DNA from: Eledone cirrhosa
Taxonomy: Eukaryota
Direction: 5' to 3'
Assembly: GCA_964016885.1 (NCBI GenBank)
Contig: OZ024741.1
Location: forward strand, 353,152,001 to 353,216,000
Length of the DNA: 64,000 nt
Shown: in pieces, positions 1 to 64,000 of the stretch
Position numbering within the stretch: the first letter of the stretch is position 1
Layout: every line of letters begins with the position of its first letter
Translations under genes and position numbers: made by a program
The notes under the pieces: model-generated
Databases searched by the model: none
Seen by the model: only the letters and a program-made list of their open reading frames with translations
What the model was told of the DNA's origin: nothing

Positions 1-1455
1 GTTGTGGTGGTTGGTGGTGGTGGTGGTGCCTGTGGTGTTGGTGGTGCCTGTGCTGTTGGTGGTGGTGTTGGTGGTGTTGGTGGTGTTGGTGGTGGTGGTC
101 GGTGGTGGTGGTGCTTGTGGTGGTGGTTGTGGTGGTTGTGGTGGTGGTGGTGGTGCCTGTGGTGTTGGTGGTGCATGAGGTGTTGGTGTGTTGGTGGTGG
201 TGGTCGGTGGTGGTGGTGCCTGTGGTGGTGGTTGTGGTGGTTGTGGTGGTTGTGGTGGTGGTGAGGTGGTGGTGGTGGTGTCTGTGGTGTTAGTGGTGGT
301 GGTGGTGGTGGATGTGGTGGTGGTTGTGGTGGTTGTGGTGGTGGTGGTGGTGCCTCTGGTGTTGGTGGTGCCTGTGGTGTTGGCGGTGGTTGTGGTGGTG
401 TTGGTGGTGGTGGTCGGTGGTGGTGGTGCTTGTGGTGGTACTTGTGGTGGTGGTTGTGTCATTGATATAGCTGGTGTCGTTGATATCTGTTGTAGAAATG
501 ATGGCAGCGGTGACAGAGAAAATGTAGGCGACAAGTGATGATGAAAATATTAGACATTGGTGGCGGTGGTGTACTGTTGTGTTGTTGTTGGTGGTGGTGG
601 TGGTGGTGGTGGTGGCGGGGTGGCGGTGGTGGTGGGGTGGTCGTGTTGGTGTAGTGGGGGTAGGGTGGTGGTGGTGCTGTTATTGGCGGTGGTGTACTGT
701 TGTGTTGTTGTTGTTGTTGTTGGTGGTGGTGGTAGTGGTGTACTGTTGTATTTTGTTGTTGTTGGTGGAGGTGGTGGTGGTATTGGTGGTGGTGGTGGTG
801 GTGAGGGTGATGGTGGTGGTGGTGGTGGTGGTGGTGTAGTGGTGGTGGTAGTGTGGTAGTGGTGTTGGGCTGTTCTCGTGGTATTAATGAAGGTGGTATT
901 GGCAGTGGTGGGGTTTACATAGTATTAGGGAGGAGGTAGTGACAGTAGTTACTCTATTTATGACGATGATAATGATGAATATAGTGATAGTATTGGTGGT
1001 GGGGATGGTGGTAGTGGTGGTGGTGGTAGTGGTGGTGGTGGTGGTGATGGTGGTGGTGGTGGTGGTGGTGGTGGTGGTGGTGGTGGTGGTGGTGATGGTG
1101 GTGGTGATGGTGGTGGATGTGGTGGTGATGGTGGTGTTGGTGGTGGTGGTGATGGTGGTGGTGGTGGTGATGGTGGTGTTGGTGGTGGTGGATGTGGTGG
1201 TGGTGGTGTTGGTGGTGGTGGTGATGGTGGTGTTGGTGGTGGTAGTGATGGTGGTGGTGATGGTGGTGGTAGTGATGGTGGTGGTGTTGATGGTGATGGT
1301 GACGGTGGTGGTGGTGATGGTGATGGTGACGGTGGTGGTGGCGGTGGTGGTGGTGGTGGTGGTGGTGAGGATGATGGTGATGGTGGTGGTGGTGCTTTTG
1401 CTAGTACTGCTGCTGCTGCTGAAGAAAATAGTTAGGTGAAGGTGGTGGTGGTGGC
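1..1455. repeat. (GGT)n/(GGT,GAT) degenerate trinucleotide microsatellite
   Basis: Visible GGT array; the V/G/W-rich ORFs are its translations. Confidence 0.95.
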
Positions 1456-1678
1456 TGCAGTTTTATGGGAAGTGTTGGTAAAGGAGGGTGGAGGGTGAAG
1501 AGGAAAAACAACGGGAGAGGGTGGAAGAAATAATTCAATAAAGTAGAGTGGGGGAGGAAGGGAGGCGTGGGAAAATAAGGGGGAGAGGGAGAATGATGGG
1601 TATGTGGAAGGGGAAGATGAGATCGATAAATCAATATAGTGACTGCATGGTGTACTGTTGATTTTGTGGTAGCTGCAG

Positions 1679-1709
<31 letters not shown>

Positions 1710-1838
1710 GGCGTTGGTGGTGGTTGTGTAGCTATGGGGTGAGTTGGCTGGAGGAGTGGAGCGGAGGGGGGGGATAAGAGGATGTGCGTAATATTTGTGA
1801 ATGTCAATATATATATATATGTATATATGAATGTGTGT

Positions 1839-1881
<43 letters not shown>

Positions 1882-1968
1882 AATATGTGCCTTTATGGAT
1901 GAGTGTGATCATCGCTATATGTACGTTGGAGACAAAGTTTGTCAGTTTGAATTTGAATGAGTCTACAT

Positions 1969-2643
<675 letters not shown>

Positions 2644-2820
2644 GTGTCAGAGGTATGATTCTGGATGAGGGTGGAGATAGTGAAACTGCTTCCACCCTTT
2701 TTAGATTCAGGCAACGCAAGAACAATAAATTGGACAGTGAATGCAAAAAGATTAACAAATTAACAATGATGGCAAATTAATTGCCAGTTAATAGCAATAT
2801 ATATATATATATATATATAC

Positions 2821-2938
<118 letters not shown>

Positions 2939-3329
2939 CATCATCATCATTATTTTACGTCCGCTTTTCCCTGCTTATATATATACACATACATATATGG
3001 CAAATAGCAATATATATATATATATATATATATATATCATCATCATCATTATCATCAGCATTTTACGTCCGCTTTTCCCTGCTTATATATATATACACAT
3101 ACATATATATGTGTATATATATATACAAGTATATATACGTTTATATCTATACATACATACATACATACATACAGACACATGTAGATATATATGTGTGTGT
3201 GTATGATATATAGAGAGACAACGTTTAATTGACTTTGATGTCTCTGTATGTTGTCGTTTAGCAAGCTGAACATATATATTTGAGGAGCGGCGGCACAGAG
3301 AGATACAAAAATGCCATTTATAATAGATA

Positions 3330-3370
<41 letters not shown>

Positions 3371-3376
<6 letters not shown>

Positions 3377-3550
3377 AAAGGATAACAAGGACGATTGATT
3401 ACTCCTTCATTGCATTTATTTGTAGGTGACGTCCTTGTTATCCTTTCAATATATTACACTCTGTATAGCTCTACATCTCATCACAGAAGTGAACCTAAAC
3501 ATCGAGTGCTCTCCCGAGTGAACCTGCAGTAACCCCAAGTTACACCCCCT

Positions 3551-3552
<2 letters not shown>
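3371..3552 (+). mobile_element. Short hairpin element in (TA)n with inverted arms and one-sided tail (putative PLE-derived)
   Basis: ATATTGAAAGGATAACAAGGACG (3371-3393) is the reverse complement of 3430-3452; about 100 nt unpaired tail, then (TA)n. Confidence 0.55.
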
Positions 3553-3614
<62 letters not shown>

Positions 3615-3660
3615 CAGAGTAGATGATTTCTTCCGAATGAAACAGTTCAATCCTGTAGAA

Positions 3661-3724
<64 letters not shown>

Positions 3725-3799
3725 CCCAGACATGCACACACAGACCCCCCCCCCCCCCTCACCTATTTATTCTTTAATTTGGCTGTAAAGCTATACCAC

Positions 3800-4900
3800 T
3801 GAATCAAGTGACTCAAAAATAACAACTACAATGTTTCCAGATTGTCAACATTCACCCCAAACCAGACAGTATTTTCCCCAATAACACAACTCATACAAAC
3901 CACGAAGGATGCTTCTTTCCAATTTTTTTTCTTAAAAAAATCTCCGTTCATTATCTTTTCATAACATTTATGTGATATGACGTCTTTAAATAATGTTAAA
4001 CAAGAGAAAAATTGTTGAAAAAATGTATGTAGGAAATGTTTTAAAATAAACCATTTTGATGCCAATGGAGAAATTGCAGTTGTAGAAGTCCTTCACGAAT
4101 CTCACCATTCACTCAGCGGAGGCGATAACAAAATTCTAAATGACAAGTCAATGCTTCGACAGAAAGAAACCTTACTTGAAGATGCAGCATGACCGACTAA
4201 ACGGATTCTTCAAGCACTAGCACGGAGGAGGCATCTAGCAGAAGTTGATAATAGCAACTTCCAGAGTTCCACAGTGTAGGCGCACTGTTCTAAAGTCTAT
4301 GACTGAGTACTGTTGAAAGTGAGCTAGAAATAGCAAATGTTAATGGTTGTTTACTCCAAGTCTGCTTGTTCATATGGATGCGTTTGTTGGAGATAAGGCC
4401 GGTTCGAACATATCTAACACATGAAAAGGTTTTCATATCTAACACATGAAACAGTTCCCGATATTAAGAGTGGTAACCTTTTATGACGTCTATATCGCCG
4501 GTCCAAGGTTATTCTTTTGGTAGAAAAAAAATTAGAAGTCAATTTGATACACATATCCAATGGACCTTACATATTGCCCAAAACTAAATTCATGAGCAGC
4601 ATAGGAAATAATGTGAAAACGTGTTCAGAATATTTCGACGTCAAAAGACAACAGTGATGGGAAAATCGCAATATGCTTTAGATTCATCACTAAATGAGAA
4701 ACCGAGAAAACCTTAATCGGATTCAATGCAACGCCATCTTCTGAAATAAGTGTTATCTACGAATTTTTCAATATTGCATTCGAGAGTTGGACAATATTTT
4801 GATGGTACAATAATATGAGCAGGGTAATACCGATAAAGGGATTTTCCTTATTTTCATCTATGCCCACTCTGCAATGCCTTAGGGGCTATTCAGCGACTCT
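3800..4900 (+). pseudogene. Possible highly decayed MULE-like transposase remnant
   Basis: Weak motifs only: NGCLLQVCLFIWMR near 4340-4385 resembles GCxFHxxQxIWR, and NIAFESW near 4770-4790 resembles TNNxxExWH; no intact ORF. Confidence 0.25.
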
Positions 4901-5369
4901 ACAATGTACTAGAATCTCTGCGCACATAACGTCGGATAATGGTATCTCTTAAACACTTAAATCTTTTATAACAAGGTGGTCTTCAATGTATGATGAAGTA
5001 AAATTAGGTATTTCAATCATTTAATACGGAAAAAAGTTCAGATATGTTACACATACAATGAATTTATTATGCTTGCTGAAATTACGAGCATTTAAAAATA
5101 TTTAAAACCAACTCAATATGGTATTTCAGATTTTGAAATCTTCCAATATTTATCAAGAATATTGACTATTTTTGAATGGGTTGCTTGTCTTTGGTTCAAG
5201 ATAACAACTTGTTAATCGATTCCATTGGTCGACTTGACTCACCAATAGTTATTAAGCAGCATGTTAGTCAGCAGACATGTTCTTTTCACTTTCCAAAACT
5301 TGTAATTATTGTTCCTTTTTTCTTCTAAGATAGAAAGATTTCGCCAACAACTTGAAAGATATGGCAACA

Positions 5370-5552
5370 ACAATAACGATGATGAGAGTAATAATGATGA
5401 TAGTGATGATGATGAGGGTGATTATGATAGTGATGATGAAGATGATGGTGAGGAGGAAGCAGATTATGATTTTGATGTGGAAGAGGGAAATAAATATGGT
5501 GATAATTTTGATGATAGTGATCGTAAGAGTGCCAATGTTGATGACAATGTTG

Positions 5553-5640
<88 letters not shown>

Positions 5641-5725
5641 GGATGATGATGATGATGATGGTGATGATCATTATGATGATAATGATGGTGATGAAGATGA
5701 TGATCATAATGGAGGTGGTGGTGAT
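5370..5725. repeat. (GAT)n trinucleotide microsatellite
   Basis: Direct reading; source of the poly-D/M/H/I ORFs. Confidence 0.9.
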
Positions 5726-6139
5726 TTAATGTTGGAAGCTTTGAAGTCGATGGGACTGTGAAAGGAAAAAAAAAATGGCGGAAGTGGAAGAAAAATGCGA
5801 AGCAGAGGAAAAAATGCAAATAATTGTTTCTACTTTTGGTACAAGGCCAACAATTACCCAGTACATTACTGGTACTTTATTTTATCGACCCCGTAAGGAT
5901 GAAAGGCAAAATGACAGTTGGTGATAATGATGGCGATGTTGACTGCGATTATATGGATAATGATAGCCATGATGATGATGATGATGATTATGATAATTAG
6001 AGGAGGATGAATGGGGAATGTGGAGGTAGAGGAGAATGAAGAGGTTGTGGCGGAGGATGACAAGAATATTTAACTACGTTACGTTTCCACTCTATATACT
6101 TCCAGATTTTCAGACGTTCTCCAGTCTCGTGACTACAAA

Positions 6140-6700
6140 TGTACAGACATACACACACACACACACACATACACACACATACACACACACATACACACAC
6201 ACATACACACACATACACACATACATACACACACACACACACGAACCCACATACACGGACACACACACAAACATACGCATATACACACATACCCCCCCCC
6301 CCACACACACACACATGCACACGCACGCACATACACCAACACACATAAACATACACGTACACACACACATACACCCCCCCATACACACATGCACATGCAC
6401 ACTCACACGCACGCACGCACATTCAAGAACGCACACAAACATACGCATACACGCACACACATACACACACACCCACGCACACACACGCATGCACGCACAT
6501 ACACCAACACATACAAACATACACATACACACACACATATACACATACACATACATACACATAAACATATACGCACAATCATAAAAACACACATACCATA
6601 CACACAAATAGATATATGCACACACATACACACGCACATTCACATACACACACTCACACATGAGCCCACATATATACACAAACATACATGCATACATACC
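6140..6700. repeat. Degenerate (CA)n low-complexity tract
   Basis: Direct reading. Confidence 0.9.
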
Positions 6701-6770
6701 ATCCGGCGGTTCGATTATATCGACTCCAGTACTTAACTGTAACTTTATTTTACCGACCCCAGAATAATGA

Positions 6771-6984
6771 TTTCTTATATAGGCACAAGGCTAGCAATTT
6801 TGGGGGAGAGGAAAGTCGATTAAATAACCCCAGTGCGTGACTGGTACTTTATTTTATCAACCCTGTAAGGATGAAAGGCAAAGTTAAAATCGGTGGGATT
6901 TGAACTCAGATCATAATGGGCCATAACTCTATGCTGCAAAGCATGGCATCAGACCCTCTACCGATACTGCCAATCCACCGCCCT
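6771..6984 (-). mobile_element. tRNA-derived SINE (MetaSINE-like core) nested in an older copy of the same family
   Basis: Minus strand has A box TGGCAGTATCGG, B box GAGTTCAAATCC and core TTTGCCTTTCATCCTTAC.GGGTTGATAAAATAAAGTACCAG; flanked by direct repeat CGACCCCAGAATAATGA at 6754-6770 and 6988-7004. Confidence 0.8.
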
Positions 6985-7862
6985 TATCGACCCCAGAATA
7001 ATGAAAGGCAAAATTGACTTCGACGAGATTTGAAATCAGAAAGTAAAGAACTGCAACAAATATTGCTAAGTATTTGTTCCACACATAGTTATAAGACGCC
7101 TAATTTGGGAGGAAGATAAGTTTATCGCTTGATCCCCCAAATTTGATAGAGCAGGTATCAGATATGAAAAACAAAAATAATTAATAAGTACTTATGTCGA
7201 TGCGATCGACTAAATCAAAGCGGTACCCCAGCATGACCGCAGTTTAATGCCTGAAAACAGTAAAACAATAAAAGAATGTGTAAATCTATTTGTTTCATCG
7301 ATTTATGTTTGTTGTCGCGACTACAAGTTTTTCAATACTTTGATTCTTTTCCATAATTTACTTATGGAATTTATATATTTTATAATAATCTTATATGAAG
7401 TATGGTGCTGAGGAAAGAAAAAGGGTAGAATGAAATCGTATACTTTGTACGAAAGCTATAAGCATTCAATATATATGTGAACAATGGTGGATGCTTGGAC
7501 AATGTTAGAGAACGTTCTCCGCTGTGCAGAATCCCAGGCGCAAGACCTCTCATGCACACCTACCAACCTCTAACAACCCAAACGGGGAGTATCATGAAAA
7601 AAACAGGGAGGAATGAGGCAAAATGGGGAGATTTTACATAATGAAAGCTATACCCATTTTCACAAGAGAAGGGGCATCGCTCAACCATCCCAAAGTGGAT
7701 GGGAATTCTTCCCGTTGGACGGGGAGAGTTGACAAGTCTGCTCATGGTCTTAGAGGATATTGCTCAACTCGACACTATGGTTGACGTCACATTTCAATTT
7801 ACCACATAGCAGAATCGAAACAACAATCAAGTGCTTGTGAAGTAAATTGTTTAATTCCATAG

Positions 7863-7928
<66 letters not shown>

Positions 7929-8058
7929 ATGCTTTGGGAGGGTCATGTTGCCAATAAGAAACACACGCACCAGTTGCTTTCACTTCAATTTATTATAATA
8001 AATTTATAAATTTCCGGTTGGTTGGTTGGTTCCACAACCAGATGGTTGTTTATATATT

Positions 8059-8101
8059 GTCAAAGTTCTTTCGTCACACATTCTGTGACCTCTTCAGTGA
8101 C
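8059..8101 (-). ncRNA. Type I minimal hammerhead ribozyme (family 1)
   Basis: GUCA-CUGAAGA-G-GUCACA.GAAUG.UGUGAC-GAAA-GAAC-UU-UGAC. Confidence 0.75.
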
Positions 8102-8575
8102 TGGGATTCTTTTCTTTGTTTTTGTGCTTCTCCTTTGTTCTGTCCTACGCCATTTTGTTTCTCTGTGTGTGTTGTGTGCTCAGTCTGCGCATGCGCCACA
8201 TCCGGGTGTCTGTGTGTGTTTATATTCGTTTATTTATTTGTTTATTTATATGTTACAGGTTGGTTGTTTGTTCTATGTGCGTGTGTGTTTTCATTTTGTC
8301 CTTAATTGTAAGTTGTGATGTTGCTGTTCCACTCATATTTTCTATTTAATTTTGGGTGTAATTCTTTTATGTTTATTGCCTCTGTGATTTGTCTAAACAT
8401 TGCGTCTTTTCTGTGTGTAGATTCTATTTTTATTTCTATGTTCTCTAATTTACCCTTATGTTCTATTTTAGCATGTTGGTAGAGTACAGATGATTCTTTA
8501 CTATCTTGAAGATAGAAACAAAATGGCGTAGGACAGAACAAAGGAGAGGCACAAAAACAAAGAAAAGAATCCCCA

Positions 8576-8618
8576 GTCACTGAAGAGGTCACAGAATGTG
8601 TGACGAAAGAACTTTGAC
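8576..8618 (+). ncRNA. Type I minimal hammerhead ribozyme (family 1)
   Basis: GUCA-CUGAAGA-G-GUCACA.GAAUG.UGUGAC-GAAA-GAAC-UU-UGAC. Confidence 0.75.
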
Positions 8619-8826
8619 AATATATAAACAACCATCTGGTTGTGGAACCAACCAACCAACCGGAAATTTATAAATTCCTAAATTTATAAATTTATTATAA
8701 TAAATTGAAGTGAAAGCAACTGGTGCGTGTGTTTCTTATTGGCAACATGACCCTCCCAAAGTATAACAATATCGGTTTCAACACACGTTTTCAGATAAAG
8801 AATCTTGCTAAACAAATTCAGAAACG

Positions 8827-8875
<49 letters not shown>

Positions 8876-8882
<7 letters not shown>

Positions 8883-9034
8883 AAAAAAGATGAAATCGAA
8901 AATGCAACTGGAGTCTTTTTAAAAAAAAAAAGACTCCAGTTGCATTTTCGATTTCATCTTTTTTCCTTATACTTTCACTCGTGTAGGACACCTCGTTTTT
9001 TTTTTCATTTTATAAAAAAAACCTCACTTTCTAA
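8876..9034 (+). mobile_element. Short hairpin+tail element in (TA)n (family E)
   Basis: Arms 8876-8920 and 8927-8971 are inverted; tail CTTTCACTCGTGTAGGACA..; homologous to 43725-43965 and 52158-52442. Confidence 0.75.
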
Positions 9035-9318
9035 TATATAAATGGAAAAGAATGAAACAAAATTTCATTTTTCACTCTTAGTACGGCTGCTACTTAAATG
9101 TAAGTATGTATGTACACGTACATACATATATGTATACAGACGTACAGTAGTATGTATATATATATATATACATACACATATATATATATATATATATATG
9201 TACGTATGGGTTTACCGAACGTTTATTATAATGCTCGGTTTGTTTGTAAACAGCCCGAATTACGCTGTACAGTGTTCAGGCAACCACCGTCACCTTTTTG
9301 TTCAACACTGGCACAGGA

Positions 9319-9361
9319 ACGATGTACTAGTTTCAAGCTTATTAGCTATCGTCAGCATCGT
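9319..9361 (-). ncRNA. Type I minimal hammerhead ribozyme
   Basis: ACGAUG-CUGACGA-U.AGCU.AAUA.AGCU.U-GAAA-CUAG-UA-CAUCGU; 6-bp stem I, palindromic ACUAGU stem III. Confidence 0.8.
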
Positions 9362-9434
9362 ATACCTTTCTTTCAGATGGTTGAACGTCTGAAAGTATAT
9401 ACTTTCCTTATGCATATTAACGGGTGAGCAGCCT

Positions 9435-9483
<49 letters not shown>

Positions 9484-9570
9484 AATGAGATTAATCACCT
9501 TATTTACACAGACGAGTAAACTATATATTCTCGACTGTTTTCAAGTCCAGCAGTCGCAAGTGTGGGATGG

Positions 9571-9614
9571 ATCGTCCTGATGATGACCAGTTAAGTCCGA
9601 AATGCATCGACGAT
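9571..9614 (+). ncRNA. Type I minimal hammerhead ribozyme
   Basis: AUCGUC-CUGAUGA-U.GAC.CAGUUAA.GUC.C-GAAA-UGCA-UC-GACGAU; 6-bp stem I, palindromic AUGCAU. Confidence 0.8.
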
Positions 9615-9789
9615 TGTCCCCCTCCTGCTTCTGCCGGACACCACCAGAGGGCGTCAGCCCGATGTTTTTTGAATAGCTACGACTTTCTAAATATTTACCT
9701 GTAAACATACCGTGTTTCTTTAGAAATACGAAATTTCTATACATATCTGTATACAGCTATGCTTGAATTATTTTATTTAATTTAATTTA

Positions 9790-10090
9790 TTTAAAATAAA
9801 AATGGCGTAGACAATACAATACAATACAATACAATAGGAAGGAACATAATAATAGTACCACTGATGATGTTGCAGATGTACAACGAAAGAACTTTGATAG
9901 ACTATATATATATTTATATCTGTATTCTTAACCGTTGGTCAATCAATGCTAAACGTTGATTGCCAAATAAATTATGTATGGAGGTATATAAAGTACAGAA
10001 GCGAAAACCAACCAAACAGTGAGTGTGTTCTGTTATTATTTCTGGCAATATTATTACAACATTATGACGCTCCCGAAGTATAACAGTATA
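9790..10090 (+). mobile_element. Diverged relative of the PLE family 1 3' end, with a hammerhead at 9852-9905
   Basis: Shares AAAATGGCGTAG, CUGAUGA-U-GUUG..CAAC-GAAA-GAAC-UU and terminal ATGAC.CTCCC.AAGTATAACA with family 1. Confidence 0.7.
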
Positions 10091-10113
10091 TATATATATA
10101 TATATATTATATA

Positions 10114-10430
10114 TAATATAATTGAATATAAAAGAGAGACAAACACAGATATATACATATATGTGTTCAAATCGTATGGCAGTTGCTCCAATATCGGTTT
10201 GTATTTATTTTCTTGATTTATTCTTTTAAATTGAGTCTGGCAAACCCTATTGTTCAGAGTTAGTATTTTTTTCACCCTAGTGAATCTGGTCCCTTACGAT
10301 TTGAACACATATATGTATATATATCTGTGTTTATCTCTCTTTTATATTCAATTATATTACACGGCCCGGAAAAATCTTTTTCCTCGAGCTATTTAATTAT
10401 AAGAGACTACTTTGAGTTTCTCACTCAATA
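10114..10430 (+). mobile_element. Hairpin+tail element in (TA)n (family G)
   Basis: 10114-10176 is inverted relative to 10295-10359; unpaired tail to about 10430. Confidence 0.65.
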
Positions 10431-10453
10431 TATACCTTGGACACACACATACA

Positions 10454-10580
<127 letters not shown>

Positions 10581-11515
10581 CAATTTGTATTTAGTTTTGA
10601 AATTGTTGTGTTGTGTAAATCTAGAGCCCGAGGTAACTAAAGATGGTCTGGGCCGGTAGAAAACAGTTCAGTTGACACAATTGGGCAAGTTGGTGTACCG
10701 TAAATATAGGTGAATAATGACGTTTTGGGTGTGGCCCATTTTATAAACTGTTCTTTGTTGTCCTTATCCGCAGATCAGTTTCTAATCTTAGCACAGTGAC
10801 ACCAATTTGGAGGGGGGGGGGGGGGACACAGTTATTGTCACCTCAGTATTTGGCAGGTACTTTATTATATCAACCTCAGAAAGATGAAAAGTGAAGTTGA
10901 CCTCATCCGAGATAAACTTATAGTGAGGAATGTTTCCGTTGTGACATACCGTGTCTTCTCAGACATAATGTATCCACAGTTAAATTATCCATCGTGCCCA
11001 CATTTTTAAAGATCACAGGATGTGATGTGAATGAGGAAATTTAGCTGCTATTTCTAACACGCAAATGATCCCGTGAAGACTCACTCCTACGTTGGCCAGT
11101 AATATTGACCTTTTAGTCGTGTATGCGGTGATGGTGGCGGCTCCAAATTTTCCAGTTTTATCAAAGTAATGTTTTCCCTTTAATGAAGACTTTGTATGGA
11201 GAAACGTGCGGATATAAGCTTACGTAAATGGAGTTCATTATGTTAGGTTTTAATTAATAGTAAGAATGAAAGAGTACAAAATAAGTATGGCATATCATTT
11301 GGTTTCATTTATATCATTAACTTTTTCTACTTTTGGCACAAGGCCAGCAATTATCCCAGTACATTACTGTTTTTTTAATTTTATCGACCCCGTAAGGATG
11401 AAAGCTAACCTCGGCGAGATTTATATCTATTATATCATTAATGCTCTAAAGAGAGGCATGAATATCACAGTAACATCTTTTTACCTATAAATCTGAAACG
11501 TTGTGTGTGTGTGCA

Positions 11516-11581
<66 letters not shown>

Positions 11582-12346
11582 AGTGTATGTGTGTTTATGT
11601 GCGTGTGTATGTGTGTGTTGTGTGTGTTTAAATAGATATTGTGTTTACATATGAGAAATTATTTGTTTAAACTAGACTCGGTTATCCAATAAATAAAAAA
11701 AACAAAAAAACTTCAAAATCTGATGCTGTCCAACACATTGACATATGGAAAAGAAAGAAAGAAAGAAAGAAAGACAGACTGAAAGAAAAAGATAGAAAAT
11801 AAGAAAGAAAAACACTTTCTCCTTGCAAATCATAGATTTCTAAACATAACATTTATTATTGATTTACTTCTTCGACGAAGGAAAACCTACAGAGCATTTC
11901 GAATTAAGCATGCAGTGACACACAGAGATATCTTGTTGGTTGCTAGTGGCAACATGCATTTCCTGTTGATACCTTGCATTAGTTACCCAAAGTGTGCATT
12001 AAGCAGACTATGGTGAACTAGCTGCTTGGTTAAATGATGTTATTTTACAGCAGAAATTTAATACCTTTATACATTTACCTCTAGGGTTCTAGAAAAGAAA
12101 TTGATCGGGTAGGAAATGGAAGTGGCGATGGTGGAGATTTATATACGGTAGAAGTATATTATAAGAGTGAGAGAGAGAGGGAGAGAAAGAGAGGGGAGAG
12201 AAGGAAAGAGAGAAGGAGGGAAGGGAGGGAGAGAGAGAATGTGAGTGAGAGGTGGGGCGCGATGCTAACTCAAGTTTGAGTTCAGCACCGCAGGTTTGTA
12301 CGTGTTTCAATATGTGTGTAAGTAAGCGTGCGTGTATGAGTGCATG

Positions 12347-12396
<50 letters not shown>

Positions 12397-12875
12397 AGTG
12401 AGTGTGTGCGTATGTGCACTTGTGTGGGAGTAGGGGGTGATTATAAACTAATGAGACGATCCCAGTAATTTTAGTAAAATCGTAAAGTTGTTTAAAAATA
12501 TATCTATAACTTGTAGGTTGTGAACTTGAAACTATAATGTATTGAAAAATAAAGCAAATATTTCTGCATAGGAATTATGATCGATAAATCAAATTGGAAT
12601 AGGCATATATTTATATATATATACATACATACATCTGTTTCTTCTTCATCACTTTCTGCTGCTTAAACCATTTTGTCTGTTTACCCTAGCGTCCCCTTTG
12701 TTTACGTGTCCCAACGACTTTTTTTAGCCGTTGCTCGCACCAACCTGAGGTATATGGCCTTTAATGCGACGAAATGCCTACGACGGTTGGAAGGCCACTG
12801 ATGAGGACAAACTTTTTCATATGCAACCCATTTGCAGCGCCGCAGCTCCATTATTATCATATATATATATATATA

Positions 12876-13117
12876 TATTGGTAAAAGGAAAAGAAAATGC
12901 TGACAAATTGTTCCCAGTGAAAAATAGTTTAATTAGGAATAAATAAAAATTATTAATAGTATTGGTTAGTATTCAGTTTTAGTTGTAAGTTTTACCGGTT
13001 GCGCATTTCTAATGCTTTTCAAAAATAATTTTGAGATAGAACGCCCGTGATGTTTGCATTTTCTTTTCCTTTTACCAATACATCATAACTCGTGTGTTAC
13101 ACCTCTATTCTTTTAAA
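12876..13117. mobile_element. Hairpin+tail element related to family E, with a U3-A8 hammerhead (12988-13027, minus)
   Basis: Arms 12876-12900 and 13056-13080; minus strand UUU-UUGAAAA-GCAU.UAGAA.AUGC-GCAA-CCGG-UA-AAA (A13 mutated). Confidence 0.65.
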
Positions 13118-13129
13118 TATATATATATA

Positions 13130-13492
13130 TAATAAAAACAATGAATAAAAACAAAGAAACAGTTCCTTATATTAAAAAATTAATCATTTTACGATCGTTT
13201 CTAGGATATATATGTGTGTATTGGTATGTATATCATGTAGATCTATGTAAAAATTTTGCAAACTATCAGAGGGAATATACATACCTACACATATATATGC
13301 TGTCTTCATTATTTCTGAAGACAGCATATATATGTGTAGGTATGTATATTTCCTCTGATAGTTTGTAAATATTTACATAGATCTATATGATATACATACC
13401 AACACACACATATATATCCTAGAAACGATCGTAAAATGATGAATTTTTAATATAAGGAACTGTTTCTTTGTTTTTATTTATTGTTTTTATTA
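13130..13492. mobile_element. About 360-bp palindromic element (family H) in (TA)n
   Basis: Two roughly 180-nt inverted arms meet at about 13308-13311; the right arm continues into unpaired sequence. Confidence 0.8.
13305..13443 (+). ncRNA. Hammerhead ribozyme with 100-nt expanded stem II
   Basis: UUCAUUAUUU-CUGAAGA-[100 nt foldback]-GAAA-CGAUCG-UA-AAAUGAUGAA; 10-bp stem I with one G.U. Confidence 0.7.
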
Positions 13493-13671
13493 ATTTATCT
13501 TGACTCTGTTTTCCTGTGATTTACATCGAAAACATTTTTGAATACATCTTCTCTTTTCATGATATTTGGATGACATTGAGTTGTTCATACGGATTGGACA
13601 CTACCGTATATTTTGGTAGATTTATCTACATGCTATATTGATATATAAATTGATATTAATATTATTGGGCA

Positions 13672-13777
13672 CCTACTGAAGAATTATAAGAGCCCACTTG
13701 AATAAGTATCTACATACATTGGTATAATTTCACTCAACTTGTTGAAATCTTATAATGAAACGAGACGTCCGTCTGGG
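13672..13777 (+). ncRNA. Hammerhead ribozyme with 74-nt expanded stem II
   Basis: CCUA-CUGAAGA-AUUAUAAGA..UCUUAUAAU-GAAA-CGAGACGUCCG-UC-UGGG; perfect 9-bp base of stem II. Confidence 0.65.
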
Positions 13778-13943
13778 AAGAGATATATTTGATATATCTC
13801 ATATGAAATGATACAGCCATTTTTCCACACAATACAATTAGTTAGCACCCCGAACGTTTAATTAGGAATATACTCAGGTATTTCCTAATGTTTGCTGAGT
13901 GAGTTGGAATTTGCCCGGAGTATCGCTATTAGCTTTCTCCGAT

Positions 13944-13974
<31 letters not shown>

Positions 13975-14021
13975 CGGATGGTAGCTAAGATGCCTCCATA
14001 GGCGGTATGCCGGTGGAGCAC

Positions 14022-14079
<58 letters not shown>

Positions 14080-14493
14080 TATGCATATATATATATATAT
14101 ACACACACACTCTCTCTCTCTCTCTCTGCTCGTTTGTCTTTTTAGGACTTAACGTCCAAACAAACGAAATTAATTGTATTAATGTTTGTATATTCTCTAT
14201 CTCTTCCACTTTCGTTCTTCACTTCTTGGTTAATCAGTATGTTGCGCCGCGCCGATAGCTCTTCTTATCGTAGCACGTCGGTTGGTAGCATTTCTATCAT
14301 ATTTATAAATAGTCGAAAGACTATCATCTTGTCCTTTGTCCATTTGTTACAGTCCCTTATGCACGAAAATCTGTTGTCTAGATATTAAAACAACGAAATA
14401 AAGTAGCTGTAGCGATCGGCAGATGAGTTGACACTGCCTGTGTTTCGTTCGTTTTTATGTCATCTTCGCCAATATACATACCCCCCCCCCCCC

Positions 14494-14524
<31 letters not shown>

Positions 14525-15089
14525 CATCATCACCATCATCATCATTATCATCATCATCGTTTAACGTCCGTCGTCCACGCTAGCATGGGTTAGATGGGTT
14601 TGTTCCACTTGAGGCAAGATTGGTCAGATGACCGTGTCTCGCGTGTGCAAAACTGTTTATGGCAGATATTCTACGGCTGGATGCCCTTCCTAACCCCAAC
14701 TACATTTACAGTGTGGACTGGGAGCCTTTTTACCATGTCTCCTACACGACCACTTTACAGTGTGGACTAGCTGCTTTTGGTCGTGTCACCTACATGACCA
14801 CTTTACAGTGGACGAAAGTGGGAGGATGGAGTAGGTGTATGGGTGGGTTGGGGTGGTGTGTATATTGAGTTAAGAGATGCCTACTGACTGTAGTTCTTAT
14901 GTAAGGGTAGGCGGGTCCTCTGTATTACTGCATAGATTCCATCAATTTTGATCACTGTGTGTAAGTGTATGATAAACATTAATGGATTGTACTTGTAATT
15001 TTCTAACTAGTCGTTTGTATGTATGTATGTATGTATGTATGTATGTATGTATGTATGTATGTGTGTGTATGTATGTATGTATGTATGTA

Positions 15090-16235
15090 TGTCATCATCC
15101 GGCGGCCTCAGCCGAAATGGACTCAACAATTGATCTCCACGTGGGTCTCTCGTTCATTGCCGTTGCCAAGTCCTGGATTTATATACCAGAACCTCTGGAG
15201 ATGACGTCGGGGTAGGAGAGCTTGCACTCCCTGTTATTAGTGACTGCTTGTGGTTTCCAAAGCACTAATGGGGACACAGCCTCTTAGGTGGCACGATGGC
15301 AGTGGCCAGAAAATCTTAAATTGTCATCCCTTGAATCGCAAGAATGTTTTGCAAATTTTGAAGGTGCCAGCTATCTCAATCATTTGTATGTATGTATGTT
15401 CTTCTGGTTTTATAATTTCAAAAATGTTTGCCAATAGAGAGAGAGTCGGTTTCTAACATAGACACAAGACTCTCTCATTGGAATTTACACAACATCAACT
15501 AGGTTGATATGTATGCATGTGTAGATATTGATGGTATTGTATGTGTGGATGTGTATATTTTGAGTTGTGTGTGCATGTGTATATGCTTAGTATCTGTACA
15601 TATGTATGTATGCATGTATGTATGTATGTCAGGTCACCAGTTGGTGCTACTGGTAACATGTATCCCAGTACAACCTGTCTCATGGTCGGGTCGATGGCGT
15701 CTAAACTGGCAACCCACCAAGGTTTCTTGGTGAAGAGGGTGACTTTGGACATCCTGCAGGACTAAAAACAAAACCTGTCAAAGGGCAAAGGAGCTCTTAA
15801 GAGTCAATGGCCATCCAAAATCAACGGGAGAGATGACCCCTTAGCCTTTGTCAAGGCAGAATTCTAGGAGAAGGAAAACTCTGATATAACACCTGCAACC
15901 CTGATGGTATCCAATGATGTTGACTTGTTCTTCTTTTTGGTAAATATCATCTTGGTTAAGAGAGTGGGACTGGCTTTGTGCAGTGCCTTTGCTCACTATA
16001 AAAGCTTCACGGCACAGGCATTGCTTTATATCTGGAGATCTCTCTGCACTTGTCGTCACACGGTACCATGGGCTCAGCACTATGTGTCAATATTTGTCAC
16101 AAGTGTAGTGTTTGTACCAGAGTTTTCAAGTCGCTGGCTGGACTAAAAAGTCACACTCGTTCAGCGCATTGGTAGGGGTTCTCCTACATTGATATAAAGC
16201 AGTGGCCGTACTCGAAAACGAGTTGGCAGCCACCA
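15090..16235. mobile_element. Cluster of RTE-like LINE end fragments and a SINE-tail fragment among (TATG)n
   Basis: RTE-type terminal sequences; 15385-15780 is homologous (inverted) to about 41985-42404, and part also matches 37270-37350. Confidence 0.5.
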
Positions 16236-16237
16236 TG

Positions 16238-16434
16238 TATGTATCAACTGGAAATTTTATAGGCTGACTTTAAAGGAGTGATGCTAGAGCTGTGAAATGT
16301 TGCACGCATTGATTTTAAGTCTTATTAATAACTTTTTGTTTCTTTCTAGTGAATATGTTGAAAAAATAAACCTCGTTTCGTCATTCCATGAGAGTATCTT
16401 GGTCAGCCTATGAATTTTTCAGTCGAGCCTCATA
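16238..16434. mobile_element. Tc1/mariner-type MITE
   Basis: Imperfect TIRs ..ACTGGAAATTTTATAGGCTGAC / GTCAGCCTATGAATTTTTCAGT.., with TA at the ends. Confidence 0.55.
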
Positions 16435-18477
16435 TGTATATCACATATATCTCTAACTGCATTGGCACAATTGTTAATGTTTTCGCATTTGTATCTTTTT
16501 TATTATTGTTTAATCAAAAGGAAGGCAAATGCCCATGACACCTTTCAGGACCTCTTAGTTTGGTTGGAAAAAGAGAGGGAAGTGTAACAAATGGGTGCTC
16601 TGAGGCACTACGTGTAATATACGCATGATAAACATTGCACCCTGTAAATAATATAAAACACAAATGCCAAGAGAGAAACAAGGAAAATACAACAACATCG
16701 GTATCTTTCACCAGCTGTACTCTGTAATAAATCATTGCAATTCCGTACAATTTAGGTTGTCTAGTGTGTCCAGAAGTTAGAAATGAACTAGTACAACAGT
16801 CTATATATAAATTTGAGCGTCCGTCCGTCACACAATGTGCGAGTGTGTTTGTGTGAATGTATGTGTGTAAAGGGAAGGGAGGAGATGGTGAAAAAACTAT
16901 AGCAAAACAGCTGCAGGTGTTCCATTTGTTACGCTGTGTGTGACTGTATGTGTATGTGCGTGTTTGTGTAAATGTATATATGTGTGTGTATGTGTTTGTG
17001 TGAATGTATGTCTGTGAGAGTGTCTGTGCTTGCATGTTTATATTTATATACTCATACATATAAATGTATGCATATGTACATACACAAACGCACACATATA
17101 AACATACGCGTCAGCGTGTTGAAAAAAATCCTAATATAGCAAACGTACGACAAATACATAAGGAAAAGTATTACAACTTGGGCAAACAATAGAGTAAATA
17201 ACAAAATAGGAATGAGTATAACAACAAGGCCTACGACAGGGATGAAACAAATATAGGAAAGTTTCACAACCAAATTAGTTGACAGGAAAATTACAAAATG
17301 TGTACTGCGTGGCGCTACATGTAATGTAAAAAAGGGCCTTAACTTCTGAGGGCGTTTGAGTCGGCGTGTTTTGAGCATCTTAAACCTGGCAGATCATCCT
17401 TTTCCAAGATATACACAGCTAATTTCTACCAGAGAGAGAGATAGGGAGAGGGGGGGGGGAGAGAAAGCGAGAGAGACAGAGAGAGGGGGAAGTGTGAGAT
17501 TAATAAAGTAAAAAACAAGACAGAAAGAGTGATAAACAAAGAAATAATGAGAGAGAGAGAGAGAGAGAGAGAGTGAGAGTGGGGAGAAAAAAGGGAGGAA
17601 TCGATTTTACTACTGGACCAGGACTTTATTTATCGAGTTAAGAATCATGAAAGGCAAATTTGATTTGGGCGACATTTGAACTGAAAACATAATGAGCCGG
17701 GGCAGATACCAAGGAATTTAACAGCTCTGCCAATTCACCGCCTTCACTTGTAATATACATATGGAAAACAATTACACACAGGAAAAGGAAAAAATATAGA
17801 GTTCAAACGGGGAACGTAATTTCATTGTCGACTGTCATTCTTGCTGAGATAGTAAGGCTTTTCTATATGTACTTTTACCTCAGTCACATATGTATGACAA
17901 AGTTCACATTCATTGTATGTATGTAAATGACGAAGTACCATTTTCAATTTCACATATTGACAGAACAGAGAGAGAAACTGGAGCGAACGAACTAAAATAG
18001 ATTCCGTCTGCAGCATAGCAGATTGCATTGGATTCCATTGTAAACATTTATGTAAAGCTTAATGTAAAATGACCAACATTGCACCGATTATATCTGCTGG
18101 ATTTATTTAAAGACGATTATCTCACTCGCCAATCTCTAGTTTTCTCTTCATGCGTGCTTGTACGTACATATCATAGTTACACACATACACATACTGGTTA
18201 TGCACACAAACAGACACTTATGGACATATACACATTCACACATACACACATGGTAATATATAGAATACATCTATGCTTAAGTACACATGCATATATTTAT
18301 GTATATGTATAGGCACACACACACACATGTATATATATAAATATATATAATACATATGCATATGTATGTGTAGGTGGGTGTGCATGTGTGTATGTGTATG
18401 CGCGTAAGCATGTATGTGTGTGTGTACATATGTATATATATCGACATCTATGAATAGGACTAGCGTCCGAAACGCAC

Positions 18478-18650
18478 TTTATCGAGTAACGTTACTCCAA
18501 AGACCCTTCAGAGGAATCCCATTTCGGCCGCTTGTATTCGCGATCATATTCTTTCGGTCATTACCCAAGATTCATGACCTGACCATAAGTAAGGGTTGGC
18601 ACAAAAACCGAATTGAAGATAGCGAGTTTCGCTTTTACGCCTATCTCCTT
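18478..18650 (-). mobile_element. RTE-type LINE RT C-terminal fragment
   Basis: Minus-strand translation resembles LTYGHESWVMTERI.SRIQAAEMGFL..VFGVTLLDKV; matches 28590-28680 and 45520-45650. Confidence 0.7.
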
Positions 18651-18664
18651 TAACAATTTATAAT

Positions 18665-18851
18665 AATTGTTTCTACTATTGGCACAAGGCCAGCCATAAC
18701 CCAGTACATTACTGGTACTTTATTTTATCGACCCCGTAAGGATGAAAGGCAAAGTTAACCTCGGCGGGATTTGAACTCAGAATGGCAACGGCCGTAACTC
18801 TATGCGTCAAAGAATGGCGTCCGACCCACTACCGATACTGCCAAGTCACCT
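18665..18851 (-). mobile_element. tRNA-derived MetaSINE-like copy
   Basis: Same core and B box as 6771-6984; further copies at about 5820-5915, 10780-10910, 11320-11420, 17598-17743, 22350-22470, 28877-28997(+), 36340-36445(+) and 58958-59112. Confidence 0.8.
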
Positions 18852-19044
18852 TTATAATAATATCCATCAATCCAGCCATGGACCTGTAACTTCTTCCAAC
18901 AATATTGACACGCATTCTCTTTTCCATAACTGCTTATTTTTGAAACTCGACCAAATTACATTTTTCTATCCAGCAGTAGTTCGTTAATTCAATATGTATG
19001 CGCGCGTGTATATGTATATTTGAAGTGCGTGTGTGCATATGCGT

Positions 19045-19360
19045 GCGTGTGTGCGTGTGCGTGTGTGTGCGTGTATATGTCTGTTCATGTCAATGCCAGT
19101 GTATGTATTCATGCGTGTGTGCGTGTGTGTGTGCGTGTATATGTCTGTTCATGTCAATGCCAGTGTATGTATTCATGCGTGTGTGCGTGTGTGTGTGCGT
19201 GTATATGTCTGTTCATATCAATGCCAGTGTATGTATTCATGCGTGTGTGCGTGTGTGTGTGCGTGTATATGTCTGTTCATATCAATGCCAGTGTATGTAT
19301 TCATGCGTGTGTGCGTGTGTGTGTGCGTGTATATGTCTGTTCATGTCAATGTATTCATGT
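19045..19360. repeat. 64-bp minisatellite, about 4.5 copies
   Basis: CTGTTCAT recurs at 19081, 19145, 19209, 19273 and 19337. Confidence 0.9.
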
Positions 19361-19649
19361 GTATGTGTGTGCGTATGCGACGAGCGTATGCAAGTATGTA
19401 TGTGTGTATATGCCTGTGTGTAAGCGTGTATGTGTGTGTGAATATGTATATATGTGCGTGTGTTTGTGTGTGCTTGTGTAAGTCTGAGTATGTGTGTGTG
19501 TCCTTGAAAGTGTGAGTGTGTGCGTGTGCCTATGTAAGTGCGTGTGTGTGTGTGCGTGCGTATGTCTGTCTGGGTCTGTGTGAATGTGTCTGTGTAAGTG
19601 TGAGTGTATGTGAATATGTTGGTGTAAGTGAGAGTGTGTGCGCGTGTTT

Positions 19650-21150
19650 CTGGGTAAGTGTGTTTGTGTGCTGTGCGTGTCTGTGAAAGTGTGAATGTGT
19701 GTGCGTGTGTCTGTGTAAGTGTGAGTGTGTGTGCGTGCGTGTGTGTAAGTGTGAGTGTGTATAAGTGTGTATGTGTACATGTGTGTGCGTGTGTGTGTAT
19801 CTGTATAAGTGTGAGTGTGTGTGCATGTCTGTGTAGTGTGAGTGTGCACGCGTGTGTCTGTTTAAGTGTGAGTGTGTGTGTGTGTGTGTCTATCTGTGAA
19901 AGTGTGAGTGTGCGTGTGTATGTGTGTCTGTGAAAGTGTGAGTGTGTGTGCGTGTTTGTGTAAGGGTGAGTGTGTGTGCGTATATCTGTGTAAGCGTATG
20001 TGTGTGTGCGTGTATCTGTGAAAGTGAGTGTGAGTGTGTGTGCATGTGTCTGTGTAAGTGTGAGTGTGTGCGAGTATGTCTGTGTGAGTGTGTGTGCGTA
20101 TGTCTGTGTAAGTGTGAGTGTGTGTGCGTATGTCTGTGTGAGTGTGTGTGCGTATGTCTGTGTAAGTGTGAGTGTGTGTGCGTATGTCTGTGTAAGTGTG
20201 AGTGTGTGTGCGTATGTCTGTGTGAGTGTGTGTGCGTATGTCTGTGTAAGTATGAGTGTGCACGCGTGTGTCTGTGTAAGTGTGAGTGTGTGCGCAATGT
20301 CTGTGTAAGTGTGAGTGTGTGCGCGTATGTCTGTGTGAGTGTGTGTGCGTATGTCTGTGTAAGTGTGAGTGTGTGTGCGTATGTCTGTGTAAGTGTGAGT
20401 GTGTGTGCGTATGTCTGTGTAAGTGTGAGTGTGTGTGCGTATGTCTGTGTGAGTGTGTGTGCGTATGTCTGTGTAAGTATGAGTGTGCACGCGTGTGTCT
20501 GTGTAAGCGTGAGTGTGTGCGCAATGTCTGTGTAAGTGTGAGTGTGTGCGCGTATGTCTGTGTGAGTGTGTGTGCGTATGTCTGTGTAAGTGTGAGTGTG
20601 TGTGCGTATGTCTGTGTAAGTGTGAGTGTCTGTGCGTATGTCTGTGTGAGTGTGTGTGCGTATGTCTGTGTAAGTATGAGTGTGCACGCGTGTGTCTGTG
20701 TAAGTGTGAGTGTGTGCGCAATGTCTGTGTAAGTGTGAGTGTGTGCGCGTATGTCTGTGTGAGTGTGTGTGCGTATGTCTGTGTAAGTGTGAGTGTGTGT
20801 GCGTATGTCTGTGTGAGTGTGTGTGCGTATATCTGTGTAAGTGTGAGTGTGTGTGCGTATGTCTGTGTGAATATGTGTGCGTATGTCTGTGTAAGTGTGA
20901 GTGTGTGTGCGTATGTCTGTGAGTGTGTGTGCGTATGTCTGTGTAAGTATGAGTGTGCACGCGTGTGTCTGTGTAAGTGTGAGTGTGTGCGCGTGTGTAT
21001 GTGTAAGTGTGAGTGTGTGTGCGTGTGTCTGTGTAAGTGTGAGTGTGTGCATGTATGTCTGTGTGTGCGTATGTCTGTGTAAGTGTGAGAGTGTGTGCGT
21101 GTGTATCTGTGTAAGTATGATTGTGTGCGTGTGTGTCTATGTAAGTGTTG
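19650..21150. repeat. GT-derived 24/30-bp minisatellite with higher-order units
   Basis: Unit GTATGTCTGTGTAAGTGTGAGTGTGTGTGC; variant TATGAGTGTGCACGCG at 20251, 20478, 20675 and 20948. Confidence 0.9.
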
Positions 21151-21656
21151 GTGTGTCTGTGCGCATGTCTGTGGACTGTGTAAGTGTAAATGTAAAGATT
21201 AGAAGTATCAAGAAAAGTAACATGTTGGTGTTGATGTCGAAAATAAAGAAGAAAATTGAAAGAAAATCAGAAAAAGACATCCAAGAGAAGATATTCCCTG
21301 TCGAATCAGGACCATGGCAAATGTACAATGTCCTCACATTATCTTCAGAGTTTAAACACCAGCTCTGCACAAATAAACATCTAGATAGACAAATAGACAT
21401 GAAGAGAAAACAAAGAATACACCACTAACAACATCTACCACAATTACTGTAAGCATTATCATCTCTAGTTCGAGTTGATTAAGTCATGCTAAAGTAATGA
21501 GAATTTATATTAACAGAGTTGTACAAACATGAAAACAAAAAGTATTGACTGTTTAAACATTCACACACATTTTCATCCACATATGCATGTGTATATACAT
21601 ATGTGTGAATCTATATCTAAATGTGAGTATGTATATGTTTATAATACATACATTGT

Positions 21657-21695
<39 letters not shown>

Positions 21696-21718
21696 ACACA
21701 CACACACACACATATATA

Positions 21719-21885
21719 TAGGAAACGAGTCAGGACCCCGACGGCTGAGCTCCAGCCATTTCGACAGCTAGATCCGAACAGCCGTGGGTGTCCTGATTCT
21801 TTCCCTTTTACCCACTCTACTACCCTAAGTATCGAATACTCTAGTGAGTTATGGTCTACCTCATTTCTTACCACACCTTCTTTGT

Positions 21886-21886
<1 letters not shown>
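21719..21886 (+). mobile_element. Hairpin+tail element in (TA)n (family F)
   Basis: Inverted arms about 21719-21747 and 21779-21804; tail homologous to 63431-63507 (reverse complement). Confidence 0.7.
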
Positions 21887-21941
<55 letters not shown>

Positions 21942-21942
21942 T

Positions 21943-22139
21943 CTGAAGACGGCATATATATGTGTTGGTATGTATATTAAATTTGATAGTTTGTATAATT
22001 TTGTATAATTTTGTACATAGATCTGTTGAATATGCATGCCAATTCTAACACATATATGTCCTAGAAACGATCGTTAAATAATGAACTTTTTTTGTTTAAT
22101 ATAAGGAACTGTTTCATTGTTTTATTCATTATTTTTTAA

Positions 22140-22145
<6 letters not shown>
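21943..22145 (+). mobile_element. Family H 3' end starting at the hammerhead core (114-nt stem II)
   Basis: CUGAAGA..GAAA-CGAUCG-UU-AAAU; downstream AATATAAGGAACTGTTTC shared with 13448-13470; inserted in (TA)n. Confidence 0.7.
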
Positions 22146-22190
<45 letters not shown>

Positions 22191-22583
22191 GAGGGCCCAT
22201 AACTCTTGATGGAATCATGATGCGCTATCATGATAAAAGGTATGCCTTAGGCATTTAAAACCTGATGCGGCCCATACTACTCTAGGTTTGAATACGAACC
22301 GATATTCAGAGATACGGAAAAAGTGAGAGAGAAAAAAATCTGTGATATAGATACTGGTACTTTATTTATCGAACCTGAAAATATAATGGGGAAATTTTAC
22401 CTTAGTAGCATTTGAACTGAAAATGTATACGAGCAGAAGAGATACTGCACGACTGCGCCAATTCGCTAGCTACAAACACACACACACATGGACACACACA
22501 CTCACACACACTCACATATATTTATATATCTATATATATATACATATATGTGCTTATATATACATATATATTTATATATAAGC

Positions 22584-22740
<157 letters not shown>

Positions 22741-22760
22741 CTTATATATATATTTGAGTG

Positions 22761-22803
<43 letters not shown>

Positions 22804-24034
22804 TTGCAAGAACACATATGTCCATACATATATCTAAGCAAATATATATTCATAACTACATCAACGATGTGTACAAATGCTTCTCTCCTCTCTACAGTAA
22901 CCTCGAGCCAAACCTCACAAACCATATACTCTCATCGTCCACAACCACCCATTCACCGTTGACACACCACCCCACATATCTGGTCTTCACTCAAGAAGAA
23001 ATTGGCAGCGTTTGACTGTAATCTTGGCATGCTGTTACTTTGTTGTTCTTCTGAAGCAAAGTGGAAGGAATGAAAAGGAGGTAACGTTGATTAGTCCATG
23101 TAATTTTGAACGAGAGTGGACGGGAAGGAACAATAAACAGTTTTGGTACATTGTCAGATAAATTGTATGAAACGTGTGTATCGCATCATTACATAGACAC
23201 AAACATTTTTAACATGCCTTCAGAAATTTGACTAGCATGTTGCTTGCAAGTACACGTTCATATTAGCAGAGTCGTTAGGATGTCGGATAGAAAGCTTTGC
23301 GGTATTCATTTCAAAGTTGGAACGATTACTGCTGAGGTCAGCTTTGTCTTTCCTCCTTTCGATGTCAATATAAGAAATACCAGTTTAATACTGAAGATAA
23401 TGTTTCTTCTTTACCTTTCTCTTACTATCGCTTTTTTTTTCAGAAAAAAATTTGGCTGTGTTCAGACCTTGAGAGAGGATAGGCTCTGCCAAGTTTAAAA
23501 TGGCTAATTCAAGTCAGCGTACCGTTGTAACAAGTATGGCCCTTTGAATTACAGGGACAGTCCTTCGACGGGTTTCCAGACAATTTTCGTCAATTAAATG
23601 TTGCTGATGACCCTTGATTTAAATAGCACACAGAACGATCGAAACCCAGAACCTAATGATTGTTAAGCGAACTTCTTAAACATTCAAACATTTGGATATA
23701 TCAGCTACCAAAGAGCATATCGTTAGTCTCACCCTCACCACGAAAAACATTTAAAAATACACCCAAAACGTCATCTTCTTCAGTAATAGAGAGAGAAAAA
23801 TTAGTAACAACAAAGAACATCCCCTGTTTAGCTGATTTTCTCGAATAAAATATAAAACCCTAGATAACAACTGATTTATTTATTGATTGTTGTATTCTTA
23901 TGTAGTAAAAGAAGATGAAAAAATTTGTTAAAAAATTGCAAAGATGGTTATTAATTAAAGAAGAGCAAAATACAGATGCAATATTTTCTGATCATAGCTT
24001 CAGCTGCTTGTTTCAGTTTAATTGTGTGTTTGTG

Positions 24035-24110
<76 letters not shown>

Positions 24111-24130
24111 GTGTGTGTGTGTGTATACAT

Positions 24131-24188
<58 letters not shown>

Positions 24189-24529
24189 GTGTGTGTGTGT
24201 ATACATACACATATATATATATATATATATGTGTGTGTGGATGTGTGTGTGTATATATGTATATATATAAATATATATGTATATGTATGTATGTATGTAT
24301 GTATGCATATATGTATGCATATATGTATGTGTATGTATGTATGTATATATGTGTGTGTGTTTGTGTGCGTGTGATTATAATTCAGCAATAGACATTGGCC
24401 AGCTTAAGATAAAGCAAATTAAGTGAAGGTAGCAAGTGCTGTCTTTGATATTGTAGATCAAATTAAAACATATTATAACACACGCACATATATACACACA
24501 GACAGATAATAAAAATAAACAGTAATAGA

Positions 24530-24718
24530 ACTCCTTCTCCTCCTTCTCCTCCCCTCCTCCTCCTCCCCCTCCTCCTCATCATCATCAACATTATCATCAT
24601 CATCATCATCATCATCATTACCATCATCATGATCATCATGATCATCATCATCGTCATCATCGTCATCATCATCATCATCGTCATCATCGTCATCATTATC
24701 ATCATTACCACCACCACC

Positions 24719-24750
<32 letters not shown>

Positions 24751-25235
24751 TATCATCATCATCATCATCAGCTGCAGCAGCATCAACAACCTCATTTCAC
24801 CAATACCGTCACTACAACCACCATCACCCCACCACCACCCCACCACCACCCCCCCACCACCCCACAACCACTATCATCACAATCATTACCACTGTCTCCA
24901 TTATCATCTACGTCCCTACCACCATCATCATCATCAGCATGGTCATCATCGATGCCACCGCCCTCACCTCCATCACCACCAACATTGCCACCACCATCAC
25001 TATCGCCACTACGACCGTCAGCAACATCATCGATTTTATCACCGCAACCACAGCCACCACCACCGCAACCACCACCACCACCACCGCAACCACCACCACC
25101 AACACAACCATCACCACCACCACCATCACCACCACTACCAGTACCGCAACCACCACCACCACCACCACCACAACCACCACCACAACCACCACCACCACCA
25201 CCACCACCACCACCACCAATTCCACTACAGTCATC
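24530..25235. repeat. (CAT)n/(CAC)n microsatellite
   Basis: Direct reading. Confidence 0.9.
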
Positions 25236-25375
25236 AACATTATAATAAATAATTACACGTCTTTTTTTTCTGAAGGGGAAGGAAATAATCGAACTAAAGA
25301 TATTTCTAATTTGCCTTTGGCGTAATTGCAATTCAAGCCGAAGGAAATTCGGAAAACAACGCCCCCCACCACCAA

Positions 25376-25452
<77 letters not shown>

Positions 25453-25594
25453 TATTTACATGTTTGTGTGTATGATTTTGTATGTATTTATATATGTATG
25501 CACACACACACATACACACACACATATATATATGTGTGTGTATCTATATATACATATATATATATATGTATATGTATATATATATATAAATATA

Positions 25595-25628
<34 letters not shown>

Positions 25629-25911
25629 CACATACATATATACATATATATATGTGTGTGTATGTGTTCCTGTTTACATGTGAATAAACACATGCATATA
25701 TATATATGTTGATGAGTGTATATATATGTGCATGTGCATATGCTTTTATATAATTGCCACTGTAAAATGACCAAAGGGCTGATGTTTAGAACTGCTCGTA
25801 GAATAAATTCTAGAATAACTGCTATTAATTTATTGTTGGTTTCCATAAGCTACAAACAAGACTTTGTAATTGAGAAGTGTCAACTATTACAAGTGAACAA
25901 TTTATAGAAAA

Positions 25912-28788
25912 CGGGTTGCAGGTGGCGGATAGCGATACGGTCACCAGATATGATGGCTAGCTGTGATAAGCGGGCATTGCAGGACGAATAAAGAACCCCA
26001 GACCAACAGCGGTAAAATTATAAGGGAGAGGAAGCAATGAGTGATATTGTTAGATCCCAAGAAAACTCTCACAACACAGATGAAGCGAGTAAAGGCGTCC
26101 ACTAAAAAAGCCTAATTTTCGTTAGTCTGAGAAAAATATCAAGTTGGTGACTGGCGCAAAGTAGTCCACGCAACCACTGCAATATGATTAGATACAACAA
26201 AATAATTCATACCGCATCGTCTTTCGCGCGGAATAATAAGGGATGAGCTCAGGCCTTAGGTAGAGGGGGCCTGTTCGAAAAATATATTACAGTCTCTATC
26301 CAACGCTGCAAGAACTCGCGATGGGACTGCGATCTATCCTGGAAGGCGTGGAATGAACGCACAAAAGTTGTGTATCCCGAAAGCCCCCAAAAGATCCAAA
26401 CGGAAGTAATCCTTAACAATTGACAACTGGAACGCTAAAGCACAGGTAAAATGCAGGAACTAGTGGATGGGATCAAATGCTATCGGCTAGACACAGTTTC
26501 ACTTGCACTGGTAAAGTAGATTTGGATGGAGCATGGAAACAATATTCAGGTGTGGTGCCAGAGACGACTGCAAAGATGGGAGTGGGGATACTTACGAGTC
26601 ATCGGCTGTCGGAATGTGTTATGGATTGGGAGGGAGGATTTGCCACTTCAAGCTTAGGCTGACAAAAAGGTCTCTGTGAGTGGTGCGCTAAACAGAAAGT
26701 TCGAATACAGATCCTTTCTTGATGACATTACTGCAATGTTACATGCAGTGAATCATATAACTTAATGGGAAGCGATGTTAGCACCAACCACCTGATATGC
26801 AAAAGAGTGACTGGAAAGGATCTTGATCTAAATGGAGAGGCATTATTCTTCCAGTACAAAAACCTCCTTAATTACACATTGTATAAAGGAAATAGGGTAC
26901 AGAGATCAATAACTGATTTTATTATTGTCTCTGATCTCTGATTTTGTCCTAGATGTTCGTTCTAAGAGGGGTTGAGCTTTCAACTCATCATCATCTAGTT
27001 ATCTGCAGCCGCAGGCTACTTAAATACAAGCAAACTCACAAAACTGGCAGGTCCAGCTCGACCTACAGGATAAAGAGGAAAGCACTGGCTAATAAAGAGG
27101 TCACTACTAGACATGCGGATACTATGCAGAATCGAAACTGTTCAGCTCAACAGTTTCCGCTTCAGCTGTTTAATGCTGCGGGCGAAAGTGGCTTGGTGTG
27201 ATGCCGGGTAACAAGAGGTCAAATGTGTCATCCAAGCAAAAAAAAAAAAAAAAAAGCTTACAAAGCTTGGAATGGAACTAAGTCCTGCTTTTTTCTCTCA
27301 CAGTACAAACAGGAGCGAAGAGATACAGCAGAGACAGAAATGGTGTCCAAAGAAGTACTTTGTGGTTAAGCTGGAATTCATATTCAGATCAGCAAATCAA
27401 GTATTTTGGCAGACCGTCGCTGACTTCGTAATAAGAAGTACTCCACCACTTCATGCATATGGAGTTCTCTCTCCAGAGAGAAGCCTCCTCGCGAGGTGGA
27501 GAATACACTACTGCTTATGTAACCAGGGTCATAATATCTGATGTACATTAGGTGCATCTGGCAGCGATGAGTGACCTCTCGGAGGCTGAAGTCACAAAAG
27601 CAATTAAAGAGTTCGTATATGGCAAAACCTCTGGGGGCGATGAAATTGTGGATGGCTTAGATTTCTGGAAAGACACCTAAGCAATGTCAATCGGAAGTGA
27701 TAATCACAATTTTCTAAAAGGGAGACAAAGATTATTCTAATTATACAGGTATCTTCTTGTTAAGCCTCTTCGGTAAAGTCTATGTTATGTATCTGGCAAA
27801 GTGAAGCAGGGATATTGTCAAGCTCATGCTAGCTAACTTACTGTGATATTTGCACCGGATGCAGCACAACCGACCAAATATTCACCCTGGCAGTTCTTCG
27901 AGAAATCGTGAGAGTATTTCGAAGAGATGTATGCTTGTTTCATAGACCTTGAAAATGCATGACTGCGTTCCACAGGACTTGTGGAAAGTTTTGCAGAAGT
28001 ATGGGATCAATGGACAGCTTCTTGCTGCTCTGAAATATTTATGCGAATGCCCTAGCATTTGTGTTCGGATAAATGGTCCTAACTCGACACCCTTCAATGT
28101 AATTGTCTGACTTCGCCAATGATGAGTACTGTCAACCCTTATGTTCATAATCTTCCTGAATAGGATTGACATGCGCAGTTAGATTGGAAATGATATCAAG
28201 ACAAGTGAGTGTAGGATCAATCAGCTGGAATTTGCAGACAACATGGTATTACTTAAATCGCGAGAAGGTGATCTCGGACATTCACCGATCTCCGACATGA
28301 CCGCCGTGTGCTGCACAGTAGGAACGAAAATCAGTGCTGTGAAGACTGAGATACTCGTCCTCTCAAGGAAGCCTGCGCTGTGAACTCTAAATATGAGTGG
28401 GGTTCCACGGGTATCTCGGTGTCGTGTTCACGAGTGATGGGTGACAGGACGTTGAATTAAGTACAGGAATTGCTGAAACTGGCGTATTACTAGACCAGCA
28501 GTAATGCGCCTGTTTTAGTATTCGCTCATCAAAAGAAAGGAGTCAGGTGTAAAAGCCAAATTCGGTATCTTTATTTAAATATTCGTACCAACCTTTACAT
28601 ATGGTCATGAATCATGGGTAATGACCGAAAGAATACGATCGCGATTACAAGCGACCGAAATGGGGTTCCTGCGTAGCCCGAATATTAGGAATCGTTCCAG
28701 GTAGATCACATCTCTGCTACTACGGACATGTGGTCAGAATATCCAAGGAAAGAATCACCAGAAAGATTTTACGGACAAAACCAACCTA
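25912..28788 (+). pseudogene. Decayed RTE-clade LINE (APE + RT), many stops and frameshifts
   Basis: GVGILTS (APE), GVELSTHHHLV, ANQVFWQTV, STTDQIF..EKS.EY..CFIDLE, PTFTYGHESWVMTER. Confidence 0.8.
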
Positions 28789-29249
28789 CAGTAACCATTA
28801 TTTAAATATTTTATCATTTATTTTCCATGTTTCACTATCTATTCAAGACATATATAATACATTCATTATTTCTTATTTCTGAGTTCAAATCCCGCCGAGG
28901 TTGACTTTGCCTTTCATCCTTACGGGATCGATAAAATAAAGTACCAGTAATACACTGGTTAATTGCTGGCCTTGTGCCTAAAGTGGAAACAATTATTTCT
29001 TATTTCTTTAGACTGTTATATTTTGTTTATATTTGAATAAGTTTCGGATTTTATTTATTTATTTATCTATTTATTTATTTATTTATATATTTATTTATTT
29101 ATTTATCTATTTATTTATACTTTTACTGTGTATTTGTTTCTGGCTTTGTTTCTCTATCTCGGTCTCTTATTTCACTATATTATTACTTCGTGATCTTATT
29201 TAGTTTTTCTTTTTTTTTTAAATGTTTCATTTATGCGTTATATACAGTT

Positions 29250-29368
<119 letters not shown>

Positions 29369-29494
29369 ATACTTTGGGAGGGTCATGTTGCCAATAAGAA
29401 ACACACGCACCAGTTGCCTTCACTTCAATTTATTATAAATTTATAAATTTCTGGTTGGTTGGTTGGTTCCACAACCAGATAGTTGTTTATATAT

Positions 29495-29539
29495 AGTCAT
29501 AGTTCTTTCGTCACACACTCTGTGACCTCTTCAGTGACT
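29495..29539 (-). ncRNA. Type I minimal hammerhead ribozyme (family 1)
   Basis: AGUCA-CUGAAGA-G-GUCACA.GAGUG.UGUGAC-GAAA-GAAC-UA-UGACU. Confidence 0.78.
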
Positions 29540-29739
29540 GGGGATTCCCTTCTTTGTTTCTGTGCCTCTCCTTTGTTCTGTCCTACGCCATTTTGTTTCT
29601 GTGTGTGTGTTGTGTGCTCAGTCTGCGCATGCGCCACATCCAGGTGTCTGTGTGTGTTTATGTTCATTTATTTATTTGTTTATTTACATGTTACTGGTTG
29701 GTTGTTTGTTCTATGTGTGTGTGTGTTTTCATTTTGTCC

Positions 29740-31089
29740 TTAATTGTAAGTTGTGATGTTGCTGTTCCACTCGTATTTTCTATTTAATTTTGGTTGTAAT
29801 TCTTTTATGTTTATTGCCTCTGTAATTTGTCTAAACATTGCGTCTTTTCTGTGTGTAGATTCTATTTTTATTTCTATGTTCTCTAATTTACCCTTGTGTT
29901 CTATCTTAGCATGTTGGTAGAGTACAGATGATTCTTTATTATCTTGAAGGTCTCGCCAGTGTTCATTTATCCGTTCCCCTACACTACGAGCTGTCTCACC
30001 TATGTACATTATATTTTTGTCTCTACATTGTCCTTCAGTACATCTTATGCTATACACTACATTTCTAGTTTTACAGTTAATATGGGGGCTTATTTTACAG
30101 GTTATACATTTCTTATCTATACATGAGGGTCTTTGAAAAGGGTGTGTCTTGCTAATAAGTGTTTTTACGGAGGTACCTGGTCTTTCTACTATCTTAATAT
30201 TGAGTTTATGTTTATTTAGGGCCCTTCTAAATGTGTAAGCTAATTCACCTCTAGGGGTTGTATTGATGAACATTAGACTCTGGTATTTATTGCTATCATA
30301 CCATGAGTTTATTCTATTAGCCTTGCTCCTAGTTCTTTCTATTCTATTCCAAAATTTGCTCCTATACAAGGGGCAGGTCCCATTTATGTCATTATTTACC
30401 ATTTTTTCCCATTTGGTTCTGGCTCCTCTATACACTCTGATTTTATCTCTCTGATTGTAGCCAGAGAACTGCATACGGTGGATGAAGTGTTGTATGTGTC
30501 TCTCTAGTTCTTCGGGGTTGCACATGCGGGACACATTTCTCATCACCCGTACCAAATCCTCAATCAGTATGTTGATTTTGGTATGGTCCGAAATGGCCGA
30601 GTTTCGGTGGATCAGATGTTTGGAAGTCATGGGTTTGGCATAATGGGAATGGAGGATTTGTTTTTTGTTGTTAATGGTATCTAACCAGAGCTCTGTGTCT
30701 AGTACAGGTAATCGATGGTTGGGGTGTTTACTTGGGTAGTCTATAGTAACTCTAATGCTCTGGTGGATGGAGTTTGCTATTTGCTGGATGCTTTCCATTG
30801 TGTTTTTCTCTAGTTCCTGACTGTTCTCTAGTGGGGGTGTCTTAACTACGATGTTTATATCATCTACGTAGCAGGAGTACATTATCAGGGTTAAGGGGTC
30901 TTCTAATTGTTCTTTAAGTTTAAGTTTAAGTCTACTGTCCCACCATACCATGAATAAGTTAGCTATGTCGCCTGCAATACTAACACCAATGGCTGCTCCT
31001 TCCTCTTGGGCATATGTTTTTCCATTAAATTTGAACATATGTTCCTTAAGGGTTAGTTTTATGCTGGCCCCTACCGCATGTGCAATCAT
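29740..31089 (-). pseudogene. Inverted duplicate of the RT C-terminal half + GIY-YIG
   Basis: Translation nearly identical to the last ~449 aa of 31078-33681; RYVDD changed to CYVDD. Confidence 0.9.
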
Positions 31090-33681
31090 TTTCTTCAGTT
31101 CATCGTGGTTTTCGGGTGTCCGTATGGCTCTGGTCTACCCGTTCACACAGACACACAAAATAGGGTAGATAACAACAATGAGCCATTGGAAAGAGACAGG
31201 AGTAATTATGAGAGACATAGAAACAACCATGAGGCTGTTGGTGGAAATAGAAATAGAAACAACACAACTAACAATAACAATAGCACTAGTACACATAAAG
31301 CAGCAGCCTGGACCTCTACGTTTTATAATCCCTCCGATAAATCATTCGACCTGCGACGAGTCCACGCCACGACTTTACCATTTAACAAACGCACGCAATT
31401 GCCGTCGCAGGTCGATGAACAAACTGAAGCACAATTTAGTATAGCTAGATCCGAACTTAGAAATATTATAGAACAGTATAGCAAGAAACATAATAGAATG
31501 GAGGCCCAGCAACTGGGAGAAAAATCTGCAAATGGCTTGCGTAAGCTCATGCAGCGCTCACGTAATGGAGAGATAGCATGCTTTCCAACAGACAAGTCTG
31601 GCAGAATGTCGGTTGACAGCCTGCCAAATTACATCCAGGCAATGCAACCCCACATCACTAACACAAGAGAGGTAACACCACATGAGGATAGAGAAAAAGC
31701 CCTCAATGCCGATATGGTGATGTGGACGAATATAATGCACCCCAACAAAAGGACTGCCAACAACTTCCAGGCCTGGAACAATGACGTGCCGGCGTTGTAT
31801 GGGCTTCGAAAAGAAACGGGCTGTGACCCTGTCGCGGGACCACCAACACGGCCAGTCTGTGGGGCTAACATTGCTAGTAACTACAGACTGTCCTACTTCC
31901 TCTCCCTGATCATACACCCCATCATTGAAATGTCCCCAGATGTATGTGACAGCACGGAGGACCTCCGCAGCAGAATCGGCGTGAGTAACCGATCTGGGGA
32001 CCTAACAAACTGCATAATAGGCAGTATGGATGTTGTGTCCCTGTATCCATCTATTGACGTGGATTTTGCTATGGAGAAATGCGTAGAAATGATCAGTGAG
32101 AGCAAGGTTGAGTTCCGTGGGATTGATACCAGTGAGCTGGGACTCCTACTTAAGCTCACCTATAGTAATAGTTACCTAGACACATATGACCTTAGCAACC
32201 TGTGCCCTACAAGACCAGCAAGAGGCAGACCACCTACCATTACCTCAATGGCCAAGAAAACCCACACAGATAGATGGAACGGGTGGACCAGAGCCATACG
32301 GACACCCGAAAACCACGATCAACTGAAGAAAATAATTGCACATGCGGTAGGGGCCAGCATAAAACTAACCCTTAAGGAACATATGTTCAAATTTAATGGA
32401 AAAACATATGCCCAAGAGGAAGGAGCAGCCATTGGTGTTAGCATTGCAGGCGACATAGCTAACTTATTCATGGTATGGTGGGACAGTAGACTTAAACTTA
32501 AACTTAAAGAACAATTAGAAGACCCCTTAACCCTGATAATGTACTCCCGCTACGTAGATGATATAAACATCGTAGTTAAGACACCCCCACTAGAGAACAG
32601 TCAGGAACTAGAGAAAAACACAATGGAAAGCATCCAGCAAATAGCAAACTCCATCCACCAGAGCATTAGAGTTACTATAGACTACCCAAGTAAACACCCC
32701 AACCATCGATTACCTGTACTAGACACAGAGCTCTGGTTAGATACCATTAACAACAAAAAACAAATCCTCCATTCCCATTATGCCAAACCCATGACTTCCA
32801 AACATCTGATCCACCGAAACTCGGCCATTTCGGACCATACCAAAATCAACATACTGATTGAGGATTTGGTACGGGTGATGAGAAATGTGTCCCGCATGTG
32901 CAACCCCGAAGAACTAGAGAGACACATACAACACTTCATCCACCGTATGCAGTTCTCTGGCTACAATCAGAGAGATAAAATCAGAGTGTATAGAGGAGCC
33001 AGAACCAAATGGGAAAAAATGGTAAATAATGACATAAATGGGACCTGCCCCTTGTATAGGAGCAAATTTTGGAATAGAATAGAAAGAACTAGGAGCAAGG
33101 CTAATAGAATAAACTCATGGTATGATAGCAATAAATACCAGAGTCTAATGTTCATCAATACAACCCCTAGAGGTGAATTAGCTTACACATTTAGAAGGGC
33201 CCTAAATAAACATAAACTCAATATTAAGATAGTAGAAAGACCAGGTACCTCCGTAAAAACACTTATTAGCAAGACACACCCTTTTCAAAGACCCTCATGT
33301 ATAGATAAGAAATGTATAACCTGTAAAATAAGCCCCCATATTAACTGTAAAACTAGAAATGTAGTGTATAGCATAAGATGTACTGAAGGACAATGTAGAG
33401 ACAAAAATATAATGTACATAGGTGAGACAGCTCGTAGTGTAGGGGAACGGATAAATGAACACTGGCGAGACCTTCAAGATAATAAAGAATCATCTGTACT
33501 CTACCAACATGCTAAGATAGAACACAAGGGTAAATTAGAGAACATAGAAATAAAAATAGAATCTACACACAGAAAAGACGCAATGTTTAGACAAATTACA
33601 GAGGCAATAAACATAAAAGAATTACAACCAAAATTAAATAGAAAATACGAGTGGAACAGCAACATCACAACTTACAATTAA
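31078..33681 (+). CDS. PLE reverse transcriptase + C-terminal GIY-YIG endonuclease (5'-truncated; first ~22 codons come from the inverted arm)
   Basis: TDKSG, RPVCGA, SMDVVSLYPSID, FKFNGKTYAQEEGAAIG, RYVDD, LPVLD; Cys linker CIDKKCITC..C; NVVY..C...C..YIGET.R..ER..EH, H..H, EA..I, LNRK. Confidence 0.92.
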   Translation: MCNHFLQFIVVFGCPYGSGLPVHTDTQNRVDNNNEPLERDRSNYERHRNNHEAVGGNRNRNNTTNNNNSTSTHKAAAWTSTFYNPSDKSFDLRRVHATTLPFNKRTQLPSQVDEQTEAQFSIARSELRNIIEQYSKKHNRMEAQQLGEKSANGLRKLMQRSRNGEIACFPTDKSGRMSVDSLPNYIQAMQPHITNTREVTPHEDREKALNADMVMWTNIMHPNKRTANNFQAWNNDVPALYGLRKETGCDPVAGPPTRPVCGANIASNYRLSYFLSLIIHPIIEMSPDVCDSTEDLRSRIGVSNRSGDLTNCIIGSMDVVSLYPSIDVDFAMEKCVEMISESKVEFRGIDTSELGLLLKLTYSNSYLDTYDLSNLCPTRPARGRPPTITSMAKKTHTDRWNGWTRAIRTPENHDQLKKIIAHAVGASIKLTLKEHMFKFNGKTYAQEEGAAIGVSIAGDIANLFMVWWDSRLKLKLKEQLEDPLTLIMYSRYVDDINIVVKTPPLENSQELEKNTMESIQQIANSIHQSIRVTIDYPSKHPNHRLPVLDTELWLDTINNKKQILHSHYAKPMTSKHLIHRNSAISDHTKINILIEDLVRVMRNVSRMCNPEELERHIQHFIHRMQFSGYNQRDKIRVYRGARTKWEKMVNNDINGTCPLYRSKFWNRIERTRSKANRINSWYDSNKYQSLMFINTTPRGELAYTFRRALNKHKLNIKIVERPGTSVKTLISKTHPFQRPSCIDKKCITCKISPHINCKTRNVVYSIRCTEGQCRDKNIMYIGETARSVGERINEHWRDLQDNKESSVLYQHAKIEHKGKLENIEIKIESTHRKDAMFRQITEAINIKELQPKLNRKYEWNSNITTYN

Positions 33682-33786
33682 GGACAAAATGAAAACACAC
33701 ACACACATAGAACAAACAACCAACCAGTAACATGTAAATAAACAAATAAATAAATGAACATAAACACACACAGACACCTGGAGGTG

Positions 33787-33835
33787 GCGCATGCGCAGAC
33801 TGAGCACACAACACACACACAGAAACAAAATGGCG
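33787..33835 (+). promoter_or_regulatory. Candidate pLTR promoter: NRF1-like GCGCATGCGCA + YY1-like AAAATGGCG
   Basis: Motifs at 33787-33797 and 33827-33835, just upstream of the hammerhead; the YY1-like motif is kept in the diverged copy at 9799-9807. Confidence 0.4.
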
Positions 33836-33881
33836 TAGGACAGAACAAAGGAGAGGCACAGAAACAAAGAAAGGAATCCCC

Positions 33882-33926
33882 AGTCACTGAAGAGGTCACA
33901 GAGTGTGTGACGAAAGAACTATGACT
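33882..33926 (+). ncRNA. Type I minimal hammerhead ribozyme (family 1 3' UTR/pLTR)
   Basis: AGUCA-CUGAAGA-G-GUCACA.GAGUG.UGUGAC-GAAA-GAAC-UA-UGACU, about 200 nt after the stop codon. Confidence 0.78.
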
Positions 33927-34136
33927 ATATATAAACAACTATCTGGTTGTGGAACCAACCAACCAACCAGAAATTTATAAATTTATAAATTTATTATAAA
34001 TTTATTATAATAAATTGAAGTGAAGGCAACTGGTGCGTGTGTTTCTTATTGGCAACATGACCCTCCCAAAGTATAACAATATCGGTTTCAACACACGATT
34101 TCAGATAAAGAATCTTGCTAAACAAATTCAGAAACG

Positions 34137-34178
<42 letters not shown>

Positions 34179-34204
34179 GTGGTTACACAACAGTTAGTTC
34201 ATCA

Positions 34205-34247
34205 TACCGAGAACAATTGTTTCACCTTAGCGGATCCTCAGCTCGTA
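34205..34247 (-). ncRNA. Type I minimal hammerhead in a ~95-bp element between (TA)n tracts
   Basis: CGAG-CUGAGGA-U.CC.GCUAA.GG.U-GAAA-CAAUUG-UU-CUCG; palindromic ACAAUUGU; adjacent foldback TCCTCAGCTCGTAATATTACGAGCTGAGGA. Confidence 0.7.
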
Positions 34248-34709
34248 ATATTACGAGCTGAGGAGCTGCTATATATATATATACAACGCATAAATGAAAC
34301 ATGTGTGTGTGCATGTATGTATGTATACATGTATGTATATATGAGTGTGTGTATGTATATTTATATATATATATATATATATGTAAATGTATATACAAAT
34401 AAATACAGTATATATATATGTATGTGTGTGTGTTTGTGTGTTTTTGTGTGTGTAATGTGTGTAGTTAGATAGATAGGTAGGTAGATCGATGTAGATATTT
34501 ATAGTAGTGAATCTGTTGCTAATTACATCCAGACAACTAGATACACTGCTGCTACATCAACAGCGTCCGTCCACAAAATCAAATAAATTGATTATGTAAT
34601 CAGAATTTGTTATCTATAATCTATATGTGTGCAATATATAAATGTACAGTTTATATGATTGCATGTGTGTAAGCTTGCGTGTTTTGACTTCATACACACA
34701 CACACACAC

Positions 34710-34749
<40 letters not shown>

Positions 34750-34925
34750 CTAAAAGCGCCACCGTCGCTGAAACTTCGAAGTTGCTGCCACATTATTTAT
34801 CACGAAATATGTATTGAGTACTCATTCAGTTAAATTTTGATAGTTTTATATGTAAACATTAAACACACACACGTCCGCACCCCCCCCCCACATATATATA
34901 TATATACATAGATATGTGTGTGTTT

Positions 34926-35055
34926 ATCCCGGGTTCAACCGGGGGTAACCCCAGTATGTTAGGTACTCAATATATAGCAGAGTATAAATATTTAATATAG
35001 AAATGGGGTCTACAGGACTAGAACTGTTTCATTCGGAAGAAATCCTGTAGAAGCC

Positions 35056-35061
<6 letters not shown>
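34926..35061 (-). mobile_element. Hairpin+tail element (family C)
   Basis: Arms 34999-35017 and 35043-35061; homologous to 51513-51654 and 3613-3664. Confidence 0.65.
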
Positions 35062-35144
<83 letters not shown>

Positions 35145-35150
35145 CACACA

Positions 35151-35251
<101 letters not shown>

Positions 35252-36444
35252 GGGGAGGATGACTGACATATATTTACATATATATTTCTACCTATATATG
35301 TGTATATAATATACATGAGCTATAAATATATGTAACTTAATTTCTCTATTTTTGTTCTTAGGTTTTTATATACTCATTCGTTTATTTTTATATCTCGTTT
35401 GTGTGTTTATTCCGCTCATAATTACTTAATTGCATCTATAATTAATTATTTATTGTCTTTTCATAAGACAGAGAACCATAATAATCGAGATATTAAGCGC
35501 AAAATCCTCAAAATAACAAAAAGCATCGAAAAGTAAATTACTGAAATCCATCCACTATAGGGCATTGTTATTTTTATCTCAAAGTATGTTCACAGAAAAA
35601 CAAAGTGAAATTTTTATTTTTGTTGATTTATTTCTCCTTTTTGTTATGATTTTTTTTTTTTTTGCTATATATATGATTTTTTTTTTTTTCCTATAAACTC
35701 AGAAATATATTCAATAACTTGTTTTTTTTCGTGTTTTGTGAACATCCATACATTTTATTTTATTTTTCTCTTTCTATCGTCCAAACGTTTTACGCTCCTC
35801 TTGTGCCTTTGATTTTTGTAGAAGTTTGTGTTCTGCTGAATATATATAGAACGTGTGTATCAGTTGTTCGGACAACGAAACGACCTGTTGATGAAATTTA
35901 CATGCAAATGGTTGGGCATTCCACTGACACGTACACCTTTTAACATAGTTCTCACTGAGATTCACTTTGACACAAGTTGTGACAAGACTGGCACTTTCAA
36001 TTGCAGGTACAATTCATTTTCTCCAACCGAGTAGACAGGAGCTACGTGATATAAAGTGCTTTTCTCAAGGGCACATCGCCAGGTCCGAGAATTGAAATCA
36101 TGACTACGATCAAGAGTCTAACACCCTAACCACTTAGCCACGCACTTTCACATAAAAATTTATTGTATATAAAATGGGATTTACATCAGAACTAAAATTT
36201 ATAACATCTACAATTTTATGACGACATGTTACTACTACAGAGCTGAGGGCAGAAACTTTAGCCTGTCTGCAATAAGAACACCATAGTTTCTATGACAACA
36301 TTATCCGAGTTCTTTGCTTCTGTCTTGCTTTACAGTATTCGTTCAGGCTCTCTGAGCTCTGGGTTTCAATCCCGCGGAGAATAAATGTGCCTCTCTTGTT
36401 TTCAAGTTCGATAAAAAAAAGTACCAGTCTAGTACTGAAGTCGA

Positions 36445-36510
<66 letters not shown>

Positions 36511-37491
36511 ATCTATCTCTTTTTTCTCTCTATCTATCTATCTCTCTGTCCCCCTCGCTCACTCCTTTCTTTCCTTCTCTGGAAAAGAATCGGGTGTGTT
36601 AAAAACTGGAGAGGGATGAGTGTCACTTAATTGAAACTTGCAGAAATGGCCATGCTCACGCAACACGGGAAAGTCGTTTAGATCAATTGATGGCTCGACT
36701 TGAAGTTTTTTTTATGTGAAGAAAAAGCCTTGCACTGGACAAATCCCACTATGTGAACAATGGTTATCATCATTCAAAAATAACTGGCCAACATCCCTGT
36801 GTAACATACATACATACATGCATAATACATACATACATACATAAATACATACATACATACATATATATATATATACATGATGGCTGCAACACGATTTCGA
36901 GTAATGCCATCGCTTGATACTTAAGCATCGCAACACGGACATGAATTTTTAGTCTTGCCTATGGTCAGCAATACCATGTATCGCAAAATATGTCACGTAT
37001 CAAGCGATGCCTGTTCTTGGAGATTTTTCAAGGGAAGAAAGGCTTTGCACGGGGCCAATCCCACGCTCTGAACATCAAATGCCCAAAAAGAACTAGTCTA
37101 CATCATTAGATGCAAACGAATTTGCAGGTTTTATATTTGTGAGGTTCTAAAGAGATGTCTTAATGAAGATTAGGAGTCTCGCGGTCCCCCCCAAAACATC
37201 TTTATTGGATGGCTGTTGACTCTCCTGAGTTGCGCCGCCCTTTGACGTGTCTAGTTTTTTATCCCACAGTGTGTCCAAAAGCTGGGGTTGCCGGTTTAGT
37301 CGCCGATTAAAGTTGTACTGGGTTACATGTTACCATTAGCGTGGAAAAATGACATGGCATGCATGCATACGTACATACATGCATACATTCATACATACAT
37401 ACGTGCATACATTCATACATACATACATGCATACATTCATACATACATATATACATGCATGTATACATACATACATACATACATACATACA

Positions 37492-37525
<34 letters not shown>

Positions 37526-37574
37526 CATACATACATACATACATACATACATAGATAGATGTATAGAGGGGATA

Positions 37575-38370
37575 AACCACTAAAAAAGCCTGGCATGGAG
37601 TTCCGACAAGTTTATGACATCACACCTTGAGGGATATCTCTATGCAATACAGGAACAAGAACTCCCTACCAAATATCTGCTGCACAAAAGAGGAGGGCCA
37701 TCTGCTGACAATAAATGTAGGCTATGTAAAACAAAGATCGAGGATGTAAGCTACATTGTTGCCAGCTGCGAAAGAATGTCATCTCCCTACTACCTCCCCA
37801 TGAGACACGATGGGATAGCTAGAACCATCTGGGACGCACTTCGGAAAACAAAATTAACAACAAACGAGGAAGAATATATTGAGACAGATGGCACTAAGGA
37901 ATACTGGTGGAACCTGAAAATAAAAACTGCCACCAAATTAAAGCACAACCGGCCTGATATTGTAGTTTGGGACCACACATTGAAAACGTGTTCTGTTGTG
38001 GAGATCAGCTGCCCACTTGATGTAAACGTTGTCAGAAAAATACAGGAGAAGGAGGACATCTACGGACCATTGATGAGGAGTTTACAAATCCAGTATCCAA
38101 GATACACCTTTAACTTCATACCCATCATTATTGGAGCTACGAGTTATATACCAACCCACTTGGACCAAAGTATGACTGAACTTGGATTTACGGACAAAAA
38201 GCGCAGCTCCCTAATTCATAGTCTACAAATGGTTGCGATAGCTGGCACCTTCAAAATTTGCAAAACATTCTTGCGATTCAAGGGATGACAATTTCTTTTC
38301 TTTTACAACCTTGCCATCAGGAAGGTGGCCAGTCAAAAAAATATACTCGAAATTAAGAGAAAGCGATAAC
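37575..38370 (+). mobile_element. 5'-truncated R4/Dong-type non-LTR element (CCHC-like knuckle + restriction-like endonuclease) in (CATA)n
   Basis: ORF 37614-38288: AIQEQ, CRLC..E...IVASC, RHD, NRPDIVV, VEISCP, K..K...Y; the 3' UTR runs into CATACATA. Confidence 0.88.
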
Positions 38371-38805
38371 ATACATGCATACATACATACATACATACAC
38401 ATACTTACATACATAGCATGTGTGTTTATATATATGTATGTCAGTGCGTGTGCGTGTGTGTGTGTGTACATGTATGTGTATGCGTGTATGAAAGTGAAGA
38501 ATTATCGAAGTATGTTGATTTTAAAACTTTTTCGAATGGTTGTTTTCACTGTAATGAAATGCCACTTGGCTATTTCTATAGCAACTAGCTAAGTGGAATG
38601 GAGCAACGTGAAATAAATTGTCTAGATCAAAGACACAACGCACCCGTCAGCCTCGCCAGCCTATGAATCGAACTCAAGATCTTATGGTAGTGACCCCAGT
38701 ATTCTAGCTTTTAAGTCACACGCCATCACTAGCACACACACACACAAACTTATTTATATATATATATACAGAGGTATCCACAGTAAGTTGTGGGGTCTAT
38801 TCTAT

Positions 38806-39009
38806 ATGAAGAACTCGATGTAATCCATATGTTGAAAATGTTGTAGGTTAAGATAAATCTCGGAAAACAATCTTTATCTGATAGTTTGTAACTAACCTTA
38901 CATAGATCAATAACTGAGTATAGCTACAATGTATTATCATCATCTAGAAACGATCGTAAAGCAGTGAAGTATATCTCTAATGACTTGATTTTTTATTTCA
39001 TTGTTTTAA

Positions 39010-39010
<1 letters not shown>
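38806..39010 (+). mobile_element. Diverged family H-like 3' end with degenerate long-stem-II hammerhead
   Basis: Shares TCTGATAGTTTGTAA..TTACATAGATC and CTAGAAACGATCGTAAA with 13305-13443; core reads AUGAAGA. Confidence 0.5.
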
Positions 39011-39077
<67 letters not shown>

Positions 39078-39270
39078 CGTATATATATATATATATATAA
39101 ATATACGAAGAAACAGGAGGTATGTAGTTGCCGGATAAGGTGTACTTATAAATAAGAGGAAAGCATGAACGGGAGAAAATTTTCCTTCATCAGTTGTCTG
39201 CTGGGGGTCATGGATATTTCTACGCATTAAAGACAATACACACACACACACGCACACACACACAGATGTA

Positions 39271-39350
<80 letters not shown>

Positions 39351-40489
39351 TATATATATATACACATACGAAAAGTAATTTTTCAGTTGAATTCAATCTT
39401 ATTTATCTATTTATTTATGTATTACCCAAGAAACGCTGTCTACAAATAACAATACAAAAAAATATATAAAATAAAGTAAAAGTGAGATAAAATATCTTAA
39501 CATTTATCTATATCTTAAACAACGAACTCGATGTGTTACGAACACTGCCCAAGCAATGTTCCACAAGTAATTTCATACAATATTAGTTTCTAACTTATTG
39601 CTTGGCTACAAGGCATAATAGCATAATTAAATAATCAACAACTCACTCGATTCCATGCCGTTTACTTTCCCATTACGATTCTAGCATTTCTTAATTTTGG
39701 AGCGTGAACTGCTCCTTGGCAAAACGAGACTTTACTTTGGCTACGATAAACGCTATTTAACAGTACACAGTACAGTACAGACGTTTAGGTATTTCAGATA
39801 TGAAAGTGGGGTCAGATTTATTTGTTTCTATGGCTAGTTAATTATAGCTTTAAGATTCCTGCACTTTTCAGTTTGTTTTATTTCTAGTTTGTGATAGAGT
39901 TTCTGTAAGGCAAAACTTTCTTGGCGTTTATACTAATTCACAACCCAATGCCTAAACCTCCATTAATATTCTTTTTACATATCAGAACAACAGTTATAGC
40001 AAAATATTAATAAGTACCAGACTTGAAAAGAAAGTACTGGGGTCGATATGATCAACTAGAATTGCGTCAGTGTGTTAGTATGAACATGGTCATCGATGAA
40101 GAGCATTTTAACAATTTAACAGCACTAAATTTGTTATATTTATTTTACGTATATTTCTTGAGGGGTCAACATTTTTGCTACAAAGTTTCACTGCATCTAT
40201 TAAGAATCCGCTACTGGTGCGCATATTTGTAAGTATCATAGAGGCTTATTTATGTCTAGTAACATTAAATAAATATCCCTTAGTCACTAACAAAAGTGGC
40301 AAAATAGCAGATAAAACTTGGAAATTTCATACCCATCTCTGAAAATGAACAGCTTGACGATACAATTCCCCCAGTCAGCTGACACCTACAGCTATCTTGG
40401 TTAGGATGAGAATGTCAGTTATGATGAACCTATGAGTAAGAAGAGGAGCCGGAATTAATATCTAAAGTCTGTCTCAAGCTAGGAGGCTC

Positions 40490-40745
40490 GTCAGGCTAGT
40501 GCTTATTGCGGTTTCGTCGCGTGAAGTGACTAAGAGTGCAAGACTCCCTTCTGAACAAGACACCAGTTCATCACAGGATTAAAACCCCAGCCATTGCTGG
40601 TGCTCATTTTCAGTTGAGTATACTGGAGCAACGTGATATGAAGTGTTTTGTTCAAGAACACAACACACAACCCAACCCAGGAATCGAACCTACAACATTG
40701 TGATCGTAAGTCCAACAGCTTTACCACTAGGCCACCCGCCTCCAC
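40490..40745 (-). mobile_element. tRNA-derived SINE, second family
   Basis: Minus strand TGGCCTAGTGG (A box) and GGTTCGATTCC (B box); related copies at about 36000-36150, 38590-38725, 42510-42815 and 60378-60675. Confidence 0.75.
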
Positions 40746-40774
40746 ATAATTAATATATCGTAAGAATAAAGATA

Positions 40775-41490
40775 GTTCGGGCATCAAAGCTCTCAGTGTA
40801 CAATTACCTTGCCCATAACACGTTTGCTGTGCCAATCCTAACACCAATGTTTGGCTCACTGAACAAGAACTGAACGAGTTGGATGTAAGGACTCGCACAC
40901 TGCTCAGTGTTACTGGAAAGGTTAACATCAATGGTGACGTGTATAGGCTATATTTCTGACGCAAGAAGGGTGGCCGGGTCTTAAAATCCACATTAACATC
41001 GTACGGGACCCGGATAGTGATACGGGGGCATCATATACAACAGATGAGAAAGGTATGCAACAATCTCGCCCAGGTTTATGAGCCTGAAAATAAGAACAAA
41101 CGCAAGCAAATACAAATAAAAGGCCAGAGATGGAGTTCCGACAAGTTCATAGCATCCCACCTTAAATGTTACCTCTATGAATTCTAGAAATACGAAATCC
41201 TCTTCTGTACAAAAATGAAACCACGCCAGTTGTGTGCTTGTAGCTCCAAGCACACATGTATCTTGGGTACTGTATCTGCAAACTCCTCATCATTATTCCG
41301 TATGTATCCTTCTCTTGTATTTTTCTCATTACATTGACATCGAATGGGTAGCTAACTTCTAGAACAGATCTTGTTTTAATGTGTTATCTCATTGCGATTC
41401 AAGGGATGACAATTTCTTTACTTTTACAACCTTGCCACCAGGAAGATGGCCGGTCAAAAATGTACTCGAAATTAAGAGAAAGAGAAACAT
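40775..41490 (+). pseudogene. Decayed R4/Dong-type copy with an internally inverted RLE segment
   Basis: AHNTFAVPILTP..LDVRTR..RKKGGR on +; SVLEVSYPFDVNVMRKIQEKD on - (about 41185-41387); same 3' UTR as 38280-38370, then CATA repeats. Confidence 0.75.
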
Positions 41491-43160
41491 ACATACATGC
41501 ATACATACATACATGATGATGACTGCCCCCTCGTTATCGAGTATGGCCTTTGCACGATATAACATTATTAATAATTATTAATTAATACTATCGTGCAATG
41601 CCTGTGCGTGAAGATATTTTTTAAAATGAGGAAAGACTGTGCACTGAGCCAATCCCACTCTCTGAGCGACAGTAGCTATAACCTGAAAAGAAGAAAAGAT
41701 CAACATCATCGGTAACTAATGAGCCGCAGGTTTTATACCGGAGTTATCCCAGTTTCCTGAGTTGCCTTCTCCTAGAAGAATGCCCTGACAAAGGCTAGGG
41801 GTCCTTCACTCCCACTGGTTTAACCGCGCGATCGGGTGTCCAGCCCGACTATTTCTATGTCCTCGAGCATTTACATACACATGCACCCATGTATATACAC
41901 ATATACATATACATACATATGTACATGTGTATATACATATTTACACACTTTTGGATGGGTGTTGACTCTTATGAGTTCTTCTGCCCTTTGTGTCCTGCAG
42001 GGTGTCCAAAATCACCTTCCTCACCAAGTAAATTTGGTGGGGTTGCCGGTTTAGTCGCCGGCGACCCGACCATGCGACAGATTGTACTGGGTTACATGTT
42101 ACCAGTAGCACTCAAGAGTGACCCGACATACATACATCCATCCATACACACACAAAATCCATTAATGAAACAGTAAAAATATGTAAAACATTCCAAAAAA
42201 TGTGCATCTAATAACTGCATACACACATATACAGATGCAAAGCATATACACATGCACACATACAACTCAAAACATCCACATCCACACATCTACCTAGTTG
42301 ATGTGTAAATTCCAATGAGAGAGTCTTGTGTCTATGTGAGAAACCGACTCTCTCTCTATTGGTAAAACTTTGTGAAATTATAAAACCAGAAGAACATACA
42401 TACATTAGTCACTTCTAGGATCAGTTCCGCAATGTTCTCTGTCTACTATTGCATATTCATATGTTTATATATTTATATATTTACATGTTTTGTAGATGTA
42501 ACATAACCGAATGGTTCAGAAGTTTGTTTTGTAATTATTAGGTTGCAGGTTCGATCGCACTACATCGCATTTAGGGGACGTTTGCTCCATATTTTGTAAG
42601 TGAAATTGGATAGATGCAAACTGTTTGGAAGCCCATAGCAAGAACTGCACCTGAATTTAATGGTCTGGATTGCCACACACTGTGTCGCGCTGAACCACAC
42701 AGAAAATTACGTTATGGGTACACGTGTCAGTGAAATGGTCACTCATATACACATAAATTTCACGAGCAATCTATTCCGTGATAGAACGAATGGAGCATTC
42801 ATTATCGAAAATGATACAGGTCCATTCCCCATTTCACATATCTATGCCTTATTTACCTGGTTATCTTCATGGGAGCTTGCCTTTTATGTGTGTAGATGTC
42901 ATTTGCTATCTAGATATGAAGTATCTGAAATATCTGCATATAATTGAAGTCTCTGGCATTAGAGTCTTGATAAGTGGTGTGTTTAACTGTACGCCATAAA
43001 CAGGGTTAATTTATAGTCTTGAAAGACTATAATAGATAAAATCACATACACACATACATTCATACATTCATACATACATGCGTTCCTATATACATACATA
43101 AGTACGTACGAACATACACACATACGTACATACATACGTACGTACATGCGTACGTAATTA

Positions 43161-43191
<31 letters not shown>

Positions 43192-43244
43192 CATACATAC
43201 ATACATACATACATACATACATACATACATACATACATACATTT

Positions 43245-43363
43245 GTTTACAGTTATATTAAGCCGAGAACATTGGTGTTCGCCTGCTCACCAAAGATAAG
43301 CAGCGTCCAGCCTAGTTAGTACTGCGACGGGAGAGCACTTGGAAAGCCTATGTGCTGTTAGCT
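43245..43363 (+). pseudogene. 5S rRNA-derived copy (pseudogene or SINE3 head)
   Basis: 119 nt aligning to 5S: TCACCAAAGATAAGCAGCG, GTTAGTACT..GA.GGGAGA, TTGGAAA, GTGCTGTTAGCT; many substitutions. Confidence 0.8.
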
Positions 43364-43555
43364 AACCTATGGCACACATACACACACGCACATACATACA
43401 CACATACGCATACACGTACACACACATCTCTATATATTAGTTTAGAGTGATGGATCCAGTACAGAAAATGTAGATGCCAACTTATAAGCAGGAACTTCTA
43501 TACCTTGTTCACTCGACCATCTCAACTCTACTTTCTTTATTGTAGCATCTGAGAT

Positions 43556-43622
<67 letters not shown>

Positions 43623-43625
43623 TTA

Positions 43626-43678
<53 letters not shown>

Positions 43679-43724
43679 TATATATACATATATCTATATG
43701 TATGTGTATATATATATATATATA

Positions 43725-43965
43725 AGAAAATGAGTTGTTTTTTTAATTGAAAAAAAAACGAGATGTCCTACACGAGTGAAAGTATAAGGAAAAGAATCGA
43801 AAATATAACTGGACTCTTTTAAAGAATATTTATTGTTTCCTTTATCGGTTTCACAGTTATTATGCTTTTCAAAAGTAGAATTGAGATGGAGGGTTTGTGG
43901 TTTTAAACCACAAATAAATATTCTTAAAAAAACTCCAGTTGCATTTTCGACTTCTTTTCCTTATA
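43725..43965 (-). mobile_element. Family E hairpin+tail element with a U3-A8 hammerhead (43839-43877, minus)
   Basis: CUU-UUGAAAA-GCA.UAAUAAC.UGU-GAAA-CCGA-UA-AAG; inverted arms; flanked by (TA)n. Confidence 0.72.
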
Positions 43966-45127
43966 TATATATATAGGAAAAAGTATGACCCCGACGGCAG
44001 AGCTGGACTAAATTAGAATTTTTAGCCTGGTGAATAAATAGCCGAACTTGTCAAGGGGGTACTTCCTTATATGGGAAGATTGTAGTTGTCAAGAGGATTG
44101 GTTAAAATTTGTTGTAAACACAAATAAGTCTATCATGGCATTTGGTGGGAGGTAGGGGTGGCTGACAAGATCCCAGACTTCACTCACTTAACGAGTGGGG
44201 TGGAGATCGTCAAATCGGACCAAGGAAACAATGTTTCCATTGGTCTTTCCAAATGCTAATACTATTTGTCGGTCGAAAGACCATGCATATATATATACGT
44301 GAGTGAGAGTGTCTCTGTGTGACTTCTACAATGGATGAGAGAGTAGAGGTAGCAATTTGGTAGATTGTAACCATATCAAAGAGTAAATCAATATTTATTT
44401 ATTTCCCGCAAGTGTTATAAATAGTCGACTGTGTGGCTGGTTTTTACTAATCAGATGTATCCATCGATTGGTGAGTAAATATATTTGCTACACGAGAATT
44501 AGAATAGTTATGGTATTTCCGCACCACATTAGACATAATTTATAAACTGACGATAACAGAATACATTTGTATCACTACATGTTGTCTATCGATGAACTAC
44601 AGAGAGTATCATGATTATGTATTCAGAATATTGAGATATGACTTAAGGAATCTTCAGCATGTGAACGAAGATCTTGTATAAGAGTTCAATGTATTCACAC
44701 CTTTAACAGAAGTATAGTTACACTTATTTAATATATGGTATTTTTTCAATAGGAAACTATTATTAAGTCATGTTATTAACTTGTTTTAATCAGCTCTTTT
44801 GAATTAGGCCTAAGTGATGAAATTGTTGTTGCTGTGAATGTGTAACAGAATTAAAATGGATTTGTGTAAGCTCAGCTACTTCATACACTGTGTCGTGTCG
44901 TCAATTGTTACGTAGTTCTAAGCTCTTTTTTTCTTAGCTCGTAAGGAACGAAACAATATCCAATGCATGTTGTTTACCGAGCAAACAAGAAACATCTCCC
45001 TGTCACCCAGCGGGCTAAGTTTAAGACTTTACAACGTAGAAAAGGTTTAGGACTTGAGGGGTTATATATTTCGAATACCTCACTTGATATTCATGTATAA
45101 GTTCTTCAAATTAAGCGTATAAACAAA

Positions 45128-45128
<1 letters not shown>

Positions 45129-45158
<30 letters not shown>

Positions 45159-47615
45159 CTTCTTCTTCTTCTTCTTCTTCTTCTTCTTCTTCTTCTTCTT
45201 CTTCTTCTTCTCATTTACCCCTGAGATGGTCGTGGGGTCAGAATCATCAAGCACGCCTTCCAGCGGGTCCTGTCAGAATCAGCGGTCTCCAACTGACCCA
45301 GTTGGATCCCAAAGCGAGACCATTTTCGAGCTTATGGATGTTATCCAACTACCTTGCCTGGGTCTAACTCTGGGTCTTCTGCCGGTTGGTTTCATCCGTA
45401 AAATCTGTCCAGCGATTATTTCCTTACACATTCTGACTACATGCCCGTAGTATCGAAACTGTGACCTCTCATTTCGTAGAAGTAGTTACTCTATTTAATT
45501 CGATTTCCTGATCTCTATCGAGTAGCGTTACCCCGAAGACTCTTCGGAGGAACTCCATTTCGGCCACTTGTATTTGCAATCGTATTCTTTCGTATTCACG
45601 ATCATAGGTAAGGTTCGGCACAAATACCAAATTGAAAATAACGAGTTTGGCTTTTACAATTACCTCCCTTCTTATAATTACCGAAAGCTGAAACTGGTAT
45701 ATTACTGCACCAGCTCCTGTAACTCTTGCACCAATGAGAGAGTCCAAATATAGTTCCTTCCTTCAATCACTGAAGAGTTAGATGCAACTAAGACTGTGTC
45801 AGATACCCTCATGTGTGACTGCAATGCCCATGTTGGCACTAACCATCTGTTGTGGAAAGGAGTGCTTGGAAGCGGGCCTTACTAGACTTCTGGTCTAGTA
45901 ATGATCTCTCTATTATGAACACTTTCTTGCACGAAGACATCCATAAATACACGTGGTATTAGTGAGATCGGAGACAGAAAACAATAATTAGTTTCATTAT
46001 TGACTTTGATCGTTTCGACTTGTATTAATGGAAGGGCGGAGCTATCAACTGATCGCCCTCTAATTATCTGCAACCTGAGATTACTTAATGCCTAGAAAAC
46101 CCACACAATTAGCATGCCCAGCTCGACCTACTGGATAAAGCAGGAAGCGTTAGCTTATAAGGAGGTCAAGACCAGGTATACGGATACAGTGGCATTGAAA
46201 ATGAAAGAACACCCTGAGCTAATAAAGACGTTGAAACGGAGTGGATACTTCAGCTCGGCAGTCTTTGATTCAGTTGTTAAATGCTGCGGATGGAAGCGGC
46301 TTGGTGTGGTCCCGGATGGCCAGAGAACTCTGGTTCAATTAGGAGATTAAACATGCCATCTGAACAAAGAAAGAAGCTTACAAGGCTTGGCTTAAAAATA
46401 CATTTTCCTTTTTCCACATGAGATAAAGCAGGCACGAAAAGTCGCAGCAGAGAAAGTAAAGAATTCCAAAGTTAAGACATGGGAGGACTTCAGATAAGCA
46501 AATAAAGTATTTTGGCAGACCATTCACCGACTTCATAAGAAGGCTCCCCTTCACGCAGCTTTCATGAAACTCTGGAGTTTACTATTCGGAGAAATGCATC
46601 CTCGCGAGGTGGAGAGAATAATTTTCTGATCTCCTAAACCTGCTTTCTAGAACATCTTCTGATGTACATGAGGTGCATCTAGGAGCGATGCCTAACCTCT
46701 CAGAGGTTGTTACCAGAGCAATTAAAGAGCTCAAATGTGACAAGGTCTCCGAAGAAGATGAAATTCGGCTCAATATGTTAAAAACCTTAAATAGAGACGG
46801 CTGACTCGTACATGCCGGAGGGTCTGGATCTCTTGAAAGGCACCGAAGCAATGGCAATCGGTAGTGATTATCCCAATTTTCAAAAGGCAGACAAGAGAGA
46901 TTGCTCTAATGAGTCTTCTTGTTAAACTCCCTCCACCACAGTAAAGTCTATGTGAGGTGTCTGGCAAAGAGATGCAGTGTGGTCTTCGCCCTGGACGCAT
47001 CACAACTGACTAAATATTCACACTGACGCTGTTCTTTGAGAAATCGTGGGAGCATTGCCAAGATGTGTATGATTGTTTTGTAGATCTCGAAAGGGCACAT
47101 GACCGCATTCCACGGGACCTGTTGTGGAAGGAGTGTGGGACAGCTTCTTGATGGACAGATTCTCATTGCTTTGAATTACCTATAGAAATGTGCAAATATT
47201 TGTGTTAGGAGAAATGGTTCTAAGTCGAAACCATTCATTGTGGGTGTCGGACTTTGCCAAGGGTGCGTACCGTTACATCTCCAGTTCATAATCTTCATGA
47301 ACAGGATACATGTGTAGCCAGGTTGAAAGTGATGTCAAGACTGGCGGGTGTAGGATCAGTCGGCTACAATTTGCAGACAACGTGGTACTACTTAACTCGT
47401 CTTTTGGAGATCTCTGATATGCACTTGATAGGTTTGATGCCGAGTGTTGCGCAACGTGGATGAAAAAAATCAGTGCTGCAACGACTGAGACACTCGTCCT
47501 CTCTAGGAAGTCTGCGCAGTGCACTCTATATATGATTGCAGTTCCACTAAAGCAGTTTGAGATGTTAAAATATTCTAGGGCCGTGTTCACGAATAATGGA
47601 AGGTAGAACGATGTA
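45129..47615 (-). pseudogene. RTE-clade LINE with 5' inversion and (GAA)n tail
   Basis: 3' RT end on minus 45210-45735, ending in (TTC)n 45129-45210; APE/RT segment on plus, about 45750-47615. Confidence 0.8.
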
Positions 47616-48188
47616 TTAAGAAGTAATGAAATTAACCATTTAAATACTTATTAAATCAAGACTGGCCTTTGTGGAATTTGCTGTTGAAACTTTGGACCTA
47701 AACCATGTGAACTACATTTAGAAGTGGTAGGGTGTTTGTAAAAGCGATTCAGTTGTATGCATATATTGAGTTTGATTAACTAACAGCATAGATTTCTTGC
47801 TTCCAGTTTCATGACAAATCATATTGTATATATGAGATGAGAGTAAGCAGTAATTTGATAATATTGAAACAATTTGAATCAATGCATTGATGTGGCATTC
47901 ATAGTTCTTTGATAAACATTTGCCTATAAATGGAATCAAAAGAAAGTTTTGTCTAAAGTGATGAAGATAGATGTGACCAATACTAACTCCTGCCTGCTAC
48001 AGTATTAAATCAAGTCTACTTTTAGAATGAGAAATACGCATCTGTCACGAGCTAAATGTAACAATAAACTGATATCAACAAATACAAACACATGCGCACG
48101 CATGTGTATTCTTTTACTATTTTACTTCTTGTTCCTGTATTGGATTGCAGCCATGTTGAGGCACCGCTTTTTATTCTCTCTCTCTCTC

Positions 48189-48245
<57 letters not shown>

Positions 48246-48292
48246 ATAACATATATATATATTTTATCTGGTGATTCTATAGACATGTTTTA

Positions 48293-48337
<45 letters not shown>

Positions 48338-48345
48338 CGAACGCG

Positions 48346-48376
<31 letters not shown>

Positions 48377-48402
48377 GTTTATATGTATATATATATATGT
48401 TA

Positions 48403-48490
<88 letters not shown>

Positions 48491-48587
48491 ATTGTATATA
48501 TATATAAGTTTATATGTATATATATATATTTATATGTAAATATATATGTATATATTTATATGTATATATATATATATATATTATATT

Positions 48588-48652
<65 letters not shown>

Positions 48653-48943
48653 AAAAGATATTGATAGATATATAAGAGAAATGGATCTCTGCCAGTTTTG
48701 ACGATGAGTATTCCAGAAGTTCGATAAATTGAACTGCCTACTCATTGTAGTATCGATCACATGCACATAGACAGCGACAGCATGGCACAATGTTTGACAA
48801 CTCTGATCATTTGAATAACAATCACAATTATTTCACCTTCAAGTCTTGATTCAACATGAAGCTCTGATAATAGAGATCGCTTGAAATTGAACTCAGAATT
48901 TCATGATTGGAAAGTAAATTTCTTAACGCCTCAAATATGACCA

Positions 48944-48990
<47 letters not shown>

Positions 48991-48997
48991 ATATCTA

Positions 48998-51360
48998 CGT
49001 GCTGAGCCAATGCGGCAAACGCAAATCCCCGGGTCTCGATGGTCTTCCATACGAACTATATCTAGCTATGCCGGACTTGTTCCCCGATCTCCTCGAGGCG
49101 GTCTACTGCAACTGGCAACAGAACGGGAGAATTCCCTGTGCTGTGACCAAGGGCGTAGTCACGCTAGTGAGGAAGGACGAGAACAAGGGTTACGATATAA
49201 ATAATTTCAGGCCCATAACTCTGCTAAATACAGAGTTACAGATTTTGGCCAAGGTGCTAGCAAAGAGGTTGGCGCTTGTCGTGGGAAACCTGGTGGGAGA
49301 TGCGCAGACATGTGCTATCCCGTCCAGGTCCATCCACGATAACCTCCACCTCATGCGATACATCATAGAGAGGGTTGGGAACGAACCCGGCTTTGGTGGG
49401 GCCCTGATCAACTTGGATCAATCTAAGGCATTCGATAGGGTCGACAATGGTTACCTGGATGCGGTGCTAGCGGCGGCAGGCTTCGGACCCGTTTTCAGCG
49501 GCTGGATCAATGCCATGCACAGCAGCCGCATCTGCTCTAGGGTCAAGGTGAACGGCTACCTCTCGGAGCCGTTCGAAATCGCGCGGTCCATCCGACAGGG
49601 GTGCCCTCTCTCCTCCCTTCTGTATGTAATGATTCTAGAGCCACTGCTGCGGAAGTTGGAGTTGTTGCAGGGCATCCCGTTGGAACCGGGATTGCGGAAA
49701 GCGGTGTCAGCCGACGCCGATGACGTAACAGTAATGGTGTCGACGGCCTCGGGAATCGGGGCGATCGGCACCTTACTGGAGGAGTACGAAAGGTTTACAG
49801 GGGCTAAGCTGAACCGGGACAAGTCGATCGGTCTGCAACTCGGCACGTGGAGGGGCAGATCGATGCCCTCCGATGGCGTCGTCGGGCGCTGGACGAAGAG
49901 CCCGGTGAAGTTGCTCGGGGTCTGGTTCGGACCAGACCTCCAGGTGGAGAAGAACTGGGGTGAGGTGACGAACAGGGTGTTTGCACTGACCCAGAAGTGG
50001 GCCGAGTGCAAACCGTCCCTGAAAGGTCGGGCGGAGGTGGCGAACACTTATATAGCGTCCGTCATCTACTACCGCCTGACCGTTGTGCCTTGCCCAAGGG
50101 AAACGCTCGCCAAAATGGAGCGCGCACTCTTCCAATTCCTTTGGAAGAAGCGGGCTCCTATGGTGAGGAGATCCATCTGCTGTCAACACCCTTCGAAAGG
50201 AGGGCTGGGGATGCCGTAGCTAATGATACGTAAACACGCATTAAGGCTACGGCACCTTCAGGTATTCCTCTCCGGTCAACCGGTGTGGGCCCCGTTTGTG
50301 AGGCGAGCCTTTACCAGACTCATCTCACTCACCGAGCTGCAATCCTGGGTCAAGCAAAGACCGAGAAAACTGGGCGCCTGGCACACCGAGTGTGCCCAGG
50401 CGCTCACGGCTCTCTGGCAGGCGGACCCGGCTGTCACTGGAGAATCCACCTCGTCATTCTATAGAGGGCTGGTGGTTAGCAGGTGCGACGACGCCCTCGG
50501 AGAAGCCCTAGGCATGGAGGAAGACGAACTGGCCAACCTGTTCGGTAGGACATTCAGCCCGGGACCCATGGATAACTTCCAGAGGTCCTGGCCTGGCAAT
50601 GCTACAGAAGGGCTCTGCCCGTTCGAGAAAGGCTCTACAGACACGGGCGCCCGGGTAGGGACCCATCGAAAAAGATCTGTCCCAGATGCGTGTGCGACGA
50701 GGAAACCGTTTCACACGCATTGGTACACTGCTCGGGAATTGCCGATCTGTGGGGCTATGTCGAACAACTGCTGTCAAGGGTGGGACCGATCCGGTTGACC
50801 ACCGAGTCTATTGTAACGATCAAGCCGCCTCCCCTCTTCAAAAACGAAGGAGAGGCGGTGTTTCTGTGCGTAATAGCCATGGCGAAAGAGGTTGTATGGT
50901 GGACGCGTCTGAAAGGACTGAGGTCAGACACCTTTCTCTCTGGCCAACAACTGGTCCGTTTCTTCCGATATCATTTCGGAAGAAGGATCAGGATGGAGAG
51001 AGAGGTGCTGCACCCCAGCCGTTTCTATGAAAGATGGGTGAAAGTGGCGAGAATGGCCCGTGTGAATGGGCCTTCACTCTACATCAGACTATAGGTGAGG
51101 AAGATGAAAGACCAAGGGAGCACCCCTTCTCTGTGCTCCTGAGGAGAAGGGTTGCACACTTTTTTCGGGGGTGTGTGCGACCCCCCAAGGCGCCTGCCTC
51201 CTCTCTATTGAGGACTTTGTTATAAATTTAATTTTGTTATATTTTATTTTATTTTTATATATTGTTATTGCCTCCTCCTTATTGAGGACGCCTTGTTTTG
51301 TAAACTCCCCCCATTGTAGTTGTCCCACTTTTGATGCCCTGGAGGCAAATAAAAGAAACA
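48998..51360 (+). mobile_element. 5'-truncated Tx1/L1-clade LINE (RT + zinc knuckle), disabled, in (TATC)n
   Basis: KSPGLDG, FRPITLLN, LDQSKAFDRV, RQGCPLS, ADADD, GGLG then stop at 50217-50219; frameshifted CPRC..EETVSHALVHC; AATAAA at the 3' end; TATC repeats on both sides. Confidence 0.9.
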
Positions 51361-51426
51361 TATCTATATATCTATCTATCAATCTATCTATCTATCTCAC
51401 ACTACACACATACACACACGCACACA

Positions 51427-51496
<70 letters not shown>

Positions 51497-51512
51497 TATA
51501 TATATATATATA

Positions 51513-51651
51513 TCCTGGGTTCAATCGGGGGTAAGGTACACAATGCATTTAATATAGAAATGGCTTCTACAAGACTAGAATTGTTTCAAGGAAATCACTA
51601 CGAAAGCCTTCGAATGAAACAGTTCTAGACCTGTAAAGGCCATTTCTATAT

Positions 51652-51654
<3 letters not shown>
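51513..51654 (-). mobile_element. Family C hairpin+tail element
   Basis: Arms 51549-51588 and 51615-51654; tail CCTGGGTTCAATCGGGGGTAA matches 34928-34948. Confidence 0.65.
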
Positions 51655-51691
<37 letters not shown>

Positions 51692-51890
51692 GTCAACCCT
51701 TTTGTATATATCGGTATTATTATGCCCACATGAATTCTGTCGCTTTATTCTTGGTGTCATGCTTTATTAACTTTTTGTGTTTACTCAGGATGAAAATGTT
51801 TTAGATTCTCACACCATCGAGTGGTTTGTGACTGCTCCAACCAATTCGATTGGTATCTGCTATACTGCAGCTACAATTTCAATTTATACC

Positions 51891-51944
<54 letters not shown>

Positions 51945-52157
51945 AAGAGGTAGATTCCTAATGGAGGGCCCTGCCATTTCAGATTGTTCTGATTTCTCAT
52001 GCTTTCTCAGGGGCACTAAGAGAACAAAATGAAGCGATGAAGCGATGAAACGATGAAACGACAGGGCACGCTATCTGTTTTTTCCCATATAGACATTTTG
52101 CATTACATCATGCAAAGTGAACTCCACTGACTTGTGGTCTTCCTGGTCTTCGCACCG

Positions 52158-52442
52158 TAGAAAATGATTTTTATCAAATAAAAAAATCCCAAAGAAAAAG
52201 AATAAAACGAATGTCCTACGCGGGTGAAAGTATAAGGAAAAGAAATCGAAAATACAGCTGGTGTCTTTTTAAGAATATGAGATGGAGGGTGTGTGGTTTG
52301 TCTCGCGAGATGCGCAACAAACCACAAACCGTCCATCTCAATTTTACTTTTGGGAAGCATAAGAACTGTGAAACCGGTAAAGGAAATGAATAAATATTCT
52401 TAAAAAGACTCCAGTCGCATTTTCGATTTCTTTTCCTGATAT
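52158..52442. mobile_element. Family E hairpin+tail element with a degenerate U3-A8 hammerhead (52345-52383, +)
   Basis: CUU-UUGGGAA-GCA.UAAGAAC.UGU-GAAA-CCGG-UA-AAG; nested inverted repeats. Confidence 0.68.
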
Positions 52443-52567
52443 ATATATGTCAACATGAATGTACCTGTTATTTTTATCTAAAGACATTTTTATCTAAAGA
52501 CATTTTTATCTAAAGACATTTATTCCAATCCCCCCCGTCTGCTCAGTCTATCTTATTTCTCATTCCC

Positions 52568-52603
52568 TCTTCTGATGAAAGACTAGCGTCCGAAACCTTA
52601 AGA
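52568..52603 (+). ncRNA. Type I minimal hammerhead in a PLE-like 3' end remnant
   Basis: UCUU-CUGAUGA-A.AGAC.UAGC.GUCC-GAAA-CC-UU-AAGA; half copy GGACTAGCGTCCGAAACG at about 18456-18474. Confidence 0.62.
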
Positions 52604-52855
52604 CCCTCTTCCTGCTATTTCAAGCGTTAACCTTCCATATAGTGTACCGATTGTGTTGTTATTTCTGTTTACCTTTTACATATATATATATATATATATA
52701 AGTAAGATGTATGGTAGGACGTATGTGAATCGCGATGATCACGTCTGACTTACCAAATATGTGACGGTAGCTAGTTAAGCTCTATGCGTATACGCAGAGC
52801 AGAAATATTATTAGTGAAAAAGAACAAAGGAACTATTATGACATTATAACAAGTT

Positions 52856-52908
52856 TATTGCCGACAGCCGTTTCGTCCGACCCCATGGTGGGACTTATCA
52901 AGGCATAT
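52856..52908 (-). ncRNA. Hammerhead ribozyme, U3-A8 variant (family 2)
   Basis: UGCC-UUGAUAA-GUCC.C.ACC.AUGG.GGU.C.GGAC-GAAA-CGGCUG-UC-GGCA. Confidence 0.78.
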
Positions 52909-53821
52909 AACATGTGATTGCAAGATCATTGTTTACATCAACGTATCACTCAAGGTTAGCAGTTTGAAATTGTTGTATACATCAGCAACTCCGCTTTAAG
53001 GGGGGCTCTTTTATATTAGTTGTCGGGGTCAGGGATTGAAGTTTAAAAATTAGACAAAAATATATAATTCACGCATCAACATTAAACCAAGAGACTTGGG
53101 GTCCCGTAGAAGCACCTCAGAAAATCCCTCAATGAGTGCATAAAGCTTACAGGCTCCAATACACCTATTAGTCTAGAAGAAAATTAAGAGGCTAATAAAA
53201 TAAGAAAATAAAAATATAAAGTTTCCCTAAAAAATATATAGAGTTCCTATGAAATTTCTTCTAGAGAAAAAAAATTTTTCCCAAAGAAAAAAAACTTCTT
53301 CCCCCGAGATCACGTTTACAAAATTCAGAAAACTGAATTGAAAACTAGGTTGAAAGAAACTAATCAATTAGAGGTTAATTCAGAGAGCCTTCCATAAATC
53401 TCTCAGAAAAGGCCCCTTTACTATTTCCAATAGGAACTTCTTCCGAGAGACCCTTCGAAGAATTAACATTTTAGAGAGCCTTTGAGGATAAATATAAAAA
53501 CGAATTGAGGAAAATTATACATTAAAAGTTAAAAATTAAAAATTACGGTATTTGGGATATCCGAGGAATCTTCAAAGGGCTGCTTCAACAGATACAACTT
53601 AGGCATACTAGGTACAATAATCTAAGCAATTTAAGCAATTTAATTAGGGAGCAATTCAAGGAGTTTATCAAGTTGGGCAAGATTAAAGAAAGTGGTAACT
53701 AAGAAAATACATAAGCAAAAAGACAATAATCATAAAATGTATCCTTAAGAAGGTACAAGGTAGCTTCAGTGATCTAACCCTGTATTATCACAAAAAAACA
53801 TTCTAAAATTATTGATACAGG

Positions 53822-53978
53822 ATTAAAAATTATTACAAAATCATTACAAAATTACCACAAAATCATTACAAAATTATCAAATCATCACAAAATTACCACA
53901 AAATCATTACAAAACTATCAAATTATCATAAAATTATCGCAAAATTATTACAAAATTATCATAAAATTGTTACAAAAA
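53822..53978. repeat. 11-12-bp tandem repeat (CAAAATTATCA-like) inside the family 2 3' region
   Basis: AAAATTACCACAAAATCATTAC-type units. Confidence 0.8.
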
Positions 53979-55284
53979 TATAACAGGATGAACATTACTG
54001 GTGACCGTGTGGGCGCGATATCCATTCTGCCTATGCAGTCCCCTGCACAGCTCCAGGCACGATATCCACTAGGCGTAAGCAGTCATCTGCATAGCTCCAG
54101 GCGCAGCTGGTCTTGTTTAAACGTTCATAGATCACCTGGGGTTCACTATTATCTGCGTGGACTCTCTGGGAGATGTACCTGTGGATCTAATAGCCAGTGG
54201 TTGCCGGATGTGGTCCGTTCGATCCTTTAGTTTCAGGGGTTGAACGCTTTCGCGATAGACGAGCCTGCTGGTTCTAAGTCCAAGGTTTCGCCACGCATGA
54301 TGTATTGGTCCACATGCTATATCGTTAAAAAACCAGTGTGGATTTGACTGGGGTGGTATATTACGAACTCCAAGTCCACACGCGACTGGTCAAAAGCGAA
54401 GGGCTGTCCTCTCTTTGTTTGCTGTATGGGTCGTTCTCAGCCTAGATGGTGGTCGTGTTATCCATATTCCGTCAGCCCTGTATATTCAAGACAGATCAGG
54501 GTATGTATTTGCGGGTATGGTCCTGCGTCTACGTTATCCAGAGGGTCTCGCTTGTGGTATTTTCAAGTTCGCATGTCATCTCCCGGTCAAGACTGCGCAT
54601 GCTTCGGTGAATCTCAAGCATGGAATCTTAGGGTATCATATTACACGGGGTGACCAGCAGAAAATATACATTCTATGCTATCGCGAACGCGCTGGCCTGT
54701 GGCTACGACCGTGTCCGGTCTCGGGTAGTAGCAGACAGCAGGTAGACCAGCTATACACACCCCTGATCAAGGGGCACAACCCCTAACTTATCGAGTGGTC
54801 AGACTTCAAGGGAGTCAACTCTCCAAGCCCATTATGTCGACCGTGGTGAAATACAAAAAAAATTCCTATTAGTAAAGAACTAATCACTGATAATAAAGAA
54901 CCAGCTCAAAAGAAGGGGGGGGGCATCTATTTGGGCGGGGGTTTACTAGGGGAGGGGGTGGGGGTGAGTTGCTATAGGCAGGGAGCGGCCGCCATATTGG
55001 GTGTTTTGTTACTGTTTCCCTAGGCAGTTCTCGAGTTTGTTGACATACATCTCCGACGGCACCCTCTCAGATTAGTCAACGTGGTTCCAGGCCCTCACGA
55101 TGTCCTGCATCGCAGGCATTGTTGCCACCAATCCCAGGTTGGCAATTGGGACACAGGGTCGTCTGTTCCTCACCAGAGTCCCCATCGCCAATCGGGGAGC
55201 CGAGGCATCCACGCGGCCGGGGTTACCACAGAGCACCCTGTACGCCAGCGGGGCCGCCACGTGCAGGACTGGGTGGTGTCATGG

Positions 55285-57237
55285 CTATGTGTCCGGTCTG
55301 AAGAAAAAGAAAGAGCTAAGTATGGTATGGGGGCAGGACGAGAAGATTTCTGATCTCCTGTTGAGCAAGTTGAGCCCTGAGAATACTATGGCATGAGATT
55401 CAGATAGGCACAGGCTACAACACCTGCTCAACGAGCTATATGGAGGAGCCTTAGTAAGGCATCTCCAGCTGAGTGTGTAGCGGGTTTTTGTTTGTTTTAA
55501 GCTATGTATGTGCCCCGCTAACGACGTGGTATTTTTAAGCTTCTCATATTGGAAGCTATGCTGGTGGGCGTTGAACCTCGACTTGAACTCATTAGCGGTT
55601 GATCCTACGTACGTCTTAGTATACGTGCCTGTGGTTACGTTACAAGCATATACCACGTTCCTGATAAGGCAGTGTCCAGCTAGTGGGCATTTGTCCTTCT
55701 TTCTGCAATTACACTCTTTAGTAGGGACATGCCCCTCAATCAGGGGTGCATGTCCCTCCAAGCGGCCGCGGGGCTGCCTAGTGGGACCGGTTCTATTGCC
55801 TAATATCCCCCTGGCTCTTTCACTCAGTGGGTTGGTCCCGTGTTGTCGTGTGTGCTGGCGTGGTTCACTATTTCGGATGGCCTTAAGTCCCTCTTTGATC
55901 TTACTCTTATTGGTCTTAGCTAGGTGTGAGGCCAGATTAGGGGTTGTAGAGTACGATAGCTTGACAGTATTCTTATTGATGACACTACCGTACCTACTAC
56001 CCGGGGGGAAGTTCTTATCTATTAAAGAGAAAAAAGATTTGGGGAGGTCTGTAGTAACATTAGAGTTGAAGGGCGGGTTAAAGAAGGTACTATCACGTCT
56101 TCTATTCCTTCCACTGCATTTCCTATCCCCTATGCAGTTTGCCCTCTCTTCGTCTATATTATTACTGGTTCCACCAGGTGTGGTTGCTGTACACCCAGTG
56201 GTATGTGCGTTGGTCTCAAGTCTCCTAGGCCTCTGTCCCCCGTTTTCACTGTTGGACTTGCTCGGGGCGGCATAGCGCCTACCAGGCGTGCGGGCCCTGT
56301 CCGTGTCTGCGTTGCGAGTGTTGCTGTTCTTATCTAACTTCCTATTGTCCTTATTCGTCTTTCTAGCTCTCCCTCCAACTCCCATGGACATATTGTGCGT
56401 GATTACAGTGCTGGGCTGGGGTGGCGGGGTGGTGCCGCCTGTCTCAACATAATGGAGTTTATCTTTGTGCCCTGACCCAGCTAGCGCCTTATTGTAATAT
56501 TCCGCGTTCGCTTCAAATGCGGTCACGCTGCTAGATAGTCCGCTAATCCTACTAGATACTCCCTTAACTATTGCTTTGAGGACTGAGCCTGGGTGGTTGG
56601 AGCCGGCATTGACGTACGTCAGCCTTTCGTTAGGTTTATGGTACGGTGCATATTCTAACTTATCTAGGTCTAGTGTGGCGTCTAAAAAGTTGACTACCTT
56701 ACTATTTCTATCCATAGTTATTGATAGGTTAACATTCTTGAAGAATTTATAAAGGTCCTTTCTAGTTCTTTCTAGGTTGTGCCGTTTAAAGTCCACAGTA
56801 AGCAATGCGTCGTCACGGTATAGCCCACCTCTGAGGTGTGGGAGCTGCTCGTTGAGCTCCTTGAGCAGGTACAATCCGACGAGGTCTGTCACCTGCGCTG
56901 AGTCGCTAGACCCCATAGTGATGTCGAAATTGTTACGAGTGTTCTTGTGCGTCCACAATTCATCCTCAAATGCGATAATTGTTTTACGAGCGGCAAGGAC
57001 TATGTCAATCTGGGATCTAGCGAGTCCGCCCGTTCGCATTGCCAACATGAGCGCCTTAATCTTGCCCAACTTGATAAACTCCTTGAATTGCTCCCTAATT
57101 AAATTGCTTAAATTGCTTAGATTATTGTACCTAGTATGCCTAAGTTGTATCTGTTGAAGCAGCCCTTTGAAGATTCCTCGGATATCCCAAATACCGTAAT
57201 TTTTAATTTTTAACTTGTAATGTATAATTTTCCTCAA
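55285..57237 (-). CDS. PLE RT (5'-truncated) + GIY-YIG; first ~60 codons are inverted-arm sequence
   Basis: FDITMGS.D.AQ..DLVGLYLL, GLYRDD, VNFLD, YHKP, SNHP, FNPPF, KLSYS, CNC..CPL.G.C, VVY..YVG.T..FK.R..H, CSLC.E, LN.RSE..C.H. Confidence 0.9.
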   Translation of the reverse strand: MRKIIHYKLKIKNYGIWDIRGIFKGLLQQIQLRHTRYNNLSNLSNLIREQFKEFIKLGKIKALMLAMRTGGLARSQIDIVLAARKTIIAFEDELWTHKNTRNNFDITMGSSDSAQVTDLVGLYLLKELNEQLPHLRGGLYRDDALLTVDFKRHNLERTRKDLYKFFKNVNLSITMDRNSKVVNFLDATLDLDKLEYAPYHKPNERLTYVNAGSNHPGSVLKAIVKGVSSRISGLSSSVTAFEANAEYYNKALAGSGHKDKLHYVETGGTTPPPQPSTVITHNMSMGVGGRARKTNKDNRKLDKNSNTRNADTDRARTPGRRYAAPSKSNSENGGQRPRRLETNAHTTGCTATTPGGTSNNIDEERANCIGDRKCSGRNRRRDSTFFNPPFNSNVTTDLPKSFFSLIDKNFPPGSRYGSVINKNTVKLSYSTTPNLASHLAKTNKSKIKEGLKAIRNSEPRQHTRQHGTNPLSERARGILGNRTGPTRQPRGRLEGHAPLIEGHVPTKECNCRKKDKCPLAGHCLIRNVVYACNVTTGTYTKTYVGSTANEFKSRFNAHQHSFQYEKLKNTTSLAGHIHSLKQTKTRYTLSWRCLTKAPPYSSLSRCCSLCLSESHAIVFSGLNLLNRRSEIFSSCPHTILSSFFFFRPDT

Positions 57238-57833
57238 TTCGTTTTTATATTTATCCTCAAAGGCTCTCTAAAATGTTAATTCTTCGAAGGGTCTCTCGGA
57301 AGAAGTTCCTATTGGAAATAGTAAAGGGGCCTTTTCTGAGAGATTTATGGAAGGCTCTCTGAATTAACCTCTAATTGATTAGTTTCTTTCAACCTAGTTT
57401 TCAATTCAGTTTTCTGAATTTTGTAAACGTGATCTCGGGGGATGAAGTTTTTTTTCTTTGGGAAAAAATTTTTTTCTCTAGAAGAAATTTCATAGGAACT
57501 CTATATATTTTTTAGGGAAACTTTATATTTTTATTTTCTTATTTTATTAGCCTCTTAATTTTCTTCTAGACTAATAGGTGTATTGGAGCCTGTAAGCTTT
57601 ATGCACTCATTGAGGGATTTTCTGAGGTGCTTCTACGGGACCCCAAGTCTCTTGGTTTAATGTTGATGCGTGAATTATATATTTTTGTCTAATTTTTAAA
57701 CTTCAATCCCTGACCCCGACAACTAATATAAAAGAGCCCCCCTTAAAGCGGAGTTGCTGATGTATACAACAATTTCAAACTGCTAGCCTTGAGTGATACG
57801 TTGATGTAAACAATGATCTTGCAATCACATGTT

Positions 57834-57886
57834 ATATGCCTTGATAAGTCCCACCATGGGGTCGGACGAAACGGCTGTCGGCAATA
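57834..57886 (+). ncRNA. Hammerhead ribozyme, U3-A8 variant (family 2, inverted arm)
   Basis: Identical motif to 52856-52908 on the opposite strand. Confidence 0.78.
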
Positions 57887-57927
57887 AACTTGTTATAATG
57901 TCATAATAGTTCCTTTGTTCTTTTTCA

Positions 57928-58037
<110 letters not shown>

Positions 58038-58854
58038 GCATGTGCGTGTGTGAATCTGTGTGCGTGTATAGGTATATATATATATATATATGTATACACC
58101 CATGATATATATATGTGTGAGCCTGTGTGCAGAGATATTTGTAGTATGGTACATTAATGTCAATATAGTAAATTGTCTTCTACAAAGATACAAAGCGATG
58201 CCTCTAGAGTTTACAATATCACAAGTCAAGAACAAAGAAACTGTCATTGTATTTACCTGACCTGTGCATACAATCCACCAATGGTATTCAACTCGAAAGT
58301 AAATAGTCGGCCATTGCATGATTTCCAATGTAGTTAGTATCAAACAAGCTTTAAACACTTGATAGTAACTAGATTGGATTGTTGCTCTTCTAAGTTCAAA
58401 TTTCACAAAACTTAACACTGCCTTGCTCTCCCTACATAGCCCAATACCTTTTGTGTTGCAGAATAATACACTCCACTTCCTCCTTACAAGATTGCTCTTT
58501 TACGTTATAAAGAATTTGTTTCGTCAATTTGTCTTAACAGTCTGTACTGAGCAATATAATGTTAACTAGCTTCAGAAATCATGTAAACATGCTTTATAAA
58601 ATATATCATGTTTTCAGAAATTGACTTTAGTAGTATTGGGAAAATGCTCTCGTCCAAACACGAATGACCATTGTGATCATAGTCGATCACTAGATATGCA
58701 TGCATAGTCCCGTAGTTCCCGAGGTAGTCATATGGGTGCCATATTGACATACAGCGTGTCTAAGGCATTTTAAAACCTGGTTGAGCCGCCCATCTCCTCT
58801 ACAGGTCTGAATACAGCTGATTTCTTCCAGACTATAAAGAGTGAGAGAATGGAA

Positions 58855-58950
<96 letters not shown>

Positions 58951-60714
58951 ATCAAGCCCAATACTTAACTGGTACTTTTTTATTTTATCGACCTCAAATG
59001 GATGAAAGATAAAGTTGATCTCGGCAAGATTTGAACTCAGAGAGCAGAGTGCCGAAACGAATACCGCAAAACATTCTATCCAACGTTCTAACGTCTCTGC
59101 CAAATTCGCCGCTAACCACTAGATATAATAGTTGAGAAAATCAAATAAAGTATCCCTCGAGAGGTGAAAATGGTCACAGAGGTGCTGTGGGGTGCAGGTT
59201 TCCTCACAGCTGCACTTGTCCACATATTTTCGTTTCGAGGGTTACTTTCTCGGATTTCCTCAGCTATCATTTATAATGATTTATTAGGACATACACATTT
59301 AAAATGTTCAATGTTGTTTATTTAAATGAGAGATAAATGTTTTTAAAAAATTGTGAAATAGATAGAAATATTTAGATATGTATCAATAACTCAACTCTGA
59401 ATATCCATTCCTAATATTAGTTATATAACCTCATGCATATGATTGGATAATGTGAAAGAGGGCATTATGTCTAGTTTCATTAGTTGATATATTTACATGA
59501 ATGTGACTTAGCATATTAGAATCAGTTGGAAGGATTTGCATATTTACAGGAACTGCTGGAGCAAGTAACTTGTAGCTAGAAGCCATCCTACTTAAAGCCA
59601 CTCAAGAGGAAATTGGAAATATATTAAAATTTCATACATAAGTGAATCAAGCGAATATAACCTACCTAGCAGAACAGTGAGTGCTTATGGCACGGCCTGG
59701 GCTCACGATTTCTTAGTAATCAATATTAGTTGATAGAAATGAAATTACTATGTAGTTTACTGTAGATATTGGACTAACAACTCACGGATGAAGGTTTCTT
59801 ATCTTTATAAACATATATCTTTTCTCAACACACTTGATGTTGTTCCTCAGGAGAGGTTATGAATTACTTATATGGTATGTGTTCAAACCTTCTACTAGTG
59901 TTTAGTAGCATATCTCTTATGTCTCCATTCTCAGCACACTCAATTTTGCCTTCCTCGGTAGAGGTATTAGATTACTTAATCATAGGATGTGTTCAAATCT
60001 TCCACTGGTATTTTGCTGTATTTCTGTAATAGGCAGCTGTGTATTCCATGAGCAGGTTTCCTTTAATATAATTCCTAAGCTAAATCAGTATGACACAATA
60101 TGGCAATGTTGGACCTTCAAATTATGGATATAATCTATCCGACGGGGTTTCACAGTTTCCTCGTTTCCCAAATTCACTCATAAGGTTTCAGTCAGTTTGA
60201 GTGAATGGTAAAGATACTTGCCATAGATGACATACACTGGAATCGAATCTGGGACCTCGTGATTGCGAAGTAAACTTTTTAATCACGCAAGCATAACTGC
60301 ATATTCTATATTGATTCAGTTAACCAAGCTATTGGGATAATGTGGTATTGTAATGTTTTATATATTAGTATAATAAAGGCGTATAGCTTAGTGTTAAGGA
60401 GCTCGGCCCACGGTCGTAAGGCTGTGAGTTCGATTCATGGCAGCGCGGTGTGTCGTTCTGCAAGACACTATATTTCACGTTGCTCCAGTCAACTCAGCAG
60501 GAAAAAAAATGAATTGTACCTGTAATTTAGAGAGCCAAATTTATGTAACTTTTGTAACACTGATTCTACATGAGAACCACGTTACGCGTGCACGTATCTG
60601 TGGAGTACTCAGTCTTTTGTCCGTTAATTTTATGATCTGGCTGTCGTGATGTCAACAGACAACATTGATACACTATCTCTATCGATTTGATAAAACACTA
60701 TAAGCTGGTACTCT

Positions 60715-61070
60715 TTTTCTTGTCGTGTCCGCAAGAATCTCAGTTACAAAGCTTGGCTAGGTGTGGTTTAACTACAGCTGAACACATTGCTGTCCTTTCT
60801 CATTAAACTCTGCCAAGTCCAATGCTGTGCAGGGGTGTTCCAGCAGGGGGTATATCAGGAGGTGCTGCGTAGTCTGGTTCGATGCCGCAATCACACACAA
60901 CGTCCCCATCCTTTAAATATCCCCAATATTGACTTTTGCACGTCCAACACCAGATCTTAGTCTGTTTAGGCAATTCCACACTGTATAGTTTGTATCTGCT
61001 TACCTTTAGCTCCACTTAAGCCGCCTTGAATTCAGGAAAGCTTCCTAAAGAGCGTCATGTCCCTTGGAAC
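60715..61070 (-). pseudogene. Vingi/Ingi-like LINE 3' fragment
   Basis: Minus translation W.CLNRLRSGVGR...WGY...CDCG..QHLL; ends in GGACACGAC(AAG). Confidence 0.55.
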
Positions 61071-62348
61071 ATCAAACATAATTAGTGAAAGAGTCACTCG
61101 CTGGGAAGAAAAACTTAAGCTGGTACTAACCAAGCATATATTTAATATATTATGTAAGATGTTCCCCTAACATGAGCAACATATGTCAGGCATTTCGTCA
61201 AAGTAATTTAAGGTGGATTCATGACTCATCTTTTATCTACTTATACTTACCGAATATACAACATTCTTTTTCTCATCGTATTTCCATTTCCAGGTATAGT
61301 TATAATGGCACAGTTCAGAGAAAACCTATACAACTGTATTCAAAGGGCAGGTATAAAGCCGCAATGTGCTTTGTAAGATTGCGAAAGAGAGAATGTATGA
61401 ATCTTCAAATATTTCCCAAATAAAATTAAAATGAGTTGAAATTGAACCCGTGTCATAGATTTTGCTTGCCAGAAGCTTTTTACCTACTCTGGTATAATTA
61501 CTCACATTTATGTGAGTAATTATACTAGAAAATGTCCATATGTATGTATGTATGTATGTATTATGTATGTATGTATTATGTATGTATGTATGTATGTATG
61601 TATGTATGATTGTAAGTATTATATATATATAGATAGATATGTATATATAGAGAGAGAGCGAGAGAATGAGAGAGAGCGGGAAGAAAGACATTTTCTCAAT
61701 AAACTAGTTAGATGAGTTGATACAACATTTTAAAGAAACCCGCGTCAAGAAAAATACAACACTCTTTTGGAACACATTTAAACTATTGCTCTATAAATAA
61801 ATGTATAGTTACTGCCAAAAAAAAAAAAGAGTGCTGTCCAGTTTTCATTCATTTTCTAATATAACTTTTTTGTATGTTTTTCTTTCAATAATTTAGATGA
61901 AAACATTATACAAGTAGTAGATGTAAAACAACCATTCTTTAAGACGAGGCCAAGTTAAAAAAAAAAAAAAGAGAGTGGAAAGAGGAAAGAAAGACGAGTG
62001 GCCAAGGGGGAATTAATAAGGATTATTACTAATATATATTTTGAAAAGTGTTAAAGGCATCTCATCCCTACCCACCAGCGCAGAACTGAACACATTTATA
62101 AAGATAATAAATGTTGAACAATGTAAAACGAAAGAATAAGAAAAATCAGATCAGATATGTAGAGACTTTTTTGGCTGTGAGGATAAGGAGGAGGAAAAAA
62201 GGAGGAATCAGAAGGAAGAAGAAGACAGTGAAAAAGATAGAGAAAGAAAAAATACAGAGTGAAAAGGAGAGACAACTTTAGGAGTAAAATAAAAATTCAG
62301 ACAAAATTAAGGAACAAAAAAAAAAAATACATGTGGATAGAACCACAG

Positions 62349-62471
<123 letters not shown>

Positions 62472-62496
62472 AATAAAAAAAAATATATATATATAT

Positions 62497-62561
<65 letters not shown>

Positions 62562-63000
62562 CACACATATATATATATATACATTCATACACACATATAT
62601 ATATAGTAATAATAATAGTTATATATATATATATATATAAGGCTAAGTTCGTTATAGTTAGGCGAAGAGAGAATAAGAGAGAGAAAAAAGAGTGAATATA
62701 GATTAATTTTCAATCTTACCAAGTATGGGGATTTCCTTCGTGTGGAACACACGCCTAATATGCCCGTGATAATGAACTGTGAAAAGAAAACAAAAGACAA
62801 CAATATTTAGAAAGTGGAAACAGCCAACAGGTTGAACAAACACAGTTTATTTATGTATATATATATAAGAGATTATTTTCACCCTTTTGGTGTAATACCT
62901 TTATTACAAGTTGGCATTGACTAAAACTAAAATTAGCTCTAGTTATTCCTGCAATGGAGTTTTCTCACTCTTTTGTTTGTGCGTATATATGTATATATAA

Positions 63001-63060
<60 letters not shown>

Positions 63061-63241
63061 GCACACGCACACACACATACACACACACACACACACACAC
63101 ATTCATACACACGTATATATACTTATATGTAAATATATATATAATCGTGTGTATATGTATGTATGTATGTACATATACATAACATATATAATTATATACA
63201 TATATATATACATACATATATACAAATATACATAAATATAT

Positions 63242-63319
<78 letters not shown>

Positions 63320-63430
63320 ATGTATATTTATATATATATATGTTTGTGTGTATGCATATATGTGTATATGTATATATGTGTATATGTATATATGTGTATA
63401 TGCATATATGTGTATATGTATATATATATA

Positions 63431-63574
63431 ACAAAGGAATTGTGGTAAGGAACCAGATGGACCATAACGCACCAGAGTACTCAATACCTAGGGTAGTAGA
63501 GTGGGAAATAGGAAAAAGTATGACCCCGACGGCAGAGTTCAAGCCGTTTCGAGCGTCGGGGTCATACTTTTTCC

Positions 63575-63577
<3 letters not shown>
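63431..63577 (-). mobile_element. Family F hairpin+tail element in (TA)n
   Basis: 24-bp perfect inverted arms 63508-63531 and 63554-63577; spacer reads GCUC-GAAA-CGGC-UU-GAAC on minus (3' half of a hammerhead); arm fragment also at 43973-44003. Confidence 0.75.
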
Positions 63578-63644
<67 letters not shown>

Positions 63645-64000
63645 TATATATGCATGCATGTATGTGTGTATGTGTGTATGTGTGTGTGTGTTTGTATATA
63701 TGCATGCGTGTATGTGTGAATGTGTGTGTGTGATAATGTTCAGCTACATGAAAGGGAAACTATAAAAATAAAGCAAAATATTATATATGAAGTAAAAATA
63801 TAAAATAAAGCTAGTTATACATATATTGAGGTAAATCTCGACAATGGTTTTTACATATATGTCTGTATAAGTCGAGAGTGTTGTATGGTATGTTATAAGA
63901 GTAAGGGTGGGGCCGTGGCCATGTAAAAGTGCACGACATATGTATTACATTTGCAATTTGGCACAAATTCTAAAATAAGTCATATTCAGTCACTTGCTCT

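Follow-up and report, generated by a model that had tools for sequence, protein, structure and literature searches.

A Penelope-like element (PLE) of Eledone cirrhosa carries a hammerhead motif whose stem II is about 100 nt long, where about 12-25 nt is usual, and ends in a strongly conserved apical motif. Comparison of genomic copies, which we grouped as families H1, H3, H5, H7, H2 and H6 (the H families), indicates that the hammerhead is very probably under selection, and the motif is likely to be a working ribozyme. Both the ribozyme class and the host element are known; the 100-nt arm with its conserved tip appears to be undescribed in the literature that was searched. The H families bear on the role of hammerheads in PLEs: they supply compensatory variants that arose naturally, a young family whose ORFs are intact, and a separately mutable tip, so that binding, cleavage and template choice are separable. 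Coordinates refer to the window, the whole stretch of 64,000 nucleotides of contig OZ024741.1 (assembly GCA_964016885.1) that was analysed.

The hammerhead motif and its setting

The whole motif lies at 13305-13443 on the forward strand. Stem I is formed by a 5′ strand at 13305-13314, which contains TCATT, and a 3′ strand at 13434-13443, giving ten pairs of which one is U-G; the tenth is supplied by an inversion junction, and intact family copies have nine. The 5′ strand is followed by the core CUGAAGA (13315-13321; UUGAAAA or UUGACAA in H2 and H6), by the 100-nt stem II insert (13322-13421), predicted to be an irregular hairpin and covarying at its base across families, and by GAAA (13422-13425), the start of a block at 13422-13433 that goes on with the palindromic stem III ACGAUCGU and the predicted cleavage triplet GUA (13431-13433). 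The cut is predicted to fall after 13433. The original prediction had named the 10-bp stem I, CUGAAGA, a 100-nt foldback, GAAA, the palindrome and GUA, and all are present; its identification of a PLE hammerhead is likewise borne out. The folding z-score of the motif is -4.49 (0 of 200 shuffles were equally stable), and the hammerhead-constrained fold lies 1.7 kcal/mol above the minimum.

The apical motif, TGATA(G/A/T)TTTGTA followed by a variable loop and a second half, spans 13356-13383 on the same strand, its halves being TGATAGTTTGTA (13356-13367) and TACATAGATC (13374-13383). Stem II also holds, at C3+25, a splice-donor-like GTATGT (13340-13345, forward strand) that is predicted to be paired; here and below the labels initiator, donor, branch point and polyadenylation follow the general consensus motifs. 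The forward-strand tail (13444-13631) forms the start of the element's 5′ UTR and includes a conserved block (13474-13487) that is a predicted partner of the stem I 3′ strand, in competition with the ribozyme fold.

The region 13130-13492 is a head-to-head pair of PLE terminal repeats, in which 13130-13308 is the reverse complement of 13316-13492 and the arms are 93-98% complementary; such inverted pLTR pairs are already known (PMC3846280). The inverted arm (13130-13308, reverse strand) is without C3 and the stem I 5′ strand and has a short tail that ends in a TA run, and the whole hammerhead is found in the right arm only. RNA spanning the whole pair is predicted to collapse into one long duplex of -255 kcal/mol, and the window copy could therefore be a ribozyme only if its transcript started at the junction.

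Two further copies in the window had been proposed as relatives. The one at 21943 belongs to H3 (21942-22148, forward strand) and has the 114-nt insert ascribed to it; it is not a whole hammerhead, since a TA run truncates it on the 5′ side 1 nt upstream of the core, so that stem I cannot form in cis, and its triplet is GUU. The supposed 134-nt relative at 38806 proved to be a chimera, in which an inverted tail piece of H2 (38775-38871, reverse strand), the source of the false 'core', is joined to a coreless H2 fragment (38871-39012, forward strand) running from mid stem II through the apex, GAAA and GUA into a short tail. Intact copies of H2 have the core UUGAAAA and a 107-nt insert. Directly at the H1 tail end lies a copy of another family, H4 (13655-13950, with a 21-nt deletion), whose hammerhead at 13670-13777 (forward strand) has a 74-nt stem II without the H apical motif; stem II measures 95 nt in other H4 copies and is predicted to be three-way. 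A first look gave 2,868 H4 candidates.

The host element

The host genome is 3.0 Gb in size and microsatellite-rich, and a pattern combining the apex with stem III and core had 9,424 exact matches in it versus 0 in a reversed control. In 30 genomic matches the motif is found about 720-770 nt past a GIY-YIG endonuclease (EN) frame. At locus L058 two hammerheads stand 3.7 kb apart with a reverse transcriptase (RT)-EN frame between them, and at L342 an intact 813-aa ORF lies within 6.7-kb tandem units. This single ORF encodes the RT followed by a C-terminal GIY-YIG domain. The H1 EN gave a weak match to the Pfam GIY-YIG family (E 0.035) and the whole ORF had no Pfam match; the translations show RW[K/R] (RWK in H1, RWR in H3), DKT, a CxCX5C linker and CxxC/CxH around E and N, and an internal CCHH is not present in them. 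The 3′ ends of the element enter TA runs at two positions.

By the published description, the host is a PLE with Hydra-clade protein motifs, an assignment made by motif match to section 11 of that description (Craig et al. 2021, PMC8557442), our tree holding local EN rows only. The likeness extends to the C-terminal GIY-YIG domain and each of the motifs just listed, to TA-run targets, to the type I pLTR hammerhead and to the unpaired bases that often flank stem II. Hydra-clade PLEs are generally shorter than 3 kb, in contrast to units of 3.7-6.7 kb here. Neptune elements, with a CX2-5CxxC finger and CCHH, and Naiad elements, with an N-terminal EN, were dropped on motif grounds. A non-LTR retrozyme, made of short non-coding monomers in tandem that each have a hammerhead, was ruled out by the tandem units of 3.7-6.7 kb with an ORF, the short copies being solo or inverted.

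Family H3 (L342; G000:C1:183737131-183757198) forms the 6.7-kb tandem arrays and has a microsatellite-rich 3′ UTR of about 4 kb. Its top matches and many of its copies are 99-100% identical, and the family is therefore very young. Other families of the same clade (L127-L156) have intact ORFs of 713-719 aa and hammerhead inserts of 26 or 38 nt. A TTGAGC(A/T)CT-like motif recurs two to three times between hammerhead and start codon (L058, L082, L195, L288, L127, L264, L267 and L269) and is also present in distant metagenome relatives; it is a candidate RT start-site signal.

Selection on the ribozyme fold

The ENs of the H families other than H3 form one clade (99/98) in a tree of 20 local rows. 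EN identity falls from about 71% between H1 and H7 to 57-60% between H1 and H2/H6, and the upstream 3′ UTR is unalignable between the far family groups. Stem I is retained across this distance: in 20 rows, four of nine pairs have changed on both sides, and its cells are paired in about 93-96% of cases (92.8 and 96.2) as against 29-44% in slid controls, percentages that are not to be read as a probability because the rows are related by descent. Stem II pairs were counted outward from the core without an alignment. Among 13 representatives, pairs 2-3 and 5-12 form, and positions 2, 5, 6, 9, 10, 11 and 12 switch among A-U, G-C and U-A; some H7 copies fall out of register in their poly-C arm.

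The core reads CUGAAGA in eight of the 13 representatives and UUGA[A/C]AA in five, and GAAA is present in all of them. H2 and H6 have U3-A8 in place of C3-G8, a swap reported for PLE hammerheads of Schistosoma (PMC4209133). Throughout the 20 rows A15.1-U16.1 is A-U, the triplet is GUA (GUU in H3) and the stem III palindrome is invariant. The compensation in stem I and at the base of stem II, taken with the U3-A8 swap, argues that the ribozyme fold has been selected. Covariation, which the original prediction had proposed as a check, is thus found in both places across the families of this genome; the signal derives from about three independent lineages.

The first position of stem II is C-A in nine of the 13 representatives, U-A in three and G-A in one; published PLE hammerheads (PMC8557442 File S2) also have unpaired bases, C and A among them, on either side of stem II. 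In most families G10.1-C11.1 is absent directly after A9, and no partner between loop 1 and loop 2 is evident; a canonical extended hammerhead of the Schistosoma or viroid type was rejected on these two points. The C-A junction pair and the missing loop-loop partner predict slow cleavage. The minimal PLE hammerheads (Cervera and de la Pena 2014, PMC4209133) are alike in being type I, in the short palindromic stem III, which may suit dimer folding, in the extra base after A9 and in having the U3-A8 core variant. A U3-A8 core also occurs in a separate family (L107 and L121) with the core TTGATAA and an insert of 57-62 nt.

Conservation of the stem II tip

The tip is predicted to consist of a 3-bp helix, a 4x3 internal loop and a helix of 4-5 bp. 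Between three family groups its halves are 91-97% and 100% identical. Identity is 97-100% in the GAAA/stem III block and drops to 35-51% in the stem arms and to 18-41% in the loop; the apex, which had been said to be kept between relatives, is as conserved as the GAAA/stem III block. Twenty-two tip bases are invariant or nearly so. Many rows had been picked by the apex pattern, and for this reason an independent check was run from the start-codon region. It found 30 loci, 23 with a hammerhead and seven truncated, and the exact apex was present in all 23 hammerheads found without its use (H1b, H2, H3 and H6 types). H7 and one H5 copy first surfaced in a different search, by insert length, that likewise did not depend on the apex. 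A pattern for large internal deletions matched only two H1 copies.

None of the seven core tip pairs varies in any of the 20 rows, and the RNA structure of the tip is therefore a prediction to which covariation does not speak; the predicted helix probability is 0.73-1.0 in six of six families. In the 13 representatives the halves are separated by a spacer of 4-18 nt that lengthens the hairpin, a variability easier to reconcile with a folded strand than with fixed sites in duplex DNA. Within 215 nt of tail there is no conserved long-range partner for the tip, the best candidates being 6-9 bp at a place that differs per family. Of the original prediction that the apex is an RNA module of its own, the conservation is borne out; the invariant pairs offer no covariation in favour of such a module, promoter and splicing readings compete with it, and no conserved partner for a tertiary contact was found. 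We consider the tip a likely protein-binding site, and its ligand would most likely be the element's own RT-endonuclease. The H apical motif was not seen by eye in other long-stem families and its pattern had 0 matches in metagenome contigs; since these long-stem families are without it and metagenome relatives have inserts of 12-20 nt, the motif is not needed by the whole clade.

Stem II length and the detection of long-stem hammerheads

Stem II inserts in the H families measure about 99-116 nt. A pattern for inserts of 78-108 nt not ending in A gave 1,521 genome matches versus 15 in a control, and these include several other families with different folds and without the H apex; families with inserts of 12-62 nt are also present in the genome. 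A protein scan of metagenomes returned 14 loci, four of them with a credible hammerhead outside the ORF (inserts of 12, 12, 18 and 20 nt). Long stems are thus a local trend, and the apical motif is specific to the H clade. The original prediction that PLE stems are normally short agrees with published rows; in this genome a long stem II is not peculiar to one family.

Inserts of published Hydra hammerheads reach at most about 26 nt, and 23 nt in the sole octopus family (PMC8557442 File S2), compared to 99-116 nt with a conserved tip here, and in the minimal PLE hammerheads a 'larger than usual' helix II means 7-8 bp (PMC4209133). The longest inserts of the published table, about 50 nt or half of those in the H families, belong to plant and algal PLE-X1 elements, one of which, PLE-X1_cBra, likewise has an unpaired C and A flanking stem II (PMC8557442 File S2). 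Unlike the H families, PLE-X1 is endonuclease-less and Chlamys-related, and the relevant passages report no conserved tip (PMC8557442). A search of titles and abstract openings in the open literature showed no PLE hammerhead with a stem II of about 100 nt, and the main text of the octopus repeat paper mentions neither hammerhead nor ribozyme.

Of the 246 Rfam matches in the window 150 were listed, none of them a hammerhead, and at gathering score there were 0 hammerhead matches in ten loci. The ten loci included short-stem hammerheads, which were missed as well; Rfam does overlook the variant, as had been supposed, and stem length is not the full cause. Descriptor searches that allow only a short stem II would undercount such motifs, of which this genome alone has over 10,000 matches. 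Further short-stem hammerhead-like motifs are present in the window at 9355 (reverse strand), 9577 and 12797 (both forward) and about 34240 (reverse), with inserts of 11-15 nt where measured.

Copy ends and a proposed mechanism

We surveyed the ends of 67 distinct copies in genome order, of which 66 were assignable. In 23 of the 66 the 5′ break falls 4-12 nt before C3, and in 16 it is exactly 7 nt away; 22 copies extend at least 140 nt 5′. The commonest break of the family is at 13308, 7 nt upstream of C3, at TCATT, a site 10-20 nt past AATAAA. Among 25 copies that break at 0-12 nt, 18 are inversion arms (both arms counted), six adjoin a short interspersed repeat and one a TA run; copies that head an ORF never break at -7 (0 of 23). 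The 3′ ends form two clusters, one at 50-78 nt past the cut with about 39 of 84 and one at 189-216 nt with about 31 (overlapping loci enter twice), and family copies end near 13498 or near 13631 and then enter TA runs. Three contig sets showed only copy variation and the two tail ends. In 12 of 15 inverted pairs one arm has a short and the other a long tail.

The Anolis Poseidon element PAc (Frangieh et al. 2024, PMC11167929) is alike in having two 3′ ends past the hammerhead that define the tails and copies that span the cut; protein-assisted cleavage, priming of both strands, a pair of internal start sites and an uncut RNA template have been reported for it. In contrast to the H families, PAc is of the Poseidon clade and its hammerhead overlaps the start codon; its start sites are a few tens of nt apart within the ORF, compared to about 140 nt apart in a 5′ UTR of 400-490 nt here. 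Read together with the Anolis results, the copy ends lead us to place the RNA 5′ end at -7 and to propose that twin priming meets there, and that full-length tandems stem from a template that was read through or circular.

The explanation that we favour, with somewhat better than even confidence, is a slow type I hammerhead, probably dependent on a dimer or a protein, with a stem II of about 100-115 nt and a protein-bound tip. The hammerhead would sit near the 5′ end of a transcript that starts about 7 nt upstream of the core, and self-cleavage after GUA would be slow and would probably occur in a dimer or with the aid of a protein, with the long arm presenting its internal loop to a protein, probably the element's own. 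Reverse transcription would use uncut RNA and begin in the tail at either of two sites, which lie at about +65-70 and about +200 relative to the cut; both target strands would prime, and both cDNAs would reach the RNA 5′ end, giving a head-to-head join such as 13130-13631. Full-length tandems could arise from a read-through or circularised template. Once transcribed, the block 40-50 nt past the cut may pair with stem I and switch the ribozyme off. Pairing between the block 39-52 nt past the cut and the stem I 3′ strand is possible in 15 of 15 representatives, mostly through wobble changes, and the competing helix is the predicted winner (>0.5) in nine of 15 for RNA from -7 and in six of 15 for RNA from -30, the sequence being A/U-rich. 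With an RNA start at -7, stem I is predicted to be weak in H1, H3, H5 and H7. The sharp 5′ break and the short-plus-long tails amount to a testable account of the head-to-head repeats typical of PLEs.

A bolder version, which we put forward as possible but doubtful, makes stem II a control arm: the tip would be bound by the element's own RT-endonuclease, the 5′ strand would hide the donor, and together with the competing helix the arm would decide whether the RNA is spliced so as to be translated, cut and circularised, or kept as a whole template. If true, it would be a natural hammerhead in which a module of stem II exerts allosteric control, and it would give a direct approach to the purpose of PLE ribozymes.

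Other readings of the tip

The conserved tip may be read as DNA rather than RNA. In an internal promoter, TCATT would be the initiator and the half-motifs 48-85 bp downstream would bind transcription factors, the stem having grown around them. The -7 hotspot on TCATT 10-20 nt past AATAAA, the fixed start of the apex 41-46 nt from C3 and its invariance without covariation all fit, but the spacing of the half-motifs ranges from 4 to 18 nt while staying hairpin-like, the apex sits exactly at the tip of a covarying stem, and by eye the downstream promoter consensus is unmatched at +28 to +32. We therefore hold a promoter unlikely, precedented as it is by an internal promoter in Drosophila Penelope (PMC2377424). 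The 5′ UTR of Penelope in Drosophila virilis combines that promoter and its initiator with a conserved early donor and an intron touching the hammerhead (PMC2377424); the start and the donor in the H families, by comparison, are deduced from DNA alone, and the donor-like site is inside stem II. Splicing signals would explain the tip if a hairpin-masked donor at C3+24/25 were used with the branch-like TGAT and acceptor-like TACATAG of the tip (an intron of 42-53 nt), or if the same donor served a longer 5′ UTR intron whose removal takes half the ribozyme, and the hairpin would in that event favour intron retention in the transposing RNA. All 13 representatives do have a GT-R-N-GT hexamer 42-53 nt upstream of the invariant TAG, and in the six families measured it stands at C3+24 or +25 and is predicted to be paired; ACTAAC directly precedes the AG in H2 and H6, and Penelope has a conserved donor 46 bp past its start and an intron end that meets the hammerhead (PMC2377424, PMC4209133). 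Taken jointly these splicing proposals still seem to us rather improbable: the gap from donor to branch would be no more than 19-25 nt, the invariant stretch far exceeds what splicing needs, the putative far acceptor TTGAGCTC recurs as a motif in the 5′ UTRs of the clade, and a conserved donor was not seen by eye in other long-stem families. That no genomic copy precisely lacks either intron weighs little, PLEs being known to retain introns.

We give very little credence to the view that the tip and stem III blocks are DNA sites of the GIY-YIG endonuclease, which would re-cut the pLTR at ATTATT, 7 nt upstream of the core. Exactly this site has taken up a short interspersed repeat with duplications of varied length (13 of 108 repeat ends in the surveyed loci), and the Anolis enzyme is reported to cut its own pLTR at ATT (PMC11167929); however, this repeat ends AATTAT at nearly all sites and may just have a preference for ATT, a new PLE insertion would be joined to the cut by its 3′ tail while the inverted pairs are joined by their 5′ ends, and the spacing within the tip is variable. 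Hardly credible at all is a decayed or non-cleaving hammerhead with a tip kept by chance or hitch-hiking. In its favour, all whole genomic copies span the cut site, and ribozyme mutants in Anolis were without effect on insertion in vitro (PMC11167929), but compensation in both stems and in the core pair speaks against it, as do the 22 invariant or near-invariant tip bases next to an upstream UTR that is unalignable.

The interspersed repeat ending in AATTAT is about 200 nt long and has inserted independently at the H1 stem I 5′ strand, with varied truncations and duplications and sometimes in tandem (L006, L007, L019, L021, L023-L025, L058, L109, L114, L116, L119 and L124); in the window it occupies 5818-5910, 6829-6985, 18662-18850 and 28877-29000.

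Other features of the window

A different Penelope-like element, together with an inverted 5′-truncated copy, occupies 29400-34050, with an 874-aa frame (31057-33681) that has RT and GIY-YIG motifs and with hammerheads of 18-nt insert at 33887 (forward strand) and 29534 (reverse strand). Sequence resembling 5S rRNA at 43245-43363 scores 56.5 bits, over the Rfam gathering score, and has many mismatches; it is likely a pseudogene or a 5S-derived repeat. Broken LINE-type reverse transcriptase frames are found at 48927-51094 and 37584-38288 (RVT_1, E 1.5e-21; zf-RVT).
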